Assembly (NCBI RefSeq): GCF_006345805.1
Contig: NC_042997.1
Span: 16,554,001-16,618,000, forward strand
DNA length: 64,000 nt
Reading direction: 5' to 3'
Source: Octopus sinensis
Lineage: Eukaryota
How positions within the stretch are numbered: position 1 is the stretch's first letter; every line of letters begins with the position of its first letter. The notes under the pieces are model-generated. The model saw only the letters and a list, made by a program, of their open reading frames with translations. It searched no databases and had not been told where the DNA came from. The position numbers were made by a program, and so were the translations under genes. Positions 1 to 64,000 of this stretch are shown piece by piece.

Positions 1-301
1 CCAGTACTTATTCTATCGGTCTCTTTTTGCCGAACCGCTATGTAACGGGGACATAAACACACCAGCATCGGTTGTCAAGCAATGCTAGGGGGACAAACAC
101 AGACACACAAACACACACACACATATATACATATACATATATACGACGGGCTTCTTTCAGTTTCCGTCTACCGAATCCACTCACAAGGCTTTGGTCGGCC
201 CGAGGCTATAGTAGAAGACACTTGCCCAAGATGCCACGCAGTGGGACTGAACCCGGAACCATCTGGTTGGTTAGCAAGCTACTTACCACACAGCCACTCC
301 T
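1..301 (-). mobile_element. tRNA-derived SINE, family A (cut by window start)
   Basis: Reverse complement begins aggagTGGCTGTGTGGtaag (A box) ... GGTTCAGTCCC (B box); matches the full copy at 49440-49850. Confidence 0.9.
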
Positions 302-1141
302 ATGTTAAAATACTATCAGGATCAACTTTACTTTACTTTGTTTTACATCCCTCTGGGGCCAATAAAATTAGGTTCTATTCAAGTACTTCTGAGAGTAATA
401 TAATTGACTTACACCTCTCCTTAATATGAAAAAAGTATTAGCCATGTGCCTTAATATGAAAAAAGTATTACAACTGTCTTATTATTGAATACTGGATCTT
501 TGGATATGTTGGTGCTACATTCCTTGTAATAACATCTGTTGGTTCTTCTGGCCTTTCTTTGACTACAGTTAAGTCTGAAAGAATAAAAATTCAAGTTTTA
601 GTGTTGTAAAGACATTGCTAGCATCTTCCACCATAGTCTCAGGTTGACCCAAGACTTTCGAGTGAATAAACAACTTAATAAATATATACAAATATATCTT
701 TGATGAAGAGGCCTACTTGAAATATCAGACCTCTCCTTTTCATAGCAAACTAAATTATTCCCTGTTGTGAAGTGTATGCATTTAGTATTAATGCAAACCA
801 TAATTTGTTTCATCAGAATTTAATGTCTTACTACAAAAATGTATATTTGTTTGTGTAGAAAAATTATTAGTCTATCTTACCAAATCCCTGGCAATTGCTA
901 TTTCATTTCACTCAGTCACTACTGTCTACCAAGTTCCAAGAAAGTGGAAAAAATTGGTTTCTATAATGACTGTATTATGAATGAAATTAGCTTAATGTGT
1001 ATAATGACAACTACACATGCTCTTCATACTAATTGCATTGTCTAAAATGCCCTTCAACCAATCTTTTTCTTAACTATGTGGTATACATACCACAGCCAAT
1101 ATGGAGTCCCTCATGAAGTGGATGGTATTCCATGTGATTAA

Positions 1142-1371
1142 GGCGGTGAGCTGGCAGAAATGTTAGCACGCCGGGTGAAATGCTTAGCGGTATTTCGTCT
1201 GCGTTACGTTGTGAGTTCAAATTCCGCCGAGGTCGACTTTGCCTTTCATCCTTTCAGGGTCGATAAATTAAGTACCAGTTACGCACTGGTGTCGATGTAA
1301 TCAACTTAATACCTATGTCTGTCCTTGTTTGTCCCCTCTGTGTTTAGCCCCTTGTGGGTAATAAAGAAATA
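1142..1371 (+). mobile_element. Nin/Deu-domain-type SINE, full length with TSD
   Basis: Core gtcgactttgcctttcatcctttcagggtcgataaattaagtaccag resembles the Nin/Deu SINE domain; 18-bp direct repeat ggtattccatgtgattaa at 1124-1141 and 1372-1389; close copy at 32336-32562. Confidence 0.85.
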
Positions 1372-2230
1372 GGTATTCCATGTGATTAACTTCAGATTTT
1401 TATAATCACCCACTTCTCTTATATATATGCAGACTGTGTGTGTGTGCATGTGTAAGTATATATTTTCTTTTCTTGATTGGAGCTTTACAGTTTATTTTTG
1501 CAGTGGTAAAACTTGCTCAGTAATAAGTTTGTAAAGAAAAATAGAAAGAAGAAAATAAAAATGAAAACAAAACAACTTTGTATAAACACATATTAAAAAA
1601 AAAACATTAAAAGAAGGCCTTGCAGATTTTTCATGTACCAGATATGATCCTCTAGTATATGAATTATGTGTGGTTTGGCATTCTTTCCTCAAGAATCCAA
1701 ATTCAACTATACTTTGTTCTAGGCAGGTTGGTATATACCCTGTCATTCTAATAATAATGAGCACAAAGGTGAAAATGTATTGTAGGCACAGGATTCAAGG
1801 CTCCACATCAGTTATCCCTAGATATCTTCTTTCTCTTGTATTTTTCTTACCATATTAACATCAGCTTGGTAGCTGATTTCTAAAACAGAGCATATTCAAT
1901 TTTGTAGCTCCAAACAGTAATATTTGGTTTGTTGTATTTTAATCTGGTGGCTGCTCTTATTCTTAGGTTCCATTAATATTCTTTTGATACATTACTCTCA
2001 ATGTGATAGTCTTTATAAGTTATTTTTCCCTTTCTTTTGCTCTGGTCACCATATGCCCTATGAAGAGGTAGTATTTCAGAGACATTCTCTTACAGTTGAC
2101 AGTGATATGGCAAATGTCTTCAGTTTTGGTTTTGCATAGTTTACATTTGCTATTAAGATTTCTGTTTTTATCTTTTGTGTAGAAGACACTGGGTGAGGAA
2201 TTCTGTCTTTTAGATTTAACGTGGATTTAA

Positions 2231-2450
2231 CCCTTTAGTGTTCAGATTATTCTGTCAAATGTAATGTTTGTTTATTTAAAATGGTTTGAATTAATCCTGC
2301 ATTATCTTGTAGTTTAGAGAATTCAGTGATGTGATTTTTTAGTTTTAGAATGACATGGTAGGGCTGAGGTGAGAGGCGAGATCTGGTCAGTTTCAATATA
2401 AAACAGGTTAAATATTTTGGCCAGATATGGCCGGTTTGAATGCTAAAGGG
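2231..2450. mobile_element. piggyBac-type (TTAA) MITE
   Basis: TTAA|ccctttagtgttc ... gaatgctaaaggg|TTAA terminal inverted repeats; second copy in opposite orientation from 63887. Confidence 0.85.
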
Positions 2451-3663
2451 TTAAATTGAGATGCTATAAACTTATTGGTACATCATGTGTTTTTCATTTC
2501 AAGTACCCATGAACAACTTTCTCAGTGAGCTGGTTTATTTGTTTGGTTTTTGTTGTTGTGTTCAGTAGGATTTACCAAGATTCCTCGGAGAGAAATCAGT
2601 CTTAGATTTTATTTCATTTCTTCTTAAGTTCAATTTTGTTATTGGTCAACTTGAAGCTATAGCAGAAGACACATGCTCAGAGTGTTTGTTGAACATTGGG
2701 ATGAAACTCAGATCCCAAAAGTTATTAACTTGTTCATCACATGCTTCTGTAACTACTTCACATGGTTTCTGTAACAACTTTTGAAAAATCCTATTAACTC
2801 CTTAGAACAAATATAGTTCTTGTTTAGCTGAAGGTCAACTTGGATCCAGTAGACAATAATAAAATGTGCTCCAATTGTAATCATCCTGTCTTTTTAGAAG
2901 TGCATTGGATGACATGTGCCATTTCCTTAAGAAATTGTGTGAGATTTGACAATATTTGGCTGGTATTTCTAGCAAGAGGAGCAACTGCATTGAAGCTCCC
3001 TTATTGGCTCGAAATGAATATAGTTTATAATACTGGTACAAATTTTGTTTTGACTTGTTTTTGACCTGATTTTAATAAAGCTGAAAGGATGAAAGTTTAG
3101 TCTCCCTACAAAAAGAATCTAGATTCAAAGAAAATGAGAAAATGATTATACAAGTGTTTTAGTAAATATTGCAGAAAGACAGAAGGTGAGGATGGGTTAG
3201 TTATCAAACGAATTACATTTGGACACAAAACACTAATTTTGATGGTTGAAATGTCACTATTTAACATATGATTAGTTGAGTAAACAGTTTTACTTTTAAC
3301 CTTTTGAGATATTTCTTGAAAAAAAAATTTTTTTTACTCGTATTCGTTAGAATATAGTAAAGTAACCCCTCACATCCAACCTGTTCAATTAAGGCCTATT
3401 GAAGATGGTATCTTTATATGTGATTCAGAAGAAATATCCTGCATAGCCCTATGTCAGTTCCATCAAAGCTGACATGAGATATACAAGTTGTAGATTGAAT
3501 GACTTGTTATGATTAACAGATTTCCAAATATACCTCTACTTAATTAAGGATCATATTGTATACCCTCACCTGCAGTGATGTGTATTCCCTCTACTCAGTC
3601 ACTTGATATTCTGTGACAAACACAGACACTCACTCTCACAGAGAGAGAGAGAGAGAGAGAGAG

Positions 3664-3818
3664 AGGCTTCTTTCAGTTTCTCTTTACTAAATCCACTCAC
3701 AAACTTTGGTCAGCCCGAGGCTATAGTAGAAGATACTTGCCCAAAATGCCATACAGTGGGACTGAACCCATAACCATGTGGTTGGGAAGCAAGCTACTTA
3801 CTACACAGCTACTCCTAC
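3664..3818 (-). mobile_element. SINE family A, head fragment
   Basis: ggcttctttcagtttc...cagtgggactgaaccc matches the family A reverse complement. Confidence 0.85.
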
Positions 3819-4053
3819 ATCTGGTTATATAACTTTACCAGGATAAAAACTGCTAGTTCTTCACACACCTATACGAACATGTTAGTATGCATGTATGAGT
3901 TATGACAGTGAAGGATATGTGAAAGCATGAGACAAGCGTACTTTGCTAGATTCATAATGCTGGAACCCATAAACAATGGAGGACAAGTGTGCATAAAGGT
4001 ATCAGCTGTTGTGTACAGAAGAAAGGATTGCACTGGTATGAATATGTGATGTA

Positions 4054-4441
4054 TAGCTTGCTTACCAACCACATGGTTCCAGGTTCAGTCCCACTGCATG
4101 GCACCTTGGGCAAGTGTCTTCTACTATAGCCTCGGGCCAACCAAAGCCTTGTGAGTGGATTTGGTAGACGGAAACTGAAAGAAGCCCATCGTATATATGT
4201 ATATGTATGTATATAGGTAAGTGTGCGTATATGTTTGTGTGTCTGTGTTTGTTCCCCCCAACATTGCTTGACAACCGATGCTGGTGTGTTTACATCCCCA
4301 TAACTTAGCGGTTCGGCAAAAGAGACCAATAGAATAAGTACTAGGCTTACAAAGAATAAGTCCTGGGGTCGATCTGCTTGACTAAAGGCGGTGCTCCAGC
4401 ATGGCCACAGTCAAATGACTGAAACAAGTAAAAAGAGTAAA
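4054..4441 (+). mobile_element. SINE family A, slightly 5'-truncated
   Basis: B box ggttcagtccc, internal TA/TG microsatellite and gactgaaacaagtaaaaagag tail, as in 49440-49850. Confidence 0.9.
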
Positions 4442-5295
4442 AAAAAAAGAAGAGTAATGGAAGCAACTAGAGTGACAAGATGTGGAAAGATTAGTGGGTT
4501 GGAATGCTTAAGTAGAAGAAGCACAAGACCAGCTAGCTTCAAGGAAAAGAGGCCCTTATGAGAGCAATAGAAAAAGTCAGTGTGAGGAGATGATATGCTT
4601 CAGTCGCTGACATGCTCCAGCCTCTAACATGTCTGAGCCTGCTGGCAAGCTAAAACATGTCAAGAGGTGGGAACATGTTTAATAATGATTGAATGCCACT
4701 GGTCCTTCAAGGTTTTAAGTGCAGTTCACTTTGTTCTAAGTTGTCTTCTGGTCTGATGATAACTCCCTCCTACCTGTTTCCAAGACCCTATAAGAGCCCT
4801 GTCCTTCCTCCTCTAATTTCTTTAAAACAGATAGAGAGAATGAGAGAGAGAGAAAGAGAAAAATCCCACATAAAATAAAATGATAAAAACAGCTGTTGAT
4901 TGAAGCACATGTTTCACCAATTGTGTTATTTGACTAGTTTGTGTATTTAAAACTTTTACATCAGTAATAACAATGGCATCTATACAATAGCAACAATACT
5001 AACAATTGAGTAGTGAGTCACTTCAAAAGTCCTGTGTATATACATTTTCAGCTCTTTACAGTATTGATCTAGTTGGTGGGACAGTTATGAGTGACTCTAA
5101 TCTGTTGCTTACTTTTAAGTTATAGCATAAAACTGAACTTAGTGACATCCTGCCTCTTATAACTATCATTGTCATTGTTATTATCACCACTGCTGCCAAC
5201 ATGACTGTATTTTTTCATTCTCCACAAAGATTTCAATAAATATGTATGCAGTTTTTTGATTAATGAAATAGTACAATAAATATATGTGGGGATGA

Positions 5296-5920
5296 GTTGG
5301 AAGAAGAGGGCCATGACATCAACGGTCAAAGGACTGACCTGAAGAGGAATCCTGAAAAGGGAAGTGTGGTGAAGACAGGACGGGGTTGGCCTCTTTTCGT
5401 CCTTCACTGGCCGTTGCAGGCTTTTGCAGCTGCCAACACCACTGCCTTCCGCCCGGTGTTTTGTGTCAACACGTGGGCTTGAACGATGAGCTCGCTCAGC
5501 ACCATTTTGTTGCCACCTGGTAACTGTTGTAGTTGCACTGACATGTCATCGGGAAAGCCATTCACAAAGGCCAGTTGTGCTACTTTCTCAAGTCACCTCA
5601 CCGGTGAGACCAGATAACACAACCAGCCTCCATACCTCCGCAGCGTATTTGTTGGCCTGTTCCACTCTCCATCTGATCTTTCCCAGCTTAGCAAAAGCGG
5701 CATACTCTCCATCTGTGTAAGCCTCTTTCAAGTGCTGTCCAATCTTCGCTGCATTCAGTTGTTCTTTATGCATTTCGAGGTACAGTGCCAGTGCACACCC
5801 CTCCAAATACAGCACCATGAGGCTCACTACATTTTCAATGCCTTGTAGCCTGGCACAACTTTGACCTTTCAAATCCAGGCTACAGTATCACCTTCACCAT
5901 AGACCCTTCACCATAAGACC
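5296..5920 (-). pseudogene. Degenerate LTR-retrotransposon (Ty3/gypsy-type) gag fragment
   Basis: Minus-strand translation across stops and frameshifts: YGEGDTVAW..ARLQGIENVVSLMVLYLEGCALALYLEM...KVAQLAFVNGFPDDMSVQLQQL; higher GC than flanks. Confidence 0.7.
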
Positions 5921-6509
5921 TTTCAGGCAGTGCCCTAGCTTGACGTCAGCCAAATGATTGAAACAGGTAAAAGATAAAAGATTGTATTCTGACATCAATA
6001 CCTGTGACAACACTGGTGCCAAATTATATCAGCCCAAGGTAGTAACCTTTTCATTAGGATAAACCTTAGTGAGTTGTATACATGGAGCAACTGCTAGTCT
6101 TCCTCAGAAAATCTGGCTCAGACCTGTACATACATGTCTAGTGTCGTGATCAACCTTAAGTGGTAGAGGCCCCCATAACGTTGCTAATGAATGTCGTATT
6201 TACATTGTTTATCAATGTAACAATTTCTTGTATTTTCTCCACTTACATAGACAAAACGTTTCAAACTTATCACATGTTTTACAAGAAACAATTATTAATT
6301 TCAGAGTAAGATGGGTGTTCTTGACACTTGGCTCATGGTTCAAGGAGATGTTGATTCATTTCTATGATATCCCTTTCTAGAATCTATTCTAAAAGCTGAA
6401 AGAAAGGAAGATTTCCTCTGTAGAGAATGTTATCAAAAATAAGAACACCACTTGAAATGACTTTTTATTGCAATAGTTTATTAATTTGTTTATTTATTTG
6501 ATTTTAAGT

Positions 6510-6710
6510 ATATATACATATGTATGTACATATGTACATATGTACACATGTATGTATGTATGTATGCATATATGTATGTATGTATATACATATGTATGTG
6601 TTATGTATGTATGGTTGTATGGTTGTATGTATGCATGTACACATATATCATCATCATCGTTTTATATATATACATATATATATATATACACACACACACA
6701 TATATATATG
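6510..6710. repeat. (TATG)n/(TA)n/(CA)n compound microsatellite
   Basis: Directly visible; explains ORFs at 6486-6722. Confidence 0.95.
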
Positions 6711-7364
6711 AGAAATAAATGAAACATTTTGACTTTCATGGTAACTAGCTAGCCTAGCCATTACTTTAAACAAGTTGTAATATATTTCTCAGACACCCTT
6801 GTTTGCAATTATTCCTTAAGCAAGATTATTTGCTCTACATTACCAAACTGGGAAATTAATATTAGTCTTACTTTCAAGTTAACTATTGCATACTTACTTC
6901 CTCAACACCCTTCTCTCCTCTCCTCCTCTCATATCTATCTATCTGTCCGTCCGTCTGTCCGTCCATCCGTCCATCCATCCATCCATCCATCCACCCACCC
7001 ACCCACCCACCCACTCATTTACTAGTTTTAGTCATTGGACTGAAGCCATGCTGGGGCATCACTTTCAAAGGTTTTAGTTGATCATATTAACCACAATACT
7101 TATTTCAATTGTTACTTTATTGATAACTATTTGTTGAACTACTAAGTTACCTGAAATAATGGGACACAACATAAAGAATACTGTTTTTTTAAAACTAGTG
7201 TAATATAAACACACATGTACACTTGCACATCCACACATTGCAACCTTCCACATAGTGTCTATCTGCCAAATTCCCCTCACAAGGTATTGGTCAACAAAAA
7301 GCAATAGAAAATATCAAAATAATGCTTAGTGATAAAAGTAGAGATATAAATATTGATAATGAAA

Positions 7365-7643
7365 TCATCATCATCGTTTAGCGTCCGCTTTCCATGCTTG
7401 CATGGGTTGGACGGTTCAACTGGGGTCTGGGAAGCCAGAAGGCTGCACCAGGCCCAGTCTGATCTGGCAATGTTTCTACTGCTGGATGCCCTTCCTAATG
7501 CCAACCACTCCATGAGTGTAGTGGGTGCTTTTTACGTGCCAGGCGAGGCTGGCAAACGGCCACAATCGGATGGTGCTTTTTACGTGCCACCGGTGCGGAG
7601 GCCAGTCGGGGCGGCGCTGGCAACGGCCACGTTCGGATGGTTC
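7365..7643 (-). mobile_element. Family B repeat: (GAT)n-tailed 3' end of an RTE-clade LINE
   Basis: catcatcatcgtttagcgtccgctttccatgc...ctggatgcccttcctaatgccaaccactcc, with repeated ggtgctttttacgtgcc; same sequence abuts an RTE ORF at 11248-12080. Confidence 0.85.
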
Positions 7644-8228
7644 TAAAATTAAAATAGCTAAATTATTTTTCTATGTATATCTTTCCATGATCTTCAAGGA
7701 ACAGACATGGGTTCAGTGATTAGCTTTGGGTTTTAGCAATTAATCTGTAGAATAAAGCAGATGAGACAAATATTCCCTTGGATAGAATATTGTCTATATT
7801 GTGTGTTCCTCTTTTTAGAAAAGGGTACATCATGTCCCTGCATGTCATAACAGGCAACTAAAAGGATTATTGTCAGGACTTAAAACACTGCCTTAAAAAA
7901 TCTCATCTCATCTATGCTGCTTTAGAAAAATAGATATTTAGTGATGATAATGGTGGTGGCAGTGGTGGTGAAGGCTATGGTGCTGCTAATGATAAAATGC
8001 TAGTCTGGTGCAAGTAATTTTTTTCAAACTTTGTCTATTTCACAAAAATAAGTTCAAGTGAAACAGAATTAAGCTTTCCATTTGTGTAATCATTGAAATG
8101 AACTTCCATGAACACATTGCTGGGGGTGTGTGGGTTCACAACCTTGCTTTCTTAATATTTTATTCTCACACATATTTTGCTTCTTAAGGGAACTGCTACG
8201 TGGTTGACTTGCTATAAATTTTCCTCAG

Positions 8229-8450
8229 GTTACATGAAAGCTGGGAGAAGAAAAAAGAAAACCAGAAAAGGATCAATAATTGATTATAATCTGCTTGATC
8301 AGGATTCATTTGGGACTAAACAGCAACAGTTACGTTCATCATTAGTAACTGAGGTTTTGTTCAGCTGTGGCCTGCTTTATCTTAGTCAACCCATACCATG
8401 TTGGTTATCAGCTGAACAACTTAGTGAAATCAATGGGTCCCACTCTCCAG
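8229..8450 (+). CDS. Possible coding exon (222 nt, phase 1-1), product unknown
   Basis: ttttcctcag acceptor at 8227-8228, ccag|gtacat donor at 8451, open frame GYMKAGRRKKKTRKGSIIDYNLLDQDSFGTKQQQLRSS...; unique sequence but no recognisable homology. Confidence 0.25.
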
Positions 8451-9822
8451 GTACATTGTACCTCTGTATGATTCAGACAGGTACACTGTACTGCTGTCTG
8501 AATCATACTTGTACTCTAACATACAATAGTTTCTTTCTGGGAAATGCAGAGTGGCAGTTAGGACATATTTTATTTCTTCCATTATTCAAATCATTATTCT
8601 ATGTTCTATAGATTCCAACTGTAGTTACAGCAGGTGTAGTTAAGGTGAATTCAGTCAGAGTACAATAGTTACTTTTAGTTTTCGTTTATCAATTGTAATA
8701 ATGTGTGTCACAATGTAGTTATTTTGGACTAACGAGGTTATTGATGTTGTTGCTATTTTTGTGGACATGAACTTATTGTGTTTGTGGATGGACTGAGTGG
8801 AAGGGATAGTAATTTTGTTCAAGGGTATTATTCTCTTTCTCTTTGCATTAGTCATTAGTTCTTGTTGTCCCAGCATGTGTAAAACAAAATCAACCCTTGA
8901 TTAATAGTTGTAAAACTAATCCAGCACCTAGTGTATATGATCGGTTGAAAATTACTACCTTGTACATATATCACTTAGGAATATATGTGTGTGTGTACAC
9001 ACACACACACACACAGAGTGGGGGAGGGAGGTTAAAAATCCTAAATGTAGCTTACGTTTTTTGTAATTAATGGCCAAATAAAGTTAAATGTCCTCTCCAA
9101 GTAGACAAGGCAACACCTGTTGTAGGTTTCACAGACAGTCTGATAGTTTATTTACTTGGTCACTTTGATTCTCAGTTCAATGTTTAAACACATATTTTCT
9201 TTATTCTTATTTTCAGCTATTTCCCCATGTTTGTGTAGGTGACATTGCTTATTTGTTGAAACAATTATTTTTACAGCTGGATGCCCTTCATAGTGCTAAA
9301 TACTCAATTGTGAAGTAGGAATGGTGTCTGGTTTTTACTTTTTTCTATTCATTATTTGTTTTGAAGACAGCAGTTGCGTTTGTTGAGGCAGAATTTTCTG
9401 CTGAATTGGATTTTTCTTACTTATACAATCGTACGTCGGTTCGTTGATTGGTTTGTTGTTATTCTTGTTAAATTCCAGGCCAGTACTGATTCAGCAGATT
9501 TGTCATCAAAAGCATTCCAGTCCTAACTATCTCATCTTTTTCTCTATCATCGTCGTTGTCGTCGTCATTGTCATCATCATCATCATCACCACCACTTAGT
9601 GTCTGGTTCCCATGCTGGCATGGATTAGATTTGACTGGAACCGGTAAACTGGAGAGCTGTACCAGGTTCCAGTTTGATTTTGGCATGGTTCCTACATCTG
9701 GATGCCTTTCCTAATACCAACCACTCCAAGAGTGTAGTGGGGGCCTTTTACATGTCACCATCTCGAGTGCCTTTTCTGTATCAATATCACAGGTGCCTTT
9801 TGTGTCACCAGCACTTGTATTT

Positions 9823-10272
9823 TGGCACAGCCATGTGGTTAATGAGTTTGCTTCACAACTACATAGTTTCATGTCTATTACCCCTGTGTGGCACTGCGGG
9901 CAGATATATCCTGCTACAGCCTATGACTGACCAATGCCTTGTGAGAGGAATTTGTACTTTGAAACTATGAAGCCTGTTGTGTTTGTGTGTGTGTGTCCAT
10001 GTGCACATGTGTTTTTGTTTTCTTTTGTCTTGACATTGTTAGCATGCTGTGAAAACATGTAGCTGTTTGCATGTTTGCGTAAGTAATATCACCCTGTAAA
10101 TGGCACCTCAAATTACATTTGCAGCTGCCAAATCATGTCCATCTTTTGTAAAGCCCAAGAGAAATATTACCTTACTTGGAAACAAATGACCAAAAGGACA
10201 TCTAGCTGTATAAAAATTGTCTCAACTAAGGTGTGTTTAACCCATGCCAGTGTGGCAAAGTGGGTATTAAGT
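9823..10272 (+). mobile_element. Old chimeric SINE: family A head plus a different body and family B-like tail
   Basis: Family A head followed by gaaatattaccttacttggaaac...cccatgccagtgtggcaaagtggg; related copies at 51912-52340 and 27277-27665 (-). Confidence 0.6.
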
Positions 10273-10634
10273 AATGGTTCTGAGATGAAGATCTCTAAGA
10301 AAGTATTGTCCAATGAATGAGTCTTTCCTACTGGTAGTAGAATTTGGTCAATATTTCTAGCAGGTCGAGTGACTTGATCTGGTTGCTTTGGGATTTAAGA
10401 TTTAGAACAGGTACTACTAGTATCGAAAAAGCACATGAATGTATAAAATAAGTAGTTGTTATAGTGTAAATTTTTGCCAATGCTATTCAATGGAATTTCA
10501 ATTTTAGTTTTTTTTTTTTGTGTTATTTTACAATCACTAAATAATATGTTAACAATCCATGGTATGAAATACTTTTTCTTATCACATACTTGAATATGAA
10601 TGTGTGTGCCTGAGTGCACGTGCACACACAAACA

Positions 10635-10669
<35 letters not shown>

Positions 10670-11247
10670 TTTGTACATTTGATGATATTTAGAACATTAA
10701 TGTGAAACTTTGTTCTTGTAGATTATCATCTTAAGCATGTGTTGACTTCATATTTTTCTATCGCACAACTGTTGCTTTATTTATTTACTAATTTATATAT
10801 TCTGTTGCTTATTGACATCTGTGACGATTACGATCTCTCTCTCTCTCTCTCTCTCTCACATACACACACACACACACACACAGAACTTTTGATGACTTCT
10901 TTTGCAACTTGCCATTTGGGATTAAGTGTCTACACCTGTTCTAATAGCTTAATTTAAAAACAATACAAAAAACTCTCCAGTATGTTAATGTTAAGATCAA
11001 CTAGTTGAATCACTTAACTGCCACCACCAATGCCACTACTGCTACTACTACTACTATCATCATCATCACTACTACAACTACTACCTACTTTTATTTTTGT
11101 CTTAATTGCTATGATAAGTAGAGTCTACTTCATAAAACAAAATAAAAATGAATGATAAAATATATTCCTAAGTACAGTAATAATAGTTTTCTGTGTCTCA
11201 AACACGGCATGAATTCTATGAAATTAAGTATATGGAATTATATATAC

Positions 11248-12080
11248 CATTTAACGTCCATTTTCCATGCTGGCATGGGTTGGACAGTTTGACTGGGGAC
11301 TGGCAAGCCAGGAGGCCACACCAGGCTCCAATCTGATCTGGCAGTTTCTACAGCTTGATGCCCTTCCTAATGCCAACCACTCCGACAGTGTAGTGGGTGA
11401 TTTTTATGTGCCACCAGCACGGGAGCTGGTCAGGCGGCACTGGCATCGGTCACGTTCAGATGGTGCTTTTTACATGTCACTGGCATGGGGAGCCAGTCAG
11501 GCAGCTCTGGCAGTGACCCACGCATGACTGAATTGTGATTTGATTTGATTTTGATTTACTTGACTCAATAGGTCTCCTCAAGCACAGAATGTCACCCGAC
11601 AATTCAAAGGTACTTTTAAATGGTTATGGGACACTGGTGTAGACTACGGCTGTGTTCTCACTTTCCTTGCTGGGTCTTCTCAAGCACAGCATATCTCCAG
11701 AGGTCTCGGTCTTTCATCATTGCCTCTGTGAGGCCCAACATTTGAAGGTCATGCTTCACCATCTCATCCCATATCTTTCTGGGTCTCCCCCATCTACGGG
11801 TTCCTTCCACTGTTAGGGAGTGACACTTTTTCACACAGCTCTCCTCATCCATACGTAGCACATGACCATACCAACGCAATCGTCTCTCTTGCACACCACA
11901 TCTGATGCTTCTTATGTCCAACATTTCTCTCAAGGTGCTGACACTCTGCCGTGTGTGCACACTGACATTACACATCCAGTGGATCATACTAGCTTCATTT
12001 CTTTCGAGCCTATGCATGTCTTCAGCAGTCACAGCCCATGTTTCACTGCCATGTAGCATGGCTGTTCGTACACATGCCCT
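11248..12080 (-). mobile_element. 5'-truncated RTE LINE: ORF2 C-terminus (11658-12080) plus 3'UTR (family B)
   Basis: ACVRTAMLHGSETW...RRLRWYGHVLRMDE...GRPRKIW...DRDLWR is a typical RTE ORF2 C-terminus; followed by family B sequence. Confidence 0.9.
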
Positions 12081-12243
12081 AAGCTTTTTATTCTGTTTAT
12101 TGTCTCTTGAGTAAGTGGAGCAGGAACACACATGGAAACGAAAGTGCTGTAGAAGAGGTCAAATATGTGTGACAAAAGATTTCCGGACAATGGACATAAA
12201 ACAAATTAGACCAGTAATAAATGAGTGAAGAAACAAACAATAT

Positions 12244-12308
<65 letters not shown>

Positions 12309-13030
12309 GTGCATGTGTTCATTTGGCCCACATGACAAAAAAATAAATAAAATAATCATCCTGAAATACAACAATATATATCTATATCTATTTTCAGGAT
12401 TAAATAAAAAGACAATAAATGGAAAATGTGACATATCTATATATATGATTTTAAAAAATGTGTAGTAAATAAACAAAAGAACATATACTAAATACACAAG
12501 TGGACAGAAAATACAGAAGGTCATCAATTCTTTCAGTTATTGGCCAAAGGGTCAAACACAATTTCAGCCATTATCGATAATATTGCTTAGACTCTGGAGG
12601 CACTGACAAGAAACTTATTGGGAATGGGACTAAAACATAACAAAATGAGACAGGCTTGAGACAAGACTGTTAGTAGATGGACAAGGGACAAAGCAATAAA
12701 CAGAATAAAGGCTTAGGGCCACACGATGACAATGATAATACATATACAACAAAAAGTCCTGGGGCTGCAAGACAAGACAAGACAATGGTGGGTAACGTGA
12801 AAGAGAAATTAAAGCTGTCCTAAAGGACTATAGACACACGGGAGGGGTAGAGTGAGGATGTCTGATATATACATATTTATATATTATGGTTTGTTTTTAT
12901 GTATAATTATTTTTTAGGGAAAAGTTGAAAGTGACTTTGAAGTTTTGGCTCATTTATCTTTGAGATAGTCTGACAATGACAAATGAGCCAAAAGTTCAAA
13001 ATCACTGTCAACCGTTTTATTGTTTTAAAC

Positions 13031-13290
13031 CAATGGTTCCCAAAGTGGGTGGTATTGCCCCACTAGGGGTAACGATTCATTTAAAAAGTGGGGCAATAAT
13101 GGGGTAACGATACATGTAAAAACAACAAAATAATGGGTTTGTTAGGTTAAGTTTTATTTGTTAAATAATGTTCCTTTGAATTTGCTTCAGAAAGAGGTCT
13201 ATGTTTGTGATGGTTAGTTGGGATCGGAGTGCTAGGAATGTGGCCTGGATGTCAAGGGGACAGCAGCCCCAAAAAGTTTGGGAAACACTG
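13031..13290. mobile_element. hAT (Charlie-like) MITE, 'empty' copy
   Basis: TIRs caatggttcccaaa / tttgggaaacactg; perfect 8-bp TSD ttttaaac at 13023-13030 and 13291-13298. Confidence 0.9.
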
Positions 13291-13657
13291 TTTTAAACAC
13301 ACACACACACATTATGTGTGCGTTTTGTTTCAAAAAATATTTTTGCTGTTGAGTGAATATTTTTAGTATTATTCTTTGAGTTCTTAACAGTATGTCATAC
13401 AAAAAAACCCAGTTTCTGACTCATTTTATACATGTACATCATGTCTGTTTGCCATGTTGAAGGATGTTGACACACACACACATGCACTCTGTAAAGTAGT
13501 TAGCATTAGGAAGGGCATCCAAGCATACAAACCATGTCAAAGTAGACATTAGAACTTGGCCCAGTCTTCTGACGTGTCAGCTCCTATCAAACCAGTCAGC
13601 CCATACCAGCATAGAAAACAAATGATAATGATTATACATACATATGTACATATATAC

Positions 13658-13705
<48 letters not shown>

Positions 13706-15193
13706 ACAGGCTTTTAGTTTCTATTACTAAATCCACACACAATTCTTTGGTCAGCTTGGGGCTGTTGTAGAAGATACTTGCCCAAGGTGCCACCCAGTGA
13801 GTCTGAATCCAGAACCTTGTGGTTGGGAGGCAAACTTCTTACCACTCAATTATACTTACACCTATAACAGCCATGTCTGTGCCTACATAATATATATATA
13901 CATAGACTTACCCATCAATTTTAGTGTGTGAGGGTTCAACTGGTCAATAGGAAACTTAGTTCTGATGTCAGTATCTCTTGAGAGAGACTAATACATGATG
14001 GAAACTGAAAGAAGCCTGTCGTGTGTGTGTATATATATATATGCATGTGTGTGTGTGTGTGTGTGTGTTTGTCCACCACTACTACCATCTGGTAGCCAGT
14101 GTTGGTGTGTTTATGTCCCTCATAACTTAGCAGTTCAGCAAAATGGACTGATAGATTAACTACCATGGTTAAAAAATAAGTACCAGGATCAATTTGTTTG
14201 ACTAAAATTACAAGTGGAATAGTAAAATGTTATGATAAAACTACCTTGAATTAAGACTACTCACCCAGATGATTTGGTGTATTTTGGAGAAACTGAACAA
14301 TTATTTGCAGGTTTTATTATGGATAAAGATATGTTTTGATGAGAACTAAGGGGTTCCTCATTGTCAGTGTTCTTGATATATCATCTTTTAGCTGAAGTTG
14401 CTAGAAGAGTGACTCAAGAAAGAGCCTAGTGTTTTGTGTCAAAAGGTTTCAAAATGCATCATAAATATTTACTTGAAACTATTTGTGTTCTGAATTCGAA
14501 TCCTACTGAAGTGGATATGTGTTTGTGTGTGTATAATTTGAGAGCTGCTATTTCTTGTGTTTGAGTTACCACATAAAGGCTTCATAATTTGCTTGTTTTA
14601 TGTGAATAAGAAAATAGTGGTGGGAAGGAGGAACGCTAACCATGTTCGAATAATTAAGTTTATTGATTTTTAACTAATTACATGCAACGCCACAAATTTG
14701 TAGTGAAGGAAAAGACAATGAAATTGGCCCCTGGAATGATGGGAGGCAAAATTGATCTCAGTAAGGTTTCATTTTATTTATTGCTAATGCCTGAATCTGA
14801 ATTTGAAACCTGTTAAAAAAATATTTCACACTCTATCCCTTTCTATTTTTCATCTTCATCTCCTTATCTTTCAATTAAGTAGTTCAGATAAGTGGTTTGA
14901 AACAAATTTATACTTTAATTTGTGTAAGTGTATGTGTTTATTTTAAATTTCTGAGTCATAACTTCTCTGGTTATTCTAATGTATTTTGGTTATTTGATGA
15001 TGTTGACACCTCTCACTTGCCTTCATTATATTCTGGCGTAACAGCTCCTCTGCCCACACTTACGAAAAGAAATTCTTTGTTTTATTTATTATATAAAAGT
15101 TAGATGACCTGGGAAAAATTATAGTATGTTGCTACCAGGATATGGTCTTAAATCCAAATACTCAACATTTGGCAATGTGCTAGCGCTAATAAT

Positions 15194-15657
15194 CTATCTA
15201 TCTATCCGCTCAGTCGAAGTCGACTCTCGGTTACTCGTTGGATCAGTGTCCTCCAGTCAGTTCTATCCTGGGCCGCTTCTTTCAGATTGGCTATGTCCAT
15301 TCCGGTATCACTCTTGATGGTGTCAAGCCAGCGGGTTCTTGTTCGGCCTCTTCCTCTCTTGCCACTGACCATTCCGAGCATGATGTCCTTCTCCAGGGAC
15401 TTTCTCCGCATAATATGACCAAAATATGCCAATCTATGCTTGGTGATCCTAGCTTCTAGCGACATTTTTGGCCTGATCTGCTTAAGAACTTCTCCATTGG
15501 TGAGCCACGCTGTCCATGGAATCCGTAAAAGTCTTCTCCAACACCAAAGCTCGAATGCATTAATTCTCTTCTGGTCATCTTTCTTTAGTGTCCAGGTCTC
15601 ACATCCATATGTTGCTATTGGGAGGACAATTGCATTCACCAATCTGCATTTGGTAAA
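15194..15657 (-). mobile_element. RTE-BovB-like LINE 3' end, ORF2 C-terminal fragment still open
   Basis: ORF 15202-15642 YGCETWTLKK..INAFELWCWRRLLRIPWTA..YFGHIMRR..LEKDIMLG..GKRGRGR..RVTESRLRL; (TAGA)n tail; probable TSD agc(g/a)ctaataat at 15182-15193 and 15658-15669. Confidence 0.9.
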
Positions 15658-15945
15658 AGCACTAATAATAATGGTTGTATATGTTGTTGTTTAGTCTTAA
15701 GTCAGGTCTGTTTGAGCAGAGCCTTAAACAAAGACATTCATGACAGGACCATACTGTTTATTTTCTCTTCTTTTTTTTTTATATTTTGGACCATATTGTC
15801 CAGTGTGTGTTTTTAAAGATGGTAAGGTGCAGTTTTGCAGGTTTGACTGCAACTTCTAGAACTAGGTGCAGGTGTGGCTGGTGTGGTAAGAAGTTTGTTT
15901 CCCAACCATATTTGGTTGATAGAAATAAAATGAAGCCTGTTGTGT

Positions 15946-16295
15946 CATCATCATCATCGTCATCGTTTAACGTCCGTTTTCCATGCTAGCATGGGTTGGA
16001 CGGTTCGACTGGGGTCTAGGAAGCCAGGAGGCTGCACCAGGCTCCAGTCTGATCTGGCAGTGTTTCCACTGCTGGATGCCCTTCCTAATGCCAACCACTC
16101 CATGAGTGTAGTGGGTGCTTTTCACGTGCCAGGGGAGGCTGGCAACGGCCTGGCACGGAAGCCAGTCAAGACGGCGCTGGCATTGGCCACGTTTGGATGG
16201 TGCAACTACAATTTCCATTTGATTTTTCTTTTGATGTTGATGTACTTGACTCAATACGTCTCCTCAAGCACAGCAGGTCGCCCTACGATCCACAG
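15946..16295 (-). mobile_element. Family B RTE 3'UTR copy
   Basis: Family B sequence extending into cttgactcaata.gtctcctcaagcacag, as at 11558-11587. Confidence 0.85.
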
Positions 16296-16679
16296 ACATG
16301 CAGTCTCCTCTCTTTGCCTTTTCTAAGGCCACCACCATAATGTTCCCTGGAGTTGATTGGGCTCTTGCCATTCAGTTTCTTGTCACCTCTACCTTCACTC
16401 CTACTTGTCACTCTTCATCTCGTTACTCTTGGTATATTCAGCTTAGATGCGCCACACTAATCATTATGCCTGATCCTTTCTTCCCAGAATGTCAATGCCA
16501 CTTCCCTCAAATTCTCTATCTTTTCTGCAGCTATTGATTTATAAAGGTTTGACGTCACCAAAAGCATTAATCTCACCAGTTTGGAGATTTCGCTACTATT
16601 TCTAGCAGATCGTGGGACCACATAGAAGATCCTTTATTAGCTGACCTAGATTCTTCTAAAATGGTTCCTCCATCAGATT

Positions 16680-16961
16680 GTTTGTTCCTTCTCGAGCCAT
16701 GCCTGGCTCATAAGGGCCGGTTTACGTATACGTACCCCACCTGGACGGGACGCTGGTCCGTCGCAGGTGAGCTGCAAGAGGAAAGAGTGGGAGAAAGTTG
16801 TGGCGAAAGAGTCAGCAGAAGTTCGCCATTACCTTCTGCCGGAGCCACGTGGAGCTTAGGTGTTTCTCTCATAAACACACAAATCGCCCGGTCTGAGATT
16901 CGAACCCGCGATCCCTCGCCCGCAAGTCCGCTGGTCTAACCACTAGACCTTGTGCCTCCAC
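16680..16961 (-). mobile_element. tRNA-derived SINE (OR1/OR2-like) with V-domain-like 3' half
   Basis: Reverse complement gtggaggcacaaggtctagtggttaga...gggttcgaatc; cctgcgacggaccagcgtcccgtccaggtg resembles the V-SINE core; 13-bp TSD cctccat(c/t)agatt at 16667-16679 and 16962-16974. Confidence 0.85.
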
Positions 16962-16979
16962 CCTCCATTAGATTAGACT

Positions 16980-18300
16980 GTTCGTATTTTAACTATTCAG
17001 TCACCTACCTACTCATCGACTTATAATTCATGTTGCTGAGTGTTCCATAAACATGTGTTCCCTTAATATGATACTCAGGCAGAATCAGCGTAATATTGGG
17101 TTACAAGGCCGATCCGTTGTTATAGACGCCCGACGGGTTTCCGCACATTTTCCGTCAGCCCAGTTTCAATCATGCTGTTTGTGACTATAGTAGTGCGAAC
17201 TATACACTATGAACAGCTGTTATTCAGACAAACACCACCAGAAAGGTAAACAATATCTATTCTCATACAAATTCGCATCTCAGGTTTATTTACTTTATAG
17301 ATCGAACTACTTAGTAGTTAGTGTATGGTTAAATCACATCTGTTATCAGTTTTATATTTACTTTATACACCACGCACGGATGAGTAGGAATAGGCCTAAC
17401 ATGCCTTCAACAGAGTTCACTCTATTGCAGACATTAGGACTAGATCCCTGGGTCTGGCTGGGTTTCGTTCCCATTAATCCCAGTAGAATGGAAGCCTCTG
17501 CAAAAGGATTGTGGTCACTGTTCTTTCCGTGACTAAAACGCGCGCGCGCACACATGCACGCACGCATACACAACACACACACACACACACACACACAACG
17601 CACACACACACACGCACACACACACACACACACCACACACACACACAGAGTTTCTCTAGGATTTTCCCGAGTCGTATAATGTAGACGGGTCAGAAATATG
17701 CCTATTTTCCTAAAGGACCTACTTGTAAAAATCAGTATGTTTTCATAGATTGTTATTAATTTAAATTTCTTTCCCTGGATGAAATAAAATTGTTTTAACT
17801 GTGAATCGGATGCCGATAATTTACCACTTGTTCTTCGACACTCACCGTTTCTATTTCTTTAGATTTAGTGAAAAAAAAAATCTATTTAAGCTACCAAAAA
17901 GGTAAAGAACAAAAAAAAAAAAATGGAAATGTTGAGTTCTTGTATTTATGTCCTCACTCCCAAGATGTACACACCATTTGCCATAAGTGAAGTAAATTGA
18001 CTTCGAAAGGAATCGAAACCAAATATCTCTCAACCGGTCGTTTATAGTATTTTCTATACGAGGTGATATGAACAAGGGAGGCAAATCGGGATTTCTAACA
18101 CGTAGATTGTCTCAACTTGGTTGTTTTATTGCAGTGAATGGATTAAGAACTGAATTTTATTACCATTATTTCCTTTAACAAAAAAAAAAAAAAAAACAAA
18201 ACAAAAAAAACTAACAAATAATAACTAAACAACGAAACGATCGCTATAACTTTGTATTTTGCAACAGTTCAGTTAGTTTTTCCTTCTTAATTATTTTGGA
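16980..18300. promoter_or_regulatory. CpG-undepleted unique region, candidate promoter or first-exon region
   Basis: Many CpGs outside TEs (gacgcccgacggg, cgcgcgcgc, tcggatgccg, aacgaaacgatcg) against CpG-poor flanks; ~4 kb upstream of the ATG-bearing exon at 22237. Judged by eye. Confidence 0.45.
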
Positions 18301-18510
18301 AAGCCAATACAAAAAGAAACAACAAAAAGCACCAAATGCTAAACAAATGAAATCAATATTTAAAAAAATATTTTCTTTATCACAATATTATCATCATATA
18401 TATATAAACCGCAGAAATACTTTTTCAATGTTTTTCTTCTCAATAAAATAAGTTCTAATTTTTTACAACTTAAAAATGTTTCCTGAAGTCATGGGAGCTG
18501 TGCTGTTTTC

Positions 18511-18840
18511 GGACATATTTACAAAGTAAGAAAACAGCACAGCTCCCATGACTTCAGGAAACATTTTTTCACGCTGAGAGTTGCTGAAGCATGGAACAAA
18601 CTGCCGGCATCAGTTGTTAGTTGTCGAAGCACTGCATCCTTCAAAACTTCCATGCTTTCTGAGATTCTCCAACACTACACCTGATTTTCTCCCCTCCATA
18701 CACACACAAGCATGTATCTGACTCATACATTGTTCGCTTTCCAGACATTTCTACATTACTGCATGTACTTTATATGCACTTTCTGACAAGTTGTGGTGCA
18801 CCTGAGCACTGTATGCAATTAATTTCATTATATCATTATT
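18511..18840 (+). mobile_element. CR1-clade LINE 3' end
   Basis: GHIYKVRKQHSSHDFRKHFFTLRVAEAWNKLPASVVSCRSTASFK matches the CR1 ORF2 C-terminal pattern; att-rich tail; older copy at 32575-33140. Confidence 0.85.
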
Positions 18841-19099
18841 AAACGTTCAGAAAAATGACTAGTCTGGGGATAAGTAACACCCTGTTACCCATTGTTCTAT
18901 GGGGATCTTTGAAGATTTCATGTTATAGTCAGTCATATAAAAAGAATGATACCAGAGTGTCATTATCGGCATCTCCGCCCCCTCTCCATAGATAGATTGA
19001 AGGGTAAACACAGGACACTAACAAACCTCAGACAATTCTAAAGTTTTCAGGATTGCTGGACCAAAAAGAAAAAAAAGAAAAAAGAAGTCTGCTACCAAG

Positions 19100-20270
19100 A
19101 CAAATGGTACTGTACCAAACTAAATCGAGTACTCTGATTCTGAATCTGAACTCAGAATTGCTGTAGCACGTCACGATTTGTTATGTGCATAGTTATATAT
19201 TAATACTATATTAATATTAGGAATAGTTAATACAATGGTACATAGTATATTTATGTTTGGGGGAATATTCACTTTATTTTTTATATTCTAAGCTCAGAAA
19301 TGTTTGAGACACTTGCTCTTGTGCTTATGCATTGTGCTGGTCTTCTGTCGTAAGAACCAGCAGTAGTCACTCATGTGTGGATTGAACCAGCCTTGATACC
19401 TCATTTCCATTCTCAGATATATCCTGGTGGAACCTCTCTCCATGCACTTCACTAATGGCACTAAGATTCATTGGAAAAAAAATTGAGATGAGAATGCAAG
19501 AAGTGCATTTTAAGAGACATTTGGCATCCCATTCTTTCATACGCTGTTAACATGTTGTTCATTAAATCAGCATAGTTTTCAGATCTATGATTTCCAAAAA
19601 AATTCTGTACAACTAACACATATGAATCCCATGCCATCAGCTCAACTGGATTCAGTTTACCTCTCTGAATTTACTATCAGACATCAATTCTCTGATCTTA
19701 GGTCCAATGAAAACGCCTGCTTTTAGTTTTTTGTGTCACTTTTCTCTGCACCAAATTTTACCTTTAGGTACTGGAAGCCACAACCATTGTGTGTCATTGC
19801 TTTTACAAAGTTTTTAATGAGGCCAAGTTTGATGTGAAGGGGTGGAAGGAAGATCTTTTGCGGGTCTACCAGTGGCATATGCTGCACATTGTACCGACCA
19901 ACTATGCACTCATCTCTTTTTGGCCAGTCTTTTACAATGTAATAATTGCTGTTGTTGCGGCTGTTCTAAACACACAAGAAGCACATATTTTTGGTATATC
20001 CCAGCTGCAGTCCCAGGAGGAGGGAAATCACCTTTAAATCATCACAAATATTCCACTTATGAACTGAGTAATTAACTCCTTTCAGAATGAGTTCCATTGA
20101 CTCATAAGTTTCTTCCATAACGACAATATGACCCAGAGGAATGGAAGGTTTTTCGACACAGCTTTGAGGCTAACCTTGAATCTATAAACAATTTCCATTC
20201 ATTAACCACATGCACATATCCTAGTTTTTGCATGCGTGCCAGCTTAGTCTGTGAGTAAATAATTCAATTC
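19100..20270 (-). pseudogene. Degenerate Sola2 DNA transposon transposase
   Basis: Minus-strand motifs DLKVISLLLGLQLGYTKNMCFLC, PLHIKLGLIKNFVKAM, MGCQMSLKMHFLHSHLNFF and HGERFHQDI..MEMRYQG; disrupted by stops and frameshifts. Confidence 0.85.
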
Positions 20271-20777
20271 TTCAAACTAACATCAAAACTTTTAGGTGCT
20301 GGTATGTGATACTGTGGGTTTTGGGTTCAGTCCCACTGTGTAGCACTTTGAGCAAGTGTCTCTACTACAACCCCAGGCTGACCAAAGCTTTGTGGGTGAA
20401 TTTGGTAGATGGAAACTATGTGGAAGCTCATCATGTATGTATGCATATATACATACATGCGTGTGTGTATTTGTCCACCACCACTACTTGACAACCAGCA
20501 TTGGTTTGTTTACATTCTCCATAATCCATAGTGATTCAACAAAAGAGACTGCAAGAATAAGTACCAGCCTTAAAAATAAGTTCTGAGACTGATTTGTTTG
20601 GCTAAACTCTTTAAAGTGGTGCCCCAGTATGACCATTGTCCTATGACTGGAACATGTAAGAAGTGAAAAAATCTATTGCTAATTTATTCAATGTGTGCCC
20701 TGTTTATTATGACAATAATGCTGTTTTTCAGAAAGATTTGCTTGCTATTTTTAGCAGATCAAGCAATTATATAGAAG

Positions 20778-20963
20778 CAGTGTTCTACAACCAGTATTCC
20801 ACAGCATACTGGTGTGCCATGATACAATGCTGGGTGTGCCACTGCATAACCTGAATATAATTTTTCTCTCTATACTTTTAGTTATATTTTTAGTTCAGGT
20901 GTTCCACTGAAAATTTAAAAGAATATAAGTGTACCACAAGTGAAAAAAAGTTGCAGAGCACTA
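20778..20963. mobile_element. hAT-type MITE
   Basis: TIRs cagtgttctacaac / gttgcagagcacta; imperfect TSD atataga(a)g. Confidence 0.65.
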
Positions 20964-22236
20964 ATATAGAGCAGCAGTAGTGATACCCGATTAGCACCAG
21001 GCCCAATTCGCAAGCGCACAGCAAACTATGGAAAGTGTTGTGAAAGATTACAAAAGAAAAAGTTTCTTTTTTACATATACAATAGGCGCAAGTATGGCTT
21101 GTGGTTAAGAAGTTTGCTTCCTAATTATGCAGTTTCAGAGTCGAATTCAGTGCTACTGAATAGCACCTTGGGCCAACCAAAGCCTTGTACTTACAAAGCT
21201 TTGGTTGGCCTAAGGTGATGACAACTGAAAGAAGTCCGTCATATATGATTTGTTTTGATTCTGTGTTTGTGGTTAGTGTTTGTCTGGTATTTAAGAATGC
21301 TAGGAGTGCTACTTACTGTGCTAGTATCAGACAGTGTGAATAAGTGCTCAACACCCGCATTGGTAGATAAGTATTCTTTATTTGTGGATTAAGAGACACA
21401 AACAAACACTTGCACACCCACATGTGGGTGTGTTTATGTGCATGTGTATGTTTGTGTCTTTTAATGTCGATATTACTTGGTTGTTGTAAATGAATGTTTA
21501 TTCATTTCCAATTTTCTGTGAAAACATATGTGGCTATAAGGGAAATATTACCATACTTGTAAACAGGTAAGGATTGGTGACAGGAAGGGTCTATCTGGTT
21601 GTAGAATATCTGCCTCAGTAAACTCCATCTGACCCATGGATGATGATGGTGACAATTAGGCAACTTAAATTTCCATTTTAGTCTTAGGGATTAAAGCATT
21701 TTTAACAATGAGATTTCATCAGTGGGCAGTTTCATATTTGAACAAGGGTGAAATGTCAATTGTGGGTGAAGATTTTCTTATATACCACTGATATAGGAGG
21801 CTCCTGCCACTCAGGAATTTGAAACTTCCCACTATTATCTTTTATTGTTTGTGTATCTTTTTTTGTTCTTTTGGTGAGGTGAACTGACTCTTCTGTAGTA
21901 CACAAGAGTTAAGATATAGACTCAAATCTGCTGTAGATTGTAGAAGCCAGGATAACTGCTTTGAGTAGTAATTGCTGTTATGACTCACTGTTTTTATAAT
22001 AAAAATTTTTTTATATCAGATTTTTTTTAAAAGTTGTATTCTAGGAAATAAGAATGTCTTTGCAAAATTTATTTTAATTTACAGTTTCCTTTTTGTTTTT
22101 TAACTCATTTTTGTCTCTCAGTTTCTTTCTTTCTTTCTTTCTACTTTTAAAAAAAAAAATATTCCAGTCAGTTTTTGCTCACATTTATATATTACTTAAG
22201 TTTCAAATTTCAATTTTTTCTTTCTTTTTCCTCTAG

Positions 22237-22515
22237 GAAAGTATGATGACTGGCCGGAAAAAAGTTGCCTTATTACCCACTTCCAGGTGTGATGGTGTAT
22301 TGCAGCCACAGCAGCAGCATCATCATAATCATCACCATCACCACCATCATCATCACCATCACCACCATCATCACCAGCAACAACAACTACAACAGCAGCT
22401 ACCACAGCAGCACAAAAAAATTGTCATGACTCGGAAGAATCTTGTTGCATCCAAACAGTCTTCTATGGATTCTTCCCTCCTTCGGCCAAAGAGGAATATT
22501 CAAGTAAAAAATTTG
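22237..22515 (+). CDS. Coding exon of host gene with poly-His/poly-Gln tract (possibly the start-codon exon)
   Basis: Strong polypyrimidine acceptor ttttttctttctttttcctctag, donor TTG|GTGAGC, 279 nt open: ESMMTGRKKVALLPTSRCDGVLQPQQQ(H-rich tract)QQQQLQQQLPQQHKKIVMTRKNLVASKQSSMDSSLLRPKRNIQVKNL; mixed CAT/CAC and CAA/CAG codons. Confidence 0.8.
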
Positions 22516-23076
22516 GTGAGCTTTATTTGTGAATAATTTTTCTAGACATTTAAAACATACACACTCACATTTTTTTTGTTTGATTCTTGAAATTTTCATT
22601 TCTTACATAAGCATGACGCCTAAGGTTATTTTTTCTTTTAATGAAAGGGGATTAGGGAAATTAGGATACACATAGTTTCCTCCAAGAGCATTAGTGGTAC
22701 ATTCCCAATTACAAATGGAAACCAGATTAAAGATTTAGCTTACCAAGAGTTTGTTACTATTCTACAGGTTCAATATTAGTTTCAAAGTTTTCCCAGAGAA
22801 GGAGTTTAGTCGATTAAATCCTTCCCAGTGCCCAACTGGTACTTCTTTTATTGACCCCGAAAGGAGAAAGGCAAGGTAACCTCAGCAGAATTTGAACTCA
22901 GAATATAAAAACAGATGAAATGCTGCTAAGAATTTCGCTTGGTTTGCTAATGATTCTGCCACCTCACTGCTTTCTACAAGTTTAATATTAAGAATATTAA
23001 ATTATAATGTGTTATTTCGTTTTTGGATTATAAGGCACAAAAAGAAAATGACTCTCCCCAGACACAATAGAATATA

Positions 23077-23193
23077 TCATCATCATCGTTTAACGTCCGT
23101 TCTCCATGCTAGCATGGGTTGAACGGTTCGACCGGGGATCTGGGAAGCCAGAAGGCTGCACCAGACTCCAGTCTTATCTGGCAATGTTTCTAC
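23077..23193 (-). mobile_element. Short family B RTE tail with TSD
   Basis: agaatata direct repeats at 23069-23076 and 23194-23201. Confidence 0.8.
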
Positions 23194-23487
23194 AGAATAT
23201 AATGTGTTAATTTTTAAAAATAAGGTTCAAATTGCTATTATTCCTTTCTAATTGTATTTTATTTCTGTAATCTCCTAAACCGAATACTGTATGCTCTATT
23301 TTGATCCCAATTTCTTTGTGAGATTTTAATATACGTGACTGGTGTGTCATTTAGTGAAAGTGTTCAATGTTATAATAAATTATCTAAAATTATCTATAAT
23401 TATGAGATATTTTATTAAGGTTATGAATTGGTAGATTTTGTATTTTGAAAAATTTCTTGAAAGTTATGGCTCTTTGCTTAGGTAGCA

Positions 23488-23539
<52 letters not shown>

Positions 23540-23542
<3 letters not shown>

Positions 23543-23727
23543 GTTTCAGATTTTGGCACAAGGCCAGCAATTTTAGGTAAGTTGATAACATTGACCCCAG
23601 TGCTCAACTGGTGATTATTTTGTTGACCCTGAAAGGATGAAAGACAAAGTCAACCTCAGTGAATTTGGACCCGGAATGTAAAGATGAACAAAATACTGCT
23701 AAGTATTCTGCCAGCTTGCTGCCTTAT
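23540..23727 (-). mobile_element. Degenerate Nin-type SINE (others near 22780, 29665, 29880, 48060, 53370, 62365)
   Basis: gaccctgaaaggatgaaagacaaagtcaacctc is the reverse complement of the core in 1142-1371. Confidence 0.7.
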
Positions 23728-24149
23728 ATGGGCTACAGATTAGATGTGTGGCTGGTGCAAGGTCCTAGCCAGATAGAAGATGGTTGATAAGTTCATAAAA
23801 GCTGAGAGATAGACTAAGAGCAAAGCTGCTAGAACAGAAGTTAGTCATTGGTATACTTAGGTGATGGAGAAGCAACATTAGGATCAGAAGCATGAGGTAT
23901 TCTGGATTGTAAGACCATGATAGAGAAAATCAGGTTGGGAATGATAGCAGTCAGTGCATATGTCCTTGCCTTATCATTTTATAAAAAGAAGAAAAATCCT
24001 ATTATGAGAAGTTGCAATAGAGATGGGGAGAGAGAGAGAGAAGAAAGAGAGAGAGGGAGAGAGAGAAATGGAGAGAAGGTAGGGAGAGAGAGCATTTCCC
24101 ATGTAAACTCAACAGGAAGACTAGATTATGGTTTGACAGCAGTTTACTT

Positions 24150-24540
24150 CATTGGGTAATTAAAGATATGAAGGCAGGGAGGGTAGCTGGATTGCTGGGT
24201 GTAGTTACTGAGATACTGAAAATATTAAGCATGGAGAGATATGTGCTGGTCATGCTCATAGCCAAATGGTGTGGCAGTATCTTCATTGACTGTGACAAGG
24301 ATAAAGGAGAGGCTCTAATAAGAGCAAGTTATAGAGGTATCAAGTTGATGTCTAGGTTGTCACAGCATAACTAATTAGAATGAGAATTAGTCTGGATAAA
24401 ATGCAGTTTGGCTTGGTGCTGGGAAGAGGTACCTCTAATATTCTCTTGCTCGTAAAACAACTGGAGGAGTTTTTAATGAGGCATATGCTGCTGTATCTAG
24501 CACTAATTGACTTATAAGGTCTTTGGAAAGGTTTCGTGTT
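24150..24540 (+). pseudogene. Old RTE reverse transcriptase fragment
   Basis: MKAGRVAG..GVVTEILK...DKGEAL..SYRGIKL...MQFGLVLGRGT corresponds to RT N-terminal motifs (KAPG, YRGI, QFGF). Confidence 0.7.
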
Positions 24541-26208
24541 CTTAATCTGATGGTCACTAATCTATATTTAGGTATATGGCAATATGAACTAATGGGGGCC
24601 TCATGGAGGCAAAGTGGCTGAGTTCCTTTCAAGTTTAGGGCCTCATGGAGGCAATGACCAAAACATTTTGGCACTATGTTGTCCTTGAGAAAAAAAAACC
24701 ATCAAGCCAAGCAAAATTGCAGTCATGGCAGATACCAGTGTCACACAAATTGACACCCATGCTGGTGGTATGTAAACGCACCCCAGTGTCACGCAAATGG
24801 TACATAAAAGTACCCGTTACACTCTCTGAGCGGTTGGTGTTAGGAAGGGCATCCAGTCATAGAAAACCATGTCAAATCACACTGGAGTCTGGTGCAGCCT
24901 TCCAGCGTACCAACCCAGCCAAACCATCCATCCCATGCCAGTATGGACAACGGATGTTAAATGATGATGTTGTGTATGTTGGTGTATAGTGAAATGAAAT
25001 AGATTTAGATTCCAGGCAAGGAAGTCCTACATAGTGAGTACTTGTTGGTTTCTTTTCAAAATGCTGGGGCTTGAGATCTCCCACCTGATGCTTGATTTCA
25101 TATATCAAGAACCCTAGTGCTCCTGTGGGAGTTTACCTATAGGGAGAATTGTTGTTTAGTCCCCTTATATTTATATACCTATAATCAAAAGCATTCTAGC
25201 TGTGACTAATCTTTTTGTATTTTTTTTCAGATATTGTGTATCTAGGCTTATATTAACCAATGGGTCTTTCCCTTTTGTATAGCATGCATATGAGTCACAG
25301 AATGGGTGACAAAGTAATATGAATTTAGGTTTATGTGAATATGGTATTTGTGGAGGAAAGGTGATTTGTTGGATCAGCCCTGGGTTATATTTCTTTGTGT
25401 TTTTTGGTGGAAAATGTTAAGTGTTCTATTGTGTGGATGGTTTGCAAGCTATATTTGTACACAAAAGGAAAAAGAGTCATCTTGCCTGTGATGTTAAAAA
25501 AAAAATACATAACATTGAAAAATTGACCTTGATGGCATTCAAACTCAGAAACAGGGGTACAAATTTAAATACTGTTTGGTATTTTGTCCAGTGCAGTACA
25601 TTTTTTTTCCCTGCAACCTCACTCTAAAAAACAGAATAATAGGCACCCTATATCTAGACTGACACTTAAATTACCTTATCAAACCAATTGCTGGCAGAAA
25701 ATAAATAATAATAATAATACTTGTCAGTAACTTTGTCAGTGAACCAGTTTATCCAACAGTAAACTGTGATTCTTAACCCAGAAAATTGTTTAAGTAGAAC
25801 TTTGATGCTGGCTGAAAAGAAAGCAAGTCAATTCTGTCTAGCCCTCTTTGGTCATATTTATCTTATTTAATTTAGCTGAGGTTAACTATAGTTCACCAGA
25901 CCAAAAATTCTCATGACCTAGTTACTTACATATGAGACTATAAGGCTTTGAAAAAAACTTTCTTGACCTGAATAATAATGGCAACTGGTGTCCATGTCTT
26001 TATGTTCTCTCTAACCATTATATATATATAATATAATATATATAAATATGTACATATATATATATGATCTGGATACAGACTGATGAGAGAAAGCTGTGAA
26101 TGACCTGGCCATGTTTTTTGTTGTTTTTCCTGTTTTGTCTTTGTATTGTCTATTTCTCTGGATGTTTTATTGTTGTCTGTTGTGCGTACTTGTTCCATTT
26201 TGGGGATT

Positions 26209-26248
<40 letters not shown>

Positions 26249-26262
26249 TGTGTGTGTGTATA

Positions 26263-26339
<77 letters not shown>

Positions 26340-26352
26340 GAGAGAGAGAGAG

Positions 26353-26398
<46 letters not shown>

Positions 26399-26678
26399 GA
26401 TGTTAAAAATGCACTGAGAATAGTTAAAAATATTTTTTATTATATTTAAAGGTTTAACCAGTTTCAATGTTATAAGTGTAAACTGTGAAACCAGTTAAAT
26501 ATATATATATATAGATATCATAATATTGATAGGCTTAGATGCTCCAACTGATTTCAATGTATAACCATCATATTGTTGAATCAAATAGATGACATACTCA
26601 TTGTATTAGCCTGCAAAGTGGCTGAGTATTCCACTGACATATGCCAATAGTGTAACACAACACAACACACACACACAC

Positions 26679-26722
<44 letters not shown>

Positions 26723-27689
26723 CTTTCTGGTCCTTTATTTGAAATGGGTCTTTTCTTTGTTTAATATCTATCCTCATTATTTTTTCCCCCCTGACTTTGT
26801 GTATTTGGTTTTTGTATGTTTCCTTTTTACTTTTAGATATTTTACCTCATGCCATTCTCGAGTTAATTATTTTCTATAGATTTATTTATTATTTGCCTTA
26901 TATGATAATTAGATGGATAGACTTGAGAATTTTAATGTTTAATTGATTTAAAATTTCAAGTAGTGGGGCATGTAGCTAACACATTTAACTGTAATGCATC
27001 AAATAATTTTAAATAAGTATATTACATCTGTCGAGATGAAAAAGGAGTACACACTCACAGAAAGACATCATGTTGGTGTCATATAAAGAGCACCTGTGCT
27101 GGCGTCACATAAAAAGCATCCGTACTGGAATCAAGAAAAGCACCCTGTAGGATATCCAGCTGTAGAAACCATGCCAAAACAGATGACTGGAGTCTGGTGC
27201 AACCCTCCGGCTTACCAGCTCCTGTCAAACCACCCAACCCATGCCAGCATGTTAGATAATGATGATGATGATGATATAACATCTTCATTGTCATAACCCA
27301 TACTCACATGGGTTAGATTGAATTTGTCAAGGTGGATTTTCTAGGGCCAGATGATGCTCTTCCTGTTGTTAATCCTCACCTATTTCCAAGTAAGGTAATA
27401 TTGAAACAAGGACACTGCTTGCATGATGATGACACTCATTTTATAACTGTAACAATATCAAGGCAAAGAATAACATGCACGCACACACACATACACACAT
27501 GCAACGGGCTTCTTTATACAGTTTCTGTATACCAAACTCACTTAAAAGGCTTTGGTTGGTGCAGGGCAATAGTAGAAGGCACTCACCCAAGGTACCACAC
27601 AGTGGGAATAAACTTGGAGCCATGTGGTTGGGAAACAAACTTCCTACCACACAATCATGCCTGTACCCACCTATACATATGTATATGTG

Positions 27690-27724
27690 TGTGTATGTAT
27701 TGGTGTAGGTGTGGCTCAATATAT

Positions 27725-27755
<31 letters not shown>

Positions 27756-27906
27756 CTATATATATATATGTATTGGTGTAGTGTGGCTCAATATATATAT
27801 ATAATATATATATATATATAATATATATATATATATATTGGTGTAGGTGTGGCTCATATATATATATATATATATATATATGTATTGGTGTAGGTGTGGC
27901 TCAATG

Positions 27907-27965
<59 letters not shown>
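27690..27965. repeat. Compound minisatellite tattggtgtaggtgtggctca + (TA)n, ~4 units
   Basis: Directly visible. Confidence 0.9.
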
Positions 27966-27967
<2 letters not shown>

Positions 27968-28178
27968 TATTTCCTAATTGATTACTTCTGGCAAAGGAAG
28001 GTAAGGGAAACAACTCTGAAATTTAAGCTAATTACAATTATATTGAATGAAGCCATGGGATTGATCATTTGGCAAGTGCAATGACAATTCCAGGTGTGCT
28101 TAGTTTTACTATCCACTTAACTGTTTCTTGTGTAGTGATTCCTGGGTACCTCATCCCCACTCCTGGTTATTGTTTTAA

Positions 28179-28395
28179 CTCCTTTTGTTACTATACTTCC
28201 ACTAACATACATTGCCTTTATTTCTGTCAGTTTTGAAAATAATGAATTTACTAAAAGAGTCTGGTCATTATTAAGCTGGTGCTCAGAACAAACTAACACA
28301 GAATTTTGATGGAAGATTCTAATTTAGATCACTTTAAATTAGGAAGTTTATATCACTGAACCAGGGTGGTCTCAGGTGGTTTAGTATTAAAAAAG
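28179..28395. mobile_element. Second TTAA-flanked MITE family (also ~41851-42068 and ~58680-58907 inverted)
   Basis: TTAA flanks and shared internal tggaagatt(c/t)taatt segment. Confidence 0.6.
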
Positions 28396-28587
28396 TTAAA
28401 GGGTGCTTGCTTGAGTTATTGAAGTGTTAGTGTTATTCCACAGTAACTTCATCGTCATCATTATCATCATCATCATTTAACATCTGTTGTCCGTACTGGC
28501 AAGCTAAGGGGTTGTACCAGACTCCAGTCTGATTTGGCATGGCTTCTACAGCTTGATGCCCTTCCTAACACCAACCGCTCTTTTTTT

Positions 28588-28985
28588 TATCTTTTATCTC
28601 TTTTATTTGTTTCAATCATTTGACTGCGGCCATGCTGGAGCACTGCCTTCGGTCAAGCAAATCGACCCCAGGACTTATTCTTTGTAAGCCTAGTACTTAT
28701 TCTATCAGTCTCTTTTGCCGAACCTATAGTTACGGGGACGCAAACACACCAGCATCAGTTGTCAAGCGATGTTGAGGGGACAAACACATACATACATACA
28801 TACACACACACATATACATATGCGATGGGCTTCTTTCAGTTTCCGTCTACCAAATCCACTCACAAGGCTTTGGTCAGCCTGCGGTTATAGTAGAAGACAT
28901 TTGCCCAAGGTGCTATGCAGTGGGACTGAACCCAGAACCATGTGATTGGTAAGCAAGCTACTTAGCACACAGCCACTCCTACGCC
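28588..28985 (-). mobile_element. SINE family A, full length
   Basis: Complete reverse complement of 49440-49850. Confidence 0.9.
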
Positions 28986-28994
28986 TTGAAAAAT

Positions 28995-29215
28995 TTACTG
29001 GATGTTTTTATGTGACACCACATAGGTGCTTTTACATGGCAATGCACGGGTGCTTTTACATGTTGCTGAATGGGCACTTTTATGTGTTGCTGCGCAGGTG
29101 CTTTTACACATTGCTGCACAGGCTCTTTTATGTATGTCACATGGACACCTTTATGTATTGCTGCACAGGCACTTTTATGTGTTGCCACATGAGTGCTTTT
29201 GTGTGTCGCTGCACA
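28995..29215. repeat. ~22-bp minisatellite, ~9 degenerate units
   Basis: Repeating gtgcttttatgtgttgctgcacag-like units. Confidence 0.85.
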
Positions 29216-29455
29216 GTAATCTAGTGACATAGTAGTCAACTACACTTTCATCCCTTCCTATGGTGATAAATTAAGTACCAGGTATGCATCAGTTTGGTTA
29301 TTTGTGCCACTGTAAGAAATCAATATATCTATCGTATAGCTGTTTACCTGAGATGATTGGACGCTGCATGTTTACGATGTTCATGTTGCAGTAAAACAGA
29401 CAAACATGCATATATGCACACACACATGCACATATGAAACAATAGAGGTCATTTG

Positions 29456-29608
29456 CAGAGCTGGCCCTAGGGTTGCTGGCACCCCAGGCTAGCTGAACAG
29501 GCTAGCATCTACAAGCTGATGGTCATGGAAATTTTCTTGTCTTTGTCACACACCCTGCATGGCACCCTGGGCAATTGCTCAAGTTTCTGGTTCCTTGAGC
29601 TGGCCCTG
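29456..29608. mobile_element. hAT-type MITE
   Basis: TIRs cagagctggcc / agctggccctg; imperfect TSD gtcatttg / gttatttt. Confidence 0.55.
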
Positions 29609-30739
29609 GTTATTTTGCTCAGGAACCCATTTTTGGTTTTGCTGTAGCATCTAATATTGTTTCAGATTTTGGTCAAAGGTGAATAGTATTGAGGAAAAGG
29701 GGGTTAGTTGATACTATTAACCTTAGTATTGAACTGATATTTTATTTTATTGACTCTGAAAGGATGAGATGCAAAATTGAGCTTGCTAGGATTTGAACTC
29801 AGAGTGTAAACAAACAGAGGAAATGCTGCAAAGCATTTTATCCTATGCCTTAACAATTCTGCCAGTACATTGCTTTAATAGTTTCGAAGTTTGGTGCACG
29901 ACCAGCAGTTTTAGTGCAGGAGTAAGTTGATTATATCAACCCCTAGTGCTGAACTGGTACTTATTTTATTGCCCCTGAAAGGATGAAAGGCAAAGTTGAC
30001 CATGGCGGAATTTGACCGTAAAGAGTTGGGGAGAAATGCCTCCAAACATTCTTTCCAGCACACTAATGATTTTGTCAGCTTTGCCATAGCAGAAATATTA
30101 ATCATAATATTTATCAGAGGAATTAATATTAATCATGATTTTAATTATGATTAATTAATATTAATCATAATATTTACCAGAGTCAATACTAAAGTGGTAG
30201 TGGCATTGCCTATACTGTTATTGTGTGTGTGTGTTTTGCCCTTGTTCTAATTACATAATTCATTGCTCTGGGTCAAAACCAGGACTGATTTTCACCTTTT
30301 ATCCTGTGAGTAGGAGTAGTAGGAGAACTAACTACTGCCCATAACAAATCAATGTGGAGGCTATTATATTTACTACATCTGTTTTCCTAAAAATAATGCT
30401 TTTGTGCTTATGCAGTGTGGGGAAGAGAGGGGTATGTTCAGATATCGGAAATAAGGATTTCTGTGATAAACTCGCTGCAAACTAAAACCCATTGTTTAGT
30501 TTTCATGACTAGTTCCTTTCTTTTCATTCAGACCACTTCATTTTTTTTCCCTCTCCTTCCTTTACTCATCTAAATTTTATATGATTGTGTGACATTCATA
30601 CCTTTTACATACATATAAAAGGTGTTGGTATGAGTGTAACACAGCCTTGATATTTCCTTTCATTCCTACAAACTGAAATGTTGAGAAATTCTAAATTAGA
30701 TATTTATCGCATGTGATTCCAATACTAAGTAAACGGAGA

Positions 30740-30890
30740 CAGGAGGTATGGCTGTGTATTTAAGAAGCTTGCCTTGTAACCACTTAGATTCTAGTTCAGT
30801 CCCACTGTGGCACTTTGGGTAAGTGTCTTCTAGTATAGCTCTGGGCCAGGCAGTGAATTTGGTAGATGGAAACTGTGTGGAAACCTGTAC

Positions 30891-30922
<32 letters not shown>

Positions 30923-31505
30923 ATGTGTCTTTGTGTTTGTCACCCCCACCCGCTTGTCAACTGGTGTTGATTTTTTTCTTTATTCTTTTATTCTTTTACA
31001 TGTTTCAGTCATTTGGCTGTGGCCATGCTGGAACATCGCCTCAAAGGGTTTTAGTCAAATAAATCGACCCCAGGACTTATTCTTTGTAAGTCTAGTACTT
31101 ATTCTATCAGTCTCTTTTGCCAAACTGCTAAGTTACAGGGACATAAACATACCAACACATCATTGTGAAACAATGATGAGGGACAAATACACACACACAC
31201 AATGGGCTTCTTTCAGTTTATGTCTACCAAATCCACTCACAAAGCTTTGGTTAGCCCAAAGCTGTAGTAAAAGACACTTACCCTAGGTGCCACACAATGG
31301 GACTGAACCTCAAACCATGTGGTTGGAAACAAGCTTCTTACCACACAGCCAAAATGTTTACATTTTCACAATTTAGCAAAAGAGATTGATAGAACAAGTA
31401 CCAGGATTTAAACAAAAACGGAAGCACTAGGTCAGTTTGTCTAATCCTTTAATAGCAGTGCTCCAGCATGACCACAGTCCAATGATTGAAACAAATAAAA
31501 AATAA
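30740..31505. mobile_element. SINE A (+) interrupted by a nested SINE A (-) at ~31000-31352
   Basis: Head at 30740-30968, reverse copy, then tail resumes at ~31353. Confidence 0.75.
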
Positions 31506-32335
31506 ATACATTGAATTTTCATGATCAATGCATCTATTAATGTAAGATCAGTTATATTAACACCAGTGGATTTTTTTTTTACCAACTTAGAGGAGGAAGG
31601 GGCAGTGCCTGTGTAATTCTTTGGACCTCTGAGACTGGTATGAAGAAAAGACAAAAGTTATCCGCAGTGGCCTCTGCTAAAAATACCTAAAAGTGAAGTG
31701 GTGATGTTGAACCTGGCAGTATGTTAAGCCTACCACCTTAGAGCAGAGGTATTCTCTCTGACAAGCTTCCGCTTATTCTTGTTGTCATCATCATCATCAT
31801 TTAACATCCATTTTCTACACTGGTCAGAGGATTACATCAAAGTCTGCTTTGGCATGGTTTCGGTGGCTGGATGTTCTTCCTAATGCCTACCATTTTACAG
31901 AGTGTTCTGAGTGTTTTTTTTTTACATAGCACCAGCACTAGTGAGGTCGCCAAGTGATGTGCAAGACGAGGCTCTCTGAACTGAGGGAGGAGTAGTATTG
32001 ATAGAGATGGCTTTGTGCTAGGTGATGATAGGCTAAATTATGATAGAGGGACATATATTTGAAAAAGAAAAGAGATTGTAGTGAAGATAGGTTGACCTGT
32101 GGCTAAAATAAAAGGCATTTATTGCTCAAAGTGCTGCTCTGTACAATTAAAGCTCTGACATCTGACAACTAATTTGGTAGACACCCACAAGATTATACAC
32201 CATCTTTCCAACAACAACCTTGGGCCCCTTTTGAATTTCATGTCTCACACTTGTGCGAGACATGAAATGAAAGTCAAGAAGGCTGAGAGTGTCTTAGTAT
32301 CACCCAGTAAGACCTTTGTCAGCCACTCTCCAACT

Positions 32336-32562
32336 GCGAGCTGGCAGAAACGTTAGCGCGCCGGGCGAAATGCTTAGCGGTATTTCGTCTGACGTTACGT
32401 TCTGAGTTCAAATTCCGCTGAGGTAGACTTTGCTTTTCATTCTTTCGGGGTCGATAAATAAAGTACCAGTTTCGCACTGGGGTCGATGTAATCGACTTAA
32501 TCCCTTTGTCTGTCCTTGTTTGTCCCCTCTATGTTTAGCCCCCTGTGGATAGTAAAGAAATA
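32336..32562 (+). mobile_element. Nin/Deu-type SINE
   Basis: Close match to 1142-1371. Confidence 0.85.
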
Positions 32563-32574
32563 TATTTAAAACTG

Positions 32575-33140
32575 TATACAACTATGGTATGCCCACACTC
32601 ACAGAGTGTGTCAATCTACTGGAAACTGTTCAGAAACCGGCAACCAGACAAATACCCACAATGTAGCATCTACCATACTCTGAACATTTTGCTTACCTGG
32701 GCAGGGACACATTAAAGCTCTGATGTCTGGCAACTAACTTGGTAGACATCTGCAAGATTATCCACCATCTTTCCAACAACAACCTAGAGTACCTTTTTGA
32801 ATTTCATATGTCTAACACTTGAGGATATGCTTACAAACTGAAAAAGCCACACAACACTCATGGTTTTCAGAAACAGTTTATCATATTTAGAATTGCTGAA
32901 GCATAGAATAAACTATCTGCATCAGTTGTTCACTGTTGGAACACTACATCCTTCAAAACTTCCATGCTTCCTGAAATTCTTCAACAGTACACCTGATGTG
33001 CCCCTCTTTTCTTTTAAAATGATTCATTTATTGTTCACTTCATATGCATATTCTATGTACAGTTCTTACACTTTTGGCTACTTTTTCTGATGAGTTGTGG
33101 TGCATCTGAGCACTGTATACAATAAATTCATTACTATTAA
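32575..33140 (+). mobile_element. Degenerate CR1 LINE 3' part; segment also present at ~32147-32260
   Basis: Similar to 18511-18840; attaaagctctga...ccatctttccaacaacaacct occurs twice. Confidence 0.7.
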
Positions 33141-34313
33141 GCTTGAAATCACATAACTGGGAGGGGTGAGAGGGACGTTGTGATGTTTATTTTTTACAAG
33201 AGGCATTAATGGCCAGTCAAATAAAATAGTCACCTCTAATTATCAAACCTGGGTCCAGTAATGGAAATAGGTTTAGGGACTAGGAGTATGTTTAAAATCT
33301 GTGAGGCTGAGGTTGGGAAGGTTAGATGCTATAAGCCCCCACCCACCACTCCTTAAAAGTAGAAGTAAAAGAGCTTAAGAATAAGGGGTTGTCATGCCTC
33401 TGTGTACCCTTTGCCTGTTTTCATTGTTGCCTTAACCAAACACGTTTAGTTTGGTAGAAGCTTACAACCTATGTTACTGTGATCACTACTCACTAAGACA
33501 AAAATATATATATTGAAATAATTTGTTCCAATGAGGTAATTATGTGGTCAGTCTATCTGCTAGAAATAGCAGCAAATCTTCCTCAAATCATATCTTACCA
33601 TCTTAAAAAATATGGACAGTGTAGTTCTAGATTACAAGACAGTTTACTTCTGGTTAAAAAACCCACCACCAACAACAACAACAATAACAACAGTTGGTTT
33701 CAGTTTCAGTCAGTCATGTTGAAAGAGTGCTGTACATATATCCTATCAGTATCATGTGGAAGTAAAATTTCTCTAGTGTAAGCAGTGGGATTACTGACTA
33801 ACTGATGAGTGTTTTGTTATGTAGCAGTGTTAAATGCAAATCCTCTATTGCTATATTTGTCTGTCCCACTAACCTAAAAGACAGAAAAGGATAATTTCAT
33901 TGAAAGTTATGTCTGTCAGGTATTCATCAGTTATGTTTATGGACCATTGTCATATAGTGCCAAATCTTTTATTAGATCTTAGTCTGTCTGTCTCTCTCTC
34001 ACTCTCTCTCTGTATATATATATATCTATTTATAGATCCAGTGTTATACAATATAGAACAAGACCTGTGAAGCTGATGAATTTTCTGATATAAAGAGTTT
34101 TGCATTGCTTCATAGTGTGGTGGCCTATACAATGTGTCTGTTGTGCTTGTCTCCAGATCAGCTCCAATGAAGCAGACTAATGATCAAAATCATTCCATCT
34201 TTCAGTAGCTCATCATTTTGCATATGTAGGACTAAATTTTCCATTCTATCTTTCCTTCTTTCATGACTGTAGATACATGAAATTTAGTTGCTATTTCTAG
34301 CGATCATGAAGAG

Positions 34314-34727
34314 CAGTGGTTCCCACAGTGGGCGGTATTGCTCCCCTGGGGACGGTGGAAAGTTCCAAGGGGGCATTGAAGAAAAGTGGGGCAATAATAG
34401 GGTAGTGATTCATGTAAAATGTGGGGCAATTATGGGGTAACGATTCATGTAAAAACAACAAAATAATGGGTTTGTTAGGTTAAGTGTTATTTGTAAAATA
34501 CAGTTGCTTTGAACTTGCTTCAGAAAGAGGTCTGTTTGTGATACTTACTTGAGCTGCCGCGCTTCGTTTTTAAATGTGTGTCGTCGGTGATACCTGGTTG
34601 ATCCTGCCAGTAGTCATATGCTTGTCTCAAAGCTTAAGCCATGCAAGTGTAAGTTCATGCCGTAAACGAATGGTGAAACCGCGAATGGCTCAGGGGGTGG
34701 CATCCTGAAAAAGTTTGGGAACCACTG
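34314..34727. mobile_element. hAT (Charlie-like) MITE carrying an rDNA-derived insert
   Basis: TIRs cagtggttccca / tgggaaccactg; TSD atgaagag / atgtagag; body matches 13031-13290. Confidence 0.9.
34591..34692 (+). rRNA. 18S rRNA 5'-end fragment (non-functional), preceded by ~45 nt of probable 5'ETS
   Basis: TACCTGGTTGATCCTGCCAGTAGTCATATGCTTGTCTCAAAG.TTAAGCCATGCA...GGTGAAACCGCGAATGGCTCA is the conserved eukaryotic SSU rRNA 5' terminus. Confidence 0.93.
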
Positions 34728-35066
34728 ATGTAGAGGATACCTCAAGACTGGGAAACTGTATGAGATTTGATATTAAGTGGATAATTTATTGGATTATCAT
34801 GGATAATCCAATGGATCTTGGGTTCAAATCCACCACAAATATTTCCTTGTAGCTTAGGCCATGACAAGTTGATATATGCTTCAGTTGTCTGTCTTTGTGG
34901 GGAACAGATATTAAATGTTCTAGAAATGTCATAGACTGGTATTATATCTTGGAAGGAAGGAAGGTGGTGGTGATGGTGGGAAATTAAACACTGGTTTTGG
35001 ACCATTGTGATTAGAAAAAAATTAATTTTATTTTATTTTAATGGCTATGCTTGTGGTTTTTTTCAG

Positions 35067-35174
35067 AACCTCTAAAACTAGTTGGAGTAAGCATTTAGAC
35101 CAGGCCTCTGCAGGCAAATCTGGTCTAAATGTTTGCAACTAAGAGTGGATTCTGTTAAAGGCATCCATAGCCAG
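35067..35174 (+). other. Candidate non-coding or poison cassette exon (108 nt) that folds into a hairpin
   Basis: ggtttttttcag acceptor, CAG|GTAATC donor, stops in all three frames, 17-bp stem 35087-35103/35120-35136. Confidence 0.4.
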
Positions 35175-36376
35175 GTAATCATCATCAGTTGAGGCACTGT
35201 TTTATGTCAGTGAGAAAAGCAATTTGATGTACAAAAATGTAGTACTATGTTTGCTGAAGTATATTTATCACACTCTAAATGTTGACAGAAATATAGTTAA
35301 ATGTCTGAATGAATACATACATATTTACTTTAGTAACATCTTTAGAGAATGATTTACACAGATATCACATTGATACAGTTTCTCTCTTGTATAAATATGT
35401 TTGTGTTTTGTTATGCTATTTAGTTGAGAAAATGATTTACATAGATAACACTGAATACATTTGAATGTAAGTTAAATTTCACAGGGAATCCTTTACCACA
35501 GATATCATAGTAATGTGGTTTCTCTCTTGCATGAATAGGTTTGTGTGCAGTTAGCATATTTCTGTAAGGTATACTTATTTTTTTTTTCTGATATCGACCT
35601 TCTTAGTTGCCTCTTACAACAAGGGATACCTCTTTTTACAAACCAGGATACATATGGTGTGCTTTGTGTGAACAATTATTTAAAATTTATGTTGGTTGAT
35701 ATAATAACCATGAGCTCAACATACTTATCAAACTATATTATCATTAATTCAAATCTTACCACACCCATTGTATAGTCTCAGAGCAAGGGAGAAAACTCTG
35801 CTTCGCTGTAGGCATACAAAGGTCATTGGCACTGTCTCTCTGACTAATTATTAATTAACTGGTTTCTATTTCATGGTTGAGTAGTTATCAAACAGATGTG
35901 CATCCACCTGTAATGACAATTCATCACAATGGCCAAATACATGCTAGCTTTCATTCCATTGTGTTGCTGTATTTTGAATACCTCATTTAACATTGCAGCA
36001 GTTCAGTTAGTAGTAGTCACTGGAAATAAATAGCCAGATCACCTTGGAATGAACAGCCATTGCCCTGTGTTGACCACTTATATTGGTTCACAAGGTCATT
36101 GGATACTGCATTGCACAAGACTTTATTAGAAAGAAAATTTTCTCTCCTATCAGCATTAAGCCATGGACATTAAGATGATGATGATTGTGGTTTATTACAG
36201 TTCATTATTTTGCAGTCTGTAATGTTAGATATTAGCTATAAAATTATGTAATTTCTAAAGAAAGTCTCATGTTATTCAAAACATTTGTGTGTGCATGCGT
36301 GTGTGTGTGTGCTTGTACATCCGTATGCTTGTACACTTCCTTTTTCTTTCTCTGTCTTACACACACACGCGCGCAC

Positions 36377-36420
<44 letters not shown>

Positions 36421-37350
36421 TCAAGTTTAAAGCTGAAATCTTAAAAGTAACGAGAAAAAGATTTATTTTTTTTTGCAAAAGAAATTCTGGAAACAATAAA
36501 TAAATAAAAATGTTTTGATAACTTTTTTACGTTATCAATTTAAAAATTGATATGTGATAAAATAATATATATGTTATATTTATATAAATGCTTGAGTGAA
36601 ATTTTATAAAGAATTTTTATGATTTTCTTCTACCACCAGTTACATAAACAAAAACAACTCAAAACATTTTTGAATAAACTGCTTTGTACAGCTGGGAAAA
36701 AATAATTGCTTAACTGTTCATATCTAAGCCTTATAGACGATGATTTGAACAAAAGACAAGAAGGGTTTGTAACTGAGTTCCAATTCATCATTTGTATTGC
36801 TAATGTTCCCATAGAATGGATGAAAGTCACAACATCCCCTGTTTTTCTTTCTCTGTATATATCCCTTCATTTTATTTTAGAGGGAACATGTGACAGGTGT
36901 AGACTCAATAAGATATGTGAAGCTAAGTAAAAGCATGGTTGTTTTTGAATACAGGCTCATCTCCTGCAACACTCTCCAGCTGAACATCCCTAATCTTGTG
37001 GGCTTGTATGTGCTGGCACTATGTAAAAAACACTCATGTGCTGTGTAAAAGAACCCAGCACACTATGTAAAGTGGTTGGCGTTAGGAAGGGCATCCAGTT
37101 GTAGGAACCATGCCAAAACAGACAGGGAGCCTGAACAGACCTTCATCTGGTCAGCTCTTGTCAAACCCATGCCAGCATGGAAAATGAATGTTAAATGATG
37201 ATGATATGTTGGTTGAGTGGTTAAGAAGCTTGCATCACAATCATGTGGTTTCAGGTTCAGCCCCACTTAATGGCACATGGTCAAATATATTTTACTATAG
37301 CCCTAGGCTGACCAATAAAGCCTTTTCAAGGAATTTGGTTGATGGAAACA

Positions 37351-37400
<50 letters not shown>

Positions 37401-37556
37401 ACAACAGTTAGTGACACACTTCAAAACCCAATAAATGTTGCAGAAAATGAATGTAAAATGATGAGCTTATCAAGTTGCAATAACAGGATTTAAGAATGAT
37501 CAGTATCGGACATTGTTGGTCTCTCAAAAGGCATACCTGTTGTTGTTATTGTATAG

Positions 37557-37943
37557 TGGAGGCGCAATGGTCCAGTGGTTAGGGCAGCGGACTCGCGGTC
37601 ATAGGATCGCGGTTTCGATTCCCAGACAGGGCGTTGTGAGTGTTTATTGAGCGAAAACACCTAAAGCTCCACGAGGCTCCGGCAGGGGATGGTGGTGATC
37701 CCTGCTGTACTCTTTCACCACAACTTTCTCTCACTCTTACTTCCTGTTTCTGTTGTACCTGTATTTCAAGGGGTCGGCCTTGTCACTCTCTGTGTCACGC
37801 TGAATATCCCCGAGAACTACGTTAAGGGTACACGTGTCTGTGGAGTGCTCAGCCACTTACACGCTAATTTCACGAGCAGGCTGTTCCGTTGATTCGGATC
37901 AACCGGAATCCTCGTCGTCGTAACCGACAGCGTGCTTCCCCCC
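37557..37943 (+). mobile_element. tRNA-derived SINE (OR1/OR2-like), full length
   Basis: tggaggcgcaatggtccagtggttagggcagcggactcgcg...ggtttcgattccc head; 7-bp TSD tgtatag at 37550-37556 and 37944-37950; CpG-rich, so probably young. Confidence 0.88.
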
Positions 37944-38355
37944 TGTATAGCCACTGGGTGGCCAAACTTACGACTCCTATACTTAGTCAAATGACCAGGT
38001 GTGCTCCTGATATCTCATCTCTGATATACTGTAGTGGTTTACCATATGAAGTAATGGGTGAGCCTATTGCATAATGTTGTATAGTCCCAGGTCAGCTTAA
38101 GTGAGCTGACATATGATCAAAGATATTCCAGCTATTACTATCCCTTCTTGTTTTGTATACCAGGAACTTTATTGTCTGATTGTACCTTTCCCTTTTTCAA
38201 GATAATGGGGTGTAATTTTAAGGAAGACCAGGTAATTCCTATCCTAATTGGATGGCAACTGCACAGAGTTCGTTCATTGGTTCTTTGCATTGTTTTCTTC
38301 TTTTTTTTTACTGTTGAAGTTCTAAGGGGCCCTATTTATAGGATAGAATCGAATT

Positions 38356-38690
38356 GAACCAGCCAGGATCCCTGGTCTGGTGGTACGTAAAAAGCACTAT
38401 CCGACTCATGGCCGATGCCAGTGCCGCCTCGACTGGCCTCCGTGCCGGTGGCACGTAAAATACACTATTCCGATCGTGGCCGTTGCCAGCCTTGCCTGGC
38501 ACGTAAAAAGCACCCACTACACTCACGGAGTGGTTGGCGTTAGGAAGGGCATCCAGCTGTAGAAACATTGCCAGATAAGACTGGAGCCTGGTGTAGTCTT
38601 CTGGCTTCCCAGATCCCCGGTCGAACCGTCCAACCCATGCTAGCATGGAGAACGGACGTTAAACGATGATGATGATGATGATGATGATGA
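38356..38690 (+). mobile_element. Family B RTE 3'UTR copy (shorter copy at 39020-39183)
   Basis: Three (g)cacgtaaaa-type units, gttaggaagggcatccagctgtag, (gat)n tail. Confidence 0.88.
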
Positions 38691-39756
38691 AGAGTGGTTG
38701 ACTGGATTAACTGCAATTTCTTACTAGTACCTATAATGGTGATCAAACAAGCTGAAAGTTTGGCAGTTCCTTTTCTGTCAGTAGCACTGCTTTAGTGTTG
38801 TAAAGGAGTGACAAACCAGTCACCCTAAGATTTAGCAGCAATGTAAAATAGCTTTGATTACTAGCTGTACTAGTACTTTAGTACTAGTATTTGTTGTGTT
38901 TGTTGTACTATTGTACTATTTGTTGTAGTAACTTCTACTCCTTGTGTGTATATAGAAAGGAGAGGGGTTACCTCTATCAAGTTAATTCATTTAAGATCAA
39001 TTATATTAATTCTTTCGTGGTTACACTCACGGAGTGGTTGGCATTAGGAAGGGCATCCAGCTGTAGAAACATTGCCAGATAAGACTGGAGCCTGGTGCAG
39101 CCTTCTGGCTTCCCAAATCCCCGGTCGAACTGTCCAACCTATGCTAGCATGGAGAACGGACGTTAAACGATGATGATGATGATCCCTATAATCCAGTGGG
39201 ATAAGACACTCAGGTCAATTTTTGTAGAGAATAGCCCTGTAGTTCATTGTATCAACTTCATTGGATTACTGATGCTTGTACTTATTTTTATCTCCAATAG
39301 CAGAATCAGTGAACTCTGAACTCAGTTCAAGTCATACAGTCCAACACATTCCTGTTTCTGTTTGCCATATCTTTGCTTTATCATATCTTACAATAATAAA
39401 TTAGACTATCCTTCTATGCATACAGTAACAAGATGAATTGCATGTAATTCATAACAATTAAAATTAGATTTAATATTTATTCATTGATCTAACATGTTAT
39501 TCTCCTCACTCATTAAGAACTATTGATAAATTAGCTTTTGTTTTGACTACAATAATTATGATGATCTGAAGCAAATTGTGTTCCTTACTCTCTGTGCAGA
39601 TGCATCCCTGGGTAATATGCATGTGATTATGCTACCATTAGTACTCTGGTACAAATGAAAGTTTAGAACTATCAGCTCTTGCATATAAGTTTTCAATTTT
39701 TGCCTTCTTGTTTTGTTTTCAATGCAGGAATATAATGTGGTTGATAGATATACTGT

Positions 39757-40090
39757 GAAGGCGCATGGCTCAGTGGTTAGAGCATTGAGCTTACATCGTG
39801 AGGTTGTGAGCTCGAATCCCGGACCGGACTGCATGTTGTGTTCTTGAGCAAGACACTTTATTTCACGTTGCTCCAGTTTACTCAGCTGTAGAAATGAGTT
39901 GCGACATCACAGGTGTCAAGCTGTATCGGCCTTTGCCTTTCTTTTGGATCACTGGTGGCGTGGAGAGGGAAGGCTGGCATGCATGGGCGACTGCTGGTCT
40001 TCCATAAACAACCTTGCCCGGACTTGAGCCTGGGAGGGTAACTTTCTAGGTGCAATCCCATGGTCTGTGTTGTGACCGAAGGGGGTCTCA
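39757..40090 (+). mobile_element. tRNA-derived SINE, fourth family
   Basis: A box tggctcagtgg, B box gctcgaatccc; perfect 14-bp TSD gatagatatactgt at 39743-39756 and 40091-40104; degenerate relative at ~59107-59370. Confidence 0.88.
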
Positions 40091-40305
40091 GATAGATATA
40101 CTGTTGGCACCCAAATTATCTTCCTTAAAAGTATCTGGCAAACAATGTTATAGTTATCTAAAACACATTTGTTATTTGAGAAATACAGCTGGTTGAGTTA
40201 ATATGGTGTCACTTTACCAGATGATGGCTCTGGTTCACAAGCTTAATTCTCAAATAGTGCAGTCCATCTACGTGAAAGTAAATGTCACAGAGTGGAAACA
40301 ACTCA

Positions 40306-40613
40306 TTGCTCTCAGAACTAATTAATGATTTCATGGCCAAAGCACTTGTCTCTCTTATGGCACAGTAATCATCATCATCATCATCCTTTAATGTCTGTTT
40401 TCCATGCTAGCATGGGTTGGGTGGCTTGACAGAAACTGATTACATCAAGTTCCACGGTTTGTGGTCTCTGGCCTTTCCAGTTTCTGTCAAGCCATCCAAC
40501 CCATGCCACCATGGAAAATAGACATTAAATGTTGATGATAATGATGATGAAGACTGTGCCATAAGAGATGTAAGTGCTTTGGCCATAAACTCATTAATTA
40601 GTTCTGAGAGTAG
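40306..40613. repeat. ~133-bp inverted duplication with 39-nt spacer
   Basis: Arm 40306-40438 is the imperfect reverse complement of 40478-40613. Confidence 0.9.
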
Positions 40614-42792
40614 TAAATAGGTGTAAATAAGCATTAAGAGTTGGTACAAGTATGAGCTGCACTTCATATGTAGTTTATTTGCTTACAATGATCACTTATA
40701 TGAATTCCTGCTATTGAGTGTAGTTCAATGAAAGATGATGTCTATCCTCTAAGCTTTTAAGGGGTGCTACTACACCTCATGAGGTTATACAGTGTAAGAT
40801 AAATACCTATAAATACCTCCCTGTAACCCCTGATATTCTTTTAAGGACTGGTGTTTAGTTCCAGTTCCATGGTATTAAGTGTATCAGGAATAAATTTTTC
40901 CTTTGATAGGATGTCAGGCTATTGTAGATTACATTCCCAAGTGATCAAGGATCTAATCTTGATAGTTACATGAAGACAGCTGAAAATAAACTGCTTCATT
41001 CATAAGCAACAACAAAAAAAAAAAAAAGGCAGCATTGAATTTGAACTAATGGCTCTTTAGTTCATTTTAGATTCACAGTTGAGACCATGCTGGAGCACCT
41101 ATGAACAGATAGGTTCAACTATTCCACCTCAATAACCATTCAACTATTCCACTTCTGTAAAGGTTTATTGGGCTTTTATCCTTTCTTTTACTTGTTTGTT
41201 ATTGGATTGTAGTCATGTGGGTGCTCTGCCATAAAGGGTTCAGTTGAACAGATTGACTCCAGTACTTTCTTTTGAGTCTGGTGCTTACTCTCAGCCTTTT
41301 TTTGCTGAATCACTAAGTTATAGGGTTATAAACAAACCAACACCAGTTGTCAAGTGGTGGTGGTGTGGGGCAAACGCAGACTCGCACACGCATTTATATA
41401 ATAAGTTTCCACTCAGTTTCTGTCTACTAAATTCACTCACAAGGTATTGCTCAGCCCAGAACACTTGCCCAAAGTGCTCTATAGTGAAACTGAACCCAAA
41501 ACCATGTGGTTGGAAAGCAAGCTTCTTAACCACACAGCCACACCTGTTCCTATATTAATTAATTTTAATCAGGTTTCAGGTGTGTATTTCTTTTAGTTGG
41601 CTTATCATGTTGTTAAATTGTGAGATAACTAGTAAGATCAATAACTGTAGAGAGCATAAAACCTTACTTACAGAATGCAACAGTGATGAGATTAACAGGT
41701 GAATATAATGCTGTTGTGCAGACCCTTTATCTAATCCATACCAGCATGGAAAACAGCACTCTTCACCACCACCACTATCATCATGGGGAAGATGGTAGAA
41801 GTGGTTGATAGTAATGATAAAGTATGCATTCTTGAGAAAAGCAAGCTTAACCCTTCATTACCATATTTATTTTTAAGTGCTCTGTGTTTCTTTCAATTAA
41901 TTTTAAATATAACAAAGAATTTAGTAAAATAACTTAATCATTAATATAGTGTTAGCAACATAAATTGTGACTAAGGTTTGGTGGAAGATTTTAATTCAAA
42001 ACTTATGAAAACAAGACATTTGTACTAGAGATCCAGAGGCGGTTTCAGCCGGGTTGGTATCGAAAGCTGGGAAGCAAGTTAGTTATATAAACTTTTATTT
42101 TTATTTCTCTCTGTTCATGAAGAAGATGAATCATTGTTGCTGCTTTTACTACTAATAATATTGGTCTTGTTATTTTACTGAGTTTCAAAACTAGTTCTTG
42201 CATAAGTATTGGAATCTGAAATTGTAAGGAGATGAGAAATGATAAGTTGTGATGGTCACACCTTTCCCAAGAAAAAGAATTAGATAAGAAAAATAATAAT
42301 ACAAGAATGGAAGTGGATCTTGGACTTAGCTCAGCAGAAACTATACTTAAATGTTGTCTGCCAGATTTTAATAATAATTTTCTATTAGGTAAGAAGTTTG
42401 CTTCCCAGCCACATGGTTCTGGGTTCAGTTCCACTGTGTGGCACCTTCCTTGCTCTTCCTGGACAAAGGAAGGCAGCAAAACAATCTTCACAATGGATTT
42501 AACCAATAGCTGGATCTGTTCTGCACACAACAGCAGCTATTCAACAGGTCAGCAATGCTTGGACATAGAATCAGTGCATGCAGAACGGTCTAATTTCTTT
42601 GCTTGCATCTTCAGTCATTCCCAGTTGACAGCACTTCCATATGTGCAGAATTTATGTTTATCCAGCAATGCCTCTTCACTTCACCATAGAACTACTACGT
42701 CAGAGATTTCTGGAAGTTATCCATAGTCCCTGTGCTGAACATCTCCAGGAACAGATCAGCCAAATGATTATTGTCAATGCTCACAATTTCCA

Positions 42793-43000
42793 CATCATCA
42801 TCATCATCGTTTAACGTCCGCTTTCCATGCTAGCATGGGTTGGACGGTTCAACTGGGGTCTGGCAAGCCCGAAGGCTACACCAGGCCAGTCAGATCTGGC
42901 AGTGTTTCTACAGCTGGATGCCCTTCCTAACGCCAACCACTCCGAGAGTGTAGTGGGTGATTTTATGTGCCACCGACACAGGTGCCAGACGAGGCTGGCA
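42793..43000 (-). mobile_element. Family B RTE 3'UTR copy
   Basis: Same sequence as 7365-7643. Confidence 0.85.
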
Positions 43001-45299
43001 GACGAATGTCATTATTGCTCATCCTCCACCACTAGTTTTCTGAAATGCTTGATAAGGGTGTTTACTTGGTGCTTGCAGTGTGGGTATATTATCTGAGGTT
43101 ACTGTGAAATGGGATGTGATATGACTTGTTAATGGTGATGATTATATTTAATTACTCCTTATAGTGTTTTGTGTTTTACATTAAATATAAATGTTTGCTT
43201 ATTTTCTATTTTCCTGCAGTTTTATTATTTTAAAAAATTTCATTGTTTAGTTGTTTGATGCTGAGTTTATTTTCTTTGTATATATATTGCATTTGATGTT
43301 TTCTCCCTTGGCTATATCTGGTTTGTGGTAATTGTGGTTGTATTTTTTGATGTTGCCTTGTGAGATATATGTGTGTTTTTTTTTCTTTTAATTTAAAAAA
43401 AAAAATTTTTTTTTTTAGATGTGTCTATAATTATTTTGTTGAATATGTGTTCTGCAATGTCTCTCTGTTGGTGATTGTGGCATTGTTGAATTCTGAGCAA
43501 TCTTAATTCAGTTACTTGATAGAACTTGTTTCCTTGTGCTTTTTTGAAATTTGTAAAAGTGTTTTTGTTTTCTTCATTTGTGTGTGAATATCTTGCGGTA
43601 ATTGGTATGTACTTTGAAGAAAGTCGGGGAATTGTTTGGCAAGTGATGGTGATAGCTATTGTGTGGCAGTGAAGGGTTGTAGTTGTTTATCAAGTATCTG
43701 GTGTGTGTGGACATGTTTGTCATCATCATCATCATCATCATCATTTGATGTCCATTTTCCAAGCTGGTATGTGTTGGATGGTTTGACTGAATCTGATGAG
43801 CTATAGAACTGCACTGAGCTCCAGTGTTTCTATGGCTGGATGCCCTTCCTAAAGCCAACCACTTTACAGAGTATAATGGTTGCTTTTTTCATGTCAACCA
43901 ACATTAGTGAGATCACTAAGTAACCTGCAAGACAAAAGAATAAGAAGAAAGGAGAAAATAGTCTCCTCAACTAAAAGCGGGGAAGGCGGGGCAGTGGTTC
44001 TATGCCAAGTGTTGAGAAGTTAAAGTGTGATAGAGGGACAAGCCCAGGTGTCTTGTTATAGAGGCTACCCTGCAATGGGTGGGAATAGCTGGAAAGAAGC
44101 TAGAGATGGTAGTAACAGGATACCAGAACATCTCACGTTACAAAAGGGTGGATATGAGAGGATACAGACAATGTATAATAGGGAAGAGGATAGAGCAATA
44201 GATCAATAGATGGTTAGAGATAGAAGTATAGGTAAATGTAATGAGTGATGAACAAAGGTGGAGGTGCCATTGATGAGAAGTACCAGTGTGTTGGTGTAAT
44301 TTGCTTAGGATGTAAAGGAAGTCTAGCTGAGATACTACATCACCTCTCTTGTTATCTAGCTGTATTATAAGAAAACCAGGTGTTGAATGCGTTGAAGTCT
44401 CCTCTAATGATGTCCTTGTTTTTTTTTGTGAGAATGCTAAAGTGCTGTAGCTGGCAGATGTGATCTGAGATGGTCGATGTGGTGAAGAATGGCATAGATA
44501 TATTTATCAATGCACTTTGCTTGGTTAGTTTTTATTTTGAAAGTTTGCATTTTTAATGTAGTCATTCACTGTTAGTTTATGAATGTCATTTGTTATATTT
44601 TTATATCTAATACAAACTTTTACATGTTGTTAGACCATAATTGCTGTAAAAGGATCTTGCTAGTTCGATTTTGGCATTATTTGGAATTGTAAATGAATTA
44701 TGTTCTAGTAGTAAGAATATTCCTTGGATTATTGCTATATGAATACTGTGAGTGATGATAAAATCTTTTAGTTCCATGAAGGTGTGTTTAATGATGTTAA
44801 TGTCATCATCATCATTACTTGATTTCTATGCTGGGATAATTAGACTGGTCATCACAGTCCAAGTCAGTTCTTATTTGGGGTTACTGTTCACCTAGACTGG
44901 TCACAAGACCTTGTTTTACTTCTATTTGTTAGAGAAGTGGAGAGACTTGATTTCTATGATTGCATTCCTTTCCTAATGCCAAACACTTAATATAAGTGTA
45001 CTTTATTCATTTTATTGTGGCACCAACACTAGAGAAGTTGCCATGTCTTTAATGAAACTAAGGAACTCTGTTGTCCCAATGTCTCTCTACTTGCTCAATG
45101 ACACCGATTAGCGAGTCCTTGCCACTCTGTAATGTATACTTTTACTCAAGGTGATGTGGCTGAGGAGGTGAACAGAAGAGAGCCTTGCAATTTTTTTTAG
45201 ATTATATACTTTATATAAACTTTTTAGTTTTTGTGTATGAACTGTATATTTTTAACCTGCAATGTTGTGAGGTTGGGAAGGTATATAGCAACGGTATAT

Positions 45300-46817
45300 T
45301 CTGTTTTTGTCGTTTGCTGTTCGTGTTATTGTTATTTTTCTTGTGAAGGCGTGTATTTTTCTTGATTATGTTTGAATGTTGTTAAGTTGTGTCTGGTCCA
45401 TGATAGAGCGTCGTCGTCGTCATGGTAGAAGTGGTGGTGGTGACATTGATAGGTCATTGTTGTCGTAATGGTTGTTGTTAGTTAAACCTATATCAGCCTT
45501 GATAGACAAGACTTGCAGTTAACGACTTAATAGCCATAGCCATCTCGTCTCTTCCAGGCAGTTTCTATAGGGTTTACAGTGTTCAACATATCCATTATTT
45601 TGTAACGACATGCAGTGATCTGATGCAGATCTAGCTGCTGTTTCTAACAGGTCGAGGCACCCTCGTTTTGCTCGTAATAGTAGCGCTAGTAGTTGGTCGC
45701 CGCCGTAGTAGTAGTTGCAAAAGCGGTGGTGGTAGTAATGGCAGAACGTCATAGTAGTAGTAGTGGAAATGGTAGGTCGTCGTAATAATAGTAGTAGTAG
45801 TAGTAGCAGCAGCAGCAGCAGCAAAAGGCGATGAAGGTTAGCGAGGCTTGATACTCTTGGTCGCCGCTTCTATTTCCTACTCTTACTGCTCCCCGCTACG
45901 ATATGCCGGCTTCTTTGGTTTGTTTGCTGCTACCACTTCTGATGCCACTCCAGCTGTCTGTCTGCCTCTTGTAAATGTACTATAGGGCCTAAATCAGCCT
46001 ACCAGCCAGCTAGCCAGCCGGCCGACAAGTGCTACCACCATTTCTCTATTTAACCTAACTGTAGCTCCACCAACACCCTTTCCGAAAACTACTGGATCTG
46101 CGCTTGGAACATACTACTGATGTGCAATCGAAAAACCATCTCCGCTGATTTAGTAGACTACTTTGCTACAGATTCATTTCTGCTGCTTTCTCCTGTTTAT
46201 TTTCCTTATTTTGCAACCTTTGTAAAATAAGCCTCACTCCGAAGGTAGATATATATATATATATACACACACACGGATTATATATATAACTGTATTGTTT
46301 TGTATATTATTATTATTATTGCATTGTTATATTTTTATATTCATCTTTGCATTGCTATCTATTTATATTCATCATTGCATTATTTATGTATATTTATATA
46401 TTATCGTATTCTTATACACACACACATTTGATGTTGCATCAGTCTATTCCTTTCCCATTCTGTTTTCTGATATTTATTTCTAATTAATGCATGCTGACTA
46501 TATTTGTACTCTTATAGAACGCAAATTTTTCATATTACTGTCTATATCGGTTTTTCCTTCGCCATGCCTCGGTTTGCAGGTACTTTATATGTACGCAACG
46601 ATAATAATTTAATATTTATCACAATGATTCATTTTAATAATCACGAAAACGATCCATTTAATAAAATCTATAACTGAGCTTTTTCCCTACATTATTTGGG
46701 TAGATGGAAAGAAACTCAGCAGACATGAACAGCTAAGGACAATCTCTGAAGCTGTCCAAACTACTGACGAGTGTATATGATGCTTTCTCGATTCAATGTC
46801 AAACCCCACCCCTATTT

Positions 46818-46852
<35 letters not shown>

Positions 46853-48350
46853 ATATATCCCATTGGGAACTGATGTTTCCTACTAAAGATGTGTTCCCTG
46901 GTCATAGCCCTCCCCTCAAAACCCCTTTCGGTATGCCAGGCAGCTACAAGCATAGACTGGTTGGGGGGTAGACGACGGCACCACAGCAGTCTGTGCGTAC
47001 CAGGTTTTCAATTTGCTTAGTTACCTACCCCCAGCCTTTTTATGCTAGACTCAGCTCTACTGATGTCTGCCAAACAACAAAGGCAAATTACTTTTAAGGC
47101 AAAAATGTTTCCTTTCCTGATTGATGTCTCTTTGATGTAGTAGTAGCCGCGTGTGTGTGTGCTTACACATTTTTGCATACCAACCATCTTTCTTCGTAAA
47201 TTAAACAGATTGCTTGCTTTTATATGTATGTAAATGTCGACATTTTACCCTTTTACACCCACCCACGTATGTGTGCATTCATTACCATTCGTGTGTGTGT
47301 GTGTATGTCGTGGAAAAATAAATCGCTTGCTTATGTGTATGTATATATGTGTGTATGCTAACACTCATTTGCTTGTATTTGCCTCGGAGTGTGTGGGTGT
47401 GCGCGCAAATGTCGACACAGATACAGACACACACATATTTACATTCACCATCGGTCCATTTCGAAGCACCCACAATACTGTTGCTTCTATACATTACTCA
47501 AACTTAGGAAATTGCCAGTGGGTAACGAGGTTTTAACAGAGAGATAGTTTTAAAATATATTCAGTTACTACTAATTAATGCTATTTATTATCTGTCTAAT
47601 TAGTTTTAAACGAAATTGCAGCTGAAATAAAAACAAAAAACATCTTTAGTTATTTTCATGTGATAATAATTATTATTATTTTGTTTGAAAAGAAAGGGAA
47701 ATAAAAACTTAAGACGATAAACCTTTTTATTTTTGTTATGAAAATTCAGCAGATTTTTTTTATTTATTTATAAATGGGCTTCTTTTTACAGATTTATAGA
47801 AATTTGAGATTTCGTGATATGCATGCCTTTCCCCATGTCAAATATGGCGACAAAAATTCATTTTCTACTTTAACACAAGGCCACACATATGTATGGATAG
47901 GTCGTATAGTCAACTGAATCGACTCCTGTAGATTGTTTGGTATTTATTTTAACAGTCATAGAAGGCGGAAAGACAAAAACCAACTCCTGGGATTCGAACT
48001 TACTTTGTATAACATGGTTATACATATCGATTTCTGATATTATTGCATGCTACGTTTTAGGGGAAGGGGAAATAGTTGATTAAATCAACTTCAGTACTTG
48101 ACTGATACTTTATATTGACCCTTGAAGGGTAAAAGACAAATTTCACTATAGATATTGACATCTATTTAAAGTTCAGTATTTTCAGCGCTTTCTATATTAT
48201 TCTAGTGAATTATTTCTATCCCTTGCTTTTTACTTTCATACCTTACCTATGAATCAGTCCCCAGGTCACTGATCATAAATATCTTCAAGAGACGAAGATT
48301 GAGATTTTATCCTCTATCTGTCTCTTCCACATCAACTACATTGATTGCTA
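45300..48350. promoter_or_regulatory. Second CpG-undepleted, TE-poor region: candidate internal promoter or alternative first exons
   Basis: Frequent CpGs, (TAG)n(CAG)n tract, donor-like gaag|gtagat (46245) and ttcg|gtatgc (46931), YY1-like aatatggcg at 47841. Confidence 0.45.
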
Positions 48351-48867
48351 CTTAAACGATTTAACATACTGTATAAATACCTTATCCAAATCTTGATATT
48401 TCACTCCTTTTTTTCTCTCATCATCCTTACTGCATCTCAACTTCATAAAAAAAAATTGTGCTAAAATCCATTGTCTAATAATTCTTCCTTCCAAAAACTG
48501 TTCATGATTTTAATACAAGTGCAAAGGTTCAAAGTGAAATAATCAGCCACATTGTCCCCTCACAAGTGTGGAGGGACTTGCAAAAGCTATGGACACCGTC
48601 ACTTATTTTTAGACTTAAAAATAAAAAAAAAAAAAAAAAGGTGGGAGGGACACTGTTACAACCTCCAGCATGTCACCAAAGTGTAACAGCTGTAAGTCTG
48701 CCATATTGGGGTTATTGAAATTCAGAACCAGAGTTTTGAAGACAAATGTTTAAAAGTGTGATCTATTGACTTGTGTATGTACACAACTCCTACAAAAATG
48801 TATCAGTCTTTGCTTTACTTGGACTTTATTGGTGTGATAGAGAGTAGTGTGGAGGGAACAGTGAATC

Positions 48868-49274
48868 ATCCACATTATTTTGTCAAGTTTATCCTTATAT
48901 AACCCTAGGTGGGTTCTGATTGAGTAGACGATTGATGAAAGGCTTCAAGCCATGTTCATTCCATCTTATCAGATATACTTTATCTCAGGCTTCAAATCCA
49001 ACATGTTCTTCCGTCTGTCTAGTAAGACAGGCTATGATTCGAGAGATTTGGTTGCTATTTCTAGCAGGTATCCACATTATTTTGTCAAGTTTATCCTTAT
49101 ATAACCCTAGGTGGGCTCTGATTGAGTAGACGATTGATGAAAGGCTTCAAGCCATGTTCATTCCATCTTATCAGATATACTTTATCTCAGGCTTCAATAT
49201 CCAACATGTTCTTCCTTTTGTCTAGTAAGACAGGCTATGATTCGAGAGAGATTTGGTTGCTATTTCTAGCAGGT
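48868..49274 (+). repeat. Tandem duplication of a ~202-bp unit
   Basis: 48868-49069 and 49070-49274 are nearly identical. Confidence 0.95.
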
Positions 49275-49439
49275 GACTGTTGAGTGTCATTTTATCCTGG
49301 ACTTGCTTTTTGGTGAGAATACTCCAATTTAGTTGAAACTGTTCTCAATGTCACATTGAACAACAGTACTGATAAATGACTTACATTAATTCAACATTAT
49401 AGTTTTTTAAGATTGTTTTTTCTCATCTTATTATCAATA

Positions 49440-49850
49440 GGCGCAGGAGTGGCTGTGTGGTAAGTAGCTTGCTAACCAACCACATGGTTCCGGGTTCAGT
49501 CCCACTGCGTGGCATCTTGGGCAAGTGTCTTCTGCTATAGCCCCGGGCCGACCAATGCCTTGTGAGTGGATTTGGTAGACGGAAACTGAAAGAAGCCTGT
49601 CGTATATATGTATATATATATATATGTGTTTGTTTGTGTGTCTGTGTTTGTTCCCCTAGCATTGCTTGACAACCGATGCTGGTGTGTTTACGTCCCCGTC
49701 ACTTAGCGGTTTGGCAAAAAAGAGACCGATAGAATAAGTACTGGGCTTACAAAGAATAAGTCTCGGGGTCGAGTTGCTCGATTAAAGGCGGTGCTCCAGC
49801 ATGGCCGCAGTCAAATGACTGAAACAAGTAAAAGAGAAAAGAGAAAGAGA
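49440..49850 (+). mobile_element. SINE family A, full-length young copy (about 20 copies or fragments in the window)
   Basis: ggcgcaggagTGGCTGTGTGGtaag...GGTTCAGTCCC tRNA-like head, internal microsatellite, (aaagag)n tail. Confidence 0.92.
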
Positions 49851-52800
49851 TATTAATAAGAGCTAGAAGCACATGGGATATAATGCATTATTTATTAGTT
49901 GTGTACCTTAAAAGGTTTCATTCTGTTGAAGTTAATTTATACTTCCATTTTACCAGCATTCATATACTAAATATATGTTGTAATATTCATATACCGCTTT
50001 GTTCAAAGCCTCCCTTGACCTCAAGTGGCCTGAACTCTTTACATGAACACCACCCTGTACTTAACTCCATGTCCCCCTACATGGCCTTGCTATTTGCTTT
50101 TGAGCCAAATTAACTAACTAACTAACTAACTAACATGATTGGCTTTGGGGAAACAGAACAATTATACCCTTTATTCCTAACTACAAACTAAGAAGGGAAG
50201 CTTTGTTTTGCAGAAATTATAACATTAACCTGTGCATTTCATGTATATGGTTCCTTTTATAATGTAACAATCCTGATTTTTGCTATATTGTTATAGGAAT
50301 ACGAACCTGTTGATTTATTTTTATCTCTGAAGTTGAGACTAGAGAGTTGTCTGTGTGTTGAAAAGAAATGATATATGACTATGAATTTGCTTTATGTAAT
50401 GTTAATCTAAATCTCATCTCTGTATTGTGATTAGATGAAATACAGTATTCAGCTGAAGTATAAAAGCCACCAATTGTTGAATGAGTCTTGTCAGTTTAAA
50501 CCAGCTGACCTAAGACCTAAAGTGTAACTAGTCAGATATTCAGTGGCGACACACTATTTCTCCATTTGTCATTATCTTTTGTCTGTTACTTGCTTCAGTC
50601 ATTGGACTGGGCCATACTGGAGCATTGCTTTGAAGGATTTTAGCCAAGTGAATTGACCCCAGTACTTATTTTTTTTATAAGCTTGGTACTTATTTTATCA
50701 GTCGATTTTGCTGAACTGCTAAGTCATGGGGGATGTAAATACATCAGCAGTTGTCAAGCAGCGTTCACACATACACACACACACGCAAACAGTTTTCATT
50801 TACCAAATCTACTCACAAGGTTTTGGTTGGCCTGAAACTATAGTAGAAGACACTTACTCAAGGGACCATGTGAATCTGGAACCATGTGGATGGGAAGCAA
50901 ACTTCTTACCACACAGCCATGCCTAATTAAAAAAAATCAAAAAAAAAATCAATTTATCGCAACATCATTTATCTTTATGATTCCAGAGAAAATGAAAGTT
51001 TATTTTAAACTCATAAATTTCAATCAATATTCAGCTTATTTACTTTGCTATTGTGGTTGCTCTTATAGAAATTTAATGTTGCATTTCAAATTGAACTGAT
51101 AGAATAATGGCCTCACTTCAAATTGACTTGAGATTTGATACTCCTGTTGGGAACATATCTATGAAGACTGTGTCATGGACAAATTTAATGGAACAGTTTT
51201 TATCCCATTCAGTTCCACATCAAAAATGCTTTTCCATTCAAACCATAATCACATTGCCAAATATACAATTTGGTTTTACACACACTAGTTTCCATATATG
51301 AAAAAAATCATGTTATGGTGTTAGATTTTTTGTTGCTATTTGTCACATGAAAATTTTCTTGACATATGATTGCATATGTGAAACATACGCGCACACATGT
51401 ATACACACGCGCGTACACGCACTCTCTTTTCAATACATGAAAAATCATGTTATTGTGATAGTTGATTTTTATTTGTGCCTATTGTCACATGATATTTTTC
51501 CCAACATAGTAACCAGTAGCATATAGCAGTAAATATAGTAATTATGTGCATGCAATGAGCATATACATACACACATTTAATGTAAGCACATCACATGACT
51601 ACATGTTTGTTTACCAAAATGTGAGGAATAGTCATAAATAAAGTTATGATTTTTAATAGAAAATCAACAAAAAGACAAGAGTTGACCAGTGTTCTTTTTT
51701 CTATGACTAATATTCATTAAGCATATTTTTCATTTAAATAAAGAAAAAAAAATTATCTGTATATGTTGTGTTTGATTAACATGAACATAAATCAATATTT
51801 ACCCACCATATAGGTGACATTGGGACATAGCCTTTGAGATATTATTGTGATAAACAATATCAACCAACTATTCTTGGTGAACTAGAACAGAGAACTTTTG
51901 TTAATGTATATGGCACAGGCATGGCTGTGTGCTTCCAAATCACATGGTTCCTGATTCAATCCCACTGGGTGGCCAAGGTGCCACCCAGTGGCACCTTGGA
52001 CATGTATCTTCTACTATGGCCCTGAGCCAACTAAATCTTTGTGAGTAGATTTGGTAGAAGGAAACTGAAACTAGGCGTGTGTGTGTATGTGCATGCATGC
52101 ATGTTACTGTCCCCTTGCCTTGATGTTGTATGATAGTTGTAAATGTGTGTCAATGTCATGCAAGCAGTGTCCATTTCCAATCTTCCAAGAAAGCATGCTT
52201 GGTCATGGGGAAAATCTTACCTTATTTGGAAATAGGGGAGGGTTGGTGACAGGAAGGGCCTCTAGCCATTGGAAATCCATCTCAACAAATACCATCCAAG
52301 CCATGTAAGCTTGGAAAAGTGAATGTTAAAACAGTGATGATGAATGAAATAATGAATAATGAAAACAATATGGTTAGGGACGATTGAAGCTAACTTGAGA
52401 GTTTCTGTTAGCTGTATCAGTTGTATTCCAGCTAAATAGTGAATAGTTTTTAGACACCTAACAGCACCAGTAGGCAATCAATACACATACAAAGGAAATA
52501 GTATTGTTACTCTAAATACATATTCTGTACTCATGAGTAACACAGCTAGAGCATATAGATTTGCTATAAATAATGTCTTACTATCTCTAATACCCCTTCA
52601 TGGTAACCACACACCTATAGCATTACCAAAACTATATCTCAAAGGCTAGGTTTTCACTTTTTTAGTGGTACCCTCTTCAGATACTTCAGCCTTGAAGAAT
52701 TGCTGATACTCCAAAACAAATACAAGCACTTGCATATTTGGGTTGGCACTAATTACGAGCATTCATTACTCATCTCTCCCCACTCCACCAAATGCCATCT

Positions 52801-53808
52801 GGATTATTAGCAGACTTTCATCAACATTAATTTGCTGATTTTCTTTTTCTCTCTCTCTTTCTCTCTTCAACTGGTATTGCAACTACTTTGTTCACCTAAA
52901 TCATCAAAATGCATGATGTTCATATCAAAAGCCTTGTTATGCTTCCATTTCTCTTATTTCTACCTAGATATTGTCTCACTGACCAAAACCTACACTAAAT
53001 ACTTGACACTGCCTTTTCTTCCCAGATTTACCATTATCTGGAATTTTTCCCCCTGCATATTTTCCTTATGAAGTAGAACATCAGACAAATTAACTTCATC
53101 AATTTCACATGTCAGTGATGGCACCTTTATCATCCAACTTGTCTTCAATTCACACTCTACCATTCTCAAAAAAAAACAAAAGAAGAATATATTGGACAAT
53201 ATAGTCTGAAATACTCCTAAAAAGATGGGATGGACATGGGTGTCAATCATAGGTTTGCTCAATCAGATCTGAATTGAGGCTAAACGACAAAGATCATCTC
53301 ACAAATTTGAGTAAGTCTTCAAAGATAATGGGTGCTGTCCATCTTCTTTGAATGAGCTGCTTGTATTTTAGGCACAAGGCTAACAATTTTGAAGTAAGGG
53401 GGGTTAGTTGATTACATCAACATCAGTACTGGATTAGTACTTCATTCTGTTAACTCTTGCAAAATGAAGGCCAAGTTGACCTTGGTGGGAGTTGAACTCT
53501 GATTTACTCCCACCAACATTATACTTGCGATAACATAAGTCTAAGTGTTGTCTTTGTTATCAGCCTATAGATCAAGCATTCAAGCTATACTTGATGCAAA
53601 CAGCTTTATTGAAAATGCTCAAGTTAAACAGTAAACTCTGCAAATAATAATGAGAATAAATAAATTTTGTGGTTGATAATTCACTGAAGGAAGCATGACT
53701 CAGTATTAGTCAGTTGATAACAATGTTGAGTGACAGTTGTGCCAGAGATTTTTGTCAGTGGTCTGTTAGGTTTTGGATACAGAAGTTGTAGAAAGAAGAT
53801 ATTAAAAA

Positions 53809-54187
53809 AAACAAGAGCACTCATAGAGCACAGACCTCCTCCAACGCAACACCAATTTCCTTTCAATGATTAGCTAGAGATGATTTTTAAAATGAGAATA
53901 TCTGAAATAAACTCAACTGCTCTCACAAACGAGAATACTAACAATGAACCTGGCCACTCTCAAAAATTAAGTAAAAAAAAAAGAAAAGAAAAACAAGAAA
54001 AATAATCCAGAATCCTTGACCAGTACCAGATCAATCCCAAAATTTAATCAATTCGTGTCAGTCACGAGGTCAAACATCCCTGACAGTTTCATCCAAATCC
54101 ATCCAGTGGTTCTTGAGATATCTTGTCCACAGACAAACAAACATGACTGAAAACAGCACCTCTGCCTTTGCTTAGGTGGAGGTAAAA
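53809..54187. mobile_element. Non-autonomous Helentron-type (HINE/DINE-like) element
   Basis: Starts aacaagagcac in an A-run; body gtttcatccaaatccatccagtggttcttgagatatc; acagacaaacaaac repeat; terminal hairpin acctctgcct-ttgctt-aggtggaggt followed by an A-run. Confidence 0.65.
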
Positions 54188-56268
54188 AAGATCCAGTTCA
54201 AAGACTTGAGTCTAAGTTTTATTTAGAATTACATTTACTACCTTACTTGCAATGGTTTCTTCATATTCAGGCATTAAAACATCTTGTTTATCTTGCAAAT
54301 ACTTTCCAGTATCGGAGTATGGGCCCTGTTTTTCTACCATATAATACTTATAAATTGCAATAAGCAATCAAAAGCTTATATTAATCTCGGGCATTGTTTG
54401 TATGGATAGTGACTTTGCTTTTATTCAACGCACAATGTTAAGGCAGTGACAAGACACAAATTCACAAGCATGCATACAACACACACACACACACACACAC
54501 ACATCATGCAGGGAAACTCTTCCATGCTTGCATAGATCAGACAGAATTTGTTGAGGCAGATTTTCTGCAGTTGGATGCTCTTGCTATTGCCGACCCTCAC
54601 CTGTTTTCAAGCAAGGTAATATTTCTCCATGGCTGGTTATGCTCTCATGGAAAACTGAAAGTAAGAGATACCACTTATAAAGTGATGATGTATCTTTTAA
54701 CTTTTTTAGTTGAATAAATTTACCCTGGTACTTAATTTTTTTAAGCCTAGTACTTATTCTATTGATCTTTTTTGCCAAACTGCTACATTACAGAGATGTA
54801 AACACACCAACACCAGTTGTCAAGTGATGGTGGGGAAACACACAAAGACACATACACACAGACACACACATATAAATATATGATGGGCTTCTTTCAGTTT
54901 CCATCTACCAAATCCACTCACCAGACTCTGATCAGTCCAAGGCTATAGTAGAAGACACTTGCCCAAGGTGCCACACAGTGGAACTGAACCCAGAACCATG
55001 TGGATGGGAAGCAGGTTTCTTAACCACACATCCATGCTGTTTTGTTCAGCCTGGGACTATAATAGAAGACACTCAAGGTGCATCCATGTAACAGGACTGA
55101 ACCTGAAACCACATGGTTGGGAAGCAAACTTCTTAACCATACTCCCATACCTGCACATATTCAAACATTAAAAGTTAAAATTCCAAAAGTAGAGCACATT
55201 GATGTAACAATATTCTTTTCTTTCATTTCAACTCGACAAGATAGATTCTGTTTTTAACTTGTGACAATGCTAGCATCTATAAAATGTTTACACCCCCGCC
55301 CATCCACCTTGTTTTACTTTTCATGTGTCATTCCATGTAAATTATTTTATATATTCTTAGTGTGTCTGTGTGCAAACAAAAGTCCCGAGGAATTTGTTTT
55401 GAATAAACTCATTTGTTCATTTTACAGTTGTTTTTCATGCTTTCATCGGTTGGCTTGATTGAAGCTTATTTGAGGATAGCTTGTCCTGTCACTAGCTCTT
55501 ATCTGTTTTTCAAGCAGAGGATTCTTTTTATTCCATTAGTCCTCAAAAGTGCAGGAAAACCATAACAGTTGGAATGTTAACATTAGTATGTGCATGTGTG
55601 TGTGGGTGCATACAAACACACCTGTGCTTGCACATATGCATACATGCATGTACACACATTCACGATTGGCTTCCATATGGTTTTTGTCTATGATTTTCAC
55701 TCACAAGGCATTTGTTGAGCTGAGGCTCTAATACAAGAAAGACAGTTGTCCAAGGTGGTGTCGTGTAGTGAGATAGAACTTTGAATTCATGTGTTTGCAA
55801 AGCAAGCTCCACATTTACATAACCATGCTTGATGTGTATGTGAATTCATGTACATTATGTTTAATAAGCATATTTAGTGTTGTGAAATATTTAGGCATGA
55901 CCATGTGGTAAGAAGCTTGCTTCTTAACCACATGGTTCTGGGTTCAGTCCCACGGCAGGGCATCTTGGGCGAGTGTCTTCTACTATACCCTCAGGCTGAC
56001 CAAAGCCTTGTAAATGGATTTAGTAGATGGAAACTGAAAGAAGCCCATCATATGTGTGTGTTGTGGAAGGATTCCACCCTCCCACCTCCCGGGTGACTGA
56101 AAGTGGACTGTCTCATTGCTATAAAACAAATGTGAGCAATTGGCAGTTTGTGTTGGTAGCTGTTCACTGTGAGCCTTTGATATAGAGCATTCAGTCTCAT
56201 CTAATAGTAATGGGTTACGTATATATTTTCTTCCCTACTACTTTGTTATATTATATATTCAATACAAG

Positions 56269-56310
<42 letters not shown>

Positions 56311-56313
<3 letters not shown>

Positions 56314-56499
56314 AGAGTTTACAAAAAAAACAAAAGACGAAAACAGGTGGTGTACAAAACAAACAGATGTATTAGTATAACGCTCAGGAATAGAAAAAGT
56401 CTTTTATGTTTCGAGCCTACGCTCTTCTACAGAAAGGGACACAGAAAAAACAAGGAGAGAAAAAAATGTGTGTAGTGGCTAACGATCTATCATGGCGAC
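56311..56499 (-). mobile_element. Penelope-like terminal fragment in (TA)n, inside a split SINE A (55895-56060 / 56500-56740)
   Basis: (TA)n on both sides; minus strand ctgtagaagagcgtaggctcgaaac resembles a minimal hammerhead. Confidence 0.6.
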
Positions 56500-56755
56500 T
56501 ATATATATATATATATCTCCATGTGTTCGTGTCTGTTTTTATTCCCCCATTATCGCTGGACAATGGTGTTGGTGTATCTATGTCCCTGTAACTTAGCAGT
56601 TTGGCAAAGAGAACGATAGAATAAGTACTAGGCTTAAAAATAAGTCCTGGGGTGGAACTATTCAACCAAAAACACTTCCAGGCAGTGCTCCAGCATGGCT
56701 GCAGTCAAATGACTGAAACAAGTAAAAAAAATAAAAGAATATGAAATGGTTACAG

Positions 56756-57042
56756 CAGTGGTTCTCAACCATCTCTAATCTACAGACTCTTTTGATTTCT
56801 ATTTTATGTTCGTTGACCCCCATAACATTTTCAATGTTTAAAAGCTAGTTTATAGATATTTCTTTTAAAGTTCCTAATTTGTTTATCACACATTCACTTG
56901 TGTAGGCTGAGCTGTGTAAAATGTCAAGGAAAGAAACCTATCTATTCCTTGCAATACACACATCTAAAGTAAAAAATTTTCATGGATCCAATTTACTATT
57001 TTGCTTATAAAATCTTATACAGGCCCTGGTTGAGAACCACTG
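56756..57042. mobile_element. hAT (Charlie-like) MITE
   Basis: Perfect 16-bp TIRs cagtggttctcaacca / tggttgagaaccactg; TSD ggttacag / gattacag. Confidence 0.9.
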
Positions 57043-57906
57043 GATTACAGAATCTTTGGTAGTGTGAGAGATCAGCCAACTAAGACTCACTGTAGTCTGC
57101 TTACTTCAACTACTCGCTACCTAAGTTAATGAAGAGTAAATTTCTTTGTGAAAAATATCAATAAATCATTAGTGATGTAATGTCATTTACATGCACAAGT
57201 TTCATGAACAAGTTTTATTAAAAATAAATACCAACACAACCTTGTTTTAGATTAATGTACAGGCGCAAGTGTGGCTGTGTGGTTAGGAACTAGCTTCCCA
57301 ATCACATCCTCCCGAGTTCAGTCCCACTGAGTGGGACTGAGCAAGTGTCTTCTACTATAGCCTCAGGCTGACCCAGGCCTTGTGAGTGAATTTGGTAGAT
57401 GGAAACTGAAAGAAGCCCATCATATATGTGTGTGTCTTCATGTCTGTGTTTGTCCCCCACTGCTGCTTAACAGTTGGTGTTGGTGTGTTTTATGGACATC
57501 CCTGTAACACATGCCAGAATGTATTGAGAATGAATAGATGTATTATTGTTTGGATACTTGCTGTTCTTTGCATGTACCCCATGAATTATTAAAGCTGTGT
57601 TGGTATTGGGCTTAATTAACCCCAATCATTGGACTTGGCGTAGTAAACCATATTACACCTTAAACAGTTTGTTTACATTTTTGCTAAGATTTTCTCTTAG
57701 CAACTTAGGTGACTGGAAATGGAGTGATTCCGGTGAATCTTACAAAATAAGTGTCAGTTGCTCACTTATGCTTAGCTACTGAAGATTGTGGCCTGCTTAC
57801 AATACATTTTCATATGCAAACTGAATATATGTTTATTAGACACTGTATGTGATTTCATAAGCGCATATTTGTGTATATGTGCATATATATATATATATTT
57901 ATATAT

Positions 57907-58180
57907 GCCAGTGCCGCCTCAACTGGCTCCCGTGCTGGTGGCACGTAAAATGCACCAATCCAACCATGGCCGTTGCCAGCCTCGCCTGGCACCTGTGCGG
58001 GTGGCACGTAAAAAGCACCCACTACACTCACGGAGTGGTTGGCGTTAGGAAGGGCATCCAGCTGTAGAAACATTGCCAGATAAGACTGGAGCCTGGTGCA
58101 GCCTTCTGGCTTCCCAGATCCCCGGTCGAACCGTCCAACCCATGCTAGCATGGAGAACGGACGTTAAACGATGATGATGA

Positions 58181-58183
<3 letters not shown>
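57907..58183 (+). mobile_element. Family B RTE 3'UTR copy in a (TA)n tract
   Basis: 3' part near-identical to ~38500-38690. Confidence 0.88.
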
Positions 58184-58241
<58 letters not shown>

Positions 58242-60769
58242 TATACACACACTATGTAATAAATAATGGGAAAGTGATATTGACTTGATAGTAATATAAA
58301 AAGTTAGACCAGTCAAGTTAAAGTTTGCTTTTCCTATATTTATCTTTTTCGTTTTGTTACTAAGGGATTATTTCCACTTGAAGGAATACAGATCTATTTT
58401 GTGTGTGTATAAATAAATTACTAACATTGCTTGTGAGTGACTTAGAGCAAGTAGACAGAAAAGTCAATGCTCTTCTCTTTACATCACACAGCAGTACTTG
58501 ACAAACTTGCTGACAATGATAACTCTGTGTTTTCTCCATAGATATCAATATCAGTGAGTACTGGCTAATGGAATGTGTTGTTAAAGGCTTTTATGATATG
58601 CCATAATCAAATTTTATTTATTTTATTTTGTTTTGTTAGGTTTCATTCAGGCTGACAGTTTTATGGAAGACAGCGCTAACTGCAATTATTATTTCTTGTG
58701 AAATTAATTTTGAAAGAATAAAAAATTTGGAAGGATTTAATAAAACAGCTAGCATCTTCATTATTAAATTTGTGTTTGGAACAGAACTTAGCAAAAGAGC
58801 TTTCGCATAGGATTATAGTAGGAAATTTTAATTTAAAATATAAACATTTTAAAACCAGTGGTTTTGTAATATAAAACTAGAACTCTGGCATATTGGTAAC
58901 AAAAGAGTTAAAGAATTATATGAAGCATATATGTGAAGAAAGTCTCTTTTATAAAAACCTCCGTTTGACTGACATTTTGCTCAGTGTATATTACCCATAT
59001 AATTTATTGATAGACTAACTTTGTTTTCTTGTGGTTCTTTCCAATTGTCAGTGGTGGGAATACAATTAGTTCTTAATCCTTTTAGTTAGGGTACTATACA
59101 ACATATGTGAAGGTGTGTGGCCCTGTGGTTAGGCTGTTGCACTCATGATCACCAGATCGTGGGTTCAATTCCCTGATCATTTGGTATGTTGTGCTCTTGA
59201 GCAAAACACATCATTTCACATTGCTCCAGTCTTCTTTCTGATCAGGGAGGAATGCTGGCCTGCTTGCCTAGCCAGCAGCCTGGTGTCATTTGAAGGCTAA
59301 ATCAGTGCAAAAGTGCATTGTGACCAGTGATGTGTTACAGCATTTGATAGCCTGGTTGATCACGTGATCACTATACAACATTGATAACTGTTCCTGTCAT
59401 CCCAATCATTGTCACTGTAGATTATTTCAAACAAAGCATACAACATCTTTTAACTTGGTGAAATGTATTCTATATTTGGCAACCAAGCCTGTTGACAGTG
59501 TCAGTTATCTCTGAGTAATTCTATCTTAGCTATTCTGTGCTATGTTAGCACCATTTGGCTAGAATGTCTCTGAAGATGTGAACATTATGTTGTGAGATGC
59601 TCACATCTGAGAGTGAAAGACTTTGCCAGTTAATGGCCATCTTTACTTAGTTAAGAAGAAAGTTGGTGTGTCATGATTCTTTGCAGACAAGGCATTTTTA
59701 TAGCATAACCACCCTCTAGGTAAAATAATGTATTGGGAGCCCCTCTATATTGATTTATTGACAGCAAACCAAAGTGTACATAGATTAACATTGTTTCTTT
59801 TGGTATATGAAGCCCTTGGGTAACTACTCAGTATGCTCAAGAATTAAGACAGCATTGTTGACAGGACCATCCAAGATGGATGGGAAGGAAGGTGTGAGCC
59901 TGATTGCTTGTTACAAAGTGGATTCCACTAAAAATACACCAAGTGGTGATGTTAAACTAACTAGATTAAGTCCAGCATCATAGCAGGCCACTGTGGGATT
60001 TGAATTCAGAATGCAGTATTCTGGAGCAAATACTACAAGGTATTCTGTTCAACACTTTAATGATTCCACTTGTCTACTGTTGTAGACTGGTGTTTTATTC
60101 ATCCACCCCAGAAGGATGGAAAGCAGAGCTGACTCTAGTGGGATGTATACTCTGAACAGAAGAAACCGGAATACAGTAGTAGTACCTTGGTTTATGAATG
60201 CCTATGATCATGAATAAATCATGCTTTATATATAAGTGGGTGTGTGTGTGTATGAAGTATGATTTATTCGTGAACAGTGGTTTTCAAAAACCGAGGTACT
60301 ACTGTGTATATATATATTGTTTCACCTGATGCTCGAATGACACTGGCTATTTGCTGTTTGTCTCTTTTACTAAATGTATATCTTCACTTCAGCATTTGTT
60401 GATTTATATTACACCCACTACCCTTCTCCTGTTGACACTTTTATATCTTCTTAAATTGTTCAGCTGATATTAAACACTTATCAAGGGACAATTCTTTGTC
60501 CCTATAATCTTCTTCACCTGAATCTGTTCACTTACATGCCTTTCTGCAAGCCAGAGAGGAGAAGCCTCTATGCAGTTGTGTAATCTGCTTAAAATATCAG
60601 CCAAATCTCTTGCATCACTTGCTCCTTACTGCCTTTTAAAAAAAGGATACTTTTTGTGCAGGGTACACTTGGCCTGGAGAAAAAAGAGGAATGGTCATGA
60701 TTGGAAATCCTTTAAAGACAAGATTTTGATTATAACATATATACACACACACACACATGCACGTGTGGG

Positions 60770-60890
60770 TGCAGGTAATGAAAGTCATGGAGAGAGTCAT
60801 TTTTGATGAGATGCAGTTTGAGTTTGTGCCTGTTAGAAACACCACTGATGCTATATTTCTGGTAAGGCGGCTGCAGGAGAAATACCTGCT
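60770..60890 (+). pseudogene. RTE reverse transcriptase micro-fragment
   Basis: QVMKVMERVI..DEMQFEFVPVRNTTDAIFLVRRLQEKYL. Confidence 0.8.
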
Positions 60891-61753
60891 TTTTATGTGC
60901 TACCATCATCCAAACCAATGTTTTTCACATGGTACCTTGGTTTTAGGATCTCAGTTCTGTTGTGGGTGGATCTTCTTGAGTACAGCAGCGTGCCACATAT
61001 CTCAGTTCTCTGTCATCTTTGTGAATTTTTAAAAAAGTAACTCTGGCAAAAATGGTTAGAATGAAAGGACCTACTCTAAGCTTGCACCCATAGATTGGAG
61101 AACAACTGTTAGGTGAGGCCTTCATGCTTAGGGTGGTCTCAGATCTGTAGGGTTCCTTGGTTGACTCTAGTAGGAGGCTCTTCTATATCAGTAGGACTGC
61201 ATTATAAATGTGTTCATATGTATTTTGTACATTATGTATACCTTTATCTCATTTCTCCACTTCTTTCCTTTTCTTCCCTCATCTTTTATGTAACCTCCCA
61301 CTAATTGTAATCTGTCCTTGTAATATCTCCCTCGTTTAATGCTGTGATGGCGACTTAAAGAAATTATAAGATTCAACAAAATGACAAAATGCTTTATTGA
61401 AACAGCAGGTACTAAACTAGTATACAGTAGCATTCTGTTAGTATGCAACAGCATTATTTAGTATGCAATATCAATTTGTATCTAATTAATGTAATTTGTT
61501 CCAAATTTTCCTTGATCATGTGGTTATTTAGAATTATTTTGTATCAGCAGAATTATTCACACATTTAAAAACTGCAAATTGTTGGTTTGATGACAAAAAT
61601 AAAAATAAACATATAATGGAATAGAAAGGAATAGAAGAGTAACAACAAAACCAAAAAAAAAAACAAAATAAACAAAAGACCTCTGTAACCTCCCCCTTTC
61701 TTTGGAATCAGAGGGCGGTGGTGGGGAAAAGGATGGGGATATGAGTATTTACC

Positions 61754-61815
<62 letters not shown>

Positions 61816-62515
61816 TCATTCATTCAATCTGGCTGTAGGGGAGGTATATTTAATTTTTGAACTGGGTTTAAAAATAAACCTGCCTGACCCTGTTCAGGTT
61901 ATTTGGTACAGTTTACCAGGAAGAGATTTCCTCTGCCTGTTTGTTTGTCATAGGACAATCTCTGCACCTGACTGAGTGGTAATGTTTTCTGTCAGTCACT
62001 TATTGTACTGGGGAAATAAAGTTGCAAATACTCCACTGACTTGTTAGATTTTGCTTGAGATCTTTGAGGGGATTTTTTTTTTTTTTGCTTGATTTAGGTT
62101 TGATTATTTGTGTGTGTGTGTGTGTGTGACTGACTGACTGACTGGATGGGTGCTTTTTGCCTTGATAGAATGTTAACATTTATTATCCTTAACAGCAGTC
62201 AGCAATAAAACTTGTAGTTTGTCATAGTCATCATTCTCTATTGTCATCATCGTTGTTGCTGGCGTCAGTGTGCAGTATCACCACTGTCGCCATCATCATC
62301 ATCACCTTTTAGCTTGTAAAATGTATCGTGTGGGGAACACAAATATCTAAATGATTTCTAATAAGAGCACAAGGCCTTGAATTTTAAGGGAAGGATACAG
62401 CATTTAAATTGATACCATTATTTGACTGGTATATATTTTATTGTCTCTGGAAGAGTGAAAGGCAAAGACGACATTCTTGGTGTGTTGAATTTGGAATGTA
62501 ATGGTGTCTATTATT

Positions 62516-62784
62516 CATCATCATCATCATCATCATTTAGCGTCCGTTTTCCATGCTAGCATGGGTTGGACGGTTCAACTGGGGTCTGTGAAGCCGGAAG
62601 GCTTCATCAGGCCCAGTCAGATCTGGCAGTGTTTCTACGGCTGGATGCCCTTCCTAACGCCAACCACTCCGTGAGTGTAGTGGGTGCTTTTTACGTGCCA
62701 CCCGCACAGGTGCCAGACAGAGCTGGCAAACGGCCACGAATGGATGGTGCTTTTTACGTGCCCCCGGCACGGGGGCCAGGCGAG
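62516..62784 (-). mobile_element. Family B RTE 3'UTR copy
   Basis: Same sequence as 7365-7643. Confidence 0.88.
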
Positions 62785-63886
62785 AACAAATCATTTACTT
62801 TACTACTGTGTTGATTCTGCCACACAATTTCTCGCATTTATGCACTGAAACTCAGATCTTTGCTGAGGGCTACAATTGAGTAAATTTTTTGAATATTTGA
62901 TTTTTTGAATGTTTGATTGTTATTGATCCTGGAAGGAAGGGAGACAAAGTCCACATAGCAGAATTTCACTTCAGACCATAAAGCAATGGCTTGTCATTCT
63001 ACCTGTTCTACTATTGATGACTTCTAGCTTATTTTTTTCTTTTTGTTTAGTCTGAGGTGAAAGAATTTTTGTAACCCTTCCATGTTCTTCCACACATGCC
63101 ATGAAGACGATGTGGTTGGTACTTGTCTTGAACTTCTGCTGTATGGAAAACAGGAGCAGGAAAGAATTAAATAAGGTTGCAGTTTCGGTGAGAAAGGATT
63201 GGGTGAAGCAAAGAGAATGTTGAAAACGTAACACCCAATAGAATAGAACCGAGTGAGTGTACTAAGTGTTTTGTATGAAGGTCTGATAGAGGTTGCAATT
63301 CAGTAGAACAGTAACCAATGCAGTAAGTGTTGAGGAGACAGAGTGGGGGTTATTATTTGATTCTTATTTTTCTTTAATATATTTATGAACAATGGCTTCT
63401 GGTCTAACTTTCAAAGAATAAACAAAATTGAGGATTGAAACTCGGATAAAAGTGTAGGTTTATGCTAACTGAACCTTAACCATTACTTTGACTAGGGCAA
63501 TACAGTGCACCAATATTGACCCAGTCTTTCTCATACAGTCACTGTGCTATGTAGTTTTATTTGTTATTTTTGAATCATTTAAGGCACATCTAAAACTGTT
63601 GTTATTCAACACAGTATAAAACTACAATATACACAATATATATTGCTATTCTAAACTTTGTAACTATTTCATATACAATAAACACATATTGACTGACACT
63701 TCTAAGTCTCAGTCACTGTCTGAGTTCATTTCGGCTGTACCGTTTCATGTAAGTTAACATTACACATTTATCAAATCCCCTTTGAGTGCAGTATTCATGT
63801 ACTTAGTTGAACTGTAGTAGGAATATTTAAGATTGTTATGTCTCCACCAACTACAGTGGCAAGCACTTAAGTGGAAACTAGTTTAA

Positions 63887-64000
63887 CCCTTTAGTGTTTA
63901 AACCGGCCATATCTGGCCCAAATATTCTATATGTTTTATAATCAAACTGGGAATATCTAGCCCCTCAAACCTAACCTACATTGACATTCAAAAAATATAC
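63887..64000. mobile_element. TTAA MITE (same family as 2231-2450), cut by window end
   Basis: ttaa|ccctttagtgtttaaaccggccatatctggcc is the reverse complement of the 2231-2450 right end. Confidence 0.85.

Follow-up and report, generated by a model that had tools for sequence, protein, structure and literature searches.

The MITE copy at 34314-34727 of the window (the whole stretch of 64,000 nucleotides that was analysed) encloses a piece of rDNA, and the question raised by this locus is whether a transposable element has captured the start of the 18S rRNA gene and multiplied with it, or whether the rDNA was added to one MITE copy where it stood. The rDNA lies between the nearly intact TIRs of the MITE (left CAGTGGTTCCCACA from 34314, right TTTGGGAACCACTG up to 34727), and the parts of the locus, together with the sister copy used for comparison, are as follows.

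34306-34313, + strand: left TSD, ATGAAGAG, 7 of 8 letters as in the right copy
34314-34327, + strand: left TIR of the MITE, 13/14 to the family majority
34314-34550, + strand: 5' body of the hAT-type MITE, 14 of 229 sites (6.1%) off the majority of 28 sisters
34551-34553, + strand: left junction GAG, which fits the 5'ETS; one nucleotide surely and up to three possibly belong also to the MITE
34551-34590, + strand: 40 nt from the 5' external transcribed spacer, in a minor variant (37/40 to L025, 36/38 to L027)
34591-34694, + strand: 18S rRNA nt 1-104, with the same sequence in L005 and in 10 of the 13 further long rDNA-like loci used for comparison
34692-34694, + strand: right-junction microhomology AGG, common to 18S and MITE
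34692-34727, + strand: 3' end of the MITE including the right TIR, from comparison with the MITE family
34728-34735, + strand: right TSD, ATGTAGAG, 7 of 8 letters as in the left copy
13031-13290, + strand: sister MITE copy with normal middle, an internal deletion of ~50 nt and a perfect TSD, TTTTAAAC

The original prediction described both TIRs and an 8-bp TSD. Both TIRs are present (14 nt; 13/14 on the left and 14/14 on the right against the family majority), and the TSD is 8 bp long but imperfect (ATGAAGAG / ATGTAGAG, only 7/8 identical). Because of its TSD and ends, the host was assigned to the hAT-type MITEs, with a target preference that we take to be nnnTAnnn, as in Buster/Charlie-type hATs. 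The predicted alignment of the body with the sister at 13031-13290 was recovered at 89% over 154 nt, the sister itself being ~50 nt short. A family majority of 310 nt was built from 28 sisters (29 were fetched and aligned, and L042 was dropped as a duplicate of L041); the sisters diverge from it by 5.3-11.7% and the present copy by 6.1% (14/229). An 8-bp TSD with at most two mismatches flanks 23 of the 25 sisters with a recognisable right end (3/28 are without such an end). The MITE is non-coding, small and present in high copy number: its exact left-end 19-mer occurs 359 times, and 1,499 candidates came up when the genome was searched with the MITE part, the top non-self match among the best 40, those scored, reaching 90%. 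Forty further copies, those on the + strand within the first 100 left ends of the listing, are roughly 4-22% diverged and mostly internally deleted (lengths of 123-316 in most); rDNA was found inside none of these 40, and none of the 40 left ends leads into a long element. The MITE family is old, and the present copy is probably immobile. The 14-nt TIR (at most two mismatches) was found at none of 40 hAT-transposase loci (best 150 of 1,386 candidates scored). The genome also holds a young, autonomous-looking hAT family of 3.8 kb with an 8-bp TSD (L224-L226 and L228, e.g., G000:C14:18215000-18220200), the copies of which are 97-99% identical, with 720-aa open frames in at least seven loci; it shares only the terminal CAGTGG with the MITE.

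The Rfam model SSU_rRNA_eukarya matches the 18S piece with 88.9 bits (E 2.4e-24), its first position falling on 34591; the alignment past ~34694 is low-confidence filler, and a whole-window Rfam scan at the gathering threshold missed the piece. Against the genome's own rDNA, the insert corresponds to -40 to +104 of 18S (34551-34694, 144 nt), so the predicted start of the 18S piece at nt 1 (34591) stands, while its end lies at nt 104 (34694) and not at ~102 (34692). The 18S part carries no changes (0/104), the spacer part is closer to minor variants (L025 37/40, L027 36/38) than to the majority type, and 9 CpG remain within the 144-nt insert. The insert matches many rDNA loci on other contigs, i.e., a distant source with the donor intact; the exact donor copy was not found among the rDNA loci compared, and the spacer agrees with minor variants, not with the majority type. 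The stretch 34543-34590, taken as 5'ETS in the original prediction, is 5'ETS over its last 40 nt (34551-34590). TTACTT at 34545-34550 is a frequent variant within the MITE family, which places the beginning of the spacer at 34551, and 34543-34550 is better read as MITE sequence with a 2-nt change than as ETS. The proposal of rDNA or pre-rRNA as donor is borne out by these 40 nt of genuine 5'ETS upstream of 18S nt 1, the inclusion of which excludes mature 18S. The insert bears no intron or RNA-only mark, and the template was only slightly more likely rDNA itself than a cDNA of pre-rRNA. The marks of an rRNA retropseudogene or rRNA-headed SINE are absent: the piece begins within the spacer, at -40 of 18S, has no TSD or tail of its own, and is single.

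At the left join, one to three letters are common to ETS and MITE. The microhomology suspected at the point of rejoining was found as AGG (34692-34694, 3 nt); three or more shared letters would be expected at a random join with a chance of 4.3% per junction. The replacement of MITE sequence by rDNA was described correctly, but the exchange differs in size, the MITE having lost ~32 nt, not ~45, and gained 144 nt of rDNA. Inspection of the patch ends revealed no TSD, no poly(A) and no flank duplication. Many genome matches end at query position 195 (= 34694), which could be taken for a repeated composite; their flanks show ordinary rDNA continuing past the junction.

Whether the composite has spread was addressed by searches of the 2.72-Gb genome with both junctions. 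The right-junction 23-mer (at most two mismatches), the left-junction 25-mer (at most three mismatches) and an 18S-to-TIR pattern with a gap of 10-40 nt each gave one match, the window site itself. Apart from the window site, none of the 43 matches listed (best 40 of 609 candidates scored) covered a junction. Of 60 loci with the 18S 5' end that were fetched, 41 are distinct, and overlap with the MITE family is confined to the window locus; apparent overlaps at L080, L081, L020, L025 and L076 were due to flanking repeats and disappeared against the family majority. A single copy, which the original prediction had said would reduce the case to a one-off repair patch, is thus what the genome contains.

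The order of events was obtained from related organisms, for which 4 of the 24 listed runs, all kept as contigs, were compared, one each for organisms B (X2), C (X4), D (X8) and E (X14). In organism D, which differs from the window by 6 substitutions in ~760 aligned letters (<1%), contig 29 of X8 aligns with 34451-34553 (2 other letters in 89) and then with 34692-35200 into unique flank, with exactly 32 other letters between the blocks; its depth (5.74) is similar to that of other single-copy contigs, and paralogous pieces listed in the same comparison show 7-11 differing letters in ~90, against 2 in contig 29. At the corresponding place, 10 of 16 parsed sister MITEs also have 32 nt, and by length and position the 32 letters would be the normal MITE middle. 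The match of contig 29, its 32-letter middle and the 32 nt of the sisters together indicate that organism D has the same MITE copy without rDNA. In the allele of organism D, the aligned 5' piece is moreover interrupted by a gap of 14 nt, probably beside the left junction, for which we have no explanation. In organism E, with a flank divergence of ~4-7.5% (24 differences in 320 on the left and 11 in ~290 on the right), a contig of X14 runs from the left flank through 47 nt of the MITE, so the MITE predates that split. Had insert and MITE been of equal age, the absence of changes among 104 positions of 18S would have a chance of 0.0014 at the MITE's 6.1% (0.019 at 3.75%). The MITE came first, and the rDNA patch is younger and was added in place.

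The larger claims made for the locus are not borne out. A spread rRNA-carrying MITE subfamily is not supported, both junctions being single in the genome and the orthologous MITE in organism D being without rDNA. Pack-type elements are amplified families whose cargo moves with the element, and this defining trait of a Pack-type or rRNA-carrying family, movement with the cargo, is not seen here: capture followed by transposition does not agree with one copy and with a plain MITE, rather than an empty site, at the locus of organism D. The composite has not moved since it was patched.

Support for the junctions from contigs other than the assembly differs between the two sides. Contig 16 of X2 (organism B) covers 34665-35200 with 0 differences at a depth of 49.4, from 18S through the right junction into unique flank. 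It extends 30 letters past the join on the 18S side, where the bridging rule asks for 31, and X2, which differs from the window at 34117, is possibly not independent of the assembly; a 30-letter overhang is what a 31-mer graph would be expected to give beside high-copy rDNA. Contig 9 of X2 joins the left flank to the MITE 3' end without rDNA. We take this contig for a chimera in which two copies were merged, since X2 also has window-identical 34390-34461 and patched 34665-35200 at similar depth and since the same joint is present in a separate contig of X8. Among the pieces listed, beyond which there are 3,642 more, no independent contig bridges the left junction, and no piece across either junction was among those listed for X4 and X14, which gives no verdict for organisms C and E.

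The locus is very probably a class-2 templated-sequence-insertion (TSI) repair patch, made in place in a single old MITE copy. A double-strand break in the germline would have removed part of the MITE middle; one broken end may then have paired with rDNA by a microhomology of 1-3 nt, ~140 nt would have been copied across the 5'ETS/18S boundary from rDNA or from pre-rRNA cDNA, and the new strand would have rejoined the other end at AGG. The repair pathway would be microhomology-mediated end joining (MMEJ) or template switching. The composite is predicted to be inert and without function.

The break could have another origin: a related hAT transposase may have excised the MITE, and the gap repair that followed, templated on the sister chromatid but abortive, may have switched to rDNA, in the manner of a Ds- or Pack-like birth that was not amplified. 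Such transposase-triggered capture would yield the same product and fits the nearly intact MITE ends, the frequent internal deletions in the family (123-316 nt in most of the 40 sampled copies) and the presence of the young 3.8-kb hAT family, which has 720-aa frames and whose terminus has CAGTGG in common with the MITE. We nevertheless regard it as unlikely, given that none of 40 hAT-transposase loci has the MITE's 14-nt TIR (at most two mismatches), that no young member was seen (28 sisters at 5.3-11.7% and 40 others at ~4-22%), and that the patch postdates a split of <1%, long after the burst of the family. The same nearly intact ends, together with this young hAT family and its similar terminal hexamer, are the grounds for a bolder reading, by which the composite would be a newly arisen founder of a hAT MITE with 18S cargo, cross-mobilised or mobilisable in other individuals or sister species and spreading the 5'ETS/18S processing site; we give this very little credence.

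Searches that cover one assembly, and DNA searches that score the best candidates only, would be compatible with a genuine MITE subfamily that carries rRNA and of which the remaining copies are diverged, unassembled or located in other individuals or species. Such a subfamily appears extremely improbable, however, since the whole-genome pattern counts are 1 each and any daughters of so young a patch should fall within the permitted mismatches; the listing of the 18S 5' 22-mer comprises all of its 65 places, and this MITE contains none of the 40 further distinct loci that were examined. An assembly chimera of MITE and rDNA reads might be suspected from the unbridged left junction in the pieces listed and from contig 9 of X2 (flank plus MITE without rDNA), but the intact TSD pair, a spacer of a minor variant and not of the high-copy type, and contig 16 of X2 with no difference across the right junction leave it scarcely any probability. 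If the capture were old, the plain middle in organism D would have been regained by gene conversion from another copy, for which the nearby 14-nt gap and a spacer variant that is not the present majority type could be cited; the unchanged 18S part and the 9 CpG in the insert point to youth, and we hold such a conversion to be highly unlikely.

The repair patch in the old MITE resembles the class-2 TSI/TSIP of Onozawa and Aplan (PMC5110952) as characterised in the part of that paper available to us: a short patch from a distant locus (144 nt here) in a small deletion, with microhomology, without TSD or poly(A), heritable and lineage-restricted. Experimental inserts of 73-414 bp are given there, a range into which 144 nt falls. 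The donors named in that part are LINE-1, cDNA, intronic or intergenic and mitochondrial sequences, whereas here rDNA across the 5'ETS/18S boundary was used, and the recipient differs in being an old MITE in an invertebrate. Templated insertions in worms (PMC8034613, in the part available) lend general support only. TEs carrying rDNA are compiled in section 11 and Table 2 of PMC10946416 (Pokey/mPok with IGS repeats, SINE28, SINE3, 5S SINEs and Cassandra). The present locus shares with Pokey/mPok, SINE28, SINE3 and Cassandra the enclosure of rDNA in a transposable element; as described in those sections, these are amplified and the rDNA moves with the element, whereas here there is one copy without sign of movement. 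An 18S-bearing hAT was found neither in Table 2 of that review nor in narrow literature searches, which is no proof of absence. Further copies, if they exist, would make up a hAT family with 18S cargo, of which Table 2 of the 2024 review has no example. With hAT-superfamily MITEs, the host shares a short TIR starting with CAG, an 8-bp TSD, lack of coding capacity and high copy number, and it differs in that no autonomous partner with these ends was seen in 40 transposase loci. As it stands, the finding matters little: it supplies a dated case of repair patching in the germline and a usable marker whose presence or absence separates close relatives. It also illustrates that a cargo-carrying MITE can arise without transposition, so that such calls need a check of the orthologous site.

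The original prediction also placed the insert in sense orientation to a host gene, which was not confirmed: Pfam searches of 140 of the 581 ORFs (at least 45 aa) gave no credible match, only three sub-threshold low-complexity ones, and crude exon scans of the window showed nothing recognisable. On the + strand, T slightly exceeds A and G slightly exceeds C, which hints at + transcription weakly at best. The RNA-like runs X9, X12 and X16 contain 0.10-0.24 of the words, which is word overlap alone and no evidence of expression. Three open stretches on the - strand (5407-5887, 11661-12158 and 15205-15690) resemble, by eye, retroelement remnants (gag-like; LINE reverse-transcriptase ends), and none of them had a Pfam match. 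By eye, a good-looking splice acceptor and donor surround a 108-nt stretch with stops in all frames at 35069-35176 (+), and a second acceptor lies upstream of the MITE, from 34158 onward (+); these could be non-coding exons of some transcript.

Short scattered rDNA pieces are common in the genome and derive from every tested part of the unit. The probes found 65 places at 18S nt 1 (5' 22-mer), 38 at 18S +760 and 47 at -1040, and pieces of <600 nt make up 20 of the 41 distinct loci at the 18S 5' end (where the rows L030 and L088 are one array), 10/30 at +760 and 8/30 at -1040; contact with the MITE family was seen at none of the 60 loci from the +760 and -1040 probes. By rough extrapolation, there are some hundreds of short rDNA pieces genome-wide, and the MITE family, with ~900-1,600 copies, occupies 1-2 x 10^-4 of the genome. 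About 0.1 rDNA pieces (a rough estimate) are expected in the MITE family; for repeats as a whole, which a small library masked over 36% of the window, the expectation is many. With this base rate, a single case requires no special mechanism. The window piece is thus like other dispersed rDNA fragments (orphons, rRNA pseudogenes) in being one of dozens of scattered 18S 5'-end pieces (65 places), and unlike them in lying inside a MITE and including spacer; L069, L077 and L090 start at nt 1.

A general association of rDNA pieces with inverted repeats was considered and rejected (only 2/41 and 0/60 loci). At L004 (G000:C1:15749898-15750011), ~0.84 Mb from the present locus, a 213-nt rDNA piece (-10 to +203) lies at the centre of an inverted repeat formed by its flanks (125 nt, 98% perfect), and is likely another repair product with fold-back duplication; the flanks of L025 are more loosely inverted. 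At L069 (G000:C1:98870938 region, - strand) and L077 (G000:C7:38166758 region, - strand), 18S nt 1-64 and nt 1-69, respectively, run straight into a high-copy SINE-like repeat, bracketed by duplications of 12 and 7 nt. Both have the appearance of 18S/SINE chimeric retrocopies that arose independently, comparable to the rRNA/LINE-1 chimeras of PMC13174262 (in the part of its main text available, '18S' does not occur). L080 and L026 adjoin SINE-like repeats too, without duplication. In L021, L024, L026, L075, L076, L080, L081 and L091, the 18S is preceded by ...GATGA/GATAA (often CGCGATGA or similar), not by ...CGGTGA, and L021 and L024 have further 18S variants in common; these pieces possibly represent a second or older rDNA type. 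L030/L088/L089 (G000:C21:7197593-7198032) form a tandem array with a unit of ~128 nt that corresponds to 18S nt 1 to ~128.
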